A stretch of 58,949 nt of DNA, counting the filler, from Globobulimina sp. (lineage: Eukaryota): the NCBI GenBank assembly GCA_003354225.1. It is 8 parts of 8 records of this genome, joined end to end, with 100 filler letters (N's around TTAATTAATTAA, not from the genome) between each part and the next. Parts side by side here need not be neighbours in the genome. Positions count along the whole stretch, not along the records: positions 36,941 to 44,221 come from PIVH01000175.1; 7 more parts are not named here. One strand, written 5' to 3'. Below the pieces are notes generated by a model that saw only the letters and a list, made by a program, of their open reading frames with translations, searched no databases and was not told where the DNA came from. The position numbers and the translations under genes are program-made. Of this stretch, positions 1-58,949 are shown piece after piece (the first letter of the stretch is position 1; the number at the start of each line of letters is the position of its first letter).

Positions 1-447
1 GTATGGGTTTGTATGAGTATGCATAAGGGTGGATTTTATTTGAGACGGTTACTGTTGAGAGTACTTTTAAAAATCTGAACATCTCAAAACTGAACCCTCT
101 GAACCAATCTACAGGGAAAGTACTAGTAAATCAATGCAACAAAATAGATGAATTAACCAAGGCATATGAATTTGATCCATTAATTATTGAATTGAATGGG
201 ATCAATTATAAAATATAGGTACAATGGATATTCAATTATAAAAGCAATGTTCTAGATATTTACAGAATGTAAATCATCAAGGTATTGAATATGACCATCG
301 TAACAATAATATTGAGCTGTTTGTTTATATGTTTTTTATTTACTTCAGTCAACAAAAAACTTGTTTGCGTAACAGATTTAATACCCTCGTCAGAAAAAAA
401 CACAAATTCCTCGTCGTAGCAAACTAGTCCTCGGAAACATCAACAGA

Positions 448-1977
448 ATGCCTCAAAGGAGAAGAGAAAGATCGCCAGAGGATCCTGAGGAAAAGACCTA
501 CGTCTCGGGTACACACGTTCCGGACGATAAATATTATTACACCGGAAACGTTTTAGGACATCATTTACAAATCGTTCCTATTAAATCAGCAGCAAACCGT
601 GGTGCCATTGGAAGTACAACAATTGCAGCAATCGCAACATTAATAAAATTGAAATTAATATTTCCATATGGAAACACCAAAGGAATTGAGGTTGATTTGG
701 ATGGTTTAAGCACTGCTTATGATAAAGCAGTAAAATACGAAACAAATAATGACGATCACAGTCCGGTCGATCATGACAATTTGAATTTATTATTGGAAAA
801 TGATGTTTGGTTTTGGGCCAAATTGACACCCAAAAGAGTGCCTACATGGGATAAGAGAAAGGATTTATTGGATCCTCTCTTAGATGTATGGGAATTCCCA
901 ACCCAACTAACTGATAGTCATGGAACCGGAGCTAGAGATGAATCTGTATCAGTATCAGAATCAAATATTTCTGAGAAAGACCCAGATTCTGACGACATGT
1001 TTATTGCGGATGATGAAGACATTGTTCTATCTCATTCTGATAGTAAGCAAAGTGAGCGAAAGGATGACATTGCGACGCGGATTCGGAGATTTATTCCTTC
1101 GCAATTTGTAAACGGTGCAAATACAGTTAGATATGAAAAAGGTTTTAAAACGAGATTTAAAATGGTTATGGATGCCAGAAAGAAGATGGTTATGGACATA
1201 GGGAAACATAGAAAATTGCCCAAAGTAAATTATAAATCAGTAAAAGGTGAATTCAATGCCTTTAATCATAAAATGGGCCAATTTTTGATTTGTTTTCGGA
1301 TTTATTACAATTTACCGCCAGATTTTGCCAAATTTGCGCGGATATTTGACATGGACCCAAATGGAAACACTTTACCTACGGCCGTTTCAAAGGTGTTTTG
1401 GGAACAATTTGCCTTCTTAGAAGAAAAGGGATATATCAATGAATTGGGAAAAAGAATGAGAGCGTTCGATACATTGGATGTCATTCCCAAGGAATTATAC
1501 CATGTTAGGAGAGATAAAGTATATTTAAAGAATGATAAGGAAGGAGCTACCATTGATTTGACAGATCAATGGGATGTTTTATCTGAACCACCCAAGAAAA
1601 AGAGAAAGATTGATCTCTCCGATGATACATCGTCTAAATCATTGCCGGTGAGTGATTCAACCACAAATTTAATATTGAACAGATTGGACGTATTAGCTGC
1701 CAATATTGGTAGCATAAACTCAACAATCTCCGCCCAACAAAATTCCAACAACATATCCCCTGCAAAGCATTCAGTCAAACAAATGTTGAACGAATCAAAA
1801 CGTGGAATAGGTCGTTGGAGCAAGGAACATTATGTACATAAAACAGTATTAGGCTTTGAAATGATTGCCCAACAAACCCAAAAGATCCAACAACAAAATT
1901 CCAGTCAAAAAATATATGATAAAATGATGAATAAATCATCCAACAAAGGCATTGTTGATGATATACAAGGTACGTAG
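448..1977 (+). CDS. Retroelement ORF1 (gag-like/leader protein, 509 aa; probably exon 1, ending at 1969)
   Basis: Long ATG-initiated ORF with acidic tract and NLS-like PPKKKRK. Ends in CAAG|GTACGT (donor at 1970) just before the stop. Confidence 0.75.
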   Translation: MPQRRRERSPEDPEEKTYVSGTHVPDDKYYYTGNVLGHHLQIVPIKSAANRGAIGSTTIAAIATLIKLKLIFPYGNTKGIEVDLDGLSTAYDKAVKYETNNDDHSPVDHDNLNLLLENDVWFWAKLTPKRVPTWDKRKDLLDPLLDVWEFPTQLTDSHGTGARDESVSVSESNISEKDPDSDDMFIADDEDIVLSHSDSKQSERKDDIATRIRRFIPSQFVNGANTVRYEKGFKTRFKMVMDARKKMVMDIGKHRKLPKVNYKSVKGEFNAFNHKMGQFLICFRIYYNLPPDFAKFARIFDMDPNGNTLPTAVSKVFWEQFAFLEEKGYINELGKRMRAFDTLDVIPKELYHVRRDKVYLKNDKEGATIDLTDQWDVLSEPPKKKRKIDLSDDTSSKSLPVSDSTTNLILNRLDVLAANIGSINSTISAQQNSNNISPAKHSVKQMLNESKRGIGRWSKEHYVHKTVLGFEMIAQQTQKIQQQNSSQKIYDKMMNKSSNKGIVDDIQGT

Positions 1978-2487
1978 GGTCTGTCCTATTTTGTCAGGTG
2001 AGTCGTGTAAACAAGTTGCTTGTTTATAATCTTTTGTATGGCTTTGGGCTGCCTTGTTTACATCGACTTCATCACTATTTCTCTTGGAGTGGAGTGGTGT
2101 GTGATGTATTTTTCCTGTGTGTTGTTTGAATCTATTTAAGTTTTGAAATTGATTGTGTAGGAACCAAACATCACCAAATTCCTAAAAACACGATTGATTC
2201 ATATTCAGAGTTACAAATTCTCAGCAACAGTTTCTGATTATATCCAACATCAATCACCAATGTTAGATGAGCAAAGCGTTCCACCCTTTAGGAACATAGC
2301 TTTTAGCTCAAAATATCTATTCTACGGTGTCCACGAGACTGTTTTACTTGAGAAGTAACATTAAATCACAAAACGGCCAAAGTAGCACACTTTACACGGT
2401 AGTAAGCTGCTCTAATGGTCCAGTGATCTCCTTATCTGACCAATGCAAATCGTTGTGAACCAATTATAATTTTATACATAATTTCAG

Positions 2488-3530
2488 ATTCAGATGAGAG
2501 TGGAGATTCATCGTCGGACAAACCTAAAACAAAAACAAAAAAACATAAGAAATCCAGAAAACAAAGACGAGTCCACTCACAAACTGATCTACTTATGTTC
2601 ATATGGAGAACAAATGAGACACAAATGACTGATATTATGTTACATGTGCTTAAATATGGAGAGAAGTGCAAGAATTTCCGGAGAATAAGTCCGAGCACGA
2701 CCATACAAAATATTTTTACTGACAAATCCAATGTATATGCTTTCATCGATGAGGTGCAATTTATTATAAATGATTGGAAAATCCATATTGTGAGACATTC
2801 ATCCGACATTTTAACCCAATTAACACGTCTTTACAAACGTAAATCATTATCCATTGTACCATCGACAGAATTAAAACGTTATAATTTAATGTTAGAAGCA
2901 GCATCACATGATTGGACTGAATTTCGTGTGATTTTACAAACCATTGTGTTAAATCAAAAAATTGATCCCCAGTTATTCTATAAATTCCTAAATGAATCCA
3001 TGTCCTTAGCAATGGATAAACAAATAGCAATAACAGCGGCAATACGAGACAATCACCTTAGATCAAAATTAAATATTGAAGCAAATGAAGGTGTAGTTTC
3101 GGATCAAATGTGGTTACAAGAAATGTTTCCAAACTATAGTCATTCAGAACTCCTAAAGGCACAGAAACAGATTGCTGATCATAAAAATGCGACTGCAAAA
3201 GCAGCAGCACTCAGCAACCCATCACAACAGAAAATCCCCAAACAAACCAATAAATACACCAAGCAAAGTGGTGGAGGAATTACCCGAGACGCAAGGAAGT
3301 CGCGTACCGACGCATTGCATACATGGCAAAGGGAAATCAAATCAAGATTAAAACCTACGATCAAAGAAAACTTAGCAAATTATTGTGCACCTCATCATAT
3401 GCCAGAAATGACATGCAGATCATCAGGAAACATGTGCAATACTGGTGGCAGAAACAGATATCATGCCTGTTTATGCGGAGAATTAACACATACCATTCCA
3501 AATTGCAAAAAGATATTTCGCAATCAATGA
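2488..3530 (+). CDS. Gag-like protein with C-terminal Cys/His zinc knuckles
   Basis: C-terminus YCAPHH...TC...MC...YHACLCGELTHTIPNC resembles the CCCH+CCHC array of DIRS/Ngaro gag. Frame is open upstream of ATG 2595 to the acceptor tttcag at 2487. Confidence 0.8.
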
Positions 3531-3807
3531 TTGATCTTGTTTAAGACATTTGACTTTGATCCCTTTTAACACTAAATTTGCAATTATTAAATTCATCTCT
3601 GTCTTTTTAACAGTGTTGAATCGACACTTTACGTTTTCGCTTTCGACCATAACATCTGGTACATAACATTGTGTGTAATTGTTGCGTGGAATCACATTAC
3701 GCCGTTGTGTCCTAAGTTGTTCGCCTAACGAACCCATCCTTAAACTTAGAAAGGACTCGAAAACTTTCCAAACGTCACTTATATCGACAAAAAACACTAG
3801 TTTCAAA

Positions 3808-3910
3808 CAAGTATAATGATAATTGATACATAAACATAATCGATTATGAACATGACATTTTGTTCAAAATGTCATGTCAAGTATACTCATAATTGATACA
3901 TAATCATAAT
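3808..3910. repeat. Imperfect 33-bp direct repeats flanking a 14-bp palindrome and a 13-bp perfect hairpin
   Basis: caagtataatgataattgatacataaacataat (3808-3840) vs caagtatactcataattgatacataatcataat (3878-3910); CATAATCGATTATG at 3835-3848; ACATGACATTTTG-TT-CAAAATGTCATGT at 3850-3877. Confidence 0.9.
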
Positions 3911-3981
3911 ACCAAAATAGTGATTTTAATCGTCATTATTGTGATCATTAAATAAATCCTTGTTTATTTTCCTTTACACAG

Positions 3982-5717
3982 ATAATGTAATTCCGAATCT
4001 TCAATTACTTGATCATGAATGCTCTGATCTACTCCAAGAATTAGTAGATTTATACTCCCATCCACCGCATATTCCACATCATTTTAATATACAACTTTTC
4101 CGTCATTATTTACAGGATCATCCTGATGGTGATATCCATATTAACTACATTGAAAATGGATACCCATTATTCTTGAAAGACAGAGATCCTTCCAATCTAT
4201 GCCAAAAAGTATCCAATATTGTAAGAAACAAAAAAGAATTAAAAGCCATTCTTTCCAGAATGGTCAAAGAAGCAAAGAAAGGATATATACAACCATCTGA
4301 TACCACACTTCATTACAACTTAAATTTATTATGTGTCCCAAAGCGCAATAATGATACACTCTTAATGACAGATATAAGAGTAGCCAGACATGGCTCATAT
4401 TGCACCAATCGCACAGTTGCAATAAATCAAAAAATAGAAAAAGATGCTTGTAAGATTCCAACTTTACCAAATATCCGAAAATACATTGAAATGCTTCAGA
4501 AATATGATTTTGTTACATTGCGTGATCTAAAAGATGCTTTCAGACAACTCCTCAATGCATTGGAAGACACAGATTTTATACAATATTGCTTATTTGGAAT
4601 GCGATTCCGTGACTTACGCATAGCGTATGGCATCGCCTCAGCAGCAGCAAATTGCCAGCAATTTGCTCAAATCTTGATTTGGATTCTTGAAAATAAATAC
4701 TTAAAACCACACCAAAGAAACCGAATTTTAGTCCATATTGATGACTTTTTATTAGCTGCAACGAGTGAGGCAGAAGCATTAGAATTAGCCTGTAAATTTG
4801 ACCAAATGTGTGATGATTTAGGTGTAAAAGTATCACACGCTAAAGATGAAAATGCCATTTTTGAAGGTGTTGTACATGGTTTTGGATTTAATCTAAAATC
4901 AAATGATGTTCACATACCTGAACATAAACTCAACGAGTTATTATATGGTATCTCATTAATAAAAACGTATCGATATGCAACAGGAGTTGCGCTGGAATCA
5001 ATTTGCGGTAAAATTATGCATTGGTCTCAATTCAGAAAACCAGCAAAAATTCTCTGCTACCGATTACTAAAATTAATCCATGACAAAATCCGTGCGAGTC
5101 CCAAATTGAAATATAAAATTTTTTGGGTACCAGACCCCATAATTCGTGACTTGACTTTTTGGGCTAAATATACTATTAACATGAAATCGGTGACAATGGA
5201 ATCAATTTTAAAACAACCATCAATTACAATTACTGGCGCAACAGATGCGAGCAGTGAAGGTGGTGGATTCATCATAGGCGAATTCTACGGTTCATATGAA
5301 TTCCGAAATGAATCTAATAAATTTGATATAAATCATCGTTTAATGTCCATCAATTATCAAGAAGCACATGCAGTAATTATGTTACTTTATAATTATCGTC
5401 ATATGCTATCGGGTCGTCAATTATTATTATATATAGATAATACTTCGGTGATGTATAGTATCTATAAATACTGGGCGGGAAGTCCGAGATTAATGGAATT
5501 CATCCAAGAAATAGTGCTTTTGATGTGTATATATTGTATTGATTTAAGAGTCGAATTCATTCCCTCTAAACTCAATGGATTGGCCGATTCATTATCGAGA
5601 TTTGATTGGGATAGATTCAACGATTTAGTACGGACCTTTAATCTTACAATTCAGTCAGAAGCGACTTGCTTAGAATATTACCCTTATCTACGACTATTAC
5701 GCGACCCAAATTTCTAA
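3982..5717 (+). CDS. Reverse transcriptase / RNase H (DIRS/Ngaro type)
   Basis: RT motifs DLKDAFRQ, YGIASAA, LVHIDDFLL. RNase H motifs TDASSEGGG, INYQEAHAV, YIDNTS, NGLADSLSR. Start placed at the acceptor at 3981. Confidence 0.95.
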
Positions 5718-5826
5718 TTTACAATACGACTTTATATTTGCTTCTGACTCAAGCCTTGTAATAAGAGTTTTTCACATTTTTCAAACTAAAATATCAAAAA
5801 ACCTTTTCTTCTTTGCCACCTTTCAG

Positions 5827-7091
5827 AGTTAACACGACACTCTTTTGAGCAATATGAAGCTACAAAAGCAGATATCGCAACCACCAAAATCATCCTCAGA
5901 GATTTATTTCGTTCACGTCGCATTACAACAAAAACGAATTATTGCTCTATTTTAAAAGATTGGTGGGGTTATAGTTTAGAATATGGAAACAACCCATTTA
6001 CAAAGAAAATAAATCCATCCTTCGCAGCATTATGGCAATATAACAGAAGCCTTCGATTAGGCTCTTGTAACTCACACAAAAATTGGTCAGCTGCCCTTAG
6101 TTGGTGGGTGAAATCAAATGGAGAGACACCAACATTTTATAAAAATGGATTTTATGAGACAGTACATAAAACAATGTTGAAATTATATATGAAATCAAGG
6201 AAATTAAGATTACCAATAAGAATACATTGGATCGTTAAGTACTTACGTCATTTAAATGTGACCCCAGAAACCTGGGAAACCGTCCCATTGGATAAGCTAA
6301 CTTTGAGTTATTTATATTTAATGGCATTTTTCACCATAAGCCGCCCAGGCGAGCTCCTATACACAAATAGCACAGAAAACGAGAAATGGGAGACAATCAC
6401 TACTGGTCTACGTTGGGGGGATATTACCCTTAAAAACACCAATAAACCATATACTAGACGTTATAAAAAGATCTTAATTCATTGGTACAAGAATCAGGAA
6501 TTTAGAAATGAACCGAAAGAGATATTTATGGCACCACCAATCTGTAATAGAGATAAATGTCATTGTAAACAATTGGATTTTTATGCAATGTTTTTGGTTT
6601 TGAAAAGGAGGAGAAACAAATTAGTAAACAATTTAAAATTGAGAGCTAGAATAAATCCAAGCAAATCATTATCAAAACAAATCAAAAATTTGGACATTAA
6701 ACCATCAAACTATATATTTGTTGGCACAAATGGTGCAGTTTGGAGACCTTCCAAATTGGCAGAAAATATGAAAAAATTTGTTCGAGTCATTGACATGGAC
6801 AAAAAATTTGCCTATGTACCTTATTCATTTCGGATTGGAGCTACATCTCTTTGCCATCAGCAAGGAATTGATCTATTAAAAGTGTTGCGATTTGTAGTAT
6901 GGTCTATAAAGAGTTTGCCTCACGTATCAAATCGATACATTATGTTTACGGAGAAACACCTAAGAATCCTACCTTTTGAAATGATACATGGCAGGAATAT
7001 TCCTGGCAAAGTTAATATTGATAAAAGTAGTAATTTTTTAAAAGTATTCAATATTTGGGAAGGGCAATTATGCGAAACTTTATTCAATTAA
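5827..7091 (+). CDS. Tyrosine recombinase (YR)
   Basis: FFTISRPGELL (first Arg), YSFRIGATS (H/Y-x-x-R), VVW...SNRY (Trp, catalytic Tyr). Frame is open from 5790 and includes an N-terminal core-binding-like segment (TTKTNYCSILKDWWGY) upstream of the GTG at 6108. Confidence 0.92.
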
Positions 7092-7292
7092 ATAAAATGA
7101 CTTATTTACCAAGGGTTCACAACACAACAATCAAACTTGTACATCAATACTAAAAACACTTTTGAATATTGAATTATTTAACACAAATTACGAAAACACA
7201 AATTTTGTGATTTTTAAAACAAACCAACAGAAATTTCTCAACACTCAGGGCAGTCGGGTAGGCGATCGTTTCTAGAAACACTTTTCTATAAT

Positions 7293-7392
7293 NNNNNNNN
7301 NNNNNNNNNNNNNNNNNNNNNNNNNNNNNNNNNNNNTTAATTAATTAANNNNNNNNNNNNNNNNNNNNNNNNNNNNNNNNNNNNNNNNNNNN
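7293..7392. other. Artificial contig spacer
   Basis: 44 N + TTAATTAATTAA (stops in all six frames) + 44 N. Confidence 0.99.
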
Positions 7393-7471
7393 TTTATATT
7401 AAATGATAGCGTGTATACATAAACTACATCAGAATTAAATGAATAAGAATCCCAAAACATTTTTTAGTTAA

Positions 7472-10389
7472 CTAATCATCTCTGATTGAAGAGACAAACA
7501 ACGGTCCTAAAACAAGTGCGGTCGTAGACATGGTAGTAATCACAACATGCAAAGCAGGACCAGCAGTATCCTTAAATGGGTCACCGACAGTATCACCCGT
7601 CACCGCAGCGGCATGAATCTCTGTACCTTTTAAATTCTTGGATTCAATTAATTTCTTTGCGTTATCCCATGCACCACCGGAATTGTCTAAAAATATTGCC
7701 ATCAACAACCCACTCATGGTGCCAAACATTAAAAAGCTTGCAATCCCTTCAATTCCTAACATCGGCTCATTGGTTATATATGTCCCAATAAATTTGAACG
7801 AAATGCCAATAAATACGGGCGTACACAATGCCAACAACGCAGGTTTCACCATTTCTTTTAAGGCGCAGCGCGTCACAATTTCCACACATTTGCCGTACTG
7901 TGGTTTGTTTGCATACTCCATAATCCCTTCGATTTCACGAAACTGTCTGCGCACTTCATTCACAACTTGCTGTGCTGTACGACCCACTGCGTCGATACTC
8001 CACGCTGTGAACACAAACACCATCATAATCCCCAACAAACCCGCGATCATAATGGTCACTTTGGTGATATCGACATATTCGATTTGCGTCCCAGTCAAAA
8101 TACTAATTTCATCCAAAAACGCATTAAATAATAAAAAACACGCCAACGCACTGCCGGCCACTGCATAGCCTTTGGTCGCTGCCTTGGTCACATTACCCAC
8201 TGCGTCCAATCTATCTGTAATTTTCCTGTTTTGTTTTTTCAATCAATAGCACAACATTGCAACATAAAATATATTAAATCAAACCTGATTTCATTGGATT
8301 GATTTGTCATTTCGACAATACCGCCGGCATTATCCGCAATGGGCCCAAAATTATTCATCGACAACACATACACGGCAGTACACAACATGCCCATTGTTGC
8401 GCATGCAGTGCCAAACAGTCCTGATAAGTGTTTCTCTTTTAAGCCGCTGTTAAAGCCCAAAGTGTAGGATGCAAACAATGAGATTGCGATTATAATCGAG
8501 GGCAAACCGGTCGACTCCATTCCAACAGCAATCCCACTGATTATATTCGTGCCATGTCCAGTGCCTTGATATCATTCCAAATCAATATCAAATCAAATCA
8601 CACAAAGTAGCATAAAAAACATACGCGAGGCACTCACTATTTTCAATACCGGCGCATGAGTGTAATCAGTGTAATATTGCGTGATTAGCACAATACAAAA
8701 AGCACACATTAACCCCACAAAGCCACACAAAGCAAAATGCCACCAAGCATCCGGAGCTACGCTGGTATACAACAACAAATAGCAAGCGCATACAAATAAA
8801 ATGATGGCCAATACCAACGCGATGGCATATCCTCGCATCATTGGTTTGATCGCATCTTCATATTCGTCGTTGGTGGCAGTAAAATAAATACCCACAATGG
8901 ACACAATCAAATCCAACGAATGGATAATTAGCGGGAAGAAGATATATAATTCGATGGATTCGATCTCAGATTTAATGGCCAGCGTTGCGCCTAAGATCAT
9001 AGTACCAATCATTTCGGCAGCAATGGACTCGAATACATCCGCCATACTCCCGGCACAGTCCCCAACATTATCCCCCACTAAATCCGCAATCACCGCAGGA
9101 TTTCGAGCGTCATCTTCCGGGATTCCCTGCTCTATTTTACCACACATATCAGCTCCGACATCAGCCGCCTTGGTAAAGATGCCGCCGCCTAACTGCATGA
9201 ATAGCGCCACAAAGGAAGCACCAAAGCCATAGCCGCCGAGTAACAGCGGTATTTCAGCTGGATTGACGCCCATGAAATGAACGAATATTAATGTACCGAT
9301 GATGTACAATATAGCTAAGCCCAAAATGCACATCGATGCGGATATAATGGCAGACACCGCACCGCCACGAAAGGCCAATAGAAATGCATCAGAATAGTCG
9401 TAGGTGGAGGCGGCGGCGGCCACGCGTAAATTGACACGCACAGAAGTCCAGACACCGGTATATCCGGCCAGAGCACTGCAGAATGCGCCTATGAGAAATG
9501 ATATGGCGGTCACCAGAGCTAAAATGAATGGTGATACATGTGACGATGATTCGGTTCTGATTAAGTATATGATGAATAATACAATGGCAGTGCCGATGGC
9601 GAACATAGCAATAGATTTGTACTGCGTTTTTAAATATGAGTTGGCTCCTTCTTTAATAAAACCAGCTATGATGTGCATGTCTGTGGTGCCGCAGTCCTTC
9701 GTCATTATCCAGCGTACCGTGTGTGAGCAATACCAAAATGAGGCCACACACACCAACATTGCGAATGTCGTCACTAACATGGCAGGCTTTGGAAGCACAA
9801 TCATGCCTAAAATAAGTGCAATGACACAGCAACCCATCAAGATGTATATGAATTGATCAAATTCATGACTTAGTTCACCTGTGCTGCTGTGCGCTGACAT
9901 TGATTTTGGTGCTCTGGTTGTCATCACCTTGATGTCGCCAATCTGATTTTCAGTTTTGTTCAATAAAGATTTATGTTCTGTTGTGGTTGATATTGGATTT
10001 AGTTGGTACTCTGAATAATAGTTTCCTCCCTTCCTGGTGTTTGCGCATATTTTAACCAACATATCCATGGAGTATATAAATAAAATGAGTAAGGCGATCC
10101 CTTCAATCACTGATGAGTCAATCTTTCCGATTTTTGTTTTATTTAAAAAGTATAATGTGACATCTAATGCAATTAATGAAAACACAAGTAATTGAAAATA
10201 TAGTGAGTCAATTATTGTTTTGATCAATGGTTTGCTTGGCGGTTCACGCCGTTTTGGTTTGTCACTGGTCTCATCATCCATCATACTTTCAATTGAATTG
10301 ATAGGTGCAATTTTTTTAGGGATTTTTTCATTGAATTTGCGTGCTATCAACGTACTCTGTTGCAATGGCTCAACTTCTTCGATTGACAT
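7472..10389 (-). CDS. Membrane H+-translocating pyrophosphatase, K+-independent (AVP2-like), with N-terminal voltage-sensor-like extension; exons 10389-8625, 8564-8285, 8225-7472
   Basis: Motifs GGGIFTKAADVGAD, IPEDDARNPAVIADLVGDNVGD, GPIADNAGG, GNVTKA (Lys marks K+-independence), GDTVGDPFKDTAGP. GT-AG introns 8624-8565 and 8284-8226 restore the frame (~932 aa). Confidence 0.95.
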
Positions 10390-11022
10390 TCGCAAAAATT
10401 GTTTTTACTAAAGTTGATGAAAAACTACTATGCGAAGTAAATGTAAAAAAAAAAGAGCGGATACAGTTAATGTCAATCAGAATCGCAGGCAAACGAAGCC
10501 TTGAAACATCCTAATGCTTACTGGCCAGTTTTAAATGCATATTGTATGCACGAACGAGGCTCATAGCGTACGCCAGCGGGGATGGACATAGATTCTATGG
10601 TGATTAATGCACTAAACTGTACCCTAACCAAATCCTATAACACTATATCTGCGGTATACAGTTGAAAGTAGAATGTATTACTTTGAGTTTTGTTTGAAGT
10701 TAATACAGAAAGATCTCCAAATGTATTTTGCTAGTGTTAACAACACTAAACTATAACTAGCTGAGGAGTAGTATTAGTATAGGATAGTAACGTAGATGGT
10801 TATGCGGAACACAACCACTACAATCAACTGTATGGTGAATGTTATAACTGGACTGGCTTGTCCTTCCCTTGCATGCAAACCTATATTTATAGTACAAAAA
10901 TATGATATCAATTTATTTATGGGACATTTTTGATGGAAACGAATATTTTGCAACACATTTTAGTTGTAATTAACGTTGAATGGTACATTGGATTAATATG
11001 TTTTAATATGTCACAATAAAAG

Positions 11023-11070
11023 ATCGGTAAAATAAGATTAAAATTAATCGGTAAAATAAGATTAAAATTA
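11023..11070. repeat. 24-bp perfect tandem duplication (intergenic)
   Basis: atcggtaaaataagattaaaatta x2. Confidence 0.85.
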
Positions 11071-11142
11071 ATGCATTTAATTTAAATTATACATATATAG
11101 TATAAGAATTAAATTAATTTTTGCAACAATTTTATCAACGAA

Positions 11143-13968
11143 TCAATTGCTAAGTTTTGCATCATCCTCAACATTCAGAGCCATCATTTCAGTAAATTTC
11201 GAATGTTCCATATCCTCATCGTAGCCACTATCACTCAATTTTGCCACATGAGGCGCGGCATAATGCATCATATCATCCTGATGGCTATCAATCATATCAT
11301 CATTTATAATATCTAACTTAAACGGCAGCACATTGGCCAGATTCGACAACGATTTCGTATCATGTAATATTGCCGTATCGTGTAATATTTCCGTATCAAC
11401 GCTTGCATTCAACAGCGACGCCGATGGATGTCTCCGTATTTCCTTCTTGACTCTGCGTTTCCTTCTCCTTTTCTTATACTTATGCTTTGGCGATTCGTCC
11501 CGAACCGGCGAGTCCACCGTATACAGCGTCAACCTGTGATTCCACCACGACTCTGCTTCATGCAACTCCCACAGCACATGGTCTTTGCCAATAATGTCAA
11601 TCACGCCGTGCTTGAACAGTACGTCCAAAACTTGCGTCTTTAACTTGCATAAAATCAGAGACATTCCAATTTCCTTTCTTTTCAGCTCAATAAAAAAGGA
11701 TTTCAACATCTCCACGCCGGTATAGTCAATATCGTTAACCCCCGAAAAGCACAACGCTAAGCACCACCGTGCGGGGTAATCGTGCGTAGACAAATGGCGT
11801 CCGATTTGTTTGCGTATGCGGGTCTTAAACGAGGCTGTGTTTGCAAAGAAGATGGAAGCGTCCCAGCGGATCATCAGCATATCGCCACGCGTCTGCGCCT
11901 CGGCGTGGTGTTTGACGTTCCTATAAACGATGACGTCGGCATGCGGTATGCGGCCAAGTACACCGTAATGCGGCTTGGCTGCTTTCTGTATAAACAGTAC
12001 GATGGAGGCTGCCACGCCCAGAGCTACGCCGTAATCGATGCCAATGAACAACGTCACCATAATGGTGATCACCATACAGAAGAAATCCTTGCGATTCACC
12101 TTCCAAATCTCACTCATTTTGTGCACGTCGACCAAGTTAATAATCCCCACCAAAACAATGGAACCCAACACCGGTTTCGGCAGAGATTCGAACAGAAATA
12201 ATAAAAACGATGAGATGACCAGCATGCCCACGCCCGCCATGCACGAATATAACGGCGTTAAGGCGCCGGCGGCCTCGACCACGGTGGCTAGCGACAGCAC
12301 GCCGGAAACGGGGTAGATTTGGAACCAACAGCCGACTAAGTTGCAGATGCCCAACGCGATCAACTCCTGCGAGGCGTCGATGGAATAATCGTGTTTGTCG
12401 GCGAATTTCGTAGCCACTGCGATGGACTCAATGAAGGACAGCACTGTGATTAAGATGGCCGGCACCCACAAGTCCCAGAAATCCTGCGTGTCTACGTGGG
12501 CGAAGAAGTTCAAGAATGAGGGCAAGCCTTTGGGTAATTCGCCCACTACGTCCCACTCAGTGGAGTCGCCGAGCGACCACGAAATGGTGGTACAGACCAC
12601 CACGAGGATCAAGGCAGACGGCACGAACTTGACATAGACGCAGGCGCCTTCCAAGGTTTTTGACTGCTGCCAGTACCGCATTATTAACAGGAACACAATG
12701 CAGAACAGGCCCAACCAGACACTGTCTAAATGCGTTTCTGAGATGTTCCGAAAGAATGATATCAATTTTGAGACGACTTCCTCTCCGCCGCCCACTTCGA
12801 ATCGAAATATGAACTGTAACTGGCTGATTGCGATCAGAATAGCCGCAGCAAAGGTAAACCCTACGATGACTGGTTCGGCCAACATGTTTGCTAAAATGCC
12901 TGCTTTGCAAAGCCCGGCGACCAGACACATAACACCTGAAATTGTACAGTTTCAATTGTGAGGCTGCGGCACTTTTGTTTCTCGCAACGATCCGAAATAT
13001 GCACGTTCAAACATAATTTATTAATATCCAGCATAATAATAAATATATTTGAACATATGTCAGATCGCTACGCGTTTTTCGAGATTGCCTGCGAATCTCA
13101 AGGTGGCTGGATTGATTTTTCCGTTTTTTAGTTTAAAATTCCGCATCAAAAACAAATTTTAAACTAATGGGGATTTAAATTTTAAAATAGAGCAACATAC
13201 CAACTTGGAAAGCCAACGCGGAGCCATATGCTGCCATTTTTATTTGTACGGCAGGGTCGGAGTGGTCTACGTGGTTTCCTTTGTCATTAATGATAAAATA
13301 TCTATGCAATGATTCCTTTGTCATTAATGATACGATGGCTACGGGTGCGACTATCAGCTGTCCACTTGTACCAAATGGACCGTATAAACAATGGCCGATC
13401 AATGCAGAGTAGAGACCGTATATAGGCTGAAGACCTTTTGTTGTTTGTATACGGTATTTTACATACATACATTATACACTTTACAATTACATTACATACC
13501 GGCGACCAACGCATAACCCATTCCTTGAGGTATTACCATAACAACCGCAGTGATTGCGGCCACTAAATCTGAGGCGAACCATGCTTTCCATTTATATTTT
13601 GGCAGCCAATATGCAATCGGTAGATGGATTTTCCATTTGTCTTTATCACTGCGATGAGGGATTAACCGAAATTCGTCTTGGTTTGGACTGTGTTTATGCT
13701 CATATTCATCCGCTATGTCATCGGGTGCGGCGTCTCCGCCAAAATATGGGGCTGAACTCTCTGGATCATACACTTCTTCATCTGAAGATTCTATGCCTCG
13801 GATCGACAGTAATTTGGAGTCTGACCAATTCGACCGTGATAATCTGGAGGTTATTTTGAATGTGACAGATTCTTCAATGTGTGGCTGTTTGTCATCTGCG
13901 GTTTTTGTTTCTAGTGGGACTCCTTCTTGTCCTGCAATCGGTCGAATCGGAGCCTGAGTGTTTGCCAT
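11143..13968 (-). CDS. SulP/SLC26 sulfate/anion transporter with STAS domain; exons 13968-13500, 13434-13201, 12935-11143
   Basis: DLVAAIT...IPQGMGYALVAGLQPIYGLYS, FGTSGQL, QELIALG, STAS-like IFFANT and VNDIDYTG. Two phase-1 GTATGT..AG introns join the three ORFs. Confidence 0.95.
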
Positions 13969-14416
13969 TATTGGATGACTACGTGTGTCGTAGTTTATTT
14001 TCTGTGCAGTAAAAACTGTGTCAAAAACAAAACTTGTGTTCTCGGACACACTTTTTGCCAAACGTAAATCATTAAAGTGTACATATCTTTTCGAATATAT
14101 CGTTAAAATGTACATACAAAAAAAAATAATCTGTAATAATGTCAGCAACACAACAAAACAACATTGCACACTGATATAATATACATAAACATCTCGTTCT
14201 CTTCGAAACGATTGTTTCACAGATCGAAGGTTGAATATGTGAAGTGACTTTAAAGTTTTTGTGTGTGTTTGATTTAGAAACTTTCAAAACTTTTTCTTTT
14301 ACTCCTGACAACGAGGGAGTACACACACACACTTTTTACATTTATCGATACATACAACTAAAAGTAAGAAAAATAAATACAAGTACAAGTAATTAGACGT
14401 AGAATAAGTAAGTACA

Positions 14417-14682
14417 ATGTCAGGAGCGTTGACGACCATATCGCGTTTGACACAGCAAGGATATAAAGACATGGCGCGTTCTGCAGCGGGTATTGTTGCC
14501 ACTGAGTGGATTGCCAATGGCGTTCTCTTTTTTCCTACATGTTACAATATTTGTGATTGGGGTGACGCAGTTGATGACGAGCGACCATCTCGCAAACGAC
14601 ATTTAGTATTAACCACTCCCGAGGCGCGCCTTGCTATTCGTAATCGATTGAAGCCTTTCTTTGTTCGATTGCAGGGTTCTGA
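14417..14682 (+). CDS. Hypothetical protein, 3'-truncated by contig end
   Basis: ATG-initiated frame open to the contig end, with higher GC than the upstream intergenic DNA. No recognisable motif. Confidence 0.5.
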
Positions 14683-14782
14683 NNNNNNNNNNNNNNNNNN
14701 NNNNNNNNNNNNNNNNNNNNNNNNNNTTAATTAATTAANNNNNNNNNNNNNNNNNNNNNNNNNNNNNNNNNNNNNNNNNNNN
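14683..14782. other. Artificial contig spacer
   Basis: 44 N + TTAATTAATTAA + 44 N. Confidence 0.99.
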
Positions 14783-15010
14783 ATTAGTAACACTTGGTAT
14801 TTTATGTATGAATGTTGAGAATAAGTTAGATCTAAAAAAAAAAATATAAAATTGGAAACGATAATGAGTGCAATGTGGTGTGGGAAATAATTGAAAAGAA
14901 ACCGGTTATATATGAAACCGGTTATTAAATGTTTTTTTTTTAATTTTATTTTATAAGTTTTCTGAAGTTCAGAATAAGTTTTTTAGACTGTACATGTTCA
15001 GAAAAGCACA

Positions 15011-18000
15011 ATGGACTGTTCAAGCCGTAAACAAAAGAAAACCCCACGCGAATACCAAAGAAAATCGTATGAAGCCACCAAAAGCTGCAATACAATCATT
15101 AGTTTAGATACAGGTTTAGGAAAGACACTGATCGCATGTTTATTGATAGAAAACGAATTAAAATCGATGGGTATGAACTCGAATGATGGATTAAATAAAC
15201 TGATAATCTTCTTAGCGCCGCAGGTGCCATTGGTGGAGCAACAAGCTCGCGTCATCGCACACGAAGTGCCTGCCTCAATCGTGCGTAAATTGCACGGCCA
15301 AATGCATTTGTCGCACAACGACTGGTCGGCCTACGAATGGCACCAATATCTGAGCAAAGGCGGCAACGTATTCGTAATGACACCCTCCATATTCAATAAT
15401 ATGTTGATTCACGGTCACATTCGCATGAAGCATGTCAGTTTGATAATATTTGACGAATGCCACCATATAAGCAGCAGAGACGAGTACCGACTGATTATGG
15501 AATATCATTATAACCGATGCCTTCCCATACATCAACGACCGAAAATATTTGGTATGTCTGCGCCACTCATTAAAGGCACCAGCAATGTCCACAAAATCAA
15601 GCATAAAATCAATGAGTTGTCGCTTGTATTAAATTGCAATGTGTTCAGTCCCAAAAGCAAGGATATCAGCCACCATTTGGTGTCGCCAGAGGTGGAATAT
15701 ATTACTTATCCTTCGTACGACATTGATCCCTCTCGTTTTGAATATGTATGGCCGTCAGATCCTGGCTTAAATGAGGAGCGATGGGAAAAGGAACAGGATC
15801 ATTTCTACCGAGTATTGGATGAATTGGGCGAAAGAGCTGCCGTCATTGCTTTGGATATATTCATTAAAACGGATGAAAAGAATACATATTTACACAGCTT
15901 TCCAATGGAGAAAATCATTCACGACCAATTATTGAAGAAAGAGTATCAAATTAATTTGGATTATCAAAATAAAAAGAAAATATTGAAAAAGAATTGGTAT
16001 TATTTCAAAAAGAAATATATGAAAAAGGATATCAACAAACAGCAATTGACAGTGTATAATGATGAGTTAGCTCTGAATAAACCTATTAATTTGCAGCCAT
16101 TGTTTGGCGAATTGGAACATAATGAAAATAAAGCAAGCAATCAACAGCAAAAACCATCACATTTAATATCAGCTGAAAAACCAAAATATTCTGAATTGAA
16201 AAGCATGCAGAAAAGCAGCAAAAGTAAAATAAAAAGTTTTGTTATATTTTTGCTTTTTTGCTTCTTTGTGTTGCAAGCTATGATATAATTAATTTAATTA
16301 AGGATTGAAATCGACCAAATCTAATCGTCAAAAATTACAAACTTGGATTGAAACATTAAATAATAGCAATGCAATGGAATCTGAATTGAGATATTTTAGT
16401 TTGTCGCCAAAATGCATTGCTGTATTCAATATATTGTATAATGAGATTGACCGAGTCGGAAAGGCTGAGTTTAAGACTTTAATACTCGTTCAAAGGCGCA
16501 AAGTGGCGCAGATATTAAGTATTTTGATCAATCAGTCACCGTTACCCATCAGCTCTGATTTTTTAATCTCTTCCATCTGCAAAGGTGGGGCCATGAACGC
16601 AAAGATAAGCTCTCCGCAGCAAAAGGACAGATTGTGCAGGTTTTATATGACAGAGAATGACAATTTGGACCGCATCGATGTGTTGGTAGCCACCTCATTG
16701 TTGGAGGAGGGCTTAGATGTTCCATCCTGTAAATTGGTGGTAAAATTCAATGAAACCATCTCATCCAAACAGGATATTCAATGCAAAGGGCGAGCCAGAC
16801 ACAGTAATTCGAGATATATCCATCTGATACATGAGGATGATGAATATCGACAGACTCAAAAGTTAAAAAAATATAAAAAGTTCCAAGAAAATGTAGAACA
16901 GCAAATCAGCGAAAAGAAAAGTAACAATTTATTTGATAAGACTCAAAATGCAGTTGTTTTAGATCCGAATGTGTATGATCGAGGTTTGTACATTGCAGCA
17001 ACGCAAGCTTTCATATTTGAAAAAGTAGCATTGCTCAAATTGCATGAGATATATAATCGGCATGATTTTGAATTAAATTGTGAGCTTCCTTGGGAATCGT
17101 TTGCTGAATCTCCATTTAGTAAAAATAATTTTGAACAGCTTATATTTTGCGGCATTTGTGGAGTGTGGAAAGTAGATAAATTTACCTATGATAATAGAAT
17201 GGATACTGATGATGGGAAATGCCGGTTAATTATTAAAAGAATCAAGGATTCGGATCAAAGTATGGAGGGAATATTCTTTGTCACAAATGAGAAATACGAA
17301 GAGCAATATAAACGGTATAAAATATGCAAACGACAACGAAGAAAGAATGACAATGAACGTGTTGTATTGCCAGCATTGCCTGATAAATTTGGCGAAATCC
17401 ATCTAAAATATAAGACTGCCAACAAAATGGAGATTAAATTTATTGAAAAGAATGAGAATAATGTGATACATTCGGGCGTGATCTCAGAGGATCGGAATGG
17501 TATTCTTATCGATGATATTGTGTCATTGTCAAAGCTTGAAAGTGTGGATAAATTGAACCGTGATCCAAATGCATATGCTTGTACTTATAAATTGATATTA
17601 AAGTTAAGAGACATTCCACAAAGTTTTATAAATAATAGGACACAAAATGAGAGAGCAAAACGATGGGTGAATAATAAATTGGATATGGACAAAATATGTA
17701 ATGTGTTGGGTGTAGAAAGAGAATGTATTCAAAGTCATACTAAAATTATTAGTGATATGGCCGTGTCGTTTATGGTATGTTTATGGAGAAAAGCAAATAT
17801 TAATAATGATATTATAAATGATGGGGAATTAATAAAAACAAAGCAAATGTTATCCAGTTTACAAAATAAAATAAGTTCGGATCAATGTGATTGGAAAGAA
17901 ATGGATGTATTGTTTGTAAGTAATTTATTGGATCAATTTAAGGAAATATTTGGTGATGATGCCAAAATATATATAAATAAAACGGAAGCAAAGTTTTTAC

Positions 18001-21000
18001 ACATTGTAAGCTATAAATTGCCGCATTATCTTCGGAACAGAAAGCAAGAAAATGATATTCCAGTTTGGGTGAAACAGAAATGCAAAAATATAATGTTTGC
18101 TGATGATAAATATAAATATGAGATTTCCACATTTCAGGAATGTTTCCCAAGCAAAAGATCCATACTTTGTGAGTTTAATATTTCTGGACTGCGATTGGAA
18201 AAAAGTGAATTTGAGGATCGATTGGATTTATTACGACGAGAATTTATCAAAACATTCGGTTTTATCCATTTATATTTGCGCGGACAGTCAAATTGGAAAA
18301 AATCAAACAAACAAAAGCATGCCGCCTATAAATATGATAAGTTGTACCAACAATGCGTGACATTGCCAAAATTGAGTGAATTTTATCATCATTTGCCGCA
18401 AATAACTATCACCGGAGATATTCGATTCAATTTTAAATCATCGCGAGACAGCGTGGCATTTAAAGCCATAAAACATTTATATTGCCATGGCATATTAGAT
18501 GAGAATTTGCGAGTTGTTGGGAGACGGAAAGCACTGCGGCCAATGTCAATGATGGGCACAAATTGCTGTGTAATGGAGACCATATATCATAGCAATATTA
18601 AACCGTACGCATTCCAAGTATTTAAGGGAGGATCTTTGCAGTTTGTGGATCATTTACATTCCATTTCCTTCATAGATAATGATAATAAGACCGTTTTGTA
18701 TGGCTGGGGCTTATTATTAAGTCAACCCATTCGACAAAACATTGCCTTTTATATCTATCCCCGAGATATGAATTGGATCAATATTGACAGTGTGCAGTCG
18801 AATCAGTCAACAAAGAAATGGAAAGTTGAAATAAAATATGTCAAAGAATACGATCGGACCAAAGAATTTGATGCAATGCGCTTGTGCTATCACACAAATC
18901 TAATGAGTTTGTTGGGATATAATGACAGCATAAACTATAACTGCAGTGATAAAAATTGTGTGGTGGTGCCTTTGCGTGATAGGGATATCAATTTAAAACG
19001 AATGGAGAAGATTCTATTAAATCCATGGTCTGACTTTGTCAATGTTGACATTATGTTTTTATGGGGGAAAGAATTGACACTTTGTCTGGTAAACGAGCAT
19101 AAAAAGGAAATAATTTCGTTAATATCATCGCGTAACGGCAATGAGAGCAGAATCGAATTGATGGAAGAAATAGATTCATTGCCCTGTGTCACACCAAACG
19201 TGGCAGCAAAATGGAATATTGATAAGGAGACAAGAATTATTATGATTAAGTTTGTGAGCACAGTGAACCAAGAAAATGAGAAATATATTCCAATGAATCG
19301 AACTCGAACAACAACATGGAAGACGCAAGAAAATCAGAATGATAATTGCAAGAAACGTGTGTATAAAATGTCGAAAGCGGAAAGTGTACAACGTATTGGA
19401 TATTGTATCAAATTGAAAACTGAAAAATTGAAGAAAGTGTTGTCTTATTCAGGAAATGATTTGCGTTTTATGGTAAGTCATAGGGACGAAAATATGATAC
19501 AATCTCATAAATGGAAACAATTAAATCATATTATTGCAGACACAGAGACAGATGGTGACATATCGCAGTTTGTGGTGCGTAATGAATCGACAAACTCATA
19601 TTATACAGATTTACATCCAACAAATCTATGTTTAAAATCGCAAATTGGCGCTGGTTATTCGTATTTGGATTGCATCAAAAATAAAACAAATATAAATGAA
19701 TTGGAGCACAAAATGGATGAAAATGAATTGTTATATTCCGCGGCTGCGCTGCCATTACGCCCCAAAGATGCGACCATTAGACACCACATAAAATTAAAGC
19801 GACAGAAAGCAAAACGAGAGAGTGGATTGTTAATAGCACCGCAGCTCTGTCGTATTGTTCCAGTTTCAAAAAAAGAATTGTTTTTCTCTCGTTATTTGTG
19901 TTGCAGTTTGTGGAAGTTTGAGAAATTATTACTGCTCTCAGATTTTGCCTGTTTGTTGCAAGAATACATTGGCATTCAATATAATATTTATTTGCTATAT
20001 CAATGCTGTTCATTGCCGTCAACTGACATGATATTACATGCCGGTATTGGTCGGATATATTTCTTTGGGGATCAGATCATAAAATATTGTGCTTCGCTCG
20101 AAGCCTATTCGACGCGCAAAGAACTGAATGAAATGGAATTGACTCGTTTTGTGCATCATAGTGTGTCGAATAACAATTTATGTGATAAGACAAAGCAGCA
20201 TAAATATTTGGGATATTTAATAAGCAAAGAATTTGATGCCAGAAAATATGAAATTACAAATTTTTCATCCTGTGATGAAACCGATTATTATCGTGTTACA
20301 AGAAAATCCATTGCCGATATTGTCGAAGCTATGGTGGCGGCCACCTTTTATAATGATTTTATTTTCAATTCAAAAGCATTAAAACTGGACATTATCGATG
20401 AACCATTTGGCAAATTAAATTTTAATGACATGGCCATTGGTGATTGCAATGCAATGGGTCAATGCCGAGAATTTATTAATCATTTATTAGAATTTACATT
20501 TTATCAACAACCCGAATATCCCGTCATTGCTTTAGTTTTGTCGCAAGAAATTAAATTCACTGCGGATTGTGAATTGAAACAAATATTGGATACCTTGGAG
20601 AAAATAAAGGAATGTATGATGGAGGAAGAAGAAGAGGAAAATGAGTGTGATGAGTTTGTATGGACAGACAATGCGATTGAAATATTATTTCATTTAAATC
20701 TATGCCAACATAGCACCAGTAAGGAAGTGGAAGATGTAATATTTGAGATTCATCATAATTGCATATCGAAACAATGGGATATGGAAAATTTAAAATTGTT
20801 ATCACTTTTGAACAAAGTTAGAAAATGTATTAAAAAACAGGAACAGTTTAATTTAATGAATTTGAAACCAAAAAATGAGATTTATGATAAAAAGGTTTAT
20901 GAATTAGAATATTGCACAAATGGCCTGCAATCCATTGGGGAGCAAAAAGATGAAGAAAAGTATGAGGAAATGACGCAAATGAAAGCAAATCCAAATATAT

Positions 21001-21908
21001 TTATTCCGGCTTGTATAAGAAATAAGAAATTTGGATATGAATTATATGAAAATATCATTAATTTCTATAACAAACATTGTGTTTTATCTGACGATGAATC
21101 AACGAAATCATTATTGAAATGTGCAATCTATAAATGCATATCGCATTTATTTGTTTGCCAAACAGCAAAAGAGATAATATTTTATAGGAATAACTTTGAG
21201 ATTGGAGATGTTGAGCAAGTAATCAATAAATTGAATATCCTCTGTGCTGATGATGCATTTCCTGTGTTTTTATTGCGGGAAAGATATCGGAGCGAAGGAA
21301 TTGAACTGATTTTAAAATATAAATTCAATCGAAAAGATTTAATATTTGCAGCAACCACACATTCCGCACTAAATATAAAAAAGAAGTCATTTTGCAATTA
21401 TCAAAGGTTAGAGTTTATTGGTGATGCCGCCATCGGTTTCTGTGTCACCCAATATTTATTCCAAACATTCATCAAATTTGAACAAGGCCGCTTATCGCAT
21501 TCGAGAGCCGCCCTGGTTTGCAATCATTATTTATCACGAAAACTGATGAGAAGATTTAAAAGATATAATTTGGACATTCAAAAATATGTAACTGTAATCT
21601 CAAGGGACAGAGCCGATTTATGTCAATATATTGGCAGTTTTGATTATGATATGGATGATTTTGAATTTTGTTTGAAGTTATTAACAGTGTCAAAAATGAA
21701 ACAGCCATATTGTGCTAAAATATTTGCAGATGTTTATGAAGCATTGGTTGGGGCCATTTTAATTGACACAAATGGTAATTTACAAAGTGTTTGGAATGTA
21801 ATTGGAAATGATTTCAAATTGAATGAATCGCAAATCCATCTCATCAATAAAAAATATGCAGAATCACAAATGATACAGGACCAACTTTCAAGACTTATAA
21901 ATAAATAA
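15011..21908 (+). CDS. Dicer-like protein (DExH helicase, DUF283, PAZ-like, two RNase III domains); exons 15011-16223, 16303-21908 (~2272 aa)
   Basis: LDTGLGKT, FDECHH, TSLLEEGLDVPSC, QCKGRAR; DUF283-like SVAFKAIKHLYCHGILDENL; RNase IIIa GRIYFFGD..ADIVEA; RNase IIIb QRLEFIGD..ADVYEALVGAILID. A phase-1 intron 16224-16302 joins the two ORFs. Confidence 0.93.
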
Positions 21909-22070
21909 ATTGTTGTTCGTTTGAATTGTTTATTGTTGTAAAATTAATATAAACCAGTTTTTAAACCAAAAAAATGCTTAAACTACAGAAACTGTCACTG
22001 TTTTATTTTGATGTAATACGGCATATTGAAGTCATTGCATTTCTCAATTTTATATGTTGCAGAATCAAAG

Positions 22071-22170
22071 NNNNNNNNNNNNNNNNNNNNNNNNNNNNNN
22101 NNNNNNNNNNNNNNTTAATTAATTAANNNNNNNNNNNNNNNNNNNNNNNNNNNNNNNNNNNNNNNNNNNN
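22071..22170. other. Artificial contig spacer
   Basis: 44 N + TTAATTAATTAA + 44 N. Confidence 0.99.
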
Positions 22171-22362
22171 ATTATAATTACCATAATTATCCAACATACT
22201 CTATTCTATACAATGTATTGGCAAAGAAAGAGCATTGAAATGATACATTTTTTAGCTATCCAACCCCGCCATACTACGCACGCCCACCAATATATAATAG
22301 GACGTCACATGTCTTAATTTTAAGCCTTGCTTCAAATTAAGCAAAAAAAGTTTCAAGCAGTA

Positions 22363-25300
22363 ATGTTCAGCAACTTTTCGTCGGTCAAAAATGTGCTATC
22401 AAATCCAACCGATATGCAGAATATTGGATTATTGCGTCAACCCACACGAGAACGGAGAGCAACTGTACGTTTAAAGAAAGTGACAAATGTTCATGTTGTA
22501 TTCACTGGCTATTTATTCATGAGATCCAAAGGCGGCGTCCACAAACAATATTACTTTGTATTAACGGAAGAATCATTGACATTTTATCGTAAAAAAAACG
22601 ACTCGCGAGCTAAGGGAGAGATTTCCTTACCAGTAAAAATAGTGCAACTCGCAAACTATGCACAAAAAAATGCATTTCAAGTCATCCCACTCAAATTTGA
22701 TAAATATCAGTATGAGTTTGTGGAAAACAGTGATGAATCCATTCTTTTGTATGCCGACACCGCCTCATTGGAAAAGGAGTGGTCCTCGAAAATGCAATCG
22801 ATAACACAAAAGATTATGGAACCATACATATTTCCAGACGCGATCGATGATGATGGCGATGCGGAGGTTGCCAATGATTTCAATGCGACGCAGCAAAGAA
22901 TGCACGACAAATTGAGCTCGATGTTGGAGAATAATTATTTCAATTTGTCCTCTTCGAAAAGCAAATGGAGATCGAGCTTATCGCTCCGGGGCTTAACCTC
23001 TGAGGACACGGATATCAATGAATTGAATCGGGGGCTACGTATTGGCGAAATATCGGCGGCGGACAACAACAAAAATAGCATACTGAGTGCGTCCTGTTTG
23101 GCTGTGCATAATCAGCACAATTTAATGTGTGTCGGGGCGCGACCAGCCGCAGACAATGCGAATAATGGCTTGCTGAGCATTTACAACGTAACCATTGATT
23201 CGACCGACGATGACGACCACGATCTAAACCTCGTCAAAGAGTGGCAAATCTCGGATGGCATCGTCTCCATTGATTGGCGCGAGAACGTGTTGTTAGTGTC
23301 GACCACCGAAGGCAGAGTCTATTATTATCAGATTGATTATGACGCCGCCTCTCAGCAATGCTACTTAGTGGCACATAATGAACACAACCCGTCGGAGCCG
23401 GTGATTTATACTCATTCCACGCTGCAACAGCACAGCAAATATACCTTGTTATCGGCGCCCGGCTCTTGGATGCATTCCCTGCGCATAAACAGCGTGAAGA
23501 TATCCTGCATGGCCAAACCGGACTGTTTCCTGTGTATTGAAAACGAGTCCTTTCATTTGTGGAGTTTGGACAGCCGCGGCAATAATGGCCGTCCGGTGTA
23601 CTCTCAAAAAGCGTCCACTTCGCCCTTATTCGCGATTGAGTGGAACCCGCATCATAACCATCAATTTATGGTTGCCGGAGTCTCCTCAAACTTAAAGATT
23701 ATCGATACGCGCGAACTGACCAACAATCCGTCAAAATCCGTGCCATGGAAAATGAAGAAGGCGCACTGCCATACAATCACCAATATTTCATGGAATTTGT
23801 TGGTGGAATATTGGATCGCCACGGCATCGCACGACGGCTGCGTCAAAATATGGGACACGCGCTACAATTCGGGGCCAGTTCGCTCGCTGTTGGCCCATAA
23901 CAATGTGGTAAACACTGTGAAATGGAGCGAGTCGCACTGCGAGCTGCTAATCAGTGGCAGCGACGATCGGAGCATGAAATTATGGAATTTGCGCTCTCCG
24001 ACCTGTTCTCCGCACTATTTGTTGTATTCGCACTTATTCGCAAACCCTGTGATTGGCTGCGGATATTCGGCCAAACGGCCAATGCAATTTTTTGGTTTGT
24101 CCTCTGGCGGCGAATTGCAGTCAGTCGAGTTGACGGATAATTTTGTTGCGGATTTCGTGCCGCATCGGTTTACGGAGAAGAGCTTTGAAAAACGGCTGGA
24201 TGCCAATGTGAATGAAGAAGATTTGGAAGAGAAGAAATCGGACTTTGCGGCGGCCCGCAACATCGAATTAATGATTTATATGCGAGATATGGAGAGTGCC
24301 CACCGAGCCATCCCCGCATTGGCAGACAAACAATGGTTTGGCGGCAATTACGAGGCAGCTCAGGATTTATTGAATTCAGTCTCGACGGTCGGCTTCCAAT
24401 CCACTTTAAGTAAATACCATAAACAATACAATTTCGACGAGATGTTGAATAAAATCGCGCCTTTTTACCATCCGTTGTGTGTCGTATTAAGCCGCGCGAA
24501 TCAATGCGATGTGGCATTGTGCGAACAGATGAAACTACGAATGTTTATTCGCAAAGTCTTAAACAAAAAGGAATGGCGCAAACTGCTAATTATGAAAGAC
24601 AAGATATTCAAACACTTGCTGGAAATGGGAGAGTTGGACAATAATTTAATTGTTTCCATCATCAAATTGTTAAAGAAATATTCGTATATTGATGCTTGTA
24701 AATGGTGCATTGATGCGGCTGAGCTGTATTACAAAAATAAGAAATATTCGCTATTTTTGCCCATTGCCGTCTCGTTGTTATATCCCACCATTTACCACTT
24801 TGCGGATAAAAACATTGTGAAATCGCCCGATTTATCCTTATTACGCAAATCTGCACATATTTTGGACCGCAAATTGCGAGATTATGAATATATGCGATGG
24901 CAATTAAACTTATTGTTGTCTTTGAATGAATGTTTGGAGCAACAGCAATACGACGAAGTGAGTATAAATATTATCAAAGTATGGGAGAGTTTTGCGGCCC
25001 AAAAGAGGGAAATAAATGTGGATGAAAGCCGGACCTCAATCACCTTAAATATTGATGCCAATGCAGAGAGTGTCCATTATTCAGTCCTTAGTCAGACTGC
25101 GTATCGATTATATTTCAACGCATTGTTAGCGGAGGGACATTGTGATACATTTTTCATTGAATGCACGCAATTATCGCATCGCCACAAAGGGTATGAGATA
25201 TCGTATATTATCACAGATATGATGGACAACGAAGGCTATAATGAGCTGCATTTATATTTAGAAAGTCAGCTAAATGACCAGTTGGATGACATTAATAATA

Positions 25301-25641
25301 TGAATGTAAATATGGATGAAATCCGATTACGGAAATGTTGTGATGGCGTCATTTCCATTGTAAATATTTGTGAAAATTGTCCCATTCTTCCCAAATGTTT
25401 AAAGAATAACTTACCAAAATATTTGAAGAAATTTCAAATAAATTTACAAGACTTATTCAAATTAATGGATACCAAATATAAAAATCAAAAAAATGTCAAA
25501 ATGAATATGATCAACTTTGGTAAAGAACTGATAAAAAGAATTAAACAAATACAAGAAAATAAATTAAATACGGAATATTATTTTAGAAATGAAATACATA
25601 ATTTAATGACTATGGTTCAAGCCTTTTGTTTGCAATTCTGA
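22363..25641 (+). CDS. PH-domain + WD40-repeat protein with helical C-terminus
   Basis: PH motifs (FTGYLFMRSKG..QYYFVL..LTFY..KGEISL..EKEW); WD40 repeats (AH..ATASHDGCVKIWD, AH..ISGSDDRSMKLWN). First ATG at 22363. Confidence 0.85.
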   Translation: MFSNFSSVKNVLSNPTDMQNIGLLRQPTRERRATVRLKKVTNVHVVFTGYLFMRSKGGVHKQYYFVLTEESLTFYRKKNDSRAKGEISLPVKIVQLANYAQKNAFQVIPLKFDKYQYEFVENSDESILLYADTASLEKEWSSKMQSITQKIMEPYIFPDAIDDDGDAEVANDFNATQQRMHDKLSSMLENNYFNLSSSKSKWRSSLSLRGLTSEDTDINELNRGLRIGEISAADNNKNSILSASCLAVHNQHNLMCVGARPAADNANNGLLSIYNVTIDSTDDDDHDLNLVKEWQISDGIVSIDWRENVLLVSTTEGRVYYYQIDYDAASQQCYLVAHNEHNPSEPVIYTHSTLQQHSKYTLLSAPGSWMHSLRINSVKISCMAKPDCFLCIENESFHLWSLDSRGNNGRPVYSQKASTSPLFAIEWNPHHNHQFMVAGVSSNLKIIDTRELTNNPSKSVPWKMKKAHCHTITNISWNLLVEYWIATASHDGCVKIWDTRYNSGPVRSLLAHNNVVNTVKWSESHCELLISGSDDRSMKLWNLRSPTCSPHYLLYSHLFANPVIGCGYSAKRPMQFFGLSSGGELQSVELTDNFVADFVPHRFTEKSFEKRLDANVNEEDLEEKKSDFAAARNIELMIYMRDMESAHRAIPALADKQWFGGNYEAAQDLLNSVSTVGFQSTLSKYHKQYNFDEMLNKIAPFYHPLCVVLSRANQCDVALCEQMKLRMFIRKVLNKKEWRKLLIMKDKIFKHLLEMGELDNNLIVSIIKLLKKYSYIDACKWCIDAAELYYKNKKYSLFLPIAVSLLYPTIYHFADKNIVKSPDLSLLRKSAHILDRKLRDYEYMRWQLNLLLSLNECLEQQQYDEVSINIIKVWESFAAQKREINVDESRTSITLNIDANAESVHYSVLSQTAYRLYFNALLAEGHCDTFFIECTQLSHRHKGYEISYIITDMMDNEGYNELHLYLESQLNDQLDDINNMNVNMDEIRLRKCCDGVISIVNICENCPILPKCLKNNLPKYLKKFQINLQDLFKLMDTKYKNQKNVKMNMINFGKELIKRIKQIQENKLNTEYYFRNEIHNLMTMVQAFCLQF

Positions 25642-25739
25642 ATTCATTCACCTTTTCTTTTTTCGTGTCTATAGTTTTTGTTGTTATGATTCTTGGATAA
25701 TTCAAACGTTTTTCTTGAAACATTTTTTTTTACGTTTAA

Positions 25740-28188
25740 ATGACGGGTTCTTCGATCGTAGCTATACAACAATTGATAGATATATTTACTCGTTTCCCCA
25801 CCATATATAGCTATGAAGAATTTGAAGATAATCAGTTTGATGCCACCGTTGCTGAACTCGCAAAAATAGGTTATGTCACTTATGTGATATTATTATAATA
25901 ATTACAAATATTTAATTCATAAACATTTACAGATTTAAAAATGTATCATATTGATTCAGGTTACTTATTAAACGAATGCAACGTACATAAAACACCAAAC
26001 GAAGACCATGGTGATTTTTGTTTTTTGATTTTGTGTGATAGTTTAGCCCGAATTATGTTTGTATTAAAACGGTATCATTGTTTTGTTAGAACACAGTCCC
26101 AATTAGAAATTGACAATATTTATGGTGATGGTTATAACAGTATTGAGTTATTAAATGATTTTAATCATCTTTTATTTGCTCATTCAACTGAATTTGAGGA
26201 TATTCACAACAAAATGATTGAAAACTGCAATGATGGAGAAATATGTGATTTGTGTAGCTGTTGTATGTTGAAAAGAAACCAACGAGACAGAACCATTGAG
26301 GATAAACATTTATATTCCAATGAGAGTAATATTGAAGAGATTGTGCAACAACAATTGATCGACAAAATTCATTCATATTATTTCCATACTTTTGATACCG
26401 GCTATAAATTGACACAATTAAAGACAAAAGGTTGAAATTATTAACAGACAAAAAATAACGGATCAGGGACAGGGTGATATGACTGATATCGATGATGTTT
26501 ATATATCAGAAATACACAAACGAATCAGTAATAAACGTGAAGTATATCGCAATATTGCTGCATTAAAGAGATTAAATTCAAAATCTGCGAACAGTAAATT
26601 CTCATTGCAAACAGACGAAACAGTGAGTAAATTAAATGAATATAGCTACGGAGTCAGGTATTTTTAATGGGAGTTTTATAAAAACAATCAAAATACAACG
26701 GATGATGCGTGGCTGTGGTCAGGAGTACCAATGGCTGATGAATTCCATCCTGAAGCAAACGCTGGGTCAAAGCTATGCGATTGGTATATTTCACAGAAGT
26801 ATGATAGTTTGAAACAGGAAATGTTATACAATAACATTTGCATTATTTCAATAACACAATTTAACCATTTGGTACAAAAAGCAAATGTATATTCCAACAC
26901 ATTATGATTTTGTCCAAGAAAACAATCTGCAAAATGCTATGGAATGGAATATGGTCAAAAGATAAGCATTGGGCATTTGGTCGCAATAATGACCCATTGC
27001 ACTTACGATGTATGTTCAACAACAATTTATTGACAAAATAAACAACTTTAATTTTAACAAATAACAAATAAGGTTTTGCAATTTAAGTTTAACAGCACAT
27101 TCAGATGCAGTGATAATAATTTTCAAATAATGAAAAAGCAGCATCGAAATTATTATTGGTTGGGGAGGTTATTAAGAGAGATTGTTGAATGTTTTGGAAT
27201 GAAAGTCCCAGAAAGAATACTGACACTATATCATGGTATAAATACACAGTTTACTTTTCCATCAATCCGTCCATATATTAAAGGGCCGTTAAGCACTACA
27301 ACTGATTATTGTGTCGCTGCAGGATTTTGTAATAACACTGGAATGATATTGGAGCTCGAAATTGTTTTACCGTACTGGAAATTTAAGATGAATGAAGATT
27401 TGCCAGCGGCACAAAAGCTAAATTGTTTTGCTTGCAGCTGGATTAGTGATTATACGAACGAACAAGAAATATTCATTATAGGTGGATTAAATAAGGTTTT
27501 CTTCAAATCCATCATTGACGTACCATCAAACACAAATTATGCGGCATATATCAGGGGGCTGAGACAAATGACATCGCACTGTGTTTGTGGCTCAGAATTT
27601 GAAGTTGATAGTGATGTGTCTTTTGTAAATAAAATTGAAAAAAAAATTGTTTTTCGATTTTTGGCACATCGATTATATGAATGTTATCCAAATCATAAAT
27701 ATGCAGATCGATGGGAAAGTTGTCCAGATTTTATTAAAGAAGTACTAAATAAATATTGCAGAACAATGACGCATATAAGCTTTGACAGCAACAAAAATGA
27801 AAATAACATTTATGAACTTATATTTAAGTTTGCGAATCAATGGATTAAACTTAATTTAATATGTGGTATATATCCCAACATACAGTATATAGCTTATGTG
27901 GCGAGAGCAGAGCATATATCATTCCTAAAACAATCTTTTATTTATGATTCTGTTTTGTATTTCATTAAACATAGTGCAGTGAACACAAAATTGCAAATGA
28001 TTTCAATAACAATCAATGAATTATATGCAGAAGAGATGGAAATATATCTTGAAGATTACAAAAAGGCCTTTAAAGCATATTCATGGAATATTTATGTTCA
28101 TACTCTTCATGAATCATTCAAAGGTATTCCTGTTGATAATCCTAATGCAAAATCTTTCAGCATCAAAATAGCAAAAAATTCAAAGTGA
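25740..28188 (+). pseudogene. Disrupted member of an expanded family with C-terminal ADP-ribosyltransferase-like domain
   Basis: Intron 25870-25932, frameshift near 26420, and in-frame TAA at 26665-26667 in GVRYF*WEFYK (paralogue reads GIRFFYWTYYK). The 3' ORF carries YHGI...GPLSTT...NEQE. Confidence 0.65.
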
Positions 28189-28278
28189 AACAATAACTTT
28201 ATTTTTCAAATTAATTAAATGAAAGTTTTTAAGTGTGGTGCGAGTAAAAAGATTTTTAACAAAGGAATTTCAGTAGAT

Positions 28279-29456
28279 TTATAGTTCTCTTTTTCTTTGC
28301 TTTTCTTGTGCTATATTTGATGCAATATCTTTTGTCCAATTCTCAACAGAAACAGTTGAATAACTTCTTGGTTTAGCTCGCAATGTATTTACCCATAAAT
28401 CTCTCACATTTTGAGACTTTGCTTGTAATAAAATTATTCCTTTTGATGTAAGAAGTACAAAACAACATTTTTTGGATGGATTACCATTGAATAGATTCGT
28501 ATCTCCAACATTTATTTTATAAACATCGTCATATAAAAAGCTATTATTTGCAATAAACATTTCATTTTCGCCCAAACTGACTCTGACCACATATGTCTTA
28601 CCTTTGCCATGTAATAACATTCCACATTCAGACCCATTCAATTCAGTTTCCATTTTCTTTTTTATTTTAACCTGACGACCTCTCATCATTTTTTCTCTAT
28701 ATCCGGCCATTACTTTTCTGAACATTTTCTTTTCCTCGTTATCGCCAAAAATTATTTCAAAACTATTCATCAGATATATATTCTGCGGGTACTGTTGGAA
28801 AATATCAGCTAATGCAAACACACGTTTTTGTATAAATTCTTTCCGCTCATTGTCAGCTAATTTATATCTATTCATATTCGCTGTAACCACACTCATTTCT
28901 GCTTTGAATCTCTTCCAATTCGCATCACTTAAAAGCCCTTTTACTTCCGCAATATACTCAACAATCATATTTATTATTTTCTCCCTATCCTCATTCTCTT
29001 CATTCCCCTCCAACATTTTCTGTAAATAAATAATTTTTTCATTTAATATTTCCTTTTCGTTTTGCAATCTATCATTATCATTTTCTAATTGCTTTGTCTT
29101 TGATTGCTGTTTTGTTTTTATTTTTTTCTTTGAATCATTCAATTGCAAGCGAGCAATTTCCGAGTTCAATTCAACAATTTTATGGCGAATGGAAGCATTC
29201 TTCGCCTTCAAATCCGTATTTTCTTTTTTTAGTTGAAGAACAGCAACGTTTTGCAAATCTTGATTATGTTTAACTACATCAACAACGCTATTTTGCCGAG
29301 TTCTGGATATTTCGTTCATTTTTTGTTTCATTTCCATCCTTTGTCTCTGTTCAACCATTTCAGATTTGGTATCATTACATTTCTTTCGCAATGCTTCATT
29401 TTCCTCCTCAATTTGTTTATTCAGTTCGGTGTACTCCATAATCTTTTTTTCAAAGG
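28279..29456 (-). CDS. Coiled-coil protein with C-terminal PH-like domain, 5'-truncated
   Basis: Heptad-rich N-terminal part; C-terminal CFVLLT..IILLQAKSQNVRDLWVNTL resembles the end of a PH domain. Confidence 0.7.
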
Positions 29457-29556
29457 NNNNNNNNNNNNNNNNNNNNNNNNNNNNNNNNNNNNNNNNNNNN
29501 TTAATTAATTAANNNNNNNNNNNNNNNNNNNNNNNNNNNNNNNNNNNNNNNNNNNN
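29457..29556. other. Artificial contig spacer
   Basis: 44 N + TTAATTAATTAA + 44 N. Confidence 0.99.
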
Positions 29557-29939
29557 CAGTGATGTGTTTATAATATGTCCAATAAAAGAAGCGAATGCCG
29601 GAGGAATACTGGCTATTAATATTCAAAAAATCAGTTAAATAATCCTCAAATATTTGCATATCACATTTGGAATTGTATTGCTTTGCTAATATTTTATAAA
29701 TTTGTTGAATGAGTGAGTCATTATTCTGCCATAACGCATATTTAATTAAATCATCATTCGCAATATCAATATTTGTATAATCCATAATTACGGCATCGCT
29801 GTCCCACTCTTCGTCCATTAGATACGTATAAAAATCATTCATTATGGCTTTGTTTACTCGATATTTACCCATTTCATCCATTAATCCGTCAATAAAACCA
29901 CCACTGACTGCCTCATTTGATTCGGTTGTTGCTGATTTT
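29557..29939. repeat. 383-bp direct repeat, copy 1 (copy 2 at 36458-36840)
   Basis: Manual alignment: 13 substitutions, no indels, offset 6901 bp. Confidence 0.95.
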
Positions 29940-31155
29940 TTATTTATTGTCTTCGTCACGAATTTACTAAATTGTTTGCCGCGTTCTTCGTTTATACGAT
30001 ATCTCGCATCTTTTTTTTTTAAATCCAAATATTTTCGAAATTCAACGGCGACGCTATCATGACATAATTGTAACAATTCGTCCATGTCTGTTATCTCGTT
30101 TTCGTTCATTTTCTTATCCATTTCACTCCTAATTTGACTTACATTTATTCGCAATGTGTGATATAAAAAAGAATGGCACGAATCCAATATTTGTTGGCTT
30201 ACCATGGATTTTATGGATGCATCGACATCGTTGTTATCATTAAATACATTTAAGGCGGCACTGAAAAATAAATCTTTTGATAAAAGTGCGCGATCCCTTT
30301 CATGTCTGCCACCAATAAAACATTCATCGCCATCACAAATATTATTATTCTTTTCGTCATCATCAAAACCTAAAACTTGTTTATTTTGCATTATAAATTT
30401 ATAATCTTTGATAAAATGCGCAAATGTGTATTGTGGCGATAATGAATTATTAATAATATCAAAAATATCATCGATTTCATTCTCGTCTTTGCGTTCTTCG
30501 TTTTTAATATCAATCCACGAACAATAAATTAATGAGATACATCGTACTCTCTCTAAGCAGCAATCGCCTTTTTTTCGAATATCCTCGGCATCAAATAATT
30601 GCTTAATATCATAATCGCCGGTCTTAATCCCGAATTTCGCAAAAATACTTGCTTTGGCTGATTTGGGTGCTTTCTATGTATGTACATATGTTTTGTTTTT
30701 GAGTCGGCGTTTTTGTGTTTGTATATTTTTTATGAGAAATATAATTAAGAAACCTGTGATTTTGCAGTATTTATTCGATTCACAATTTGATTAATTTCCT
30801 CCTCATCCAATACATCGGACATTGCTCGAATAACAACATTTTTATCTGTATTGATTAATTTATTATATTGAGGTTTAATATTTTTATCATAATAAACCGG
30901 TAATATTTCCTTACTAAATCTTTGTATTTCTTTTGTAATAATATTATTATTCATATATTTGACAGTTAACCATTCACCTTCATCGTCATTATGTATTTTA
31001 ATAATTTCTGCAAAAAACCAGCCATTCTGTAAACTCGAAAATACTATGCATTGTGAACCAATTGTCCAAGATAGTCGTTCGAGTCTATCTCGTTCTCGTT
31101 CTTTTTCTTTGGATTGCTGCGTATGTATCAAACCAACATTGGCATTATTTGCCAT
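29557..31155 (-). CDS. 5' part of ART-like family gene with N-terminal Tudor/Agenet-like module; exons 31155-30754, 30673-<29557
   Basis: WTIGSQCIVFS..WFFAEIIKI..EWLTVKY module. Intron 30753-30674 (CAG|GTTTCT..CATAG). The 3' end is ~97% identical to 36458-36840. Confidence 0.7.
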
Positions 31156-31278
31156 TAATTTGGATGGATTATGAATGGTAGGTTGTTCACGCAAGGCTCG
31201 TCTGTTGCTAATTGTGAAGATAAGGGAAAATGTTTTTTTTTATTTGTAACAACTTTCCTGACATTTGCATCGTTGTTA

Positions 31279-32761
31279 ATGTTAACGCTCATCTCAATAT
31301 ATTTATTGCAATACACTCAGTCACAGCCACAACAAAGTTGTTATTATTATGGTTGTGGTTTTCATGGTGCCTCACAAGAATGTCAATGCAACTCTGGATG
31401 CCAGTCATTTGGTGATTGTTGCAATGATTTTGATGATTTATGTACAGGTGGAAATTTTGCAGAATGTCCACATGCTCCAATAATTAAAGAGGATCGAAGG
31501 GAAAACAAAAATATATTCAGATTTGTATCGTTTAATATAGAATGGTTATTTTTGGATTATTCACATTCAATGGGAGCTAATTATTGTCCCGGAACTGGCT
31601 GTAATTGGCATAATAGCACAGCAGCATACATCCATTTGCATGCTGTCGCACATTATTTAGACTCCTTCAATGCAGATATTATATTATTGCAGGAAACTTG
31701 CGATTGTTGGACTATACAGCAATTAATAACTGCTATGCCAGATAATGGCGCATATTACAGACCGTATTTAGTAAAGTAGCTAATATTATATATATCCACC
31801 AAAAGTCACCCAATCATCGACATAATTAAACTATGTCTGTATGTTTTGGTGACTTTTTATGCCGTATATTTAATATAATTTGTGTTTATATATTGCGTTA
31901 AGAGGCACAGATACTGCAACTGGACAAAATGTAGCATTGATAACAAAGATAGATCCTTTGGACGATTTGTATCGTAGCGATGAATATGTATCATATCCAG
32001 TTGCGGGAAGCAACTGTGTCGAGTCAAGTAATTCCGGCTCGCAAGGCTGTTCTAAACATTTTCGAAGCAGATTCCGCGTCGACGGCTTAGCACAGGATTT
32101 AAGCATATTTAATGTCCATTTGTTAGCATATCCAATTGATGCAAGTCGCTGTAGAAGCAGGGAAGGACAGGCCACTGTTATTGCAAATATGATACGGGAA
32201 GACGTAGGAAATGGTAATTTAATTATTGTTGCGGGTGATTTTAATGATTATGGCAACAGTGTATGCGATATAAACTGCAATACTCCAATATCTGCGGTTG
32301 AAAGCATAATACGGACAGCCAGCGGTGGGCAGTCATTAGTTAATGCGGCAAATAGTATTACTCAAATTAATGAGAGATATACAGTGTGGTGGGACTGTCA
32401 CAGCGATTGCATTGTTTCTACGCAGTGTTTCGGTTTGATTGATCAGGTGTTACTGTCACAAGAATTGTATGCTGTTATAAGTGATGCAAGGATTGATCAT
32501 GGCTTTCAAAATGAATGCGTTACAAATTTCAGTGATCATTGGCCATATGTTATTACATTGGATCTCACACAATCTGCACTTAATGTTACTGCCAATACTA
32601 AACTCTATCAAAATGATAGTAATGATACTGAACTGTATATAAATAATAATACACTGCATCAAGATGTTATAATTAGTAATAATAATGAACGGTATCAAAA
32701 TATGTTATTAATAATGTTGTTCTTTGTGTTTCTATGTTGTTCGGATTTGTACATTTTTTAA
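31279..32761 (+). CDS. Secreted/anchored somatomedin-B + endonuclease/exonuclease/phosphatase (EEP) protein; intron 31776-31902
   Basis: Signal-like MLTLISIYLL; SMB CQCNSGCQSFGDCCNDFDDLC; EEP motifs SFNIEW, LLQE, GDFND, IDQVL, SDHWP; hydrophobic C-terminal tail. Confidence 0.85.
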
Positions 32762-33153
32762 CTTAGACAGAAAAAGATTAAACAAAAAACATTTTTACTC
32801 ACACATTTTTCTCAACACAATGCCTTCGTCGTCGAGAGCTTTGCTCGAGAGCAACTGGCTCAAGATATGTCTCTTTGTTTTATGTATAATTTGATCAAAG
32901 CAGCTGAGAGCAATGTGTTTTCATAAATAGATATTATGAGACGAGTGGGAATGCATCGATTGATGCTGTATTTTATGGTGCCGTATTTGGCGTATTATTC
33001 TGCGTATTTATGGTGCCTTATTTTATTTGGCGTATTTTATGGGATTGTATGAGGTGCTCCGCACCGATTTATATGTGCAATGTGGAGAGATATGGCATCG
33101 ATCGATCACAAATTAATCACTCATTTGCTGAAAAAGATTGGTATCTGTATCCA

Positions 33154-34920
33154 ATGGAACCTTTACTAAACCCAATCATTAAAAGTCCTGAATTAACACA
33201 TTCAACACCAAACAACCAGTTACTAAACGAACTACGATTCGGTGCGCATTCATCCGTGATTCATTCGGCACGCTCACACCGCTCAAATGACGGCATATCA
33301 AACTACGAGAATGACGCCAACCTATCCACGGAAGAGAAACATGACCGAGACCGAGACCGCCACTCCGAGATAGAAACGACCATAACCACCCGGACCGGCG
33401 CAGTGTTTGATGATTTAGAGTTTTTGCATGATTTTCTAGAGCACGAAAGTAAGAAACCCTTTTTTGAATCCAATTGCTTTAAAATAAACTGTAAAAACCT
33501 GTGCATCTTCGGTACGATATCAACAATCATTGGCTGCCTTTTATACGTAATCTACTATTATTTTGGGGACAGTATCGACCAAAACTACGTAGAAATACTG
33601 CGCTTGGCCTCCATCCCCATCATTTGCATTATCTTCACGTACGGCCACATTGCCTTAGCTCTGTGGATGACCTTTTGGCCCACACACTTTTTCCCCACCA
33701 AACACTTGCAATTTGCGTCCGGCCCCTTTGCCGGATATGGCTTAGGATGGCAAGGCATTGTCCCGATGAAAGCTGTCAAAATGGCGCAAATCGCGGTGGA
33801 TTTGATGGTGCCGGATGTGGTTCGTATGGAAGATGTGGTGGCTAAAATCGACCCCGTTGTGGTGTCCTCCATTATTGAACCTGCATTGTATGAAATATTG
33901 AAAATATTAATCCCGCGCATCGCAGCCAAACAAGCGCCCATCGGCTGGGCCTTGCTGCCGTCCGCAATGAAGGAGAAAATGATCAGCGTCGCGCTGGCAG
34001 ACTCGCACAAAAGCGTTGCCGCAATGATCCGGGACATCAACGAGAACATTGAGGAGATGTTCGATTTGACGCAGTTTATAACTGCGGCGCTGAGGAATGA
34101 CAAGCAATTGTTGTCGCAGATATTTTTGAAGTGTGGGCGCAAAGAGTTGATATTTATTCGTAATTTCGGTGCCGTCATGGGTTTACTGTTTGGTTTGACG
34201 CAAATGTTGGCAAATATATATTTTTCAGGTATGCATTGCTTTTTTTTTTGCCAAACGTATTAAATGATTTATGTTTTATGTTCAGGCAATGTGTATTTTA
34301 ACCATTTAATGTTACCGATATCTGGCTTTATATTGGGGTTTATTACAAATTGGATTGCCTTGAAACTGATATTCCGGCCAATTGATGCCATCGTTTGTGG
34401 TCCAATAAAAATCCAAGGACTATTTCTGAAGCGACAAAGGGAAGTCAGCGTGGAATTTGCGGCGTTAATAACCAAAAAAATATTGACTGCTCAGAATATT
34501 TTAGAGTCGTTGTATAGAGGACCATCGTCGGACAAATTATTTATAAAAATAACCAAACATTTGCAAGATGCATGCGACAGATTTGCGGGATATGAAAAAT
34601 TTAAACCGTTAATCGAATATGCTTTGGGCACAGACAAATATAACCAGGTAAAGCAGGAAATTATTGACGGATTGTTTAATTGCTTGGAATTGAAATGTAA
34701 AAAAGAAATATTGGCCGTTCAGAAAAATTTGGAACAATATACGGACGAAACTATGGATATTGAACGATTGTTACGGACCAAAATGGCTGCACTGACAAGT
34801 AAACAATTTGAAGGCGTTTTACATCCCGTTTTTGAAGAAGATGAAATTAAATTAATTCTCATTGGCGCTGTTTTAGGACTCATTGTTGGATTGTTTCAGG
34901 TTTATGTTATTAAAAATTGA
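33154..34920 (+). CDS. DUF445-like multi-pass membrane protein; intron 34229-34285
   Basis: Two repeated units: ALWMTFWP..GWQGIVP and TNWIALKLIFRP..IQGLFLKRQREVS; C-terminal FEEDEIKLILIGAVLG. Start codon uncertain (33010 or 33154). Confidence 0.85.
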
Positions 34921-34965
34921 TTGGTTTAGTTACGTGTACATAAAGTCAGAGGAAACACACTCTTT

Positions 34966-36840
34966 TTACAATGGTGTAATAAATAATGTTTTTTTACAAT
35001 TTGAATTTCGTGTAATATGATAATAATTTTTTTTCTTTAATGTCCATCCATATTTATTATATAAGGATTGATTTTTATTTATAAATTTTGATATATTATT
35101 TCTTGGATTTATAATAATAATCTCTTTAAATGTACTTTGCAATTTACCCGATTCATTGATCTCTTTTATGGCTGATATTGTTGAAGATGTAAATGCAGAA
35201 TTTAATTCTATTGATTTATCCCATCCCAATCTCGTTGCTTTTATATTATATACAATAATATGTTCCAATTTATGTTTAAATAAATGTAATATTTTACTAA
35301 ACATAATGCATTCAGATGATATAAACAATGGTTTAAATAATAAATAACCATAACAACTCTGGCTTGCACCTTCTTTATGCATATCCATCCAAAACATATT
35401 TATTTCAACATTATAAACATTGTTTATCATATTTTTAAATAATCTTTGCATATAAATTGGTATTTTACTCAATATCTGTGATGATGATGAATGTGATCCC
35501 AATCCCAAACCAATTAATTCAGCAATACATATAACATCGCAATTCTTTATTGCACATTGTTGGAATGGATATCCACGAATCATCACACTTAACATAGATA
35601 TCGGTCGGATTAATTTTTCATAATCCAATTTCAACGGAATATCATGGATTGATTTAAAAACAAAGGCTTGCAACGAGCCCACGAATAATCTCTCATTTTC
35701 TTCTTGATAATCACTCCAAAACACACAATTCCAGAGTGATTGTCCAAATTTATCATTTAGAATATCAACCACCATCCCATCATCTTTTGCAAATCTTCCA
35801 TGAGCCACTTCAAACTCTGTTTAATTATTTATCATTTACAAAAACAACAACACATACAAACAATGAATAAAATAAAGGCCAAACCGGCAGTGGTAGATAA
35901 AGGCCCAAATATTTTAAAAGCAGTGCCTTCGAATATAAATTCTTTACCAATGCCATGATAAAAAATATCTACGTCTGAATGCGCCATTGTTGAGCCGTAA
36001 CATTCAATGCTTTCTCGTAACAATCTCGACCAGTTTGCGAAACATGAATGCCTTTTTTTCAATGAGACATCCGATTCATTCCATTGATTTCTTCGAAAAC
36101 TGGCCGAAAAATTAAATGATTGCTCACTGAAATTGGTGTAAAAAAGGATACTCATTATATGATCCATTCTAATCAATTCACCTTTTTTTATGCCATACAA
36201 AGGTAACCATGTATTAAACACATATTCTGATTGCCATTCACATGTAATTTCCTCTTCATCCTCTTTCCATACTTGATATTTCATTGTTGCCTTTTCTTTG
36301 GTTTCCATCCATTGTTCCAAACTGAAGCCATTTTCAAGCATCTCCGCTTTAAATGACGCATATTTGGCTGAAATGTACCAATCACAAATACGATATCCGA
36401 TATTCGATTCGGTCATATTTCCACCATCTTTTCCTTTAAATACAATATTTTCATTATCAGTGATGTGTTTATAATATGTCCAATAAAAGAAGCGAATGCC
36501 GGAGGAATACTGGCTATTAATATTCAAAAAATCAGTCAAATAATCCTCAAATATTTGCATATCACATTTGGAATTATATTGCTTTGCCAATATTTTATAA
36601 ATTTGTTGAATGAGCGAGTCATTATTCTGCCATAACGCATATTTAATCAAATCGTCATTCATAATATCAATATTTGTATAATCCATAATTACGGCATCGC
36701 TGTCCCACTCTTCGCCCATTAAATACGTATAAAAATCATTCATTACGGCTTTATTTACTCAATATTTACCCATTTCATCCATTAATCCGTCAATAAAACC
36801 ACCACTGACTGCCTCATTTGATTCGGTTGTTGCTGATTTT
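34966..36840 (-). pseudogene. 3' part of ART-like family gene (intron 35884-35817) with a premature TGA
   Basis: FYHGIG..GPLSTTAEFEVA..SDYQEENERLF after splicing. The codon that is CGA in the other copy is TGA here (36761-36759). Confidence 0.65.
36458..36840. repeat. 383-bp direct repeat, copy 2
   Basis: See 29557-29939. Confidence 0.95.
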
Positions 36841-36940
36841 NNNNNNNNNNNNNNNNNNNNNNNNNNNNNNNNNNNNNNNNNNNNTTAATTAATTAANNNN
36901 NNNNNNNNNNNNNNNNNNNNNNNNNNNNNNNNNNNNNNNN
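36841..36940. other. Artificial contig spacer
   Basis: 44 N + TTAATTAATTAA + 44 N. Confidence 0.99.
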
Positions 36941-37190
36941 AGTACACCTTTTCTGCTCCATTGATCCACTGATCCCTGATCCAGCGGCCTACCACCATAT
37001 TTTATACTACCTACCTAATTATCAACTGATCCACTGATCCACTGATCCACTGATCCAATAATCATATCAAAGCCTCACAAGATCAGTACACCTTTTCTGC
37101 TCCATTGATCCACTGATCCTGATCCAGCGCCTACCTTATACTACCTACCTAATTATCAACTGATCCACCGATCCACTGATCCACAGAAAC
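36941..37190. repeat. ~144-bp tandem repeat containing 8-bp CTGATCCA subrepeats (subterminal-repeat-like)
   Basis: agtacaccttttctgctccattgatccactgatcc starts at both 36941 and 37085; runs of (ctgatcca)n lie inside each unit. Confidence 0.9.
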
Positions 37191-37278
37191 ATTGGTAGGA
37201 TAGACTGAGATTTTTAAAATATATTTATTTTGGATCCTTGCACAGAAACAGTGGTAGGATCCTTGCACTTTGTTCGTC

Positions 37279-37515
37279 TTATTTATCATTTTCTTTGTCT
37301 TTCAAATATTCCAACACTTTTAGTATTATGGGCGCCATTGTCCTTTGGCATTTTGGGCACAATCCCTTCCATCTAACTAATGTCTCAATCCTTTTTTTTT
37401 TTGCTTCTTTTTTTTTTCGAGGCCTAACCGTATTTAATTTCCATTTTCTCCATGCCTTTTTTTTAACTTTTCTCCAACTTTTACATGTTGCCATAGTTGT
37501 CTTTAATGGCGGCAT
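37279..37515 (-). CDS. Small, highly basic 78-aa protein with CxxC, divergent from the transposase
   Basis: ATG-initiated, K/R/W-rich, CPKC. Starts 166 bp from the transposase ATG on the opposite strand. Confidence 0.4.
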   Translation of the reverse strand: MPPLKTTMATCKSWRKVKKKAWRKWKLNTVRPRKKKEAKKKRIETLVRWKGLCPKCQRTMAPIILKVLEYLKDKENDK

Positions 37516-37681
37516 TCTGGCTTCCTAGTCCAATGGGCACTATTTTGGGTGCTCCGAGCAATGGGCCACCGATAGGGATGCAAGTCCAATACTAACTACA
37601 GTTCTGGGATCGTTTAATGTCTAATGCAACTGAAAAACTTTCCACTGATTCTAAAATCTTTCCAAATAAACATCAAACTCC

Positions 37682-40141
37682 ATGTCACGTCTCCTTTATC
37701 CCCTTTTAATTCAACGTCAGGGATTTCAAATCCTTCCTGTAAATCCAAACAATGAATATAAACATGATATTATTATTTTTGCGCAAAACAAATATTATTA
37801 CAATCAACAGAGGTATTCGAAAACCCGTCGATGTGACGTGATATATTATAAATGCTCTCACATCGGCTGTAATGAATATCTCACATTAAATACGTCCAAA
37901 AGCCAAATTTTATTTAAAATTCCCGCCCAAACCAGTTACGACGCCCGAGTTCTCGCAAAATCTGAATCTGCACATTACATCAATGATCGAGAAATCCATC
38001 CTCCGACATGGACCACGACTAAAGAGGCTAAACAATGGGGCTTACGGAAGTTAATTGAATTAACATCTATTTATGGGCACGTTAGTAAAGCATGGAAGCA
38101 ATTTGGACGACAATTTCCTGTCCGCAGTATGGTTTTTAACAAAATCAATCAAGTAAATACCATTTTATACTGTAAACGTGCCAAATATAAGCCATCTTTG
38201 CCAACTACAACAAAATTAGCGTTAGAATATGTACTCAATGACAAACACATTGAATCCCAAAATTATTGGGGTCGTCTCAAAATCCAACACAAGAACATGG
38301 CCACGGACCCAGACGTTGGACTTTTAGTTAACGTCGAAAAAGAAGAAGATATACAAGCTCAGATGAGTAATATGACCCACACCATCGCTTTATTAAAGAA
38401 ACGACATAAATATCTACAATATAAATTAAATCGAAAGACTGCACCGGAATACTATCATAGCACCATGATTTGGAATTCCAGTGTTGATGGTTCAATTATT
38501 ATTATCGGTTCATTTCATGGCGGACTCCGCTTAGTAACGCCCTTAAGCACTTGGTGGTCGGCTGGCACTGAGAGCACCCTCACCATGCGTGATGGTACAT
38601 GGTCTACACCATCCTTATCTCCAAATTCCAGTGAAAGACGACCGTGGAAGCAATTACTTCAAATCGGTCCAGTTATACATTCCCACGACATATTCTACAA
38701 ATCAAAGTTTTTTAATGCCTTTTTTGCACTACTACCAGGCAAAAATGAAGATGATTACAAGCTTACGGATGATTTAATTGAAGAAGGCTTTCAAAAGCGA
38801 AAGATCAACATCGATAAACACAAAAAATCCGTACTTAAAGACGTACAAAAAAGACATCCATTTGTACTAATTATTCATCCCGACGAGAAAAACGATGCTC
38901 CAATCTCTAAGTCCACATCCCAAATATCCCACATAACCGATTTTAAAAATGAGTCCCCAATGTATATGAATGTTGACTCTGAATCTATGAATGTTGACTC
39001 TGATCTAAATATTCACAATAACGATAGAATTTATATTCCTGACGGCGTTCATCTCGATTTCGAACAAGCTCCAATTAATGCATTAAAAGAAATTTCGACC
39101 GAACTTATGGTATTAGCGTGTTTTTTCCATTTTTGGCAGGCAAATATACGTAAATTGGGCAAATTGGGATTAAAAATCCCTTATGTAAAATATCAATCAC
39201 CCTTCCGAGTCGCCATTACATTACTCCTTCTAACAGCCTTTCTTCCCGAATTTCAAATAATACCCCAACTCGAATTACGTATCCAGGCCGTTTTACAGTC
39301 GGCACCGTATGGACATAAATTAGCTGTTAAAAGATATACTAAGTACTTTCGCGACACCTGGATTAAATTGTTTCCACCCGCCTTATGGACTATGTTTCTT
39401 CGTTGGAATCGTACTTCTGATTTATTGGAACGCGACAATCGTGAAATAAAAAAAAACATCGGCTCTACATCTTATTTCTACGATTATTTAGACTACTTTG
39501 TCAAAGTCGACGCCGATGAAACTGTTGCATATTCGAGATTAATCAAACATGGTTCAGACGTATTTCTTTTAAAAAGACCGGCCCAAAGAGAACGCGAGTC
39601 AGAATTATTTCAATGTATGCAGTCATATTACGAATCCGATTTTGAAGACCCCACCGCTTATGTTCTCCGAATTTCAGCCATCTATGCTAAACGACTCAGA
39701 GATCAGCATGAAATACTTTCGATTCTCGATGAATACAAATCCTGCGAACCTGCCCCGCCTATAAATCGCATCATAGCACCAGGAGTACGATATATTGCAG
39801 ACGCACTGCCTTTGCAAAATCTTCAGACAAACGTTAATAGTGAAATATATTGCATGGCCGTTTATACCTATCTTTTTGGGACCACAGAATGGAATGCTCT
39901 TAGCCCCACCAAAAGAAAAACTGTTCCCTCAGCTATATATCAAAATGCACAATTTTATCGAGGCCCTCTTTCCGGCCTTTTGTATGCACTTGTTGCCATA
40001 AAATTTAAGTCATGGATTTATTCATTTGTAGCATTTATCGAAGGGACAGAAGCCATTATCTTTACCTATGACAAAGTTAAATGGGAGTTAGTAGTACAAA
40101 TGGATAAGGCAATTACAGATGGACATATAAAAATTCTTTAA
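37682..40141 (+). CDS. MULE (Mutator-like) DDE transposase with N-terminal FLYWCH/WRKY-like Zn finger
   Basis: YYKCSHIGC; MRDGTW (D1); KQLLQI; FALLPGKNEDDY; LDFEQAPINA (D2); CFFHFWQA (CxxH); YFRDTWI; RTSDLLERDN (E). Confidence 0.92.
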   Translation: MSRLLYPLLIQRQGFQILPVNPNNEYKHDIIIFAQNKYYYNQQRYSKTRRCDVIYYKCSHIGCNEYLTLNTSKSQILFKIPAQTSYDARVLAKSESAHYINDREIHPPTWTTTKEAKQWGLRKLIELTSIYGHVSKAWKQFGRQFPVRSMVFNKINQVNTILYCKRAKYKPSLPTTTKLALEYVLNDKHIESQNYWGRLKIQHKNMATDPDVGLLVNVEKEEDIQAQMSNMTHTIALLKKRHKYLQYKLNRKTAPEYYHSTMIWNSSVDGSIIIIGSFHGGLRLVTPLSTWWSAGTESTLTMRDGTWSTPSLSPNSSERRPWKQLLQIGPVIHSHDIFYKSKFFNAFFALLPGKNEDDYKLTDDLIEEGFQKRKINIDKHKKSVLKDVQKRHPFVLIIHPDEKNDAPISKSTSQISHITDFKNESPMYMNVDSESMNVDSDLNIHNNDRIYIPDGVHLDFEQAPINALKEISTELMVLACFFHFWQANIRKLGKLGLKIPYVKYQSPFRVAITLLLLTAFLPEFQIIPQLELRIQAVLQSAPYGHKLAVKRYTKYFRDTWIKLFPPALWTMFLRWNRTSDLLERDNREIKKNIGSTSYFYDYLDYFVKVDADETVAYSRLIKHGSDVFLLKRPAQRERESELFQCMQSYYESDFEDPTAYVLRISAIYAKRLRDQHEILSILDEYKSCEPAPPINRIIAPGVRYIADALPLQNLQTNVNSEIYCMAVYTYLFGTTEWNALSPTKRKTVPSAIYQNAQFYRGPLSGLLYALVAIKFKSWIYSFVAFIEGTEAIIFTYDKVKWELVVQMDKAITDGHIKIL

Positions 40142-40432
40142 AGCTTTTTTTTAATATGACTTTCGCATAAACTCTATGGGTTTTTTTGTTCTATTTAATC
40201 TAGATTTATTTTTGATTTGTTTTTTTTTGCCTGGTGTTTTGTTTAAATTCTTTTTTCAAATCGTTATATATTTTTGTTTTTTACTTTTTCTAATTCCACC
40301 TAAACGTTCTTGTAGTCCGGTTTTTTGCTTCCCACATTTTTAAATTTTTTAACATTTTGTTAAAACAATCCTCTCACTACATCCTCTCACTCTCCACTTC
40401 TTTTAACTTTTAAACCCCAGATTTTAGCATCA

Positions 40433-43395
40433 ATGGCCTCTCACCTCCGCCGCCTTCAATCGACGACACCTAATTCTATTCAATTACTAGAATATAAAAA
40501 TGCTTTCCTTGAAGATTCCCACGAAAAGACAACAGATGATTTTAAAGACTGCCGATACCAAGTACCATTTAAAGGTCGAATTTTAATGGATTATACCGAG
40601 TCTGTCCTACAAACAACTAGTAAACATCAAATATGGGAGGTTAATGACCATATGTGCCTCTCTGCCCTTCGCGCCGTACAAGAAAATAGACCTGTCGATT
40701 ACCTTCAAAAAACCATTATGTGCCCATCGCAAATTCATTTATATGTTGACAAGGGTTATAAAATAATGACGGTTAAGCGAACATGGCTAGTAACATTGAA
40801 ACGCGAAAAAATAACTGAGCCTTTTATTGAAACACAGCGAGATTGTCTTTTAAATGGTTGGATCCGTTATATCACCGATGTTGTTGGCGCCGACTGCCGG
40901 AAAAAATATTACATTTTCACCGGTATTGATCCTCTCTCACACAAAATTATGTATGTCCCACTTATGGTTATGACAAATCCAAAGCAAGATAATATGGCTG
41001 CCGTTAAGTATATCTCAATATATCGCTCCTATCCATGCATGCTTTCAATTTTTTTTAGCGTTTTCATGCATTACAAGCCGGGTTTAATGAAATTGGTACA
41101 TGGATTAATTTTACCAATACTGGTCCACTTCGCGCGCAATGGTACACGCAGTATCTTGGACCTAGCCTCGAACGACCGAAATCCCCGACTCTAGAGGCCA
41201 CGAAGTCATTCGGGGCAGTATTTTCTCCTGTTCTTAACCGTCATGTTTATATCGATCCTATTGGAACTATTTGGTGTACGAAAGAACGAAAACATTTGAC
41301 AGCAATGACTTCCGGATTATGTATCATTCCTGACACATTTAATAAATTAAAAATCAATGCCAACAGTATAAAATCATTCCCCCGTATACCCACCATCGAT
41401 CAAATGTCCCAATTTGGAATTCCAATTCCCGGTCAATTAGGGATTGAGGCCATGGGCGAGTTAAGTTCTTTTTATCTCTAAGTCCACTGTAGTCTACAAA
41501 TATAATATTTTTACAGACGAAATTTCATAATCTCATTAATGGGTCCCTTGTCTATTATGCTATCAGTACCTAACAATTTACAATTCATTGTACTCAAAAC
41601 CGGAGGTACCCCATCCATTTTAATCGAAGGACCGCCAGGAACCGGGAAAAGTACCCAAAATCAAATAAAATGTCTTTTATATGGTACATCGCCAACAACG
41701 TCCATGTGCACTTTATATAATTGGTCGTCATCTGCGTTAACTACTATTTGCGATCTCTTACCAGGCATTAGTGTCAGGTATTTTTCTTTTATTTTAACAC
41801 AATCGTTTTGTACGTATGTTTATTGCTCAGTGCCGATGATGTCGATCATGATAAAATGTGTAGTTCGTCAAATGGCAAATCATCATTCTGGATGAATGCA
41901 TATTCCTGCTCGACCGATGTCACTATGGCAAACGGAGTTCGTAATGGTTCCACGGCTGTTACGAACGCCATATGTAACAATTCTGATGCTTGTGTCGATT
42001 GGTTATCACGTCCTGTTGTTGGCCGCGTCGAATTATTGCACTGGCTCAATCATGTCGACACATTATCAATTGCTGAAAGAGCACAGAGTTTAACTAAGTT
42101 ACAAGCTTATATCGACTCCTATGCAGCGCATTTACCTGATTTTTTGGTTGAGTTGGATTTCTCTAATTTTTCTGATTATTTAGAAGAAATTATTGAAATG
42201 CACGCAGCCTTTGCCGAACGTTCTACTTTGCCAGATATCATCCCATTTCGTTCCCTGTCATTTAAAGCAATTTTACTTATTGCAATCGATTACCTTTCCG
42301 AGAATGTCGTCATATTTGATCGCCAGGTTGCTCGTCGTGTTTTACCGCAATTATTTCAATATGGATATCAGGTATTTATGTCCGCCACACTTTGTTTCTA
42401 AGTCCACCTCCGATTATTTTTTTCAGAAAGTTGCAGTGCATCAATCGAAAGTACCGATAACGCCAATCCAGGCAGTCCAGCCCAGCACTCCCCTTAATAC
42501 ATCGGCACTAGTTACATCCGACGAAGAGATGCAAATTTATATCGAAGAATTCTTTCGCTTACTTCATCCCTGGTTTAATCATCAGATCGATGAGACGCTA
42601 TTAAGCTCCGATGACCTAGATTTGTGGCTCGATATCAAAAAGACCACTAGTTATTATAGTGATTTCGCACCCAATGCCAATAAAGATTTCGAAGATAAAT
42701 GCTATGGATTTATATCGAAGCATTTTGACTCATTAAGACATTTATCCAAGACATATGGCCGCAGTCTCATTGTCGATTATTCCCCAGAATTCTCATCAAG
42801 AAAAATTTTACAAGCTGCCCGCCATTTTGACTGGCTTGCACGTTGGCGATATAATTTTAAGACCGGTGATTTTAAAGGAAATACTGTCAAGCAATGGGGC
42901 AAGTATTGGATTTTTATTTCTGCTGCCAAATTAAACGCTGTTTTTCATCGATATGTGTCTCCTCAACCCTTCACTGCCGATGACGCTATGAAGCATTCTG
43001 GCATCACATGGAATTCGAATAGTCCTGCAACCACTACGCCTTCGGTCACTCCTAATACACAAAATTCCAATTCTCTCCAGCATGCCCTTTCACAAAGTTC
43101 CATTTCGCTCCAGCATGCCCTTTTGCAAAGTGCCTCCGAACAATCACAAATTTCGGATACGCAAAGTGCAGAAGAACATCATCAATCTATTTTGCTTCAG
43201 CATGTCCTTGTCAGCCAACAAGATGTCGACAATTTACAGTATGACGATCAGGCCATTTTGCTGCAAAATGATGCCGCACCCGCTATATCCGATGCAGAGA
43301 TGAATCACAATCGTAAAAGGAAACACTCCCTAACATCGGATTCTGATGCCGAGAACAAACCGCCACAATTGAAAAAACAAAAGTTAACAGAATAA
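40433..43395 (+). CDS. P-loop ATPase / SF3-helicase-like protein (~913 aa); exons 40433-41002, 41059-41459, 41517-41777, 41831-42371, 42427-43395
   Basis: Four 53-57-nt GT-AG introns give a stop-free frame with Walker A ILIEGPPGTGKST, Walker B ISVSADD and an NAICNN motif-C/sensor-like strand. The first donor position is approximate. Confidence 0.75.
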
Positions 43396-43690
43396 ACATT
43401 TTTTGTTGCATTTATGCTGGTTTTGTTTTTTACCAGGTGTTTTTTAACACTATTGAATTTTTTTTTTAGCATTTATGCTGGTTTTATTTTTTAGATGTTC
43501 CACCCCTTTGTTGACCTTTTTTTATTCTCATCAACGATAACATTTTTTGTTGCATTTATGCCGGTTTTGTTTTTTACCAGGTGTTTTTCAACACTATTTC
43601 TCAATTTTTTTTGGGCATTTATGCCGGTTTTGTTTTTTACCAGGTGTTTTTCAACACTATTTCTCAATTTTTTTTGGGCATTTATGCCTA
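43391..43690. repeat. 63-bp tandem repeats downstream of the ATPase gene
   Basis: gcatttatgccggttttgttttttaccaggtgtttttcaacactatttctcaattttttttgg-like unit, two near-perfect copies plus degenerate copies. Confidence 0.9.
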
Positions 43691-44025
43691 TACCTTTGAA
43701 TTTTTTTTGTTAAAATTCGCCAACGAGAACGACATTATTTTTTTTTGTGGGTTTTTTTTTATTAACTATTTAATATTGAGTTTGTTTTTTTTCGTGTTTA
43801 AACTTGTTTCGGTATTTCTTTTTTTTCATTCTCAATTTCTATCTTTACTTTTTCTAAGTCCACATCTTTTCACCAGTTCAAAACTTTCGCTCAACAACAT
43901 GCCTTTCGCACAAGCTAATATGATACAGACTATTGGCCACAAAAATAGTTTCAAGCAAATCCAAAAAAAAAAAAATGCAGTACGGGTACTTACTTACTTA
44001 CTTACTTACTTTTTCTTCTACCGAC

Positions 44026-44221
44026 ATGTTCAAAGCCGCCAGCCAGAAAAAAAAAGCAATGCATAAATCCAATATACCGCCAATGCCATTCCAGGCAAGC
44101 AGAGCCATCAGTAGATCTGCATCCGTTGTTACTCCGCAAACAGATGAACAGATGTTACTTTATATCTCAGAATTTTTCCGTTTATTTCATCCTTGGTTCA
44201 CTCACCAGATCGATGAAACGA
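44026..44221 (+). CDS. Paralogue of the ATPase exon-5 domain, 3'-truncated
   Basis: DEQMLLYISEFFRLFHPWFTHQIDET vs DEEMQIYIEEFFRLLHPWFNHQIDET encoded at ~42520-42597. Confidence 0.75.
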
Positions 44222-44321
44222 NNNNNNNNNNNNNNNNNNNNNNNNNNNNNNNNNNNNNNNNNNNNTTAATTAATTAANNNNNNNNNNNNNNNNNNNNNNN
44301 NNNNNNNNNNNNNNNNNNNNN
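44222..44321. other. Artificial contig spacer
   Basis: 44 N + TTAATTAATTAA + 44 N. Confidence 0.99.
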
Positions 44322-45373
44322 TTCTCATAATGTGGATGCCACGACAGACACGACAGTTCATCAATTTCTGCGCGTATTGTATCAAATACGCCCTTGCCTA
44401 ACATGCGTAAGTCCCATATTTTGATGAGTTGATCTTTGCTCCCCGATATTAACCAGTTACCATTGATTTTATTGATTTTCACCGCAGAGACTGTGTTTTT
44501 ATGCCCATGTAATGAGCGCAGACATTCGCCACTCCGCGGACACCATAATTTGATTAAATTGTCTTTTGAGCCACTGGCCACAATGGATTTGTATGGATGC
44601 CAATCGATGCAAGTAACATCCCAGCCATGTCCGCGTGTGGCAGACTCAGTTTTGCAAGAAGAGAAATCCCAGATTTTAAGGTAGCCATCGGCTGAGGCAC
44701 TGGCAAACTTACAATAACAGGGACTAAAACACATATCATTGATAGACTCGTCGTGGCCGCGTTTATTTATTAAATTTTTCATATTTTGGGTCCAATATTT
44801 TATATAGCCGCGACTATCCGAACTAATTAAGATCTCGTCATCGTATTTCCATATCATACGACGTATTGGGTATTCGTGGGCTGGTAATATTGTATCAAAA
44901 TTGAATTTTAATCCATTCCATAACGTAAATTGGCCCATTGCGTTGCCTGTGATTAGTCGCCGTCCTTCTGGCGACCACTTGTTTGTTGTTGTTTTGGTTT
45001 ATTTTATTATATTTGCCTGGCGCAAGGAGTTAGAAAGGAACTCAACAATAAGGCAGTTAATAGCGCATTTATGTTTATTTATTGATGTGGACACATATTT
45101 TGTACAGAATCCATGCGATTCATTTGCTTTTTCAAATGGTATTGGCCTCAAACGTCGAATTGCGTTCGATGTAGGATAAATCTTTTTAAATTCACGAAAT
45201 GTTCGATAATAAGCACGTGTCTCTAAATAATTAATAATTGTGGTGTGATAATCTACTGTGCGTCGAACAATTGGTTTCTTTTGTTTATCATCGTCAGCTC
45301 CTGTGGTTAGACTTATTATTTGATCTGGATTTGGTTGGTGGTAAGGATTATATGTTTGTTGTTTAGTTGACAT
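44322..45373 (-). CDS. WDR33: Pre-mRNA 3'-end processing WD40 protein WDR33/Pfs2, 3'-truncated; intron 45046-44978
   Basis: [74 protein letters not shown] are characteristic of WDR33/FY/Pfs2. Confidence 0.93.
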
Positions 45374-45499
45374 GCTTAAAAAGTTAATAATCTAACGTTT
45401 CTAATTTCTATTGAGTAGCTAAAGCTGTCATATATAAATAAATAATAATTAATAATCATGTACAGAATTATGAACAAACTAATATTTATATAAAACTAC

Positions 45500-48400
45500 T
45501 TATTTTTTAACAGTCCATCTGAGGTCAATTATTCGTGATTGTGCTTCATTTAAATTATTCAAACAAACGTGTAGCCGGATTTTATTATTCTCTTCAACAT
45601 CACACCAAAATACAATTGGAATTTCATCTTTATTTTTCCATTGAGATAATAGTTCAAATGATTGCGATCCTTCATACTCACATTCATCAATATATAAAAC
45701 ATTTTTATTTTGATTTGAGATATAATGTTCCGATGAATATAAATCAATTTGTATTTTCCTTTCATGAATGGGTTTAATCCAAATAATTTCACAATGATTT
45801 GCTTGTACCATTTGTCCTTTTTTTATAATTTCATAAAAAACCCCATTAACGTTCCATGTTTTATTTATATCATCAAATATCTTTTTATTTTTATCATCTT
45901 TCCCTTGGATATAATCTCTTTGTACCGAAATGCCCCAACTTTTATTTGCTCGATATCTCAATAAATTATTATTACCTTTTTCTGATACTATATCATATAA
46001 AGCGGTACCTTTACTTATTTTTGATTTTGCAAAATGTATATTTTCTTCCCGGATTTTTTTTATCTTATCATTTTTTTTATATTTTTGTCTAATTTTATTT
46101 TGTATACATTCAATTTCACTTAATTCCCCACATATTATTATGTGCTGTTTACATCCTTCAATCTGTTTTATTCTCAATAATTTATTAATTTCTTTAAATA
46201 ATGACTCTAAAACTGAGCCAAATATATTATCAAATATCTCATCATTCTCTCCATTCTGATTTGACTTTACCGAACGTAAAAAATTGGATTTTATCTCATT
46301 CAATTTAGTTGTTTTACTATTAATTAATTGATCAAACTCTTGCTTGCCTCCAAATACATCGCCTAATAATGACACAAATCTATTTGTTATCGCGTTTAAA
46401 CTTATATTTTTATTAATTTTCACCTCCATTAATTCTTTAGTTTTATATTCATTCATCATTTGATAACATCCAATCATAAAACAATACTCATTCAACATAA
46501 CTGACATAAATTTTGTATTATTATTCTCTTTTTTCGAATGTAATTTTATATTATAATTTGTAGCAATGGCTTGCGATTCTTTAATGATTAATAAATTGTC
46601 CTTCACTCCTAATTTAATGGCACTTTGTTTCAATAATGGCTTTACAAATTTATATATCATGTCTGGAATGGATAGTTTCCATTCAATTTCCTCTTCTTTT
46701 ATTTCTTAATTAGATTTATCCAAATAAACTTTCTTTATAACATCTAATGTATTATTCCAAAAGAAGTGTAATGTCACATCAAATAATAATGCAATTGAAA
46801 CTGATTTACCATTGTTATCACATATTACCTCAACTCCTTCTTTATTGTCGACGTCCGCGTCATATTTATTTTCAATTTCAATTAATTTATTCTCACATAA
46901 TGCTATTATAAAATTATCAAACGCATAATAATCATTATCAGACTGTTCATTCTGTTGCAAATTATCAAATGCAGACGTACCAATACCTTGCAATTCATTG
47001 TCATGATTTAATAAAAGAGATGGATATTTTTTAAATAATGTATTAAATTTTTTCTTATTATGATTATCTACATAGCCAACACTCAATTCTTTATAGCCCC
47101 AATTCATTCCAACATACACTTTATATAAATTCGATTCTTGTTTTGCTAATATTTTCTTAATAATTGATGATTCGTTCCATTTTGTATTTAATTGCTTGAC
47201 GCCTTGCGGTTGTGCTACAATTCGTATTGTATCGTATTGATTTTGTTGAATTTTCTTTAATTTTTTATTTATAAAACTTTGATTAAATTTTGGTATTATT
47301 TTACTAAATGTTGCTGAAATTTTAGATAATGGCGAATTGCTCATTTTATCATAAATGGCTGGCCATATTATATAATTTAATGACTCTTTTAAATGCGAAC
47401 CGAAAAATGCTGAATATATCTCCGCATTAAACATAATTTGTTTGCTCCGTGGCTCAAAATCAAACGTTTTTGGTTTTAACAACAAACTTCCATCAAATAA
47501 TGTCAATTCCCAGCTTATCCTCAAACAAACTACAATAAATTACAAAAAAACACTTTTACTCTCACTATAAAACAAAAACAAAAAAAAACAGAAAAGATGT
47601 AAAGTGCAAGGATGAAAATGAATGAATGCGTATAACATACGAAGAAAATGAATATGAGTAGGAAGATAATACAATATCTAATACGTAATTAGCAAAATCG
47701 AGTTTAATCTCATCAAAAATATGTAAATATGTACGTCTCAATTGTACTTTACATAAATCTTGTAATATCTCAATATTTTGAATATAAAATAATTTTGATG
47801 CTTTGATATAAAAATCAATTTCATATTCTTTCATTTTCTGGAAAGAAACAAACAAAATATCAAACATTATTTCATGAACTAATTTCATAATAAATTGATC
47901 GCCATAATTTACAAATTTTTTACTAATATCTTTTGCAATATTTTTCGATGGTTTACTTAAATAATTATTTTTTATATTTTCATATCGATTTATAATATCA
48001 CGCAGTGATGGAAATATATCATATTGATGGTCGCTGTCAATTACTTTATTATTATCACTCTTTTCCTCTTTTTCTTTCTTAATAATAGCGATATTTTGTA
48101 ATTGTTTTACAGAATTACTGCTTATGGCAATATTCTCATTTCTTAAACTGTCCGCATCTCGACTTACTATTTTAATCTGTTTCCGCAGCTGTTTATTTTG
48201 AAGATGTAATGTCTTATTTTCGTCTTTTAATAATTGTATTTTTTTTAAATAATGTTTGGCCGATATCGAGGAGCCACCATTTTTCTCATCAATATACATA
48301 TCTAAACTGCTATTTATATGACTTAATTGTCCAATATTTGAATGTTTTGTTAATTGATTTAATGCAAACTGAAATGTATAAAATTGATTAATTTTTTCTT

Positions 48401-49511
48401 TCCAACATTTTGTTTTATATTTTGAGAATTTTATCACTGATTCTTTCAATACAATTTTCCTGCTCATATCCAATAATTCAAACACATCCTTCTTTGAATT
48501 ATAATCTGCTTCCTTTTGCTTTTCCTGATTTGGTTTTAATTCAATATTTTTGGCGCTATTATTTTTCTCCATTTCTTGCCATCTCTCCACTGATTTACAT
48601 AATCTATCATAGAATTTATTATTGTTGTCATATTGTTTAAATATCTCATTGAAAGCAATAATATCTTTATGCTGCACTGTCAAATTCATAAAAAAAACAC
48701 CATCAAACATTTGCTGTATTTTATTAATATATTTCTCAAATTCCATAAAAAATAATGTATATTTTGGCAATATCGGTGCCTCATTATCGTGTTCTTTATT
48801 CTCTGTATCTGTGCTATCGACAAATAATCCGCTTTTTATCTCATTTGAATATAATGCTTTTAAACTATTTAAATAAAGCGGTATGTCCTTTGAAATGTTA
48901 TTAAACTGATTATGCAATTTTGCACCTAAAATGTCAACAACTTTCATTTGCTCATTTATTGAATGTAATTGTTTTTGTAATTTTCGAAATTGTTTAACAT
49001 CTGTCTCTGGCATAGAATGTACCAGATTTGGATATAGTTTTTGTAGTAATAACGTTGCTGTGGAAGGATTTGTTGTGGTTGGTTTTGCATTCAATTCTGC
49101 CTTACGAGTTGCAAAAGTTTGATCATCACAACCCATAAAACATTGATACACATCGGATTTGGTAAACGGTTCGATACTACGTAGTCGTAATAAGAAACTT
49201 TCTAACTCAATGCGTCTTTTTTGGATAAAGGAATCTGCGAAACGACCGAGAAACACTGGCGGTGGTAATGGTGGCACAAATAAACCCGGATAACATATCA
49301 ACAATAAACCACGCAACCATTTGAAATCATTGTATCTTCGAGTAATGGTAAACTCATTTTCTTCATTCTCAATGCAATATACTGTATATTTTGCTAGTGT
49401 GGAGGCTATAATTCCACTGGCAATCCTCGAGGACGATACTATCTTTAATGATGGCAATATTGTTTCTTCTCTTTGTTTATTTTTGTTCTTTTTTCGTTTC
49501 TTTTGTGACAT
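45500..49511 (-). pseudogene. PX + coiled-coil + degenerate Hsp70/actin-fold-like gene with two in-frame TAA codons
   Basis: PX motifs YTVY..ITRRYNDFKWL..VPPLPP..FIQKRRIELESFL; intron 47640-47565; Hsp70-like VYVGMNWG..SVGY, IEWKLSIP, IIICGELSE, KSWGI. TAA at 47542-47540 and 46708-46706, with the frame continuing after each. Confidence 0.6.
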
Positions 49512-49568
49512 TGTTATTGTGTTTTTGGAGTATTAAAGAGAAAAACCAAAAACAAATAGTTTAACAAC

Positions 49569-50320
49569 ATGGTCGAAGAGGATGATGCTAAATACACATT
49601 GTATGTTCTTGGTCCAGGTGCAGTGGGTAAGACCTCCCTAACAATAAGGTTCTTAAGTGACCATTTTATGGATGAAGTAAGTATATATATATGTACTAAT
49701 AAAATATATACACAATTCCCTACATATATATTAATATACAGTATGAACCAACAATTGAGGATTTTTATCGAAAAACAATAGATGTGGACGGCGTGAAATC
49801 TATACTTGAGATTTATGACACGGCGGGACAGGAAGAGTTCAGTACAATGCAAGACGAGTATTATCGCAGTGGGGATGGCTTTATATTGGTTTATAACGTA
49901 ACATCTGCGTTGTCAATAAACGAGATACAGGATACCTATGACAAATTGCTTACAGCACGAATTGCGATCAATAATAATGACGATGCCCCGGCACCGCCCC
50001 TTCTTTTGGCAGGAAATAAATGCGATTTATCATATAAACGACAAGTTTCTTATGATGAAGGAAAGCAATTAGGTATGAATTAATTTTAATTTATTTTTGT
50101 TTTAATATATTCGCAAAATCGCACTTGATATATGTCCATAGCCAAGCAATGGGAGTGTCCCTTTTATGAAACCAGTGCCAAGGATAAAATCAATATTGAT
50201 GTTATTTTTGAAATGCTTGTTCGTGAAATTGAAAAGAAAGAGAAAATTAACCAAAGGCAACAATCAAAACTAAACACAAAACCAGAAAATAAAGGATGTT
50301 GTGGATGTATTATATTATAA
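49569..50320 (+). CDS. Ras/Rap-family small GTPase; exons 49569-49676, 49742-50072, 50142-50320
   Basis: GPGAVGKT, YEPTIEDFY, DTAGQEE, NKCD, ETSAK, C-terminal CaaX CIIL; canonical GT-AG introns. Confidence 0.96.
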
Positions 50321-50714
50321 CATATATAACTTACTTTTTCGACTGTAACTAAAACCGTAATTATTTGTTATTAGTGTGCGTTCCGTTTATATTGTGTCTT
50401 TCAAATTGTTCGTGAAAATATTATTTTTGTTTAGACCCACGATTTTTTTTGTTTTTTTTATTATTTTGAGTGTTCAATATACATTGTCATATTTGATTTT
50501 GTGATTTTTGTGGATTTGGATCTCTCCCTGACTCTGTTGTAAAAAGTGTTGAATTATTTCAAAAAGTCCGCATTTGAATTGAACTTTTTTTTTGCATTGA
50601 GCATGGATCCTTGTTAGCTGATGTTGGACATTTTTATATTGCGTCAATATATTCATTAGTTTTAATTCCAATATCACCGATTTGTTTAGCATTATAAAAA
50701 AGAGAAGTTAAGCA

Positions 50715-51587
50715 ATGGGGAATTCTGCCAATACGAATGAGATAAACAACCCGAAACTATTATTCATTGGAAGAAATTCAGGCTATGAATTTGGATTAAA
50801 TCATAATCGTACATTGACACAATTGACTCAATGCAAACAAGAAGATATTAGCAAAATATTCGCTGGCTATGGATTTAATCTTTATTCCAATGATAATTTG
50901 GAGATGATATGGTCAGCAGGCGATAATAAACACGGACAGTGCGCAATTAGTGATGAGAGCGAAATAAAAAAATACCGAGAGATTACTTATTTTAAGCGAC
51001 ATAATATTGCACTTAAGAAAATATGTTGCTCTCCAATTGCATCCACTGTATATTTCATAACAAAGGAAAATAAAGTATATGGTGTCGGAGATAACTATTA
51101 TAATCAACGTGGAATACCGGTTGGTAGTAACAGAACATGTTCCACTCCAACCCTTATCCGTCAGTTACATGATGTGATTGACATTGTAATGGGAGGAAGA
51201 TTCAGCATTGCTTTGATTGATTGTAAGTGGCAATTTGCAGCAATTATAAGTAATTGGTGCAGGAAATATAAAGTTTTATTCAAAAATTCGTGCCATTCAG
51301 TAAAGTATTGTCAACTAGCAAAGCCAGAGGAAGTGGACACAAAACCGATGTTTTAATACAAAACCGATGTTCAATTAATTACGTGTATAACATGTATGAA
51401 TGGAAAGAAATTGAAGAGTTTAAATATATAAATATTATTAAAATATCAGCAGGAAATACACATTCATTGTTTTTGGAAGAAAATGGCATTGTTTGGAGCT
51501 GTGGAGCATATAAAGACGTACCAATTGTCAACGGTACAGGAAGTAGCGGTGCTGTGGTAAGGCAAATATGCTATTTTATGAGGAAAG
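50715..51587 (+). pseudogene. RCC1-repeat protein, frameshifted near 51270-51350 and truncated by the contig end
   Basis: RCC1-like WSAGDNKHGQC, VYGVGDNYYNQRG, ISAGNTHSLFL..VWSCG lie in two overlapping frames with no obvious intron between them. Confidence 0.6.
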
Positions 51588-51687
51588 NNNNNNNNNNNNN
51601 NNNNNNNNNNNNNNNNNNNNNNNNNNNNNNNTTAATTAATTAANNNNNNNNNNNNNNNNNNNNNNNNNNNNNNNNNNNNNNNNNNNN
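51588..51687. other. Artificial contig spacer
   Basis: 44 N + TTAATTAATTAA + 44 N. Confidence 0.99.
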
Positions 51688-52582
51688 CATTGTTATCTTT
51701 ATGACATTCATTTATTTTGAACGTACATTTCTTGTCAATGTTCTTTGATATAATGCGGATATTCTATTTCTCGCTTTTTTGTATATTATTTTGATTATAT
51801 TTAAAAGTTGATCCCAAGTTTCTATTGTGTTTGTTATGTGAATAAAAGAATATATTTCGCTGTTTTGAATAATATATATCAATCACTTTTATTTCAATCA
51901 CTTTTATTAACAGCGGATTTTATGAAGTTAAGGTCGACATGTTATTTGGTCTCTGTTTTATTATTTTGACGATCTGCTCTTATTCCATTCATTGCTAACA
52001 ACAACTCGATGGTCGTTCATTAATGTATTCCTTTGTAAGTCGTGTTTGTTTGTGCTGTGTTGGCCAACTTTCATGATCATATTATGTTTATTGTGTTGAA
52101 TACACATTCGTACGTCATCAAATTCTTCGTATTTGCATAGCGCAGCAATGATAGATTCAAGTAAATGTTTATATTTATATGTATAGTTTCCATTAATCGG
52201 TATGGTATGCGTACAATCACGAACTGGAGATTCAGATTCATTGTTTTCATCAAATAAAACAATATGATATACAGCTTCTGACTCCTGAATATATGTGTGC
52301 TGATTTTACTATTTAGACTGTGATCTGACATTCAATTCCATACCATTGGATTTACAAAATTACAAATGTTATTATCTATATGACTGTATACCGTAGCCTC
52401 AGACCGAGCTGGTGTGATGGTAAAGATTACACAGCAAACGTTTTCTCATGCTCGTAGTACAGTGATCTATCTGCTATTATCGATCAAAGATACATCTCCG
52501 TCAAAAAAAAAATGTATGACAATGTACTTATAATTACAAAAGAATGGTAATTTTAATTATATATAATAATGATGACATGACT

Positions 52583-54110
52583 TCAAGATACTATATTCCT
52601 TATGCCGTTGAGCCAGACCTCTCTATTTTGATTGGTCTCTGTCTCCAAAACCCATATTCTTTGCGGAGTATGCAGTTCAATGCAATTCGCATAATTATAC
52701 TGCTTCGGTTTTGCAGCAGAAATCTTTGTAATTTTATTCAATTCAATCATCCCTTTCTGTACAGACAACGTATCTCATTTCATTCCAATCATAAATAACA
52801 AAGAACCGTCGTTTCCAACTTTTATATTTTGGCCCAGTTTTCCTTAAATATCCGGAATGAAAACATTTACCAAAACATAACCTTTTCAACACTGACATCC
52901 ATTTCTTAAACACGCCCGAATCCGCACAGCTAAACACCCAAACTCTTTTATTTGTGACCAACTCAAATCCAAAGGAATTTTTATTCCCTTTCAATGACAC
53001 TGTTTTCAGCTTAAATGGACAGAATCCGTTCACCGCGTCTTGTTTTATTTTATTTACATCCATAATATCATTCTTTTTTGACTCAAATATTTTCGGCAAA
53101 TACATGTTTATGCCGGAAACCTGAGTTAAATCAACAAATCCTTTCTTTTCTTTATCTCCCGCTCTTTGAAAATACGCTAATTTTCTGTCCTTAAAAGCTT
53201 TGCAATATCTCAATTGCATCGCTTTGTTAATTTTTCCTTTTTTGTTCAGCCAGGATTCATAAATAATATTTGAGTTATTTGATTTATAAATATCGTCAAA
53301 CGAATCTTTTTTGGCACAAACGTTATTTGAATTTTTTGCAGAAACGTTATATAAATTCTGTGCTGAAACGTTTTGTCGTTTGACAACTTCCAAAGTAATC
53401 CGTTTTTCATCATCAATGCCTTTTCTTTTTGCCTGCCAATTTACATATTTTTTAATTTCTTGATTGTTTTGCGGTGCTGGAGGCACAAATGAGTCATGTT
53501 CGTGATCAACGGATTCTTCTTTCTCTTCGAATTCGTCTAATTGCTCCATATCAGTTATTCCAGTCTGCGACATAAAATTTCTGTTATTGTTGTTATAATT
53601 GTTATTATTTGTTGTTAATTGACCTGTTGATGCATAACAATTTTGATTCGTATTATTCCGAGCTTGTTGTTGAAATAATGTACGTGGAGATAGATATTGT
53701 TGTGGCTGTGGTTGTTGTTGTTGTTGCTGTTGCTGTTGCATTTGATACATCATTTGTTGCTGTTGTTGTTGTTGTTGTTGAGCCATAATTTGTTGATAAT
53801 GTGTAATATTCATAGCTGAATGGGATACATTTTGCTGTTGTTGATATCTTTGTTGCCACATTGCAATTTGCTGAGGTGAATAGTTATTGTTATTGTTGTT
53901 TGTGTTGAAATCATTTTGTTGCATTTGTTGTGGGTTAAAATGTAGATTTTGTGCAGATCCAGTCATTACCAAATGGTCATGCCATTGTTTTTGATGCTCA
54001 GCCATTAAATCAGGTAACGACGGCGCACTTAATGCTTGCTGATGTAATCGTTGTTGCATATTCACTTGTTGCTGCCCATATAAATGTTGTTGACTTTGCG
54101 AAAAAGCCAT
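52583..54110 (-). CDS. Q/N-rich protein with tandem PH domains (frame change near 52770)
   Basis: PolyQ/N N-terminus; PH1 YESWLNKKG..KKGFVDL..RVWVF; PH2 SGYLRKTG..WKRRFF, continuing as KGMIEL..RIWVL..REVW in another frame. Confidence 0.75.
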
Positions 54111-54156
54111 TGTTTGCTGAGTTAAATAAATGATTTTTTACCTGAGGTCGTGGCCA

Positions 54157-55330
54157 TTAGAGGCAAAATATAAAAACATCAACATAGTGATTAATATTAT
54201 AATTTGTGTTTAACCACAAAATCTGTTGCTTTGTACCAACAACTGCAATTTTACAACTCCCATCGATTTCTTTTTGAAATATTTTTGCTTTATTTGCGAT
54301 TTCAATAATATTGAGTTGATTTATTATCAAACAAACACAATCCATATATCCGTTACCCAATATTTGTCCCAATTGTTTACAATCTTTATTGCTATGTTTA
54401 AATCCAATATTTATTCCACCAAAATAAATCAACTTTGTTTTATTTTTTTTCTCAAATTCACCTCTTTGGATACATCTCAATGATGCAATATTTCTATGAT
54501 TCACTCTCATTCCTGAATCTCTAATAAATATTCCATTAATCACATTTGTTAAATCATAATCATTTATAAATTGAAATATAAATTCATCACAATTTATACA
54601 AAAACCCATTGTATTTAAATTGTTTATAATCTGTCTATTTTGTGCTGTCTTATTTTTTTTAATACGTTTAACATTATTTGATAAATAATTAAAATTAAAT
54701 TCAACGCCAATCCACAAATCATTGTATAAATCCCTTATTTTCTTAACATTGTATTCATTTAATTGATGATTGACAATTATTACAATTTTGTATACCAAAA
54801 AACTGTGACAATTATCATGCATCAATCAAACTATATACCTTAATAATATCAGCCAATAATTCTATATTTGTTTCATCGCCATTTGCAAAAATAATCCCTT
54901 TACATTTACATCTTTCTCTCTCCAACAATTGAACGAATCTATCAATTTTTATATCATTTGATATGTCATATTTTGCCAAACGAAGTACATTCTCGTTTTC
55001 CCCAAATACATTTATAAATTTGTTATTTATCATCTCTTTGTCTAATAAGTATTCACTTAATATCTCTTCATTACTCATTGGCAACTTTTCTTCTTTTGTA
55101 TCATCACTACATTTCATCTTTTTAGCAGCATTTGGTGTGTCACATACCTCACATTCATATAAACAAACCGTATTAATAAATGTACAAATTTTACATTGCC
55201 AAATTACATCATCATCGTCTCCAACACCATCATTATTAATTACTGATTGTGCGGATTTAGTATCACATTCCGACGCATCAAAGGTTGCTATCCATTGAAT
55301 TAAATCACTTATCTTATCACAGCTAGTCAT
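54157..55330 (-). CDS. RanBP2-type Zn finger protein, apparently frameshifted near 54820
   Basis: WQCKICTFIN..CEVC matches the RanBP2 ZnF. Two ORFs overlap by 11 nt in different frames. Confidence 0.55.
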
Positions 55331-55380
55331 GATTCACAAAGTGAAAAAATGTTAAATATTAATACTCAGCAAAAACATTA

Positions 55381-56949
55381 ATGAGACCATTGGTTCAAGC
55401 CTCTTTGCTTGTGCGCAAACACCAATATCCGTTACATCAGCATACCAGATATTGCCTCTCCTTCATCAATACACATGACAAGAACCAGATGGATGTGTTC
55501 ATAGAGAAACAGCGACTCAACAGACAAGCTTTGGGAATGAACATCCACCGCCTAACCAAAACTGTTCCCAACAAAACCTTTTCAGAAGTTCGCCACAAAA
55601 TTTTTAACTGTAAATCCACTCAAGAGCTAGACAAAATTCTGCAAACAAATGACAACTTAGATATCACTGCATACACTGCAGCGATCAAAAAATCCGGAAT
55701 CTTGCGCAACGTACAATTGTGCCAACATATTGTGTCACTGGCATTGGAGCACAAAAACTTAATTCCTTCAAACTGTTTCTATGGAACTTTATTCACTGCA
55801 TTTACGTTCAACGGTTGTCCGTTACGATGCAATTACTATTTGTCGCAAATGATAAATGTCTACAATCTCGCTCCAGACATAATTACTGCTACAATATTAT
55901 TGGGCGGCTGTACCAAAACGGGAAACGTTGTGAGAGCTAACAAAATCTGGGACATTATCAAGAAATGTAAGCTGGTCCCAACCGAAGTATCTTACCTAAA
56001 AATGATAGTCACCTACGGACAGAATGGGGACTGGCAAGGAGCTAAAATGTATTTTGACGAAATGGTGCGACATAATATTGTGCCTAATGTAGCAGTCAAC
56101 GGCGCGATGATGCATGCTTTTGTGAAAGGGGACCAAATCGACTCTGCATTGCAGATGAAAGAGGAGATGCATTCTCGTGGACAAATATTGAATTGCAGCG
56201 GTTACATACCATTGATTTCATATTATTTACGCGATGCAGATCAGCAGAATCCTGCGCAAGCATTGGAATTGTTGAATGAATGTTTGCTTCGGAACAAATT
56301 GGAGAAAATGAATGCGGCAATGATCGGTGTCAAACATGTTGCACTGTTAAAAACGTTGCAGAAGACAACAGATGAAAGTCAGAGGAAGTTATTGTTTGAT
56401 ATTATTAAGGATGCCGCCAATGAGCGGGCGTTAAATGGGTTGGATGCGTGGGATCATCCATGTGCTAATATCGTTTTTGGTGCATATTTGGAATATTATG
56501 GTCATAAGTTTGATGATGAACGGATCATTGCATGCTTTGAGGAACTTTGTGCGTTGGGTATGATTGGTTATTGGTATTACGATGATAAGATTGTACAATG
56601 GATGCTGGATTTGCATGGATTTAGTTATGAACAAATTGAGTTTGTGTTGCAGTATTTGATTAATATAAAGTCAGCGCAGTTGATTGATAGAATGGGGTAT
56701 GAATGGATTATTATATGTGGCAATCAACAGAGTAGTAAGCCCGATGCAAAAGAAGCAAGATGCGGAATTAAACAATTTGTGAAGGCTCGGTTGTGGCAAT
56801 TATTTGCAATACGAGCTCGCAGAGTTACACGGAATTCAGGGAGAATAATGTTGAATAAAGAGCAGATTAAGAGATATCTTGAGAAAAATAAATCAAAAAA
56901 CCTTAGTCGCAATAGTCGCATGCCTCAGCTCAAAAACATCACCTGTTAA
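55381..56949 (+). CDS. Pentatricopeptide-repeat protein with C-terminal Smr-like domain
   Basis: 35-aa PPR-like repeats (PDIITATILLGGC, PTEVSYLKMIVTYG, PNVAVNGAMMHAF); LDLHGFS..IIICG; basic, presequence-like N-terminus. Confidence 0.85.
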   Translation: MRPLVQASLLVRKHQYPLHQHTRYCLSFINTHDKNQMDVFIEKQRLNRQALGMNIHRLTKTVPNKTFSEVRHKIFNCKSTQELDKILQTNDNLDITAYTAAIKKSGILRNVQLCQHIVSLALEHKNLIPSNCFYGTLFTAFTFNGCPLRCNYYLSQMINVYNLAPDIITATILLGGCTKTGNVVRANKIWDIIKKCKLVPTEVSYLKMIVTYGQNGDWQGAKMYFDEMVRHNIVPNVAVNGAMMHAFVKGDQIDSALQMKEEMHSRGQILNCSGYIPLISYYLRDADQQNPAQALELLNECLLRNKLEKMNAAMIGVKHVALLKTLQKTTDESQRKLLFDIIKDAANERALNGLDAWDHPCANIVFGAYLEYYGHKFDDERIIACFEELCALGMIGYWYYDDKIVQWMLDLHGFSYEQIEFVLQYLINIKSAQLIDRMGYEWIIICGNQQSSKPDAKEARCGIKQFVKARLWQLFAIRARRVTRNSGRIMLNKEQIKRYLEKNKSKNLSRNSRMPQLKNITC

Positions 56950-57127
56950 TAGCACGAAAACGAAAGACTTGTTGCGCGTTGACAGACAAACATTATCACA
57001 CTATCTTGATTTTGAATTTTTCAGATTCCAAATGTATAATCCCTTTGAAAAACGTAATAGCAATAATTATTAGAAAAGTATAATAAAGCTCTACGTACAT
57101 ATTTTAAAAAAAAAGAAAACAAATAAA

Positions 57128-58949
57128 TTATTTTGCATCAACAAATGTTAATTTGAATTTAATTTGATTATCGTGATCAAAATATGAATTTAGAAAATGA
57201 TTCCAATCGCAGGAGAAGAAATCTTTCGAACCATTACCTTTTTGAAAATTCAATTGCATCATCTTATAATCGCTACACTGTAATGCATGATCATGGTTCA
57301 CCGTTTTTAATGAATATTTTATCCACATATGGTTAGTATGAGACGTATATTCAATACCTTGACAATATAAAAAGACGCCTACAGAGTCATCATATTCTGG
57401 CCTATGATTACTATCCAAATCATTACCTTTCCGAACTAAATCTAATGCGAATATAATACCATGCCATACCATATACGTCGATGTCACTCGGCTCCCAACG
57501 GATAAATTTAATAAATTTTCTTTCTGAAAAACAATTTCAAATTCATCATATTGTTTCACTTTGCGATATTTATCAATTTCCGATAAATTTCTATAAATAA
57601 ACGATTCCCAGTTCTTGTTCTCGTTGCAATTGTTAATATTATTAATAGGGATAAGGTTAGGCGGCAAAGCTATGGATGACGGCAATGGCCGCATTGCTTT
57701 ATGTTTTTGAAAATATCTATCGATATCTTTATATCTGCTTTGATGATTTGTAATATTTGTATTATTTAATAACGCAGCTTTGCTGCAAATGGATAATATC
57801 TTATTTAATGCTTTGTTATTACATTTGATTGCTTTATAATGCCTTACAATACATTCAATAAACCACAAATCTAATAAATGATAGCGTATATTCTCGTGGA
57901 TCGTACTAAATCTCTCCTTTACGCCTACACTGTTAAGGTCATCCTCGTCATTATGGTTATATTCCGCCCATTGCGTACATGCTAAAAAGACATCATTTTC
58001 ATTCCACGACTCAAATTCTGATGATTTTAATATTATATTAACAGCGCAGGCTGGTAAGGTTAAAAAGGACATATTCACAATTCCATATTCATTAAAAGCT
58101 AATGATTTATACCGTTTTTTTAAAGCATATTTGCCAATTTCTTTGATCCGATCTTTTATATTTAATGTAAAACATAAATATTTCTTATTATTTCCTATGG
58201 CGATTAATATCAAATATGATACTTCATACAATGTCATACCACCATTATCAAACAATACATCATAGCTTGCAAAAATATGTTGAATATGTTTATTTTGATG
58301 ATTTATGGCATTGTTTGTCTTCCTTGGCCTCTCTCGCAAGGCAATATATTTTAATCTTTTTATAATTAACGAATCAATATGTTTTATTTGATATTTTTCG
58401 GTTAAAATTAACATTTGAATCAAGGTCTCATAGTTTTCGATATGCTTTAAATACGTTTCAATGTTTGAATAATTTAAATGTAACAAACGAATCAATAATT
58501 CAAATACAAACACATTAAATATTGATACATGTAATACAACCAAAGAGCAATTCTTTTCGCTGAATGATGATTTTTTTGATAATAAATTACGAAAAAATTC
58601 AGATTTAATACTTAAGGCATAATTTGCGATTTTTATGATGCGATATTCATAGAAAATATTCATTGAATTTAATAATGATTTGGAGTCTGACGATATCAAT
58701 GTATTTGGCAATAAATAATCACAATAATTATAACTATTCACGTCATCACAAATATCATCGATGTCCAATCCGTTTATTTCAGTGTCGCTTAATAATTCGC
58801 TTGCAATTGAAGTCGAATCGTCGTCATCTGAGTCTTGCAATTGCTTTTCCTCCGCATCTGTATTATAAATAACAACCAAATGGCGGTCGCATAAATCATC
58901 AGCAGGTGGAGGTACAATTAAATCTAATTTGTGAATATCTTTCCAAAAC
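57128..58949 (-). CDS. BTB/POZ-BACK protein with C-terminal MATH-like beta domain, 5'-truncated
   Basis: LSIKSEFFRNLL, FELLIRLLH, EKYQI; BACK-like ENDVFLACTQW..IRYHLL; C-terminal VGVFLYC. Frame is open to the window end. Confidence 0.75.
   Translation of the reverse strand, partial: FWKDIHKLDLIVPPPADDLCDRHLVVIYNTDAEEKQLQDSDDDDSTSIASELLSDTEINGLDIDDICDDVNSYNYCDYLLPNTLISSDSKSLLNSMNIFYEYRIIKIANYALSIKSEFFRNLLSKKSSFSEKNCSLVVLHVSIFNVFVFELLIRLLHLNYSNIETYLKHIENYETLIQMLILTEKYQIKHIDSLIIKRLKYIALRERPRKTNNAINHQNKHIQHIFASYDVLFDNGGMTLYEVSYLILIAIGNNKKYLCFTLNIKDRIKEIGKYALKKRYKSLAFNEYGIVNMSFLTLPACAVNIILKSSEFESWNENDVFLACTQWAEYNHNDEDDLNSVGVKERFSTIHENIRYHLLDLWFIECIVRHYKAIKCNNKALNKILSICSKAALLNNTNITNHQSRYKDIDRYFQKHKAMRPLPSSIALPPNLIPINNINNCNENKNWESFIYRNLSEIDKYRKVKQYDEFEIVFQKENLLNLSVGSRVTSTYMVWHGIIFALDLVRKGNDLDSNHRPEYDDSVGVFLYCQGIEYTSHTNHMWIKYSLKTVNHDHALQCSDYKMMQLNFQKGNGSKDFFSCDWNHFLNSYFDHDNQIKFKLTFVDAK

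Follow-up and report, generated by a model that had tools for sequence, protein, structure and literature searches.

Among tyrosine-recombinase (YR) retrotransposons, VIPER carries its YR gene before the gene for reverse transcriptase and RNase H (RT/RH). DIRS1-like elements have a methyltransferase, inverted terminal repeats with an internal complementary region and, in many cases, long overlaps between their ORFs. Ngaro elements have one or more gag-like ORFs followed by RT/RNase H and YR on one strand, their ORFs do not overlap and they have no methyltransferase, as described in the accessible parts of PMC4157794, PMC3266345 and PMC13465315. Splicing governs the expression of ORFs in other retroelements. 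For their env and accessory mRNAs retroviruses join one upstream donor to several alternative downstream acceptors, and their unspliced RNA is both the mRNA of the first gene and the genome. The region just 3′ of the retroviral donor holds part of the packaging signal. According to the accessible part of PMC3735527, the Ty3/gypsy element Ogre splices between its ORFs, and the Ty1/copia elements copia and BARE yield a gag-only RNA. Penelope-like elements keep spliceosomal introns in their genomic copies. Here we analyze a YR retrotransposon from Globobulimina sp. (assembly GCA_003354225.1) whose ORFs would be expressed from one donor and three alternative acceptors.

Layout and classification of the element

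The window, that is, the whole stretch of 58,949 nucleotides analyzed, consists of contigs ordered by decreasing size (7292 down to 7262 nt) with seven joins. The element is confined to one contig, positions 1-7292 of the window. Because the contigs are joined by artificial linkers, genes beyond 7292 are not its genomic context. Positions 1-7292 apparently hold a Ngaro-like YR retrotransposon, seemingly intact, with four separated ORFs which follow each other on one strand in the order ORF1, ORF2, RT/RH, YR. The features are listed below; here and in the text a caret marks a proposed splice junction.

272..294, + strand, conserved block 5′ of ORF1 (AATCATC..GGTATTGAATATGA), common to relative L001 (350-372)
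448..1969, + strand, ORF1, proposed exon 1, with ATG at 448 and last exon base 1969, phase 1
1970..1975, + strand, proposed 5′ splice site GTACGT after CAAG; 1966-1975 reads CAAG^GTACGT
1976..2056, + strand, conserved non-coding block 3′ of the donor (alignment A4)
2486..2487, + strand, proposed 3′ splice site 1, tttcAG, phase 1, with a 62-nt AG-free stretch upstream
2488..3530, + strand, ORF2 exon with acidic/Ser-rich N-terminus, helical body and C-terminal Zn-knuckle-like C-x-C-x4-H-x4-C
3808..3910, + strand, two 33-nt direct repeats around a 28-nt palindrome, within the ORF2-RT gap
3980..3981, + strand, proposed 3′ splice site 2, ttcctttacacAG, phase 1, with a 59-nt AG-free stretch upstream
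3982..5717, + strand, RT/RNase H exon, 578 aa from the acceptor, Pfam RVT_1 and RT_RNaseH
5825..5826, + strand, proposed 3′ splice site 3, ccacctttcAG, phase 1, with a 57-nt AG-free stretch upstream
5827..7091, + strand, tyrosine recombinase exon, matched to Cre by AlphaFold and Foldseek
7293..7392, no strand, artificial linker N44-TTAATTAATTAA-N44, one of seven between contigs

The gaps between ORF1 and ORF2, ORF2 and RT, and RT and YR measure 517, 450 and 108 nt. The two longer gaps have stops in all three frames. RT and YR share a frame, and the 108-nt gap between them holds two more stops beyond the RT stop. The first-pass annotation was thus right in describing the ORFs as separated by non-coding gaps.

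The element encodes a reverse transcriptase with RNase H. Its RT ORF matches Pfam RVT_1 (E 1.2e-6, 28.8 bits, just below the cut-off of 29.6) and RT_RNaseH (E 4.2e-4, 20.9 bits, just below the cut-off of 24.8), and many of the 106 RT homologues carry precomputed PF00078 and PF17917. The YR ORF has no Pfam match. Its AlphaFold model (pLDDT 81.7) matches Cre recombinase in Foldseek with an E of 1.3e-7 and a probability of 1.00 over about 372 columns; XerH, IntI and lambda Int are matched as well. Among 22 YR homologues the residues R185, E188, K234, R348, H378 and Y383 are near-invariant (alignment A3) and, under a presumed mapping onto Cre, fit the R-K-R-H-Y catalytic set. The same element carries a tyrosine recombinase in place of a DDE integrase.

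For ORF1 no Pfam family match was obtained. A full HMMER profile search found 37 relatives, of which 21 extend to the C-terminus, whereas a word-index search yielded one. The AlphaFold model of ORF1 has a mean pLDDT of 76.9 and two confident domains. Searching the PDB by sequence gave no match (best E 0.8), and the fold search gave no clear PDB match (Foldseek best E 1.4, VIA wide search best Z 4.8); these results are not evidence for a new fold.

With Ngaro elements the locus shares gene order, single-strand arrangement, non-overlapping ORFs and the lack of a methyltransferase: Pfam finds no such domain, the RT/RH ORF ends past the RNase H match, and the homologues are equally long. It differs from Ngaro in that the gag-like part would be split by an intron into ORF1 and ORF2, and in that ORF2, RT and YR each lack a start codon that could be used, beginning instead at a conserved acceptor of phase 1. 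The locus does not fit the DIRS1-like group: it has no methyltransferase, and its ORFs lie 108-517 nt apart. The earlier statement that DIRS/Ngaro elements usually have long overlapping ORFs holds only in part, such overlaps being characteristic of the DIRS1-like group. Unlike in VIPER, YR comes last.

Ngaro elements have split direct repeats, with A1 at the 5′ end and B1, A2 and B2 downstream of YR. Within 1-7292 we found no repeat joining the two ends in this manner; the contig probably ends short of the termini or within them, and none of the loci includes both ends. End-to-end inverted repeats in the same interval reach only 15-18 nt, and the true ends possibly lie outside the contig. In the relative L010 a perfect 103-nt direct repeat (2955-3057 and 3387-3489, 432 nt apart) stands downstream of YR, where B1/B2 of split direct repeats would be expected to lie. 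The block at 272..294 is missing from the other 11 loci, all of which are without a 5′ end. In the contigs of one sample the depth at the repeats of 3808..3910 is 55.7 as compared with about 18 on both sides. An Rfam search of 1-7292 yielded no family with an E of 0.1 or lower.

Putative splice sites and their conservation

ORF1 lies in an open frame from 382 to 1977 which, without splicing, stops at the TAG of 1975-1977. In this frame a codon begins with base 1969, therefore the intron would be of phase 1. The G of each acceptor is codon position 1 of the frames beginning at 2427, 3945 and 5790, and hence all three acceptors are likewise of phase 1. The first-pass annotation had placed a phase-1 donor (CAA G^GTACGT) at 1970 and phase-1 acceptor AGs at 2487, 3981 and 5826, giving the junction codons G+AT (Asp), G+AT (Asp) and G+AG (Glu); coordinates, frames and codons all agree with the sequence. 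The + strand of the window has only five donor-like hexamers, none of them downstream of 1998, and the one at 1970 is the sole hexamer in phase 1 inside ORF1 of this copy. ORF2 and RT of the window copy finish at true stops with no donor.

When the element is aligned with its relatives, as the first-pass annotation had suggested, donor, acceptors and phase all prove to be conserved. The DNA of the relatives consists of metagenome contigs (L001-L011), to which the window's own copy (WIN) is added. L003 and L004 are near-identical, which leaves about 7 distinct lineages for RT, 10 for YR and 3 for ORF2. Viral contigs and genome contigs were searched for further loci, and no relative was found there. 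The donor recurs in phase 1 as CAAG^GTA(A/C)GT in all three loci which cover the end of ORF1 (in L001 at 2091 and in L006 at 1261). At the start of protein conservation a phase-1 AG is present in 8/8 RT, 11/11 YR and 3/3 ORF2 loci; for RT (8/8) and YR (11/11) it is a phase-1 YAG at the equivalent position. The ORF2 equivalents are located at 2510 in L001, where the AG overlaps an upstream TAA and reads AAG instead of YAG, and at 1482 in L006. This constancy is found in a family in which RT protein identity is merely 32-69%.

Of the 9172 codon boundaries within these ORFs, 560 (6.1%) carry a phase-1 AG and 248 (2.7%) a phase-1 YAG, as compared with an invariant third-position A and first-position G at 22/22 sites. 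All 22 acceptors are preceded by an AG-free stretch (23-72 nt, median 46), whereas background AG-free gaps have a median of 10 nt and 31% of them reach at least 20 nt. The fraction of pyrimidines ahead of the acceptors varies widely (0.35-0.90, median 0.65). The YR acceptor lies 16 codons before the D of a 'KD' in five copies (WIN, L001, L002, L006 and L008) and 32-33 codons before I[GT]TK in 11/11 loci. The codon preceding the YR junction is ACA, ATA, TTA or TCA, its final base always being A. At the protein level the junction reads [S/T/L]^[D/E/G/A], corresponding to NYA^G.. coding, in 22 of the 29 RT homologues with an N-terminal extension; the remaining 7/29 misfit this dipeptide at the expected offset. 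As judged from these alignments, the pattern of the putative acceptors among the relatives is not chance.

The end of ORF1 is also marked in proteins. In 20 of the 21 homologues which reach the C-terminus (15 found by computation and 5 more by eye) a [QH]G is followed by K/L/M/T/I and an unconserved tail of 1-45 aa. The 21st, P0148 from a public collection (1175 aa), is a colinear ORF1-ORF2 fusion. Its ORF1 homology (...LVNDIQ, residue 795) runs directly into ORF2 homology via D796, exactly the predicted junction, and the ORF2 exon is colinear with its C-terminal 380 aa (E 4e-20). P0148 may, instead of being a spliced product, be an intron-less genomic ORF. Proteins fusing ORF1 to RT or to YR were not encountered, but the searches for RT and YR homologues were restricted to proteins 0.55-1.75 times the query length, and therefore such fusions could not show up in them.

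The first in-frame ATG is reached 36 codons past the acceptor in ORF2, 93 codons past it in RT (4260) and 116 codons past it in YR (6174). The earlier suspicion that the segments 5′ of the first ATGs are conserved coding sequence was well founded: in an alignment of 30 RTs (A1) the invariant residues H59, G72 and N91 precede the first Met, and the YR region before its first ATG forms confident helices in the AlphaFold model. In five of the eight RT loci 89-95 ATG-less codons follow the acceptor, and in L001 and L006 an in-frame stop is situated just 4 and 2 codons upstream of the RT acceptor AG. In most loci the exons are ATG-less for 56-116 codons, and therefore the leader must provide the start codon, in phase 1. 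Exceptions are an ATG one codon past the AG in RT of L003/L004 and in YR of L006, and in-frame ATGs upstream of both acceptors in L009; in these copies translation could start independently.

Directly behind the donor the conserved block of 1976..2056 contains GGGTCTG (1977-1983), a second donor-like sequence GTGAGTC (1998-2004) and a hairpin (2008-2026). Further on, GCTTTG (2041-2046) is predicted to pair with CAAGGT of the donor. RNAalifold with three sequences indicates compensatory changes for two pairs of the hairpin; the predicted donor-pairing stem is invariant across the three.

Proposed expression by alternative splicing, and other explanations

We suggest that expression proceeds as follows. 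A single primary transcript would be made; its unspliced form encodes ORF1 and would also be the template for replication. The donor CAAG^GTACGT at the end of ORF1 would be joined to one acceptor, at 2487, 3981 or 5826. The products would be ORF1-ORF2 (gag-like, with Zn knuckle), ORF1-RT/RH and ORF1-YR fusions, and their ratio would be set by splice-site choice and not by frameshifting or readthrough. The sequence comparisons support the view that the phase-1 donor and the three phase-1 acceptors are functional conserved splice sites, and we regard the model as a whole as likely. The reading of the first-pass annotation, a shared leader spliced to three alternative exons, draws its support from site conservation and from P0148. 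We infer that the sites are used, that all three acceptors draw on one donor and that replication copies the unspliced RNA; for RT and YR, pairing of their acceptors with this donor is suggested by the matching phases and by the absence of any other in-phase donor-like hexamer. No RNA run was found to contain the element (positions 300-7292). In three runs consisting of contigs of one sample (X1 depth 15-30 over the element) no joint falls at the predicted junctions, and four other joints have sides of only 26-29 letters.

The proposed introns measure 517, 2011 and 3856 nt, whereas two host-type introns, read by eye in the V-PPase gene on another contig of the same assembly, have lengths near 70 and 60 nt. 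At 2-3.9 kb the introns before RT and YR would thus be very long, and a matching fused protein, P0148, exists just for the ORF1-ORF2 junction. One could argue from this that only intron 1970-2487 is real and mends a split gag-like ORF1-ORF2, the RT and YR acceptors being joined to something else, for instance a trans-spliced leader or a donor further upstream that was not seen, or RT and YR being expressed otherwise. We consider this unlikely since the RT (8/8) and YR (11/11) acceptors are as well conserved as that of ORF2, have AG-free zones of 23-63 nt and match the phase of the donor in every locus. Moreover, the mostly ATG-less RT and YR exons (56-116 codons) must receive a start codon from a leader, and ORF1 of the window offers no other phase-1 donor-like hexamer.

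Less likely still is that there is no splicing at all and that each ORF is expressed from a subgenomic transcript of its own or through initiation at internal or non-AUG codons, with the splice-like motifs being incidental. The minority of copies with an ATG at or near the proposed acceptor (RT of L003/L004, YR of L006, and L009) would agree with such a mode, but it leaves unexplained the A-then-G at 22/22 sites against a background of 6.1%, the AG-free zones, the matching phases, and the conserved donor together with the [QH]G ends of 20/21 ORF1 homologues. All junctions being of phase 1, a serial join would also be in frame if donors existed, and three constitutive introns could then all be removed to give a single ORF1-ORF2-RT-YR polyprotein. 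This is highly improbable. ORF2 and RT reach true stops, and neither the window copy nor L001 has a donor-like GT there or ahead of it; the window has no donor-like hexamer downstream of 1998. In L006 a donor-like GT stands where the ORF2 frame first breaks, but it belongs to an apparent internal intron and not to the end of ORF2. Furthermore, in the window copy as well as in L001, L006 and P0148, ORF2 terminates shortly beyond its Zn knuckle.

Comparison with spliced retroelements

Under the model of one donor and three alternative acceptors, the element resembles retroviruses in the use of a single upstream donor, in the proposed double role of the unspliced RNA and in the conserved non-coding block directly 3′ of the donor. 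It differs in that its donor is located at the 3′ end of ORF1 and in phase, so that every product would be an ORF1 fusion, and in that the polymerase and the recombinase would themselves need splicing. In addition it has a YR instead of an integrase, and no LTRs were seen in it. With Ogre, copia and BARE the element would share that splicing governs ORF expression; there, however, single events operate in LTR elements, as compared with three alternative acceptors in a YR element. Like Penelope-like elements it would keep spliceosomal introns in genomic copies, but the introns of the latter are mostly in the 5′ UTR and fuse no ORFs, and their enzymology is that of GIY-YIG and target priming.

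We found no account of a YR retrotransposon that natively splices its RNA in the accessible parts of the literature searched (PMC7192593, PMC6681497, PMC4157794, PMC3783388, PMC13465315, PMC3266345, PMC5718144 and bioRxiv 10.64898/2026.05.21.726589); subscription reviews by Poulter and colleagues might bear on this. It is conceivable, and we put it forward only tentatively, that a widespread protist YR lineage has converged on a retrovirus-like RNA logic, in which one in-phase donor and three acceptors would make gag-like protein, polymerase and recombinase all as ORF1 fusions and only unspliced RNA would be copied. The block after the donor, with its GGGTCTG, second GTGAGTC, covarying hairpin and a stem which might cover the donor, would then label unspliced RNA for packaging or hold splicing back. 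The introns would outlast retrotransposition because unspliced RNA alone is copied. The element would belong to a second group of retroelements, beside the Penelope-like elements, which keeps introns through retrotransposition, and a mechanism to export and select unspliced RNA is therefore predicted.

If alternative splicing from one donor is correct, it accounts for the expression of the enzymes in Ngaro-like elements with separated, ATG-less ORFs, and splicing joins frameshifting and readthrough as a route to Gag-Pol-type fusions. Every downstream gene of a YR element would then be under splicing control. The splice sites also provide a gene-calling rule for the family, whose present predictions begin at arbitrary codons of the polypyrimidine tract or at an internal Met.

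Candidate donor and acceptors

One element fills nearly all of the first contig in the window (1-7292). The first-pass annotation had proposed a single donor and three acceptors for it; judged from the sequence and the ORF frames, the coordinates of the four splice sites agree and all are in phase 1.

Candidate splice sites of the element
448: ATG of ORF1, which ends CAAG|GTACGT
1970 (L001, 2091; L006, 1261; both related loci): donor, phase 1
2487: G of the ORF2 acceptor, tttcAG, phase 1
3981: G of the RT/RNase H (RT/RH) acceptor, ttcctttacacAG, phase 1
5826: G of the tyrosine recombinase (YR) acceptor, ccacctttcAG, phase 1

Base 1969 is codon position 1 in the ORF1 frame, which reaches a stop two codons further on. 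The gaps between the ORFs measure 517, 450 and 108 nt. The two larger gaps have stops in every frame, and in the 108-nt gap the frame common to RT and YR is interrupted by two additional stops. From the acceptor AG the first in-frame ATG is 36 (ORF2), 93 (RT) and 116 (YR) codons downstream. Residues H59, G72 and N91 of the RT alignment A1, invariant among 30 RTs, all lie inside the ATG-less RT stretch, and the 116 ATG-less codons of YR form confident helices in the model and are part of its Cre-like match.

We scanned metagenome contigs with the RT alignment and obtained 12 loci with RT identities of 32-69%. When every locus that holds the given ORF start is counted, a phase-1 AG is found exactly at the onset of protein conservation in 8/8 RT, 11/11 YR and 3/3 ORF2 cases, against a background of phase-1 AG at 6.1% of codon boundaries in the same ORFs (560/9172). 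Since L003 is nearly identical to L004 and L010 resembles both, the distinct lineages number about 7 (RT), 10 (YR) and 3 (ORF2). The YR acceptor is positioned to the codon, 32-33 codons ahead of I[GT]TK in 11/11 loci and, in five loci, 16 codons ahead of the aspartate in a conserved KD. The codon preceding the YR junction is outside the conserved protein and variable (ACA, ATA, TTA, TCA); its final base is always A and the following base always G. The acceptor is YAG at 21 of the 22 sites, the exception being the L001 ORF2 site (AAG). Ahead of each of the 22, no other AG occurs for 23-72 nt (median 46), compared with a median AG-to-AG gap of 10 nt in the same sequences, where just 31% of gaps are at least 20 nt. 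Scanning 3′ splice-site choice needs an AG exclusion zone, and these AG-free zones are what it would need. The pyrimidine fraction before the acceptors is less uniform (0.35-0.90, median 0.65). Among the 29 RT homologues whose called N-terminus extends beyond the junction, 22 have [S/T/L]|[D/E/G/A] there and 7 do not fit.

The donor and the end of ORF1

In the three loci holding the ORF1 end, CAAG|GTA(A/C)GT is present in phase 1 right after a conserved ...[IV]QG. Donor, acceptors and phase, which the first-pass annotation had asked to be compared in relatives, are conserved at 3/3 and 22/22 sites. The + strand of the window has five donor-like hexamers in all, none 3′ of 1998, and the one at 1970 is the sole one in phase 1 within ORF1.

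ORF1 is fast-evolving; a word-index search gave 1 relative and a full HMMER profile search 37, of which 21 extend to the C-terminal end of homology. In 20 of these 21 (15 by pattern and five by eye: P0141, P0143, P0147, P0157, P0163) we find [QH]G, then K/L/M/T/I, then 1-45 unconserved residues. A sequence G|GT(A/T)NGT would encode G plus K/M/T/L, then W/L/C/F, as in these ends.

The donor is directly followed by about 90 nt of conserved DNA (window 1976-2056; L001 2097-2172; L006 1267-1352), although the RT proteins of these elements are just 55-69% identical. The block contains GGGTCTG, GTGAGTC as a second donor-like motif, and a hairpin with compensatory changes (2008-2026); for its GCTTTG (2041-2046), base pairing with the donor CAAGGT is predicted. 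Many ORF1 homologues have tails (KWVC, KLGL, MWVC, TWVC) for which the same GGGTCTG would be the coding sequence.

Proposed expression and its alternatives

We suggest that a single transcript is made, whose unspliced form would encode ORF1 and serve as template, and that the phase-1 donor would be joined alternatively to the three phase-1 acceptors, giving ORF1-ORF2, ORF1-RT/RH and ORF1-YR. What is observed is the set of sites and how it is kept among relatives; site use and the pairing of donor and acceptors are inferred, and we consider this scheme probable. Speaking against it, the proposed introns span 0.5-3.9 kb, compared with two introns of about 60-70 nt, seen by eye, in a V-type H+-pyrophosphatase (V-PPase) gene on another contig (C|GTATGT...CAAG, about 70 nt; AG|GTTTGA...ACAG, about 60 nt). 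Also against it, an ATG lies at or before the acceptor in a few relatives (L003/L004 RT, L006 YR, L009). These ATGs would suit an element with no splicing whatever, which we regard as improbable; in 5/8 RT loci no in-frame ATG occurs until 89-95 codons past the AG, and the frame is closed 4 (L001) and 2 (L006) codons upstream of the RT AG, as if a leader were needed.

The homologue P0148 (1175 aa), the 21st ORF1 relative, is without the [QH]G end. Its ORF1 homology runs to ...LVNDIQ (residue 795) and ORF2 homology begins immediately at D796, so this protein is an ORF1-ORF2 fusion at the predicted junction. Counting against the scheme, no protein fusing ORF1 to RT or to YR turned up, though the length limits in the RT and YR homologue searches left out any such fusion. 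That only the first intron is real would agree with P0148 and is unlikely, if somewhat less so than no splicing; the RT and YR starts carry the phase-1 AG as well. Serial splicing into one polyprotein would use the same acceptors and is very improbable; ORF2 and RT end in true stops with no donor.

Apparent short phase-1 introns are also seen in L006, in ORF1 (about 1098-1170, GTATGT...ACTAAC...ACAG) and in ORF2 (about 2022-2100, CAAG|GTTAAGT...ACACAG). If real, they imply that genomic copies retain introns through retrotransposition.

Element class and genomic setting

RT/RH has 106 homologues (24-69% identity) and weak Pfam matches, both just under the curated cut-offs (RVT_1, E 1.2e-6; RT_RNaseH, E 4.2e-4). 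YR has no Pfam match; its model (pLDDT 81.7) is closest in Foldseek to Cre recombinase (E 1.3e-7, about 372 columns), followed by XerH, IntI, Tn1549 Int and lambda Int. ORF2 carries a C-x-C-x4-H-x4-C knuckle at its C-terminus. For ORF1, Pfam gave no family, and its model has two confident domains with no clear match in the structure search. A Pfam search found no methyltransferase domain in the element. The order gag-like, RT/RH, YR without ORF overlaps or methyltransferase agrees with how Ngaro elements are described (PMC4157794; PMC3266345; PMC13465315). Terminal repeats were not found within contig 1-7292. In L010 a perfect 103-nt direct repeat lies 3′ of YR (2955-3057 and 3387-3489, 432 nt apart), its second copy reaching the contig end, which matches what B1/B2 of split direct repeats should look like.

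Retroviruses splice their RNA. Retrotransposon splicing is described for copia, BARE, Ogre and env-bearing gypsy elements (PMC3735527). The DIRS-1 paper mentions splicing solely for an artificial marker intron, and full-text searches of the openly accessible literature, together with passages of papers on YR elements, turned up no account of native splicing for DIRS, Ngaro, PAT or VIPER. A splice-dependent plan would therefore be new for this lineage, and the family may represent Ngaro-like elements with retrovirus-like expression.

Features around the element
272-294 (L001, 350-372): conserved 23-nt block AATCATC..GGTATTGAATATGA, about 150-175 nt 5′ of the ORF1 start, common to both loci with a 5′ region
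3808-3910: a 28-nt palindrome in the ORF2-RT gap, with a 33-nt direct repeat on each side (the two 91% alike)
7293-7392, and from 14683, 22071, 29457, 36841, 44222 and 51588: seven linkers, N44-TTAATTAATTAA-N44
7472-10404, minus strand: V-PPase gene, next contig

The pieces between the linkers shrink from 7292 to 7262 bases; thus the window consists of draft assembly contigs chained by size. The genes beside the element, such as the V-PPase gene on its separate contig, are not its genomic neighbours.

In X1, contigs of one sample matched to the window, depth is 448 over window 1-244 (one variant up to 1685) against 15-30 across the element; loose ends occur at 128, 162 and 246. The left contig end belongs to another repeat of far higher abundance, which puts the element's left border near 245-372. 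Over 3808-3910 depth is 55.7, about threefold the roughly 18 of the flanks. One X1 contig (depth 18.8) links 401 to 7256, omitting 6854 bases; its shorter side measures only 26 letters, and either a solo remnant or a chance repeat could account for it. The homologue P0125 (430 aa) is a chimera whose N-terminal half is ORF2-like and whose C-terminal half is that of YR; it probably derives from a related element by internal deletion.

Follow-up and report, generated by a model that had tools for sequence, protein, structure and literature searches.

A Mutator-type transposase gene adjoining a spliced AAA+ ATPase gene in Globobulimina sp.: a candidate two-gene DNA transposon

Eukaryotic DDE transposons are generally regarded as requiring no more than a transposase, in some cases with a small DNA-binding helper. 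ATP-driven partners, which choose the target or reshape DNA, are characteristic of the bacterial elements Mu, Tn7 and IS21. In the gene pairs MuA/MuB, TnsB/TnsC, TniA/TniB and IstA/IstB, as in the locus described here, the DDE transposase gene is followed immediately by a co-oriented AAA+ gene; the order is that of the Mu locus. We know of no ATPase partner for IS256, a related bacterial transposase family. Both the MuB-type proteins and the ATPase reported below are of the AAA+ type and appear to carry extra DNA-facing domains, a likeness that would be one of function; IstB (24 columns), TniB (30 columns) and MuB (17 columns, 5%) match the ATPase profile over the Walker A region only, and homology to these ATPase domains beyond the P-loop was not found in them.

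Within the Mutator superfamily, the elements MuDR (mudrA/mudrB), Mutyl (mutA/mutB) and Hiun (vanA/vanB/vanC) likewise combine a DDE transposase bearing a C-x2-H motif with at least one extra gene, according to a published review. Its passages on these elements give their second genes an unknown, DNA-binding or anti-silencing function, whereas the second gene here encodes a 913-aa AAA+ ATPase and contains four introns; the word “helicase” is absent from the text of that review. The three elements are defined by their TIRs and TSDs, neither of which is seen on the contig analyzed here. Helitrons (Pif1-type) and Replitrons (HUH Rep) are mobile elements that encode their own NTPase, as this locus does, but they use HUH endonucleases instead of a DDE transposase, and the contig yielded neither an HUH motif nor an HUH match. 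The Replitron paper (PMC10288648) uses the term “superfamily 3 helicase”. The D5/P4-type SF3 helicases (DUF5906; phage P4 alpha) resemble the ATPase in having Walker A, Walker B about 40 residues further on, an insert, an Asn-ended strand and an Arg finger. They differ from it in that no D5_N-like or primase region was found in the ATPase, which is encoded by a spliced gene in a eukaryotic host.

Layout of the contig

The window, the whole stretch of 58,949 nt that was analyzed, consists of eight contigs of an AT-rich protist genome joined via N44-TTAATTAATTAA-N44 spacers. The entire finding lies on one of them, 7,281 bp in length (positions 36941-44221). We give an even chance to the reading in which this contig derives from the interior of an autonomous Mutator-superfamily DNA transposon carrying both a transposase and an ATPase.

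The left end of the contig is formed by the nested tandem repeats that had been recognized in the first-pass annotation (36941..37190, no strand assigned). A 144-bp unit occurs twice, each unit holds four to five copies of the 8-mer CTGATCCA in runs, and the contig edge falls within the array. A second tandem repeat, with a unit of 61-63 bp in four to five copies, begins directly past the ATPase stop codon (43395..43690, no strand assigned). The depth of summed contigs over the left-end repeats and the 61-63-bp array is approximately tenfold that over the genes, which at the left end may partially be an effect of collapsed repeats. Comparing the left flank, the spacer between the genes and the right flank for inverted repeats yielded only poly-T/A, and neither TIRs nor TSDs are visible on the contig because its ends lie inside repeats.

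Between the left repeats and the transposase gene lies the small basic reading frame noted initially (37279..37524, minus strand; 81 codons, Lys/Arg-rich). The frame exists, but its status as a gene is doubtful: it lies opposite a low-complexity, T-rich sequence and gave no family match (best E 0.27), and is therefore probably spurious. The transposase and ATPase genes are separated by a T-rich intergenic spacer of 291 bp (40142..40432, plus strand), which contains at 40280-40299 a copy of the intron-type motif TTCTAAKTCCAC. Past the ATPase gene and its repeats, a third ORF on the plus strand is represented by its start only and truncated by the contig end (44026..44221). The truncated ORF is paralogous to residues 591-648 of the ATPase, with 52% amino-acid identity (E 8e-13) and 79% DNA identity, and a second variant of this stretch with five differences occurs in the same sequencing run.

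The transposase and the spliced ATPase gene

The transposase gene (37682..40141, plus strand; ORF 37682-40138, stop codon 40139-40141) is intronless and encodes 819 amino acids. From the family alignment, the catalytic triad is assigned to D304 (38591-38593), D459 (39056-39058) and E583 (39428-39430), all on the plus strand. These three residues as well as C480 and H483 are invariant in all four aligned family members. The segment C480-F-F-H483, shortly past the second Asp, forms the C-x2-H motif that is a signature of the Mutator/MULE family. It aligns with the same motif in the MULE-domain protein P0004, as do the second Asp and the Glu of the triad, and hhalign matches the transposase family to this protein at 97.6% (E 4.3e-12, 161 columns). 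The Pfam model PF10551 (MULE) is matched by three of the four family members (best E 4.8e-5), the transposase in the window reaching 12.8 bits (E 0.17), below the cut-off of 27.6. The 819-aa protein is, judged by sequence, a divergent Mutator-superfamily transposase with an open reading frame, as first annotated. Its N-terminal Cys region resembles the FLYWCH/WRKY-type zinc finger of other MULEs; Pfam returned no zinc-finger match for this region.

The ATPase gene starts with an ATG at 40433, 291 bp past the transposase stop codon and on the same strand. It consists of five exons encoding 913 amino acids, interrupted by four GT..AG introns of 56, 57, 53 and 55 nt. Exon 1 (40433..41002, plus strand) encodes residues 1-190, an N-terminal region without detectable relatives, and exon 2 (41059..41459, plus strand) the region ahead of the core, which is common to P0016 only. 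Exon 3 (41517..41777, plus strand) contains the Walker A motif GPPGTGKST at 41629-41655, and exon 4 (41831..42371, plus strand) the Walker B motif DDVDHD, the segment HG-x-R-x-G, the Asn of AICNN, the Arg finger and the helical domain following the core. Exon 5 (42427..43395, plus strand) encodes a conserved C-terminal domain and a Gln/Ser-rich tail, whose coding sequence includes a 33-bp repeat (43058-43131). At the C-terminus lies a basic motif, KKQK, which resembles a nuclear localization signal; a basic C-terminus is also found in P0007, P0012 and P0015.

This model was obtained by enumerating GT/AG combinations across the four gaps between the ORF fragments. Four combinations keep the frame open, with introns 1-3 identical in all of them and only the junction at intron 4 varying; for the 913-aa model, the intron-4 acceptor with a long pyrimidine tract was chosen. 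The exon 3/4 junction is spanned colinearly by the transcriptome-derived homologue P0005 and the exon 2/3 junction by P0016, and the positions of introns 3 and 4 coincide with the exact start or end of many genomic fragments in other assemblies. Intron 1 is placed by frame, GT..AG borders and size only. The downstream fragments thus form one spliced gene, confirming the five-exon protein of about 913 residues proposed at the outset, with introns 2-4 backed by P0005, P0016 and genomic fragments.

Relatives of the ATPase are rare: a search of 1.84 billion proteins gave 15 matches at E ≤ 1e-3, and 14 of these were retained as the family. Walker A, Walker B, R275, N287, R303 and W309 (P0016 numbering) are nearly invariant in this family. 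On one core the motifs follow in the order Walker A, Walker B, sensor-1/motif-C Asn and Arg finger, all of them family-conserved. Walker A and Walker B are about 40 residues apart, the Asn follows Walker B after about 47 residues, and the Arg lies about 16 residues past the Asn; the HG-x-R-x-G segment sits between motifs B and C. The P-loop sequence reported earlier is present, as are the acidic Walker B motif (SADDVDHD, across the exon 3/4 junction) about 40 residues further on and two Asn-ended strands (FWMN, AICNN). On these motifs, the protein is a member of an orphan AAA+ family possessing all four nucleotide-site motifs.

Affinities of the ATPase within the AAA+ proteins

Scans of the ATPase pieces and their relatives against Pfam, PHROG and NCBIfam gave only P-loop noise (E ≥ 0.006), and a PDB sequence profile search gave only low-complexity and P-loop matches. 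Exon 5 retrieved nothing in word-based protein searches under either the “longer” or the “near” length setting, and a language-model search with exon 1 was uninformative (best score 0.83). With P0005 as tblastn query, only weak matches were obtained in phages, the best being a BCS1-like AAA protein (E 0.7), and none in plasmids.

Profile-profile comparison was more informative. The best score and the longest match of the ATPase family were obtained with 24 bacterial DUF5906 sequences (93.1%, E 3.1e-7, score 54.2, 149 columns), in an alignment that pairs Walker A, Walker B, the motif-C Asn and the Arg finger colinearly. Eleven phage DUF5906 sequences matched at 86.9% over 122 columns with a score of 48.9, compared with scores of at most 17.4 for one reversed and 40 column-shuffled controls derived from this template; without the Walker A part, the match fell to noise level (score 16.6). 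Against 26 DUF927 sequences, hhalign gave 59.8% over 59 columns. The Pfam model of DUF927 (PF06048) did not match the ATPase at E ≤ 1, and that of DUF5906 (PF19263) matched none of the 17 ATPase rows scanned at the same threshold. A language-model search of the ATPase ranked DUF927 and DUF5906 clusters at the top, with a score of 0.94 to a cluster in which 18% of the members carry DUF927, which we treat as only a lead.

Other AAA+ proteins match as well. The ATPase profile aligns with FtsH at 78.7% over 109 columns, including the first three motifs, and with single sequences of a BCS1-like AAA protein at 94%, of the T4 clamp loader gp44 at 76%, with all four motifs aligned colinearly, and of P4 alpha at 15-29%. 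DUF5906 itself matches FtsH at 93.8% with a score of 54.8, at the level of the score between the ATPase and DUF5906. Because the DUF5906 score is no higher than that between different AAA+ clades, membership of the ATPase in SF3 is favoured but unproven. Motif spacing of this kind, with motifs A, B, B′ and C and the Arg finger, is typical of SF3. The SF3/DUF927-like pattern and spacing described in the first-pass annotation are therefore upheld by the top language-model clusters and the best profile, whereas the identity as an SF3 helicase/ATPase is backed by that profile and weakened by the matches to FtsH, the BCS1-like protein and the T4 clamp loader. Structure prediction of two homologues did not confirm the fold of the core: with the family alignment, AlphaFold2 left the core unfolded in both P0015 and P0016 (pLDDT <50), and modelled only the helical domain past the core confidently in the two proteins.

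The affinity to D5/P4-type primase-helicases, together with the direction in which the language model points, raises the alternative that the ATPase derives from an integrated virus- or plasmid-like replicon, with an SF3 helicase preceded by an N-terminal origin-binding or primase domain, into which the MULE was nested or recruited. The long region ahead of the core and the separate C-terminal domain would fit such a protein, as would the 8-bp and 63-bp direct-repeat arrays flanking the genes; the iteron-like 8-mer arrays would serve as binding sites of the replicon element. We nevertheless regard this origin as improbable: genes for capsid, polymerase, primase or integrase are absent from the contig, the N- and C-terminal regions of the ATPase show no similarity to P4 alpha, DUF5906 or DUF927 proteins, and SF3 membership is itself unproven. 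In viral contigs, neither the alignment of the transposases nor exon 4 or P0007 retrieved a relative, the single-protein scans giving only one spurious 45-residue match.

Linkage, distribution and copies of the two genes

The closest homologues of both genes are transcripts of Bolivina argentea, with 45% identity for the transposase (P0001) and 49% for the ATPase (P0005). A further ATPase homologue occurs in Nonionella stella, and the remaining relatives of both proteins are found only on short ENA or Logan contigs. Among these, the transposases P0003 and P0020, from two contigs, are identical but for one residue. A single residue also separates the ATPase fragments P0013 and P0022, and together with P0021, a third close copy, they occupy three contigs. 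Both families are lineage-restricted and exist in multiple near-identical copies. The contigs of P0003 and P0022, whose protein identity to the pair here is about 29%, both measure exactly 5,914 nt, the only size common to the three transposase and 17 ATPase contigs listed, which is circumstantial as a sign of linkage. In the one sequencing run that contains the contig, 22 of its 52 matching contigs are less than 99% identical to it, and such variants occur for transposase, ATPase and third ORF alike.

These copies bear on the alternative that both are domesticated host genes, now immobile. In its favour, both frames are intact, foraminiferal transcriptomes show expression of homologues of the two genes, and the intron positions of the ATPase are conserved. 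We still consider it very improbable, given the near-identical copies of both on separate contigs of another assembly, the diverged copies in the same run as the window and the repeats that flank the genes.

For the two-gene transposon speak the adjacency of the genes, their spacing of only 291 bp, their common orientation and their intact frames. Against it stands the contrast between an intronless transposase and an ATPase with four introns at positions kept across relatives of 25-30% identity, which suggests long and separate histories. The same contrast would fit chance neighbours, that is, a single-gene MULE beside a member of a lineage-specific, multi-copy AAA+ family that belongs to the host or to another selfish element and has no role in transposition. 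A paralogous third ORF past the ATPase is what a tandem gene family would produce, no TIRs enclose the pair on the contig, and none of 16 distant MULE loci in metagenomes has an adjoining ATPase relative. We take chance neighbourhood to be rather unlikely, however, since the two families share one narrow distribution and are similarly diverged from their Bolivina homologues, near-identical duplicates of both occur in another assembly, one of each on a 5,914-nt contig, and the two genes are close together and point the same way.

The linkage between transposase and ATPase is suggested rather than shown. The idea of one transposon carrying both genes, put forward in the first annotation, gains from their adjacency and shared narrow distribution and loses from the missing TIRs and TSDs. 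Evidence that the two genes recur together elsewhere is indirect, consisting of the duplicates of both and the shared contig size, and the 16 distant MULE loci are devoid of an adjoining ATPase relative. A further point against the two-gene transposon is that AlphaFold2 did not confirm the fold of the core.

If the two-gene reading is correct, the element would comprise two genes on one strand, the first encoding a DDE transposase that would cut and join the element ends. The second would encode a nuclear-targeted AAA+ ATPase whose core is most like a D5/P4-type SF3 helicase, with a helical domain and then a family-specific C-terminal domain behind this core. We infer that this ATPase may form a ring or filament on DNA and spend ATP to aid transposition, perhaps by opening or remodelling DNA at the element ends. 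Alternatively, by analogy to bacterial MuB, TnsC and IstB, it might act on the target DNA, selecting and preparing it, and exert control over the transposase. Joint movement of the two genes and the role of the ATPase, including the replicative or targeting one put forward in the first annotation, are both inferred.

It is possible, at a little short of an even chance, that this is the first eukaryotic cut-and-paste transposon family (DDE, Mutator superfamily) with its own AAA+/SF3-like ATPase, and that the ATPase founds a new AAA+ clade. Such a family, so far seen in Foraminifera only, would be a eukaryotic counterpart of the two-component systems Mu, Tn7 and IS21, or a hybrid of transposon and helicase-bearing replicon. 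A description of a foraminiferal transposon family was not found in the literature searched for one; if true, this one would count among the first known from Foraminifera, a group in which genomes have hardly been explored. The AAA+/SF3 tree would gain a new clade, and the two-component design of transposase and ATPase would have arisen, or been kept, in eukaryotes as well. It would also provide a system in which to ask what an ATPase contributes to target choice, immunity, end unwinding and replication.

Gene structures on the contig

The 58,949-base window consists of eight near-equal contigs (~7.3 kb) with N44-TTAATTAATTAA-N44 spacers between them, and the region of interest coincides with exactly one of these (36941-44221). 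Genes across the spacers are therefore not neighbours, and the adjoining contigs are uninformative on linkage. Long open frames on these belong to ordinary eukaryotic genes, encoding an H+-pyrophosphatase, a sulfate permease, a Dicer-like helicase/RNase III, and WD40, PX, PH and PPR proteins. Two adjacent frames of 433 and 1,868 aa (14987-21905) jointly appear Dicer-like, with DEAD/ResIII helicase, Helicase_C and two RNase III domains; they have few or no introns, whereas four are packed into the ATPase gene described below. The first contig holds a 590-aa open frame (3945-5714) matching the RVT_1 reverse transcriptase just under the cut-off (E 1.3e-6), which together with adjoining long unannotated ORFs (382-1974, 2427-3527, 5790-7088) is probably a retroelement.

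All features described in the first-pass annotation are present on the contig 36941-44221. A nested tandem repeat lies at its left end, with two copies of a 144-bp unit that each contain runs of CTGATCCA. The small basic ORF (81 codons, 37279-37524, minus strand) exists, but as a gene it is regarded as spurious: it is read from the strand complementary to T-rich, low-complexity DNA and has no match. The 819-aa transposase frame is open from 37682 to its stop codon at 40139-40141, and the ATPase start ATG follows 291 bp further on, at 40433. The proposal that the ORF fragments downstream of the transposase form a single spliced gene of 913 aa was borne out by GT/AG enumeration and colinear homologues. 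Its five exons (40433-41002, 41059-41459, 41517-41777, 41831-42371, 42427-43395), placed by this enumeration and the open frame, are separated by introns of 56, 57, 53 and 55 nt. Between the ORF fragments, four GT/AG combinations keep the frame open, with the first three introns common to all; for intron 4 we chose the acceptor with a long pyrimidine tract.

The transcriptome-derived homologue P0005 runs colinear across the exon 3/4 junction and the relative P0016 across the exon 2/3 junction; intron 1 is predicted from frame and splice signals alone. Another relative, P0007 (on a 3,237-nt ENA contig), has a 19-residue in-frame insertion or read-through exactly at the intron 3 site, so that this position is common to relatives only 28% identical. 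Ten shorter genomic fragments begin just before Walker B or end just past exon 4 with the Val of a GT donor. Introns 3 and 4 thus sit at old, conserved positions.

Introns 2 and 4 (41471-41487, 42391-42407) each contain the motif TTCTAAGTCCAC (one copy being TTCTAATTCCAC) ~20-30 nt before the acceptor; it may be the branch-point signal of this organism. The motif recurs upstream of the ATPase start (40280-40299) and of a third ORF at the right contig end (43844-43863), in all cases with a pyrimidine tract and an AG behind it, which hints at 5′-UTR introns; a weaker copy lies within the transposase ORF (38900-38916). Both genes also contain short in-frame tandem repeats: in the transposase, ~2 copies of a 21-bp unit fall within the variable acidic insert (38965-39007), and in the ATPase, ~2.2 copies of a 33-bp unit fall within the Gln/Ser-rich tail (43058-43131).

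A divergent Mutator transposase and the class of the ATPase

A word-based search of 5.8 billion proteins yielded for the transposase four hits among 5,104 candidates: P0001 (45% identity, 91% coverage), P0002 (38%), P0003 (29%) and, more remotely, an Anaeramoeba protein with a MULE domain. D304, D459, C480, H483 and E583 are invariant in the alignment with P0001-P0003, and the frame is intact with all catalytic residues present. The Pfam MULE model matches three of the four family members (best E 4.8e-5), and the window protein itself reaches 12.8 bits against a cut-off of 27.6. The four-member profile matches the Anaeramoeba protein with 97.6% probability; the 161 aligned columns begin at the second Asp, include the C-x2-H motif and end at the Glu. 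On these sequence characters we accept the protein as a divergent Mutator superfamily member, as first annotated.

Apart from P-loop noise, the ATPase pieces matched nothing in Pfam. When 1.84 billion representatives were searched exhaustively by HMMER with exon 4, 15 proteins reached E≤1e-3, and 11 of these reached E≤1e-10. P0018, a 1,912-aa repeat protein matching over ~32 residues, was removed, leaving 14 relatives with 23-49% identity. P0005 comes from a transcriptome of Bolivina argentea, Nonionella stella is the source of P0015, and the others lie on ENA/Logan contigs of 0.7-7 kb. The family conserves the Walker A motif (G-x2-S/G-x-GKST), an acidic motif (D/E-D-x-D-H) ~40 residues further on, an HG-x-R-x-G segment, an Asn-ended strand (AICN) and an Arg ~16 residues on. 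A Trp, invariant in the family, and a helical domain of ~110 residues come next. The C-terminal domain and a basic, NLS-like C-terminus are common to the three longest relatives. For the C-terminal domain and the 340-residue N-terminal region, comparison with phage P4 alpha, DUF5906 and DUF927 revealed no similarity, and a language-model search with exon 1 was uninformative.

At E≤1, matches of family members to Pfam, PHROGs or NCBIfam were confined to the P-loop, and the family profile found nothing meaningful among PDB sequences. In the language-model search, the nearest neighbours of P0005 were clusters of ~170-200-aa bacterial proteins, part of which carry DUF927 (0.94; 13 hits in the set) or DUF5906 (0.89). 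We used this proximity as a lead and tested it by profile comparison, with profiles of phage D5/P4-type primase-helicases (11 sequences), DUF5906 (24 of 25 loci, one truncated by a contig end being dropped), DUF927 (26 of 30, four truncated), IstB (11 of 17, six partial or broken), DnaA (seven sequences), FtsH-type AAA (16 of 20, four omitted for brevity) and TniB (14 of 15, one truncated).

In hhalign against the family core, DUF5906 ranked first (93.1%, score 54.2, 149 columns), with Walker A, Walker B, Asn and Arg finger in register, followed by phage D5-type (86.9%, 48.9, 122 columns), IstB (86.1%, 46.7, 24 columns), FtsH (78.7%, 42.7, 109 columns), TniB (65.5%, 39.8, 30 columns), DUF927 (59.8%, 41.1, 59 columns) and DnaA (1%, 19.5, 17 columns). 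Controls with the phage template scored 13.4 (reversed) and 17.4 (best of 40 column-shuffled). Three results limit the SF3 conclusion. Without its Walker A part, the core falls to 16.6 against the phage profile, which is noise. In single-sequence comparisons BCS1-like AAA (94%), the T4 clamp loader gp44 (76%, with all four motifs aligned) and Dda (67%, at the P-loop alone) stand above P4 alpha (15-29%), and MuB reaches 5%. Finally, DUF5906 aligns with FtsH at the same level (54.8, 149 columns) as with the ATPase family. AlphaFold2 models of P0015 and P0016 with the family alignment have a core pLDDT <50, only the helical domain behind it being confident, and the fold search returned long-helix noise only.

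The safe statement is that the ATPase forms a new AAA+ family. By profile comparison, D5/P4-type SF3 helicases are the nearest of the seven clades tested, but at between-clade distance. Of the originally suggested SF3/DUF927 likeness, affinity to SF3 is the best, though unproven, reading.

Possible linkage of transposase and ATPase

The first-pass annotation had proposed a composite transposon. Except for poly-T/A, no inverted repeats occur on the contig, which begins in the tandem array on the left and stops in the third ORF on the right; as both are repeated DNA, the element limits are out of view. The third ORF (44026-44221) is paralogous to the ATPase over residues 591-648 of the latter (52% identity, E 8e-13), and a second variant of it is present in the same sequencing run.

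Several observations count for linkage. The two genes share a strand and lie close together. Their closest relatives are Bolivina argentea transcripts at similar divergence (45% identity for the transposase, 49% for the ATPase), and in searches of 5.8 billion and 1.84 billion proteins, respectively, neither family was found beyond foraminiferal transcriptomes and short ENA/Logan contigs. Near-identical copies of both exist in these assemblies, where they look like recently copied repeats: the transposases P0003 and P0020 differ by one residue (contigs of 5,914 and 3,467 nt), as do the ATPase exon-4 fragments P0013 and P0022 (7,067 and 5,914 nt), with P0021 (767 nt) a third close copy. Among the matches listed, 5,914 nt is the only length common to the three transposase and 17 ATPase contigs; with 51 pairs and a spread of several thousand bases, an exact coincidence by chance is unlikely, of the order of a few per cent. 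Within the one sequencing run found to contain this contig, 52 contigs aligned (30 at ≥99% identity, 12 at 95-99%, 7 at 90-95%, 3 at <90%), and variant pieces overlie the transposase, the ATPase and the third ORF.

Summed contig depth, compared within the contig, was 272 and 299 at the arrays 36941-37183 and 43502-43744 versus 21-38 over the genes; either this reflects collapse of the arrays in the contigs, or the arrays occur at ~10x the copy number of the genes, as would be expected for the ends of non-autonomous derivatives.

Against linkage count the intronless transposase beside a four-intron ATPase gene, and the lack of the ATPase beside all 16 distant MULEs from metagenomes (0/16). The composite-transposon idea remains plausible, with indirect support from a second, divergent lineage, although no TIRs were found on the contig; our preferred reading, at about even odds, is that the pair is a two-gene Mutator-type transposon.

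Possible role and novelty of the ATPase

In such an element, the transposase would perform DNA breakage and joining. The ATPase would enter the nucleus via its basic C-terminus, assemble on DNA and spend ATP to assist transposition. It could unwind or remodel the element ends, which would fit an SF3-like enzyme, with the flanking 8-mer and 63-bp arrays as candidate binding sites. Alternatively, it could act on target DNA and regulate the transposase, like MuB, TnsC and IstB; here the analogy is confined to gene order and enzyme class, since hhalign against IstB and TniB profiles and the MuB sequence found no homology beyond the P-loop.

In the part of the MULE review bearing on them, the second genes of MuDR, Mutyl and Hiun are of unknown function, DNA-binding or anti-silencing (PMC6446971), in contrast to the AAA+ ATPase here. 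The word 'helicase' is absent from that review (PMC6446971), and the consulted passages of another source mention no ATPase or helicase for MULEs (PMC6431247). Among open-access papers and preprints, we found no report of foraminiferal Mutator elements and none of a MULE, or any DDE transposon of eukaryotes, that is paired with an AAA+ or SF3 protein. Since the second genes of described MULEs differ and the literature covered holds no such partner, we rate the pair as a MULE whose accessory gene is of a new type and encodes a new family within AAA+.
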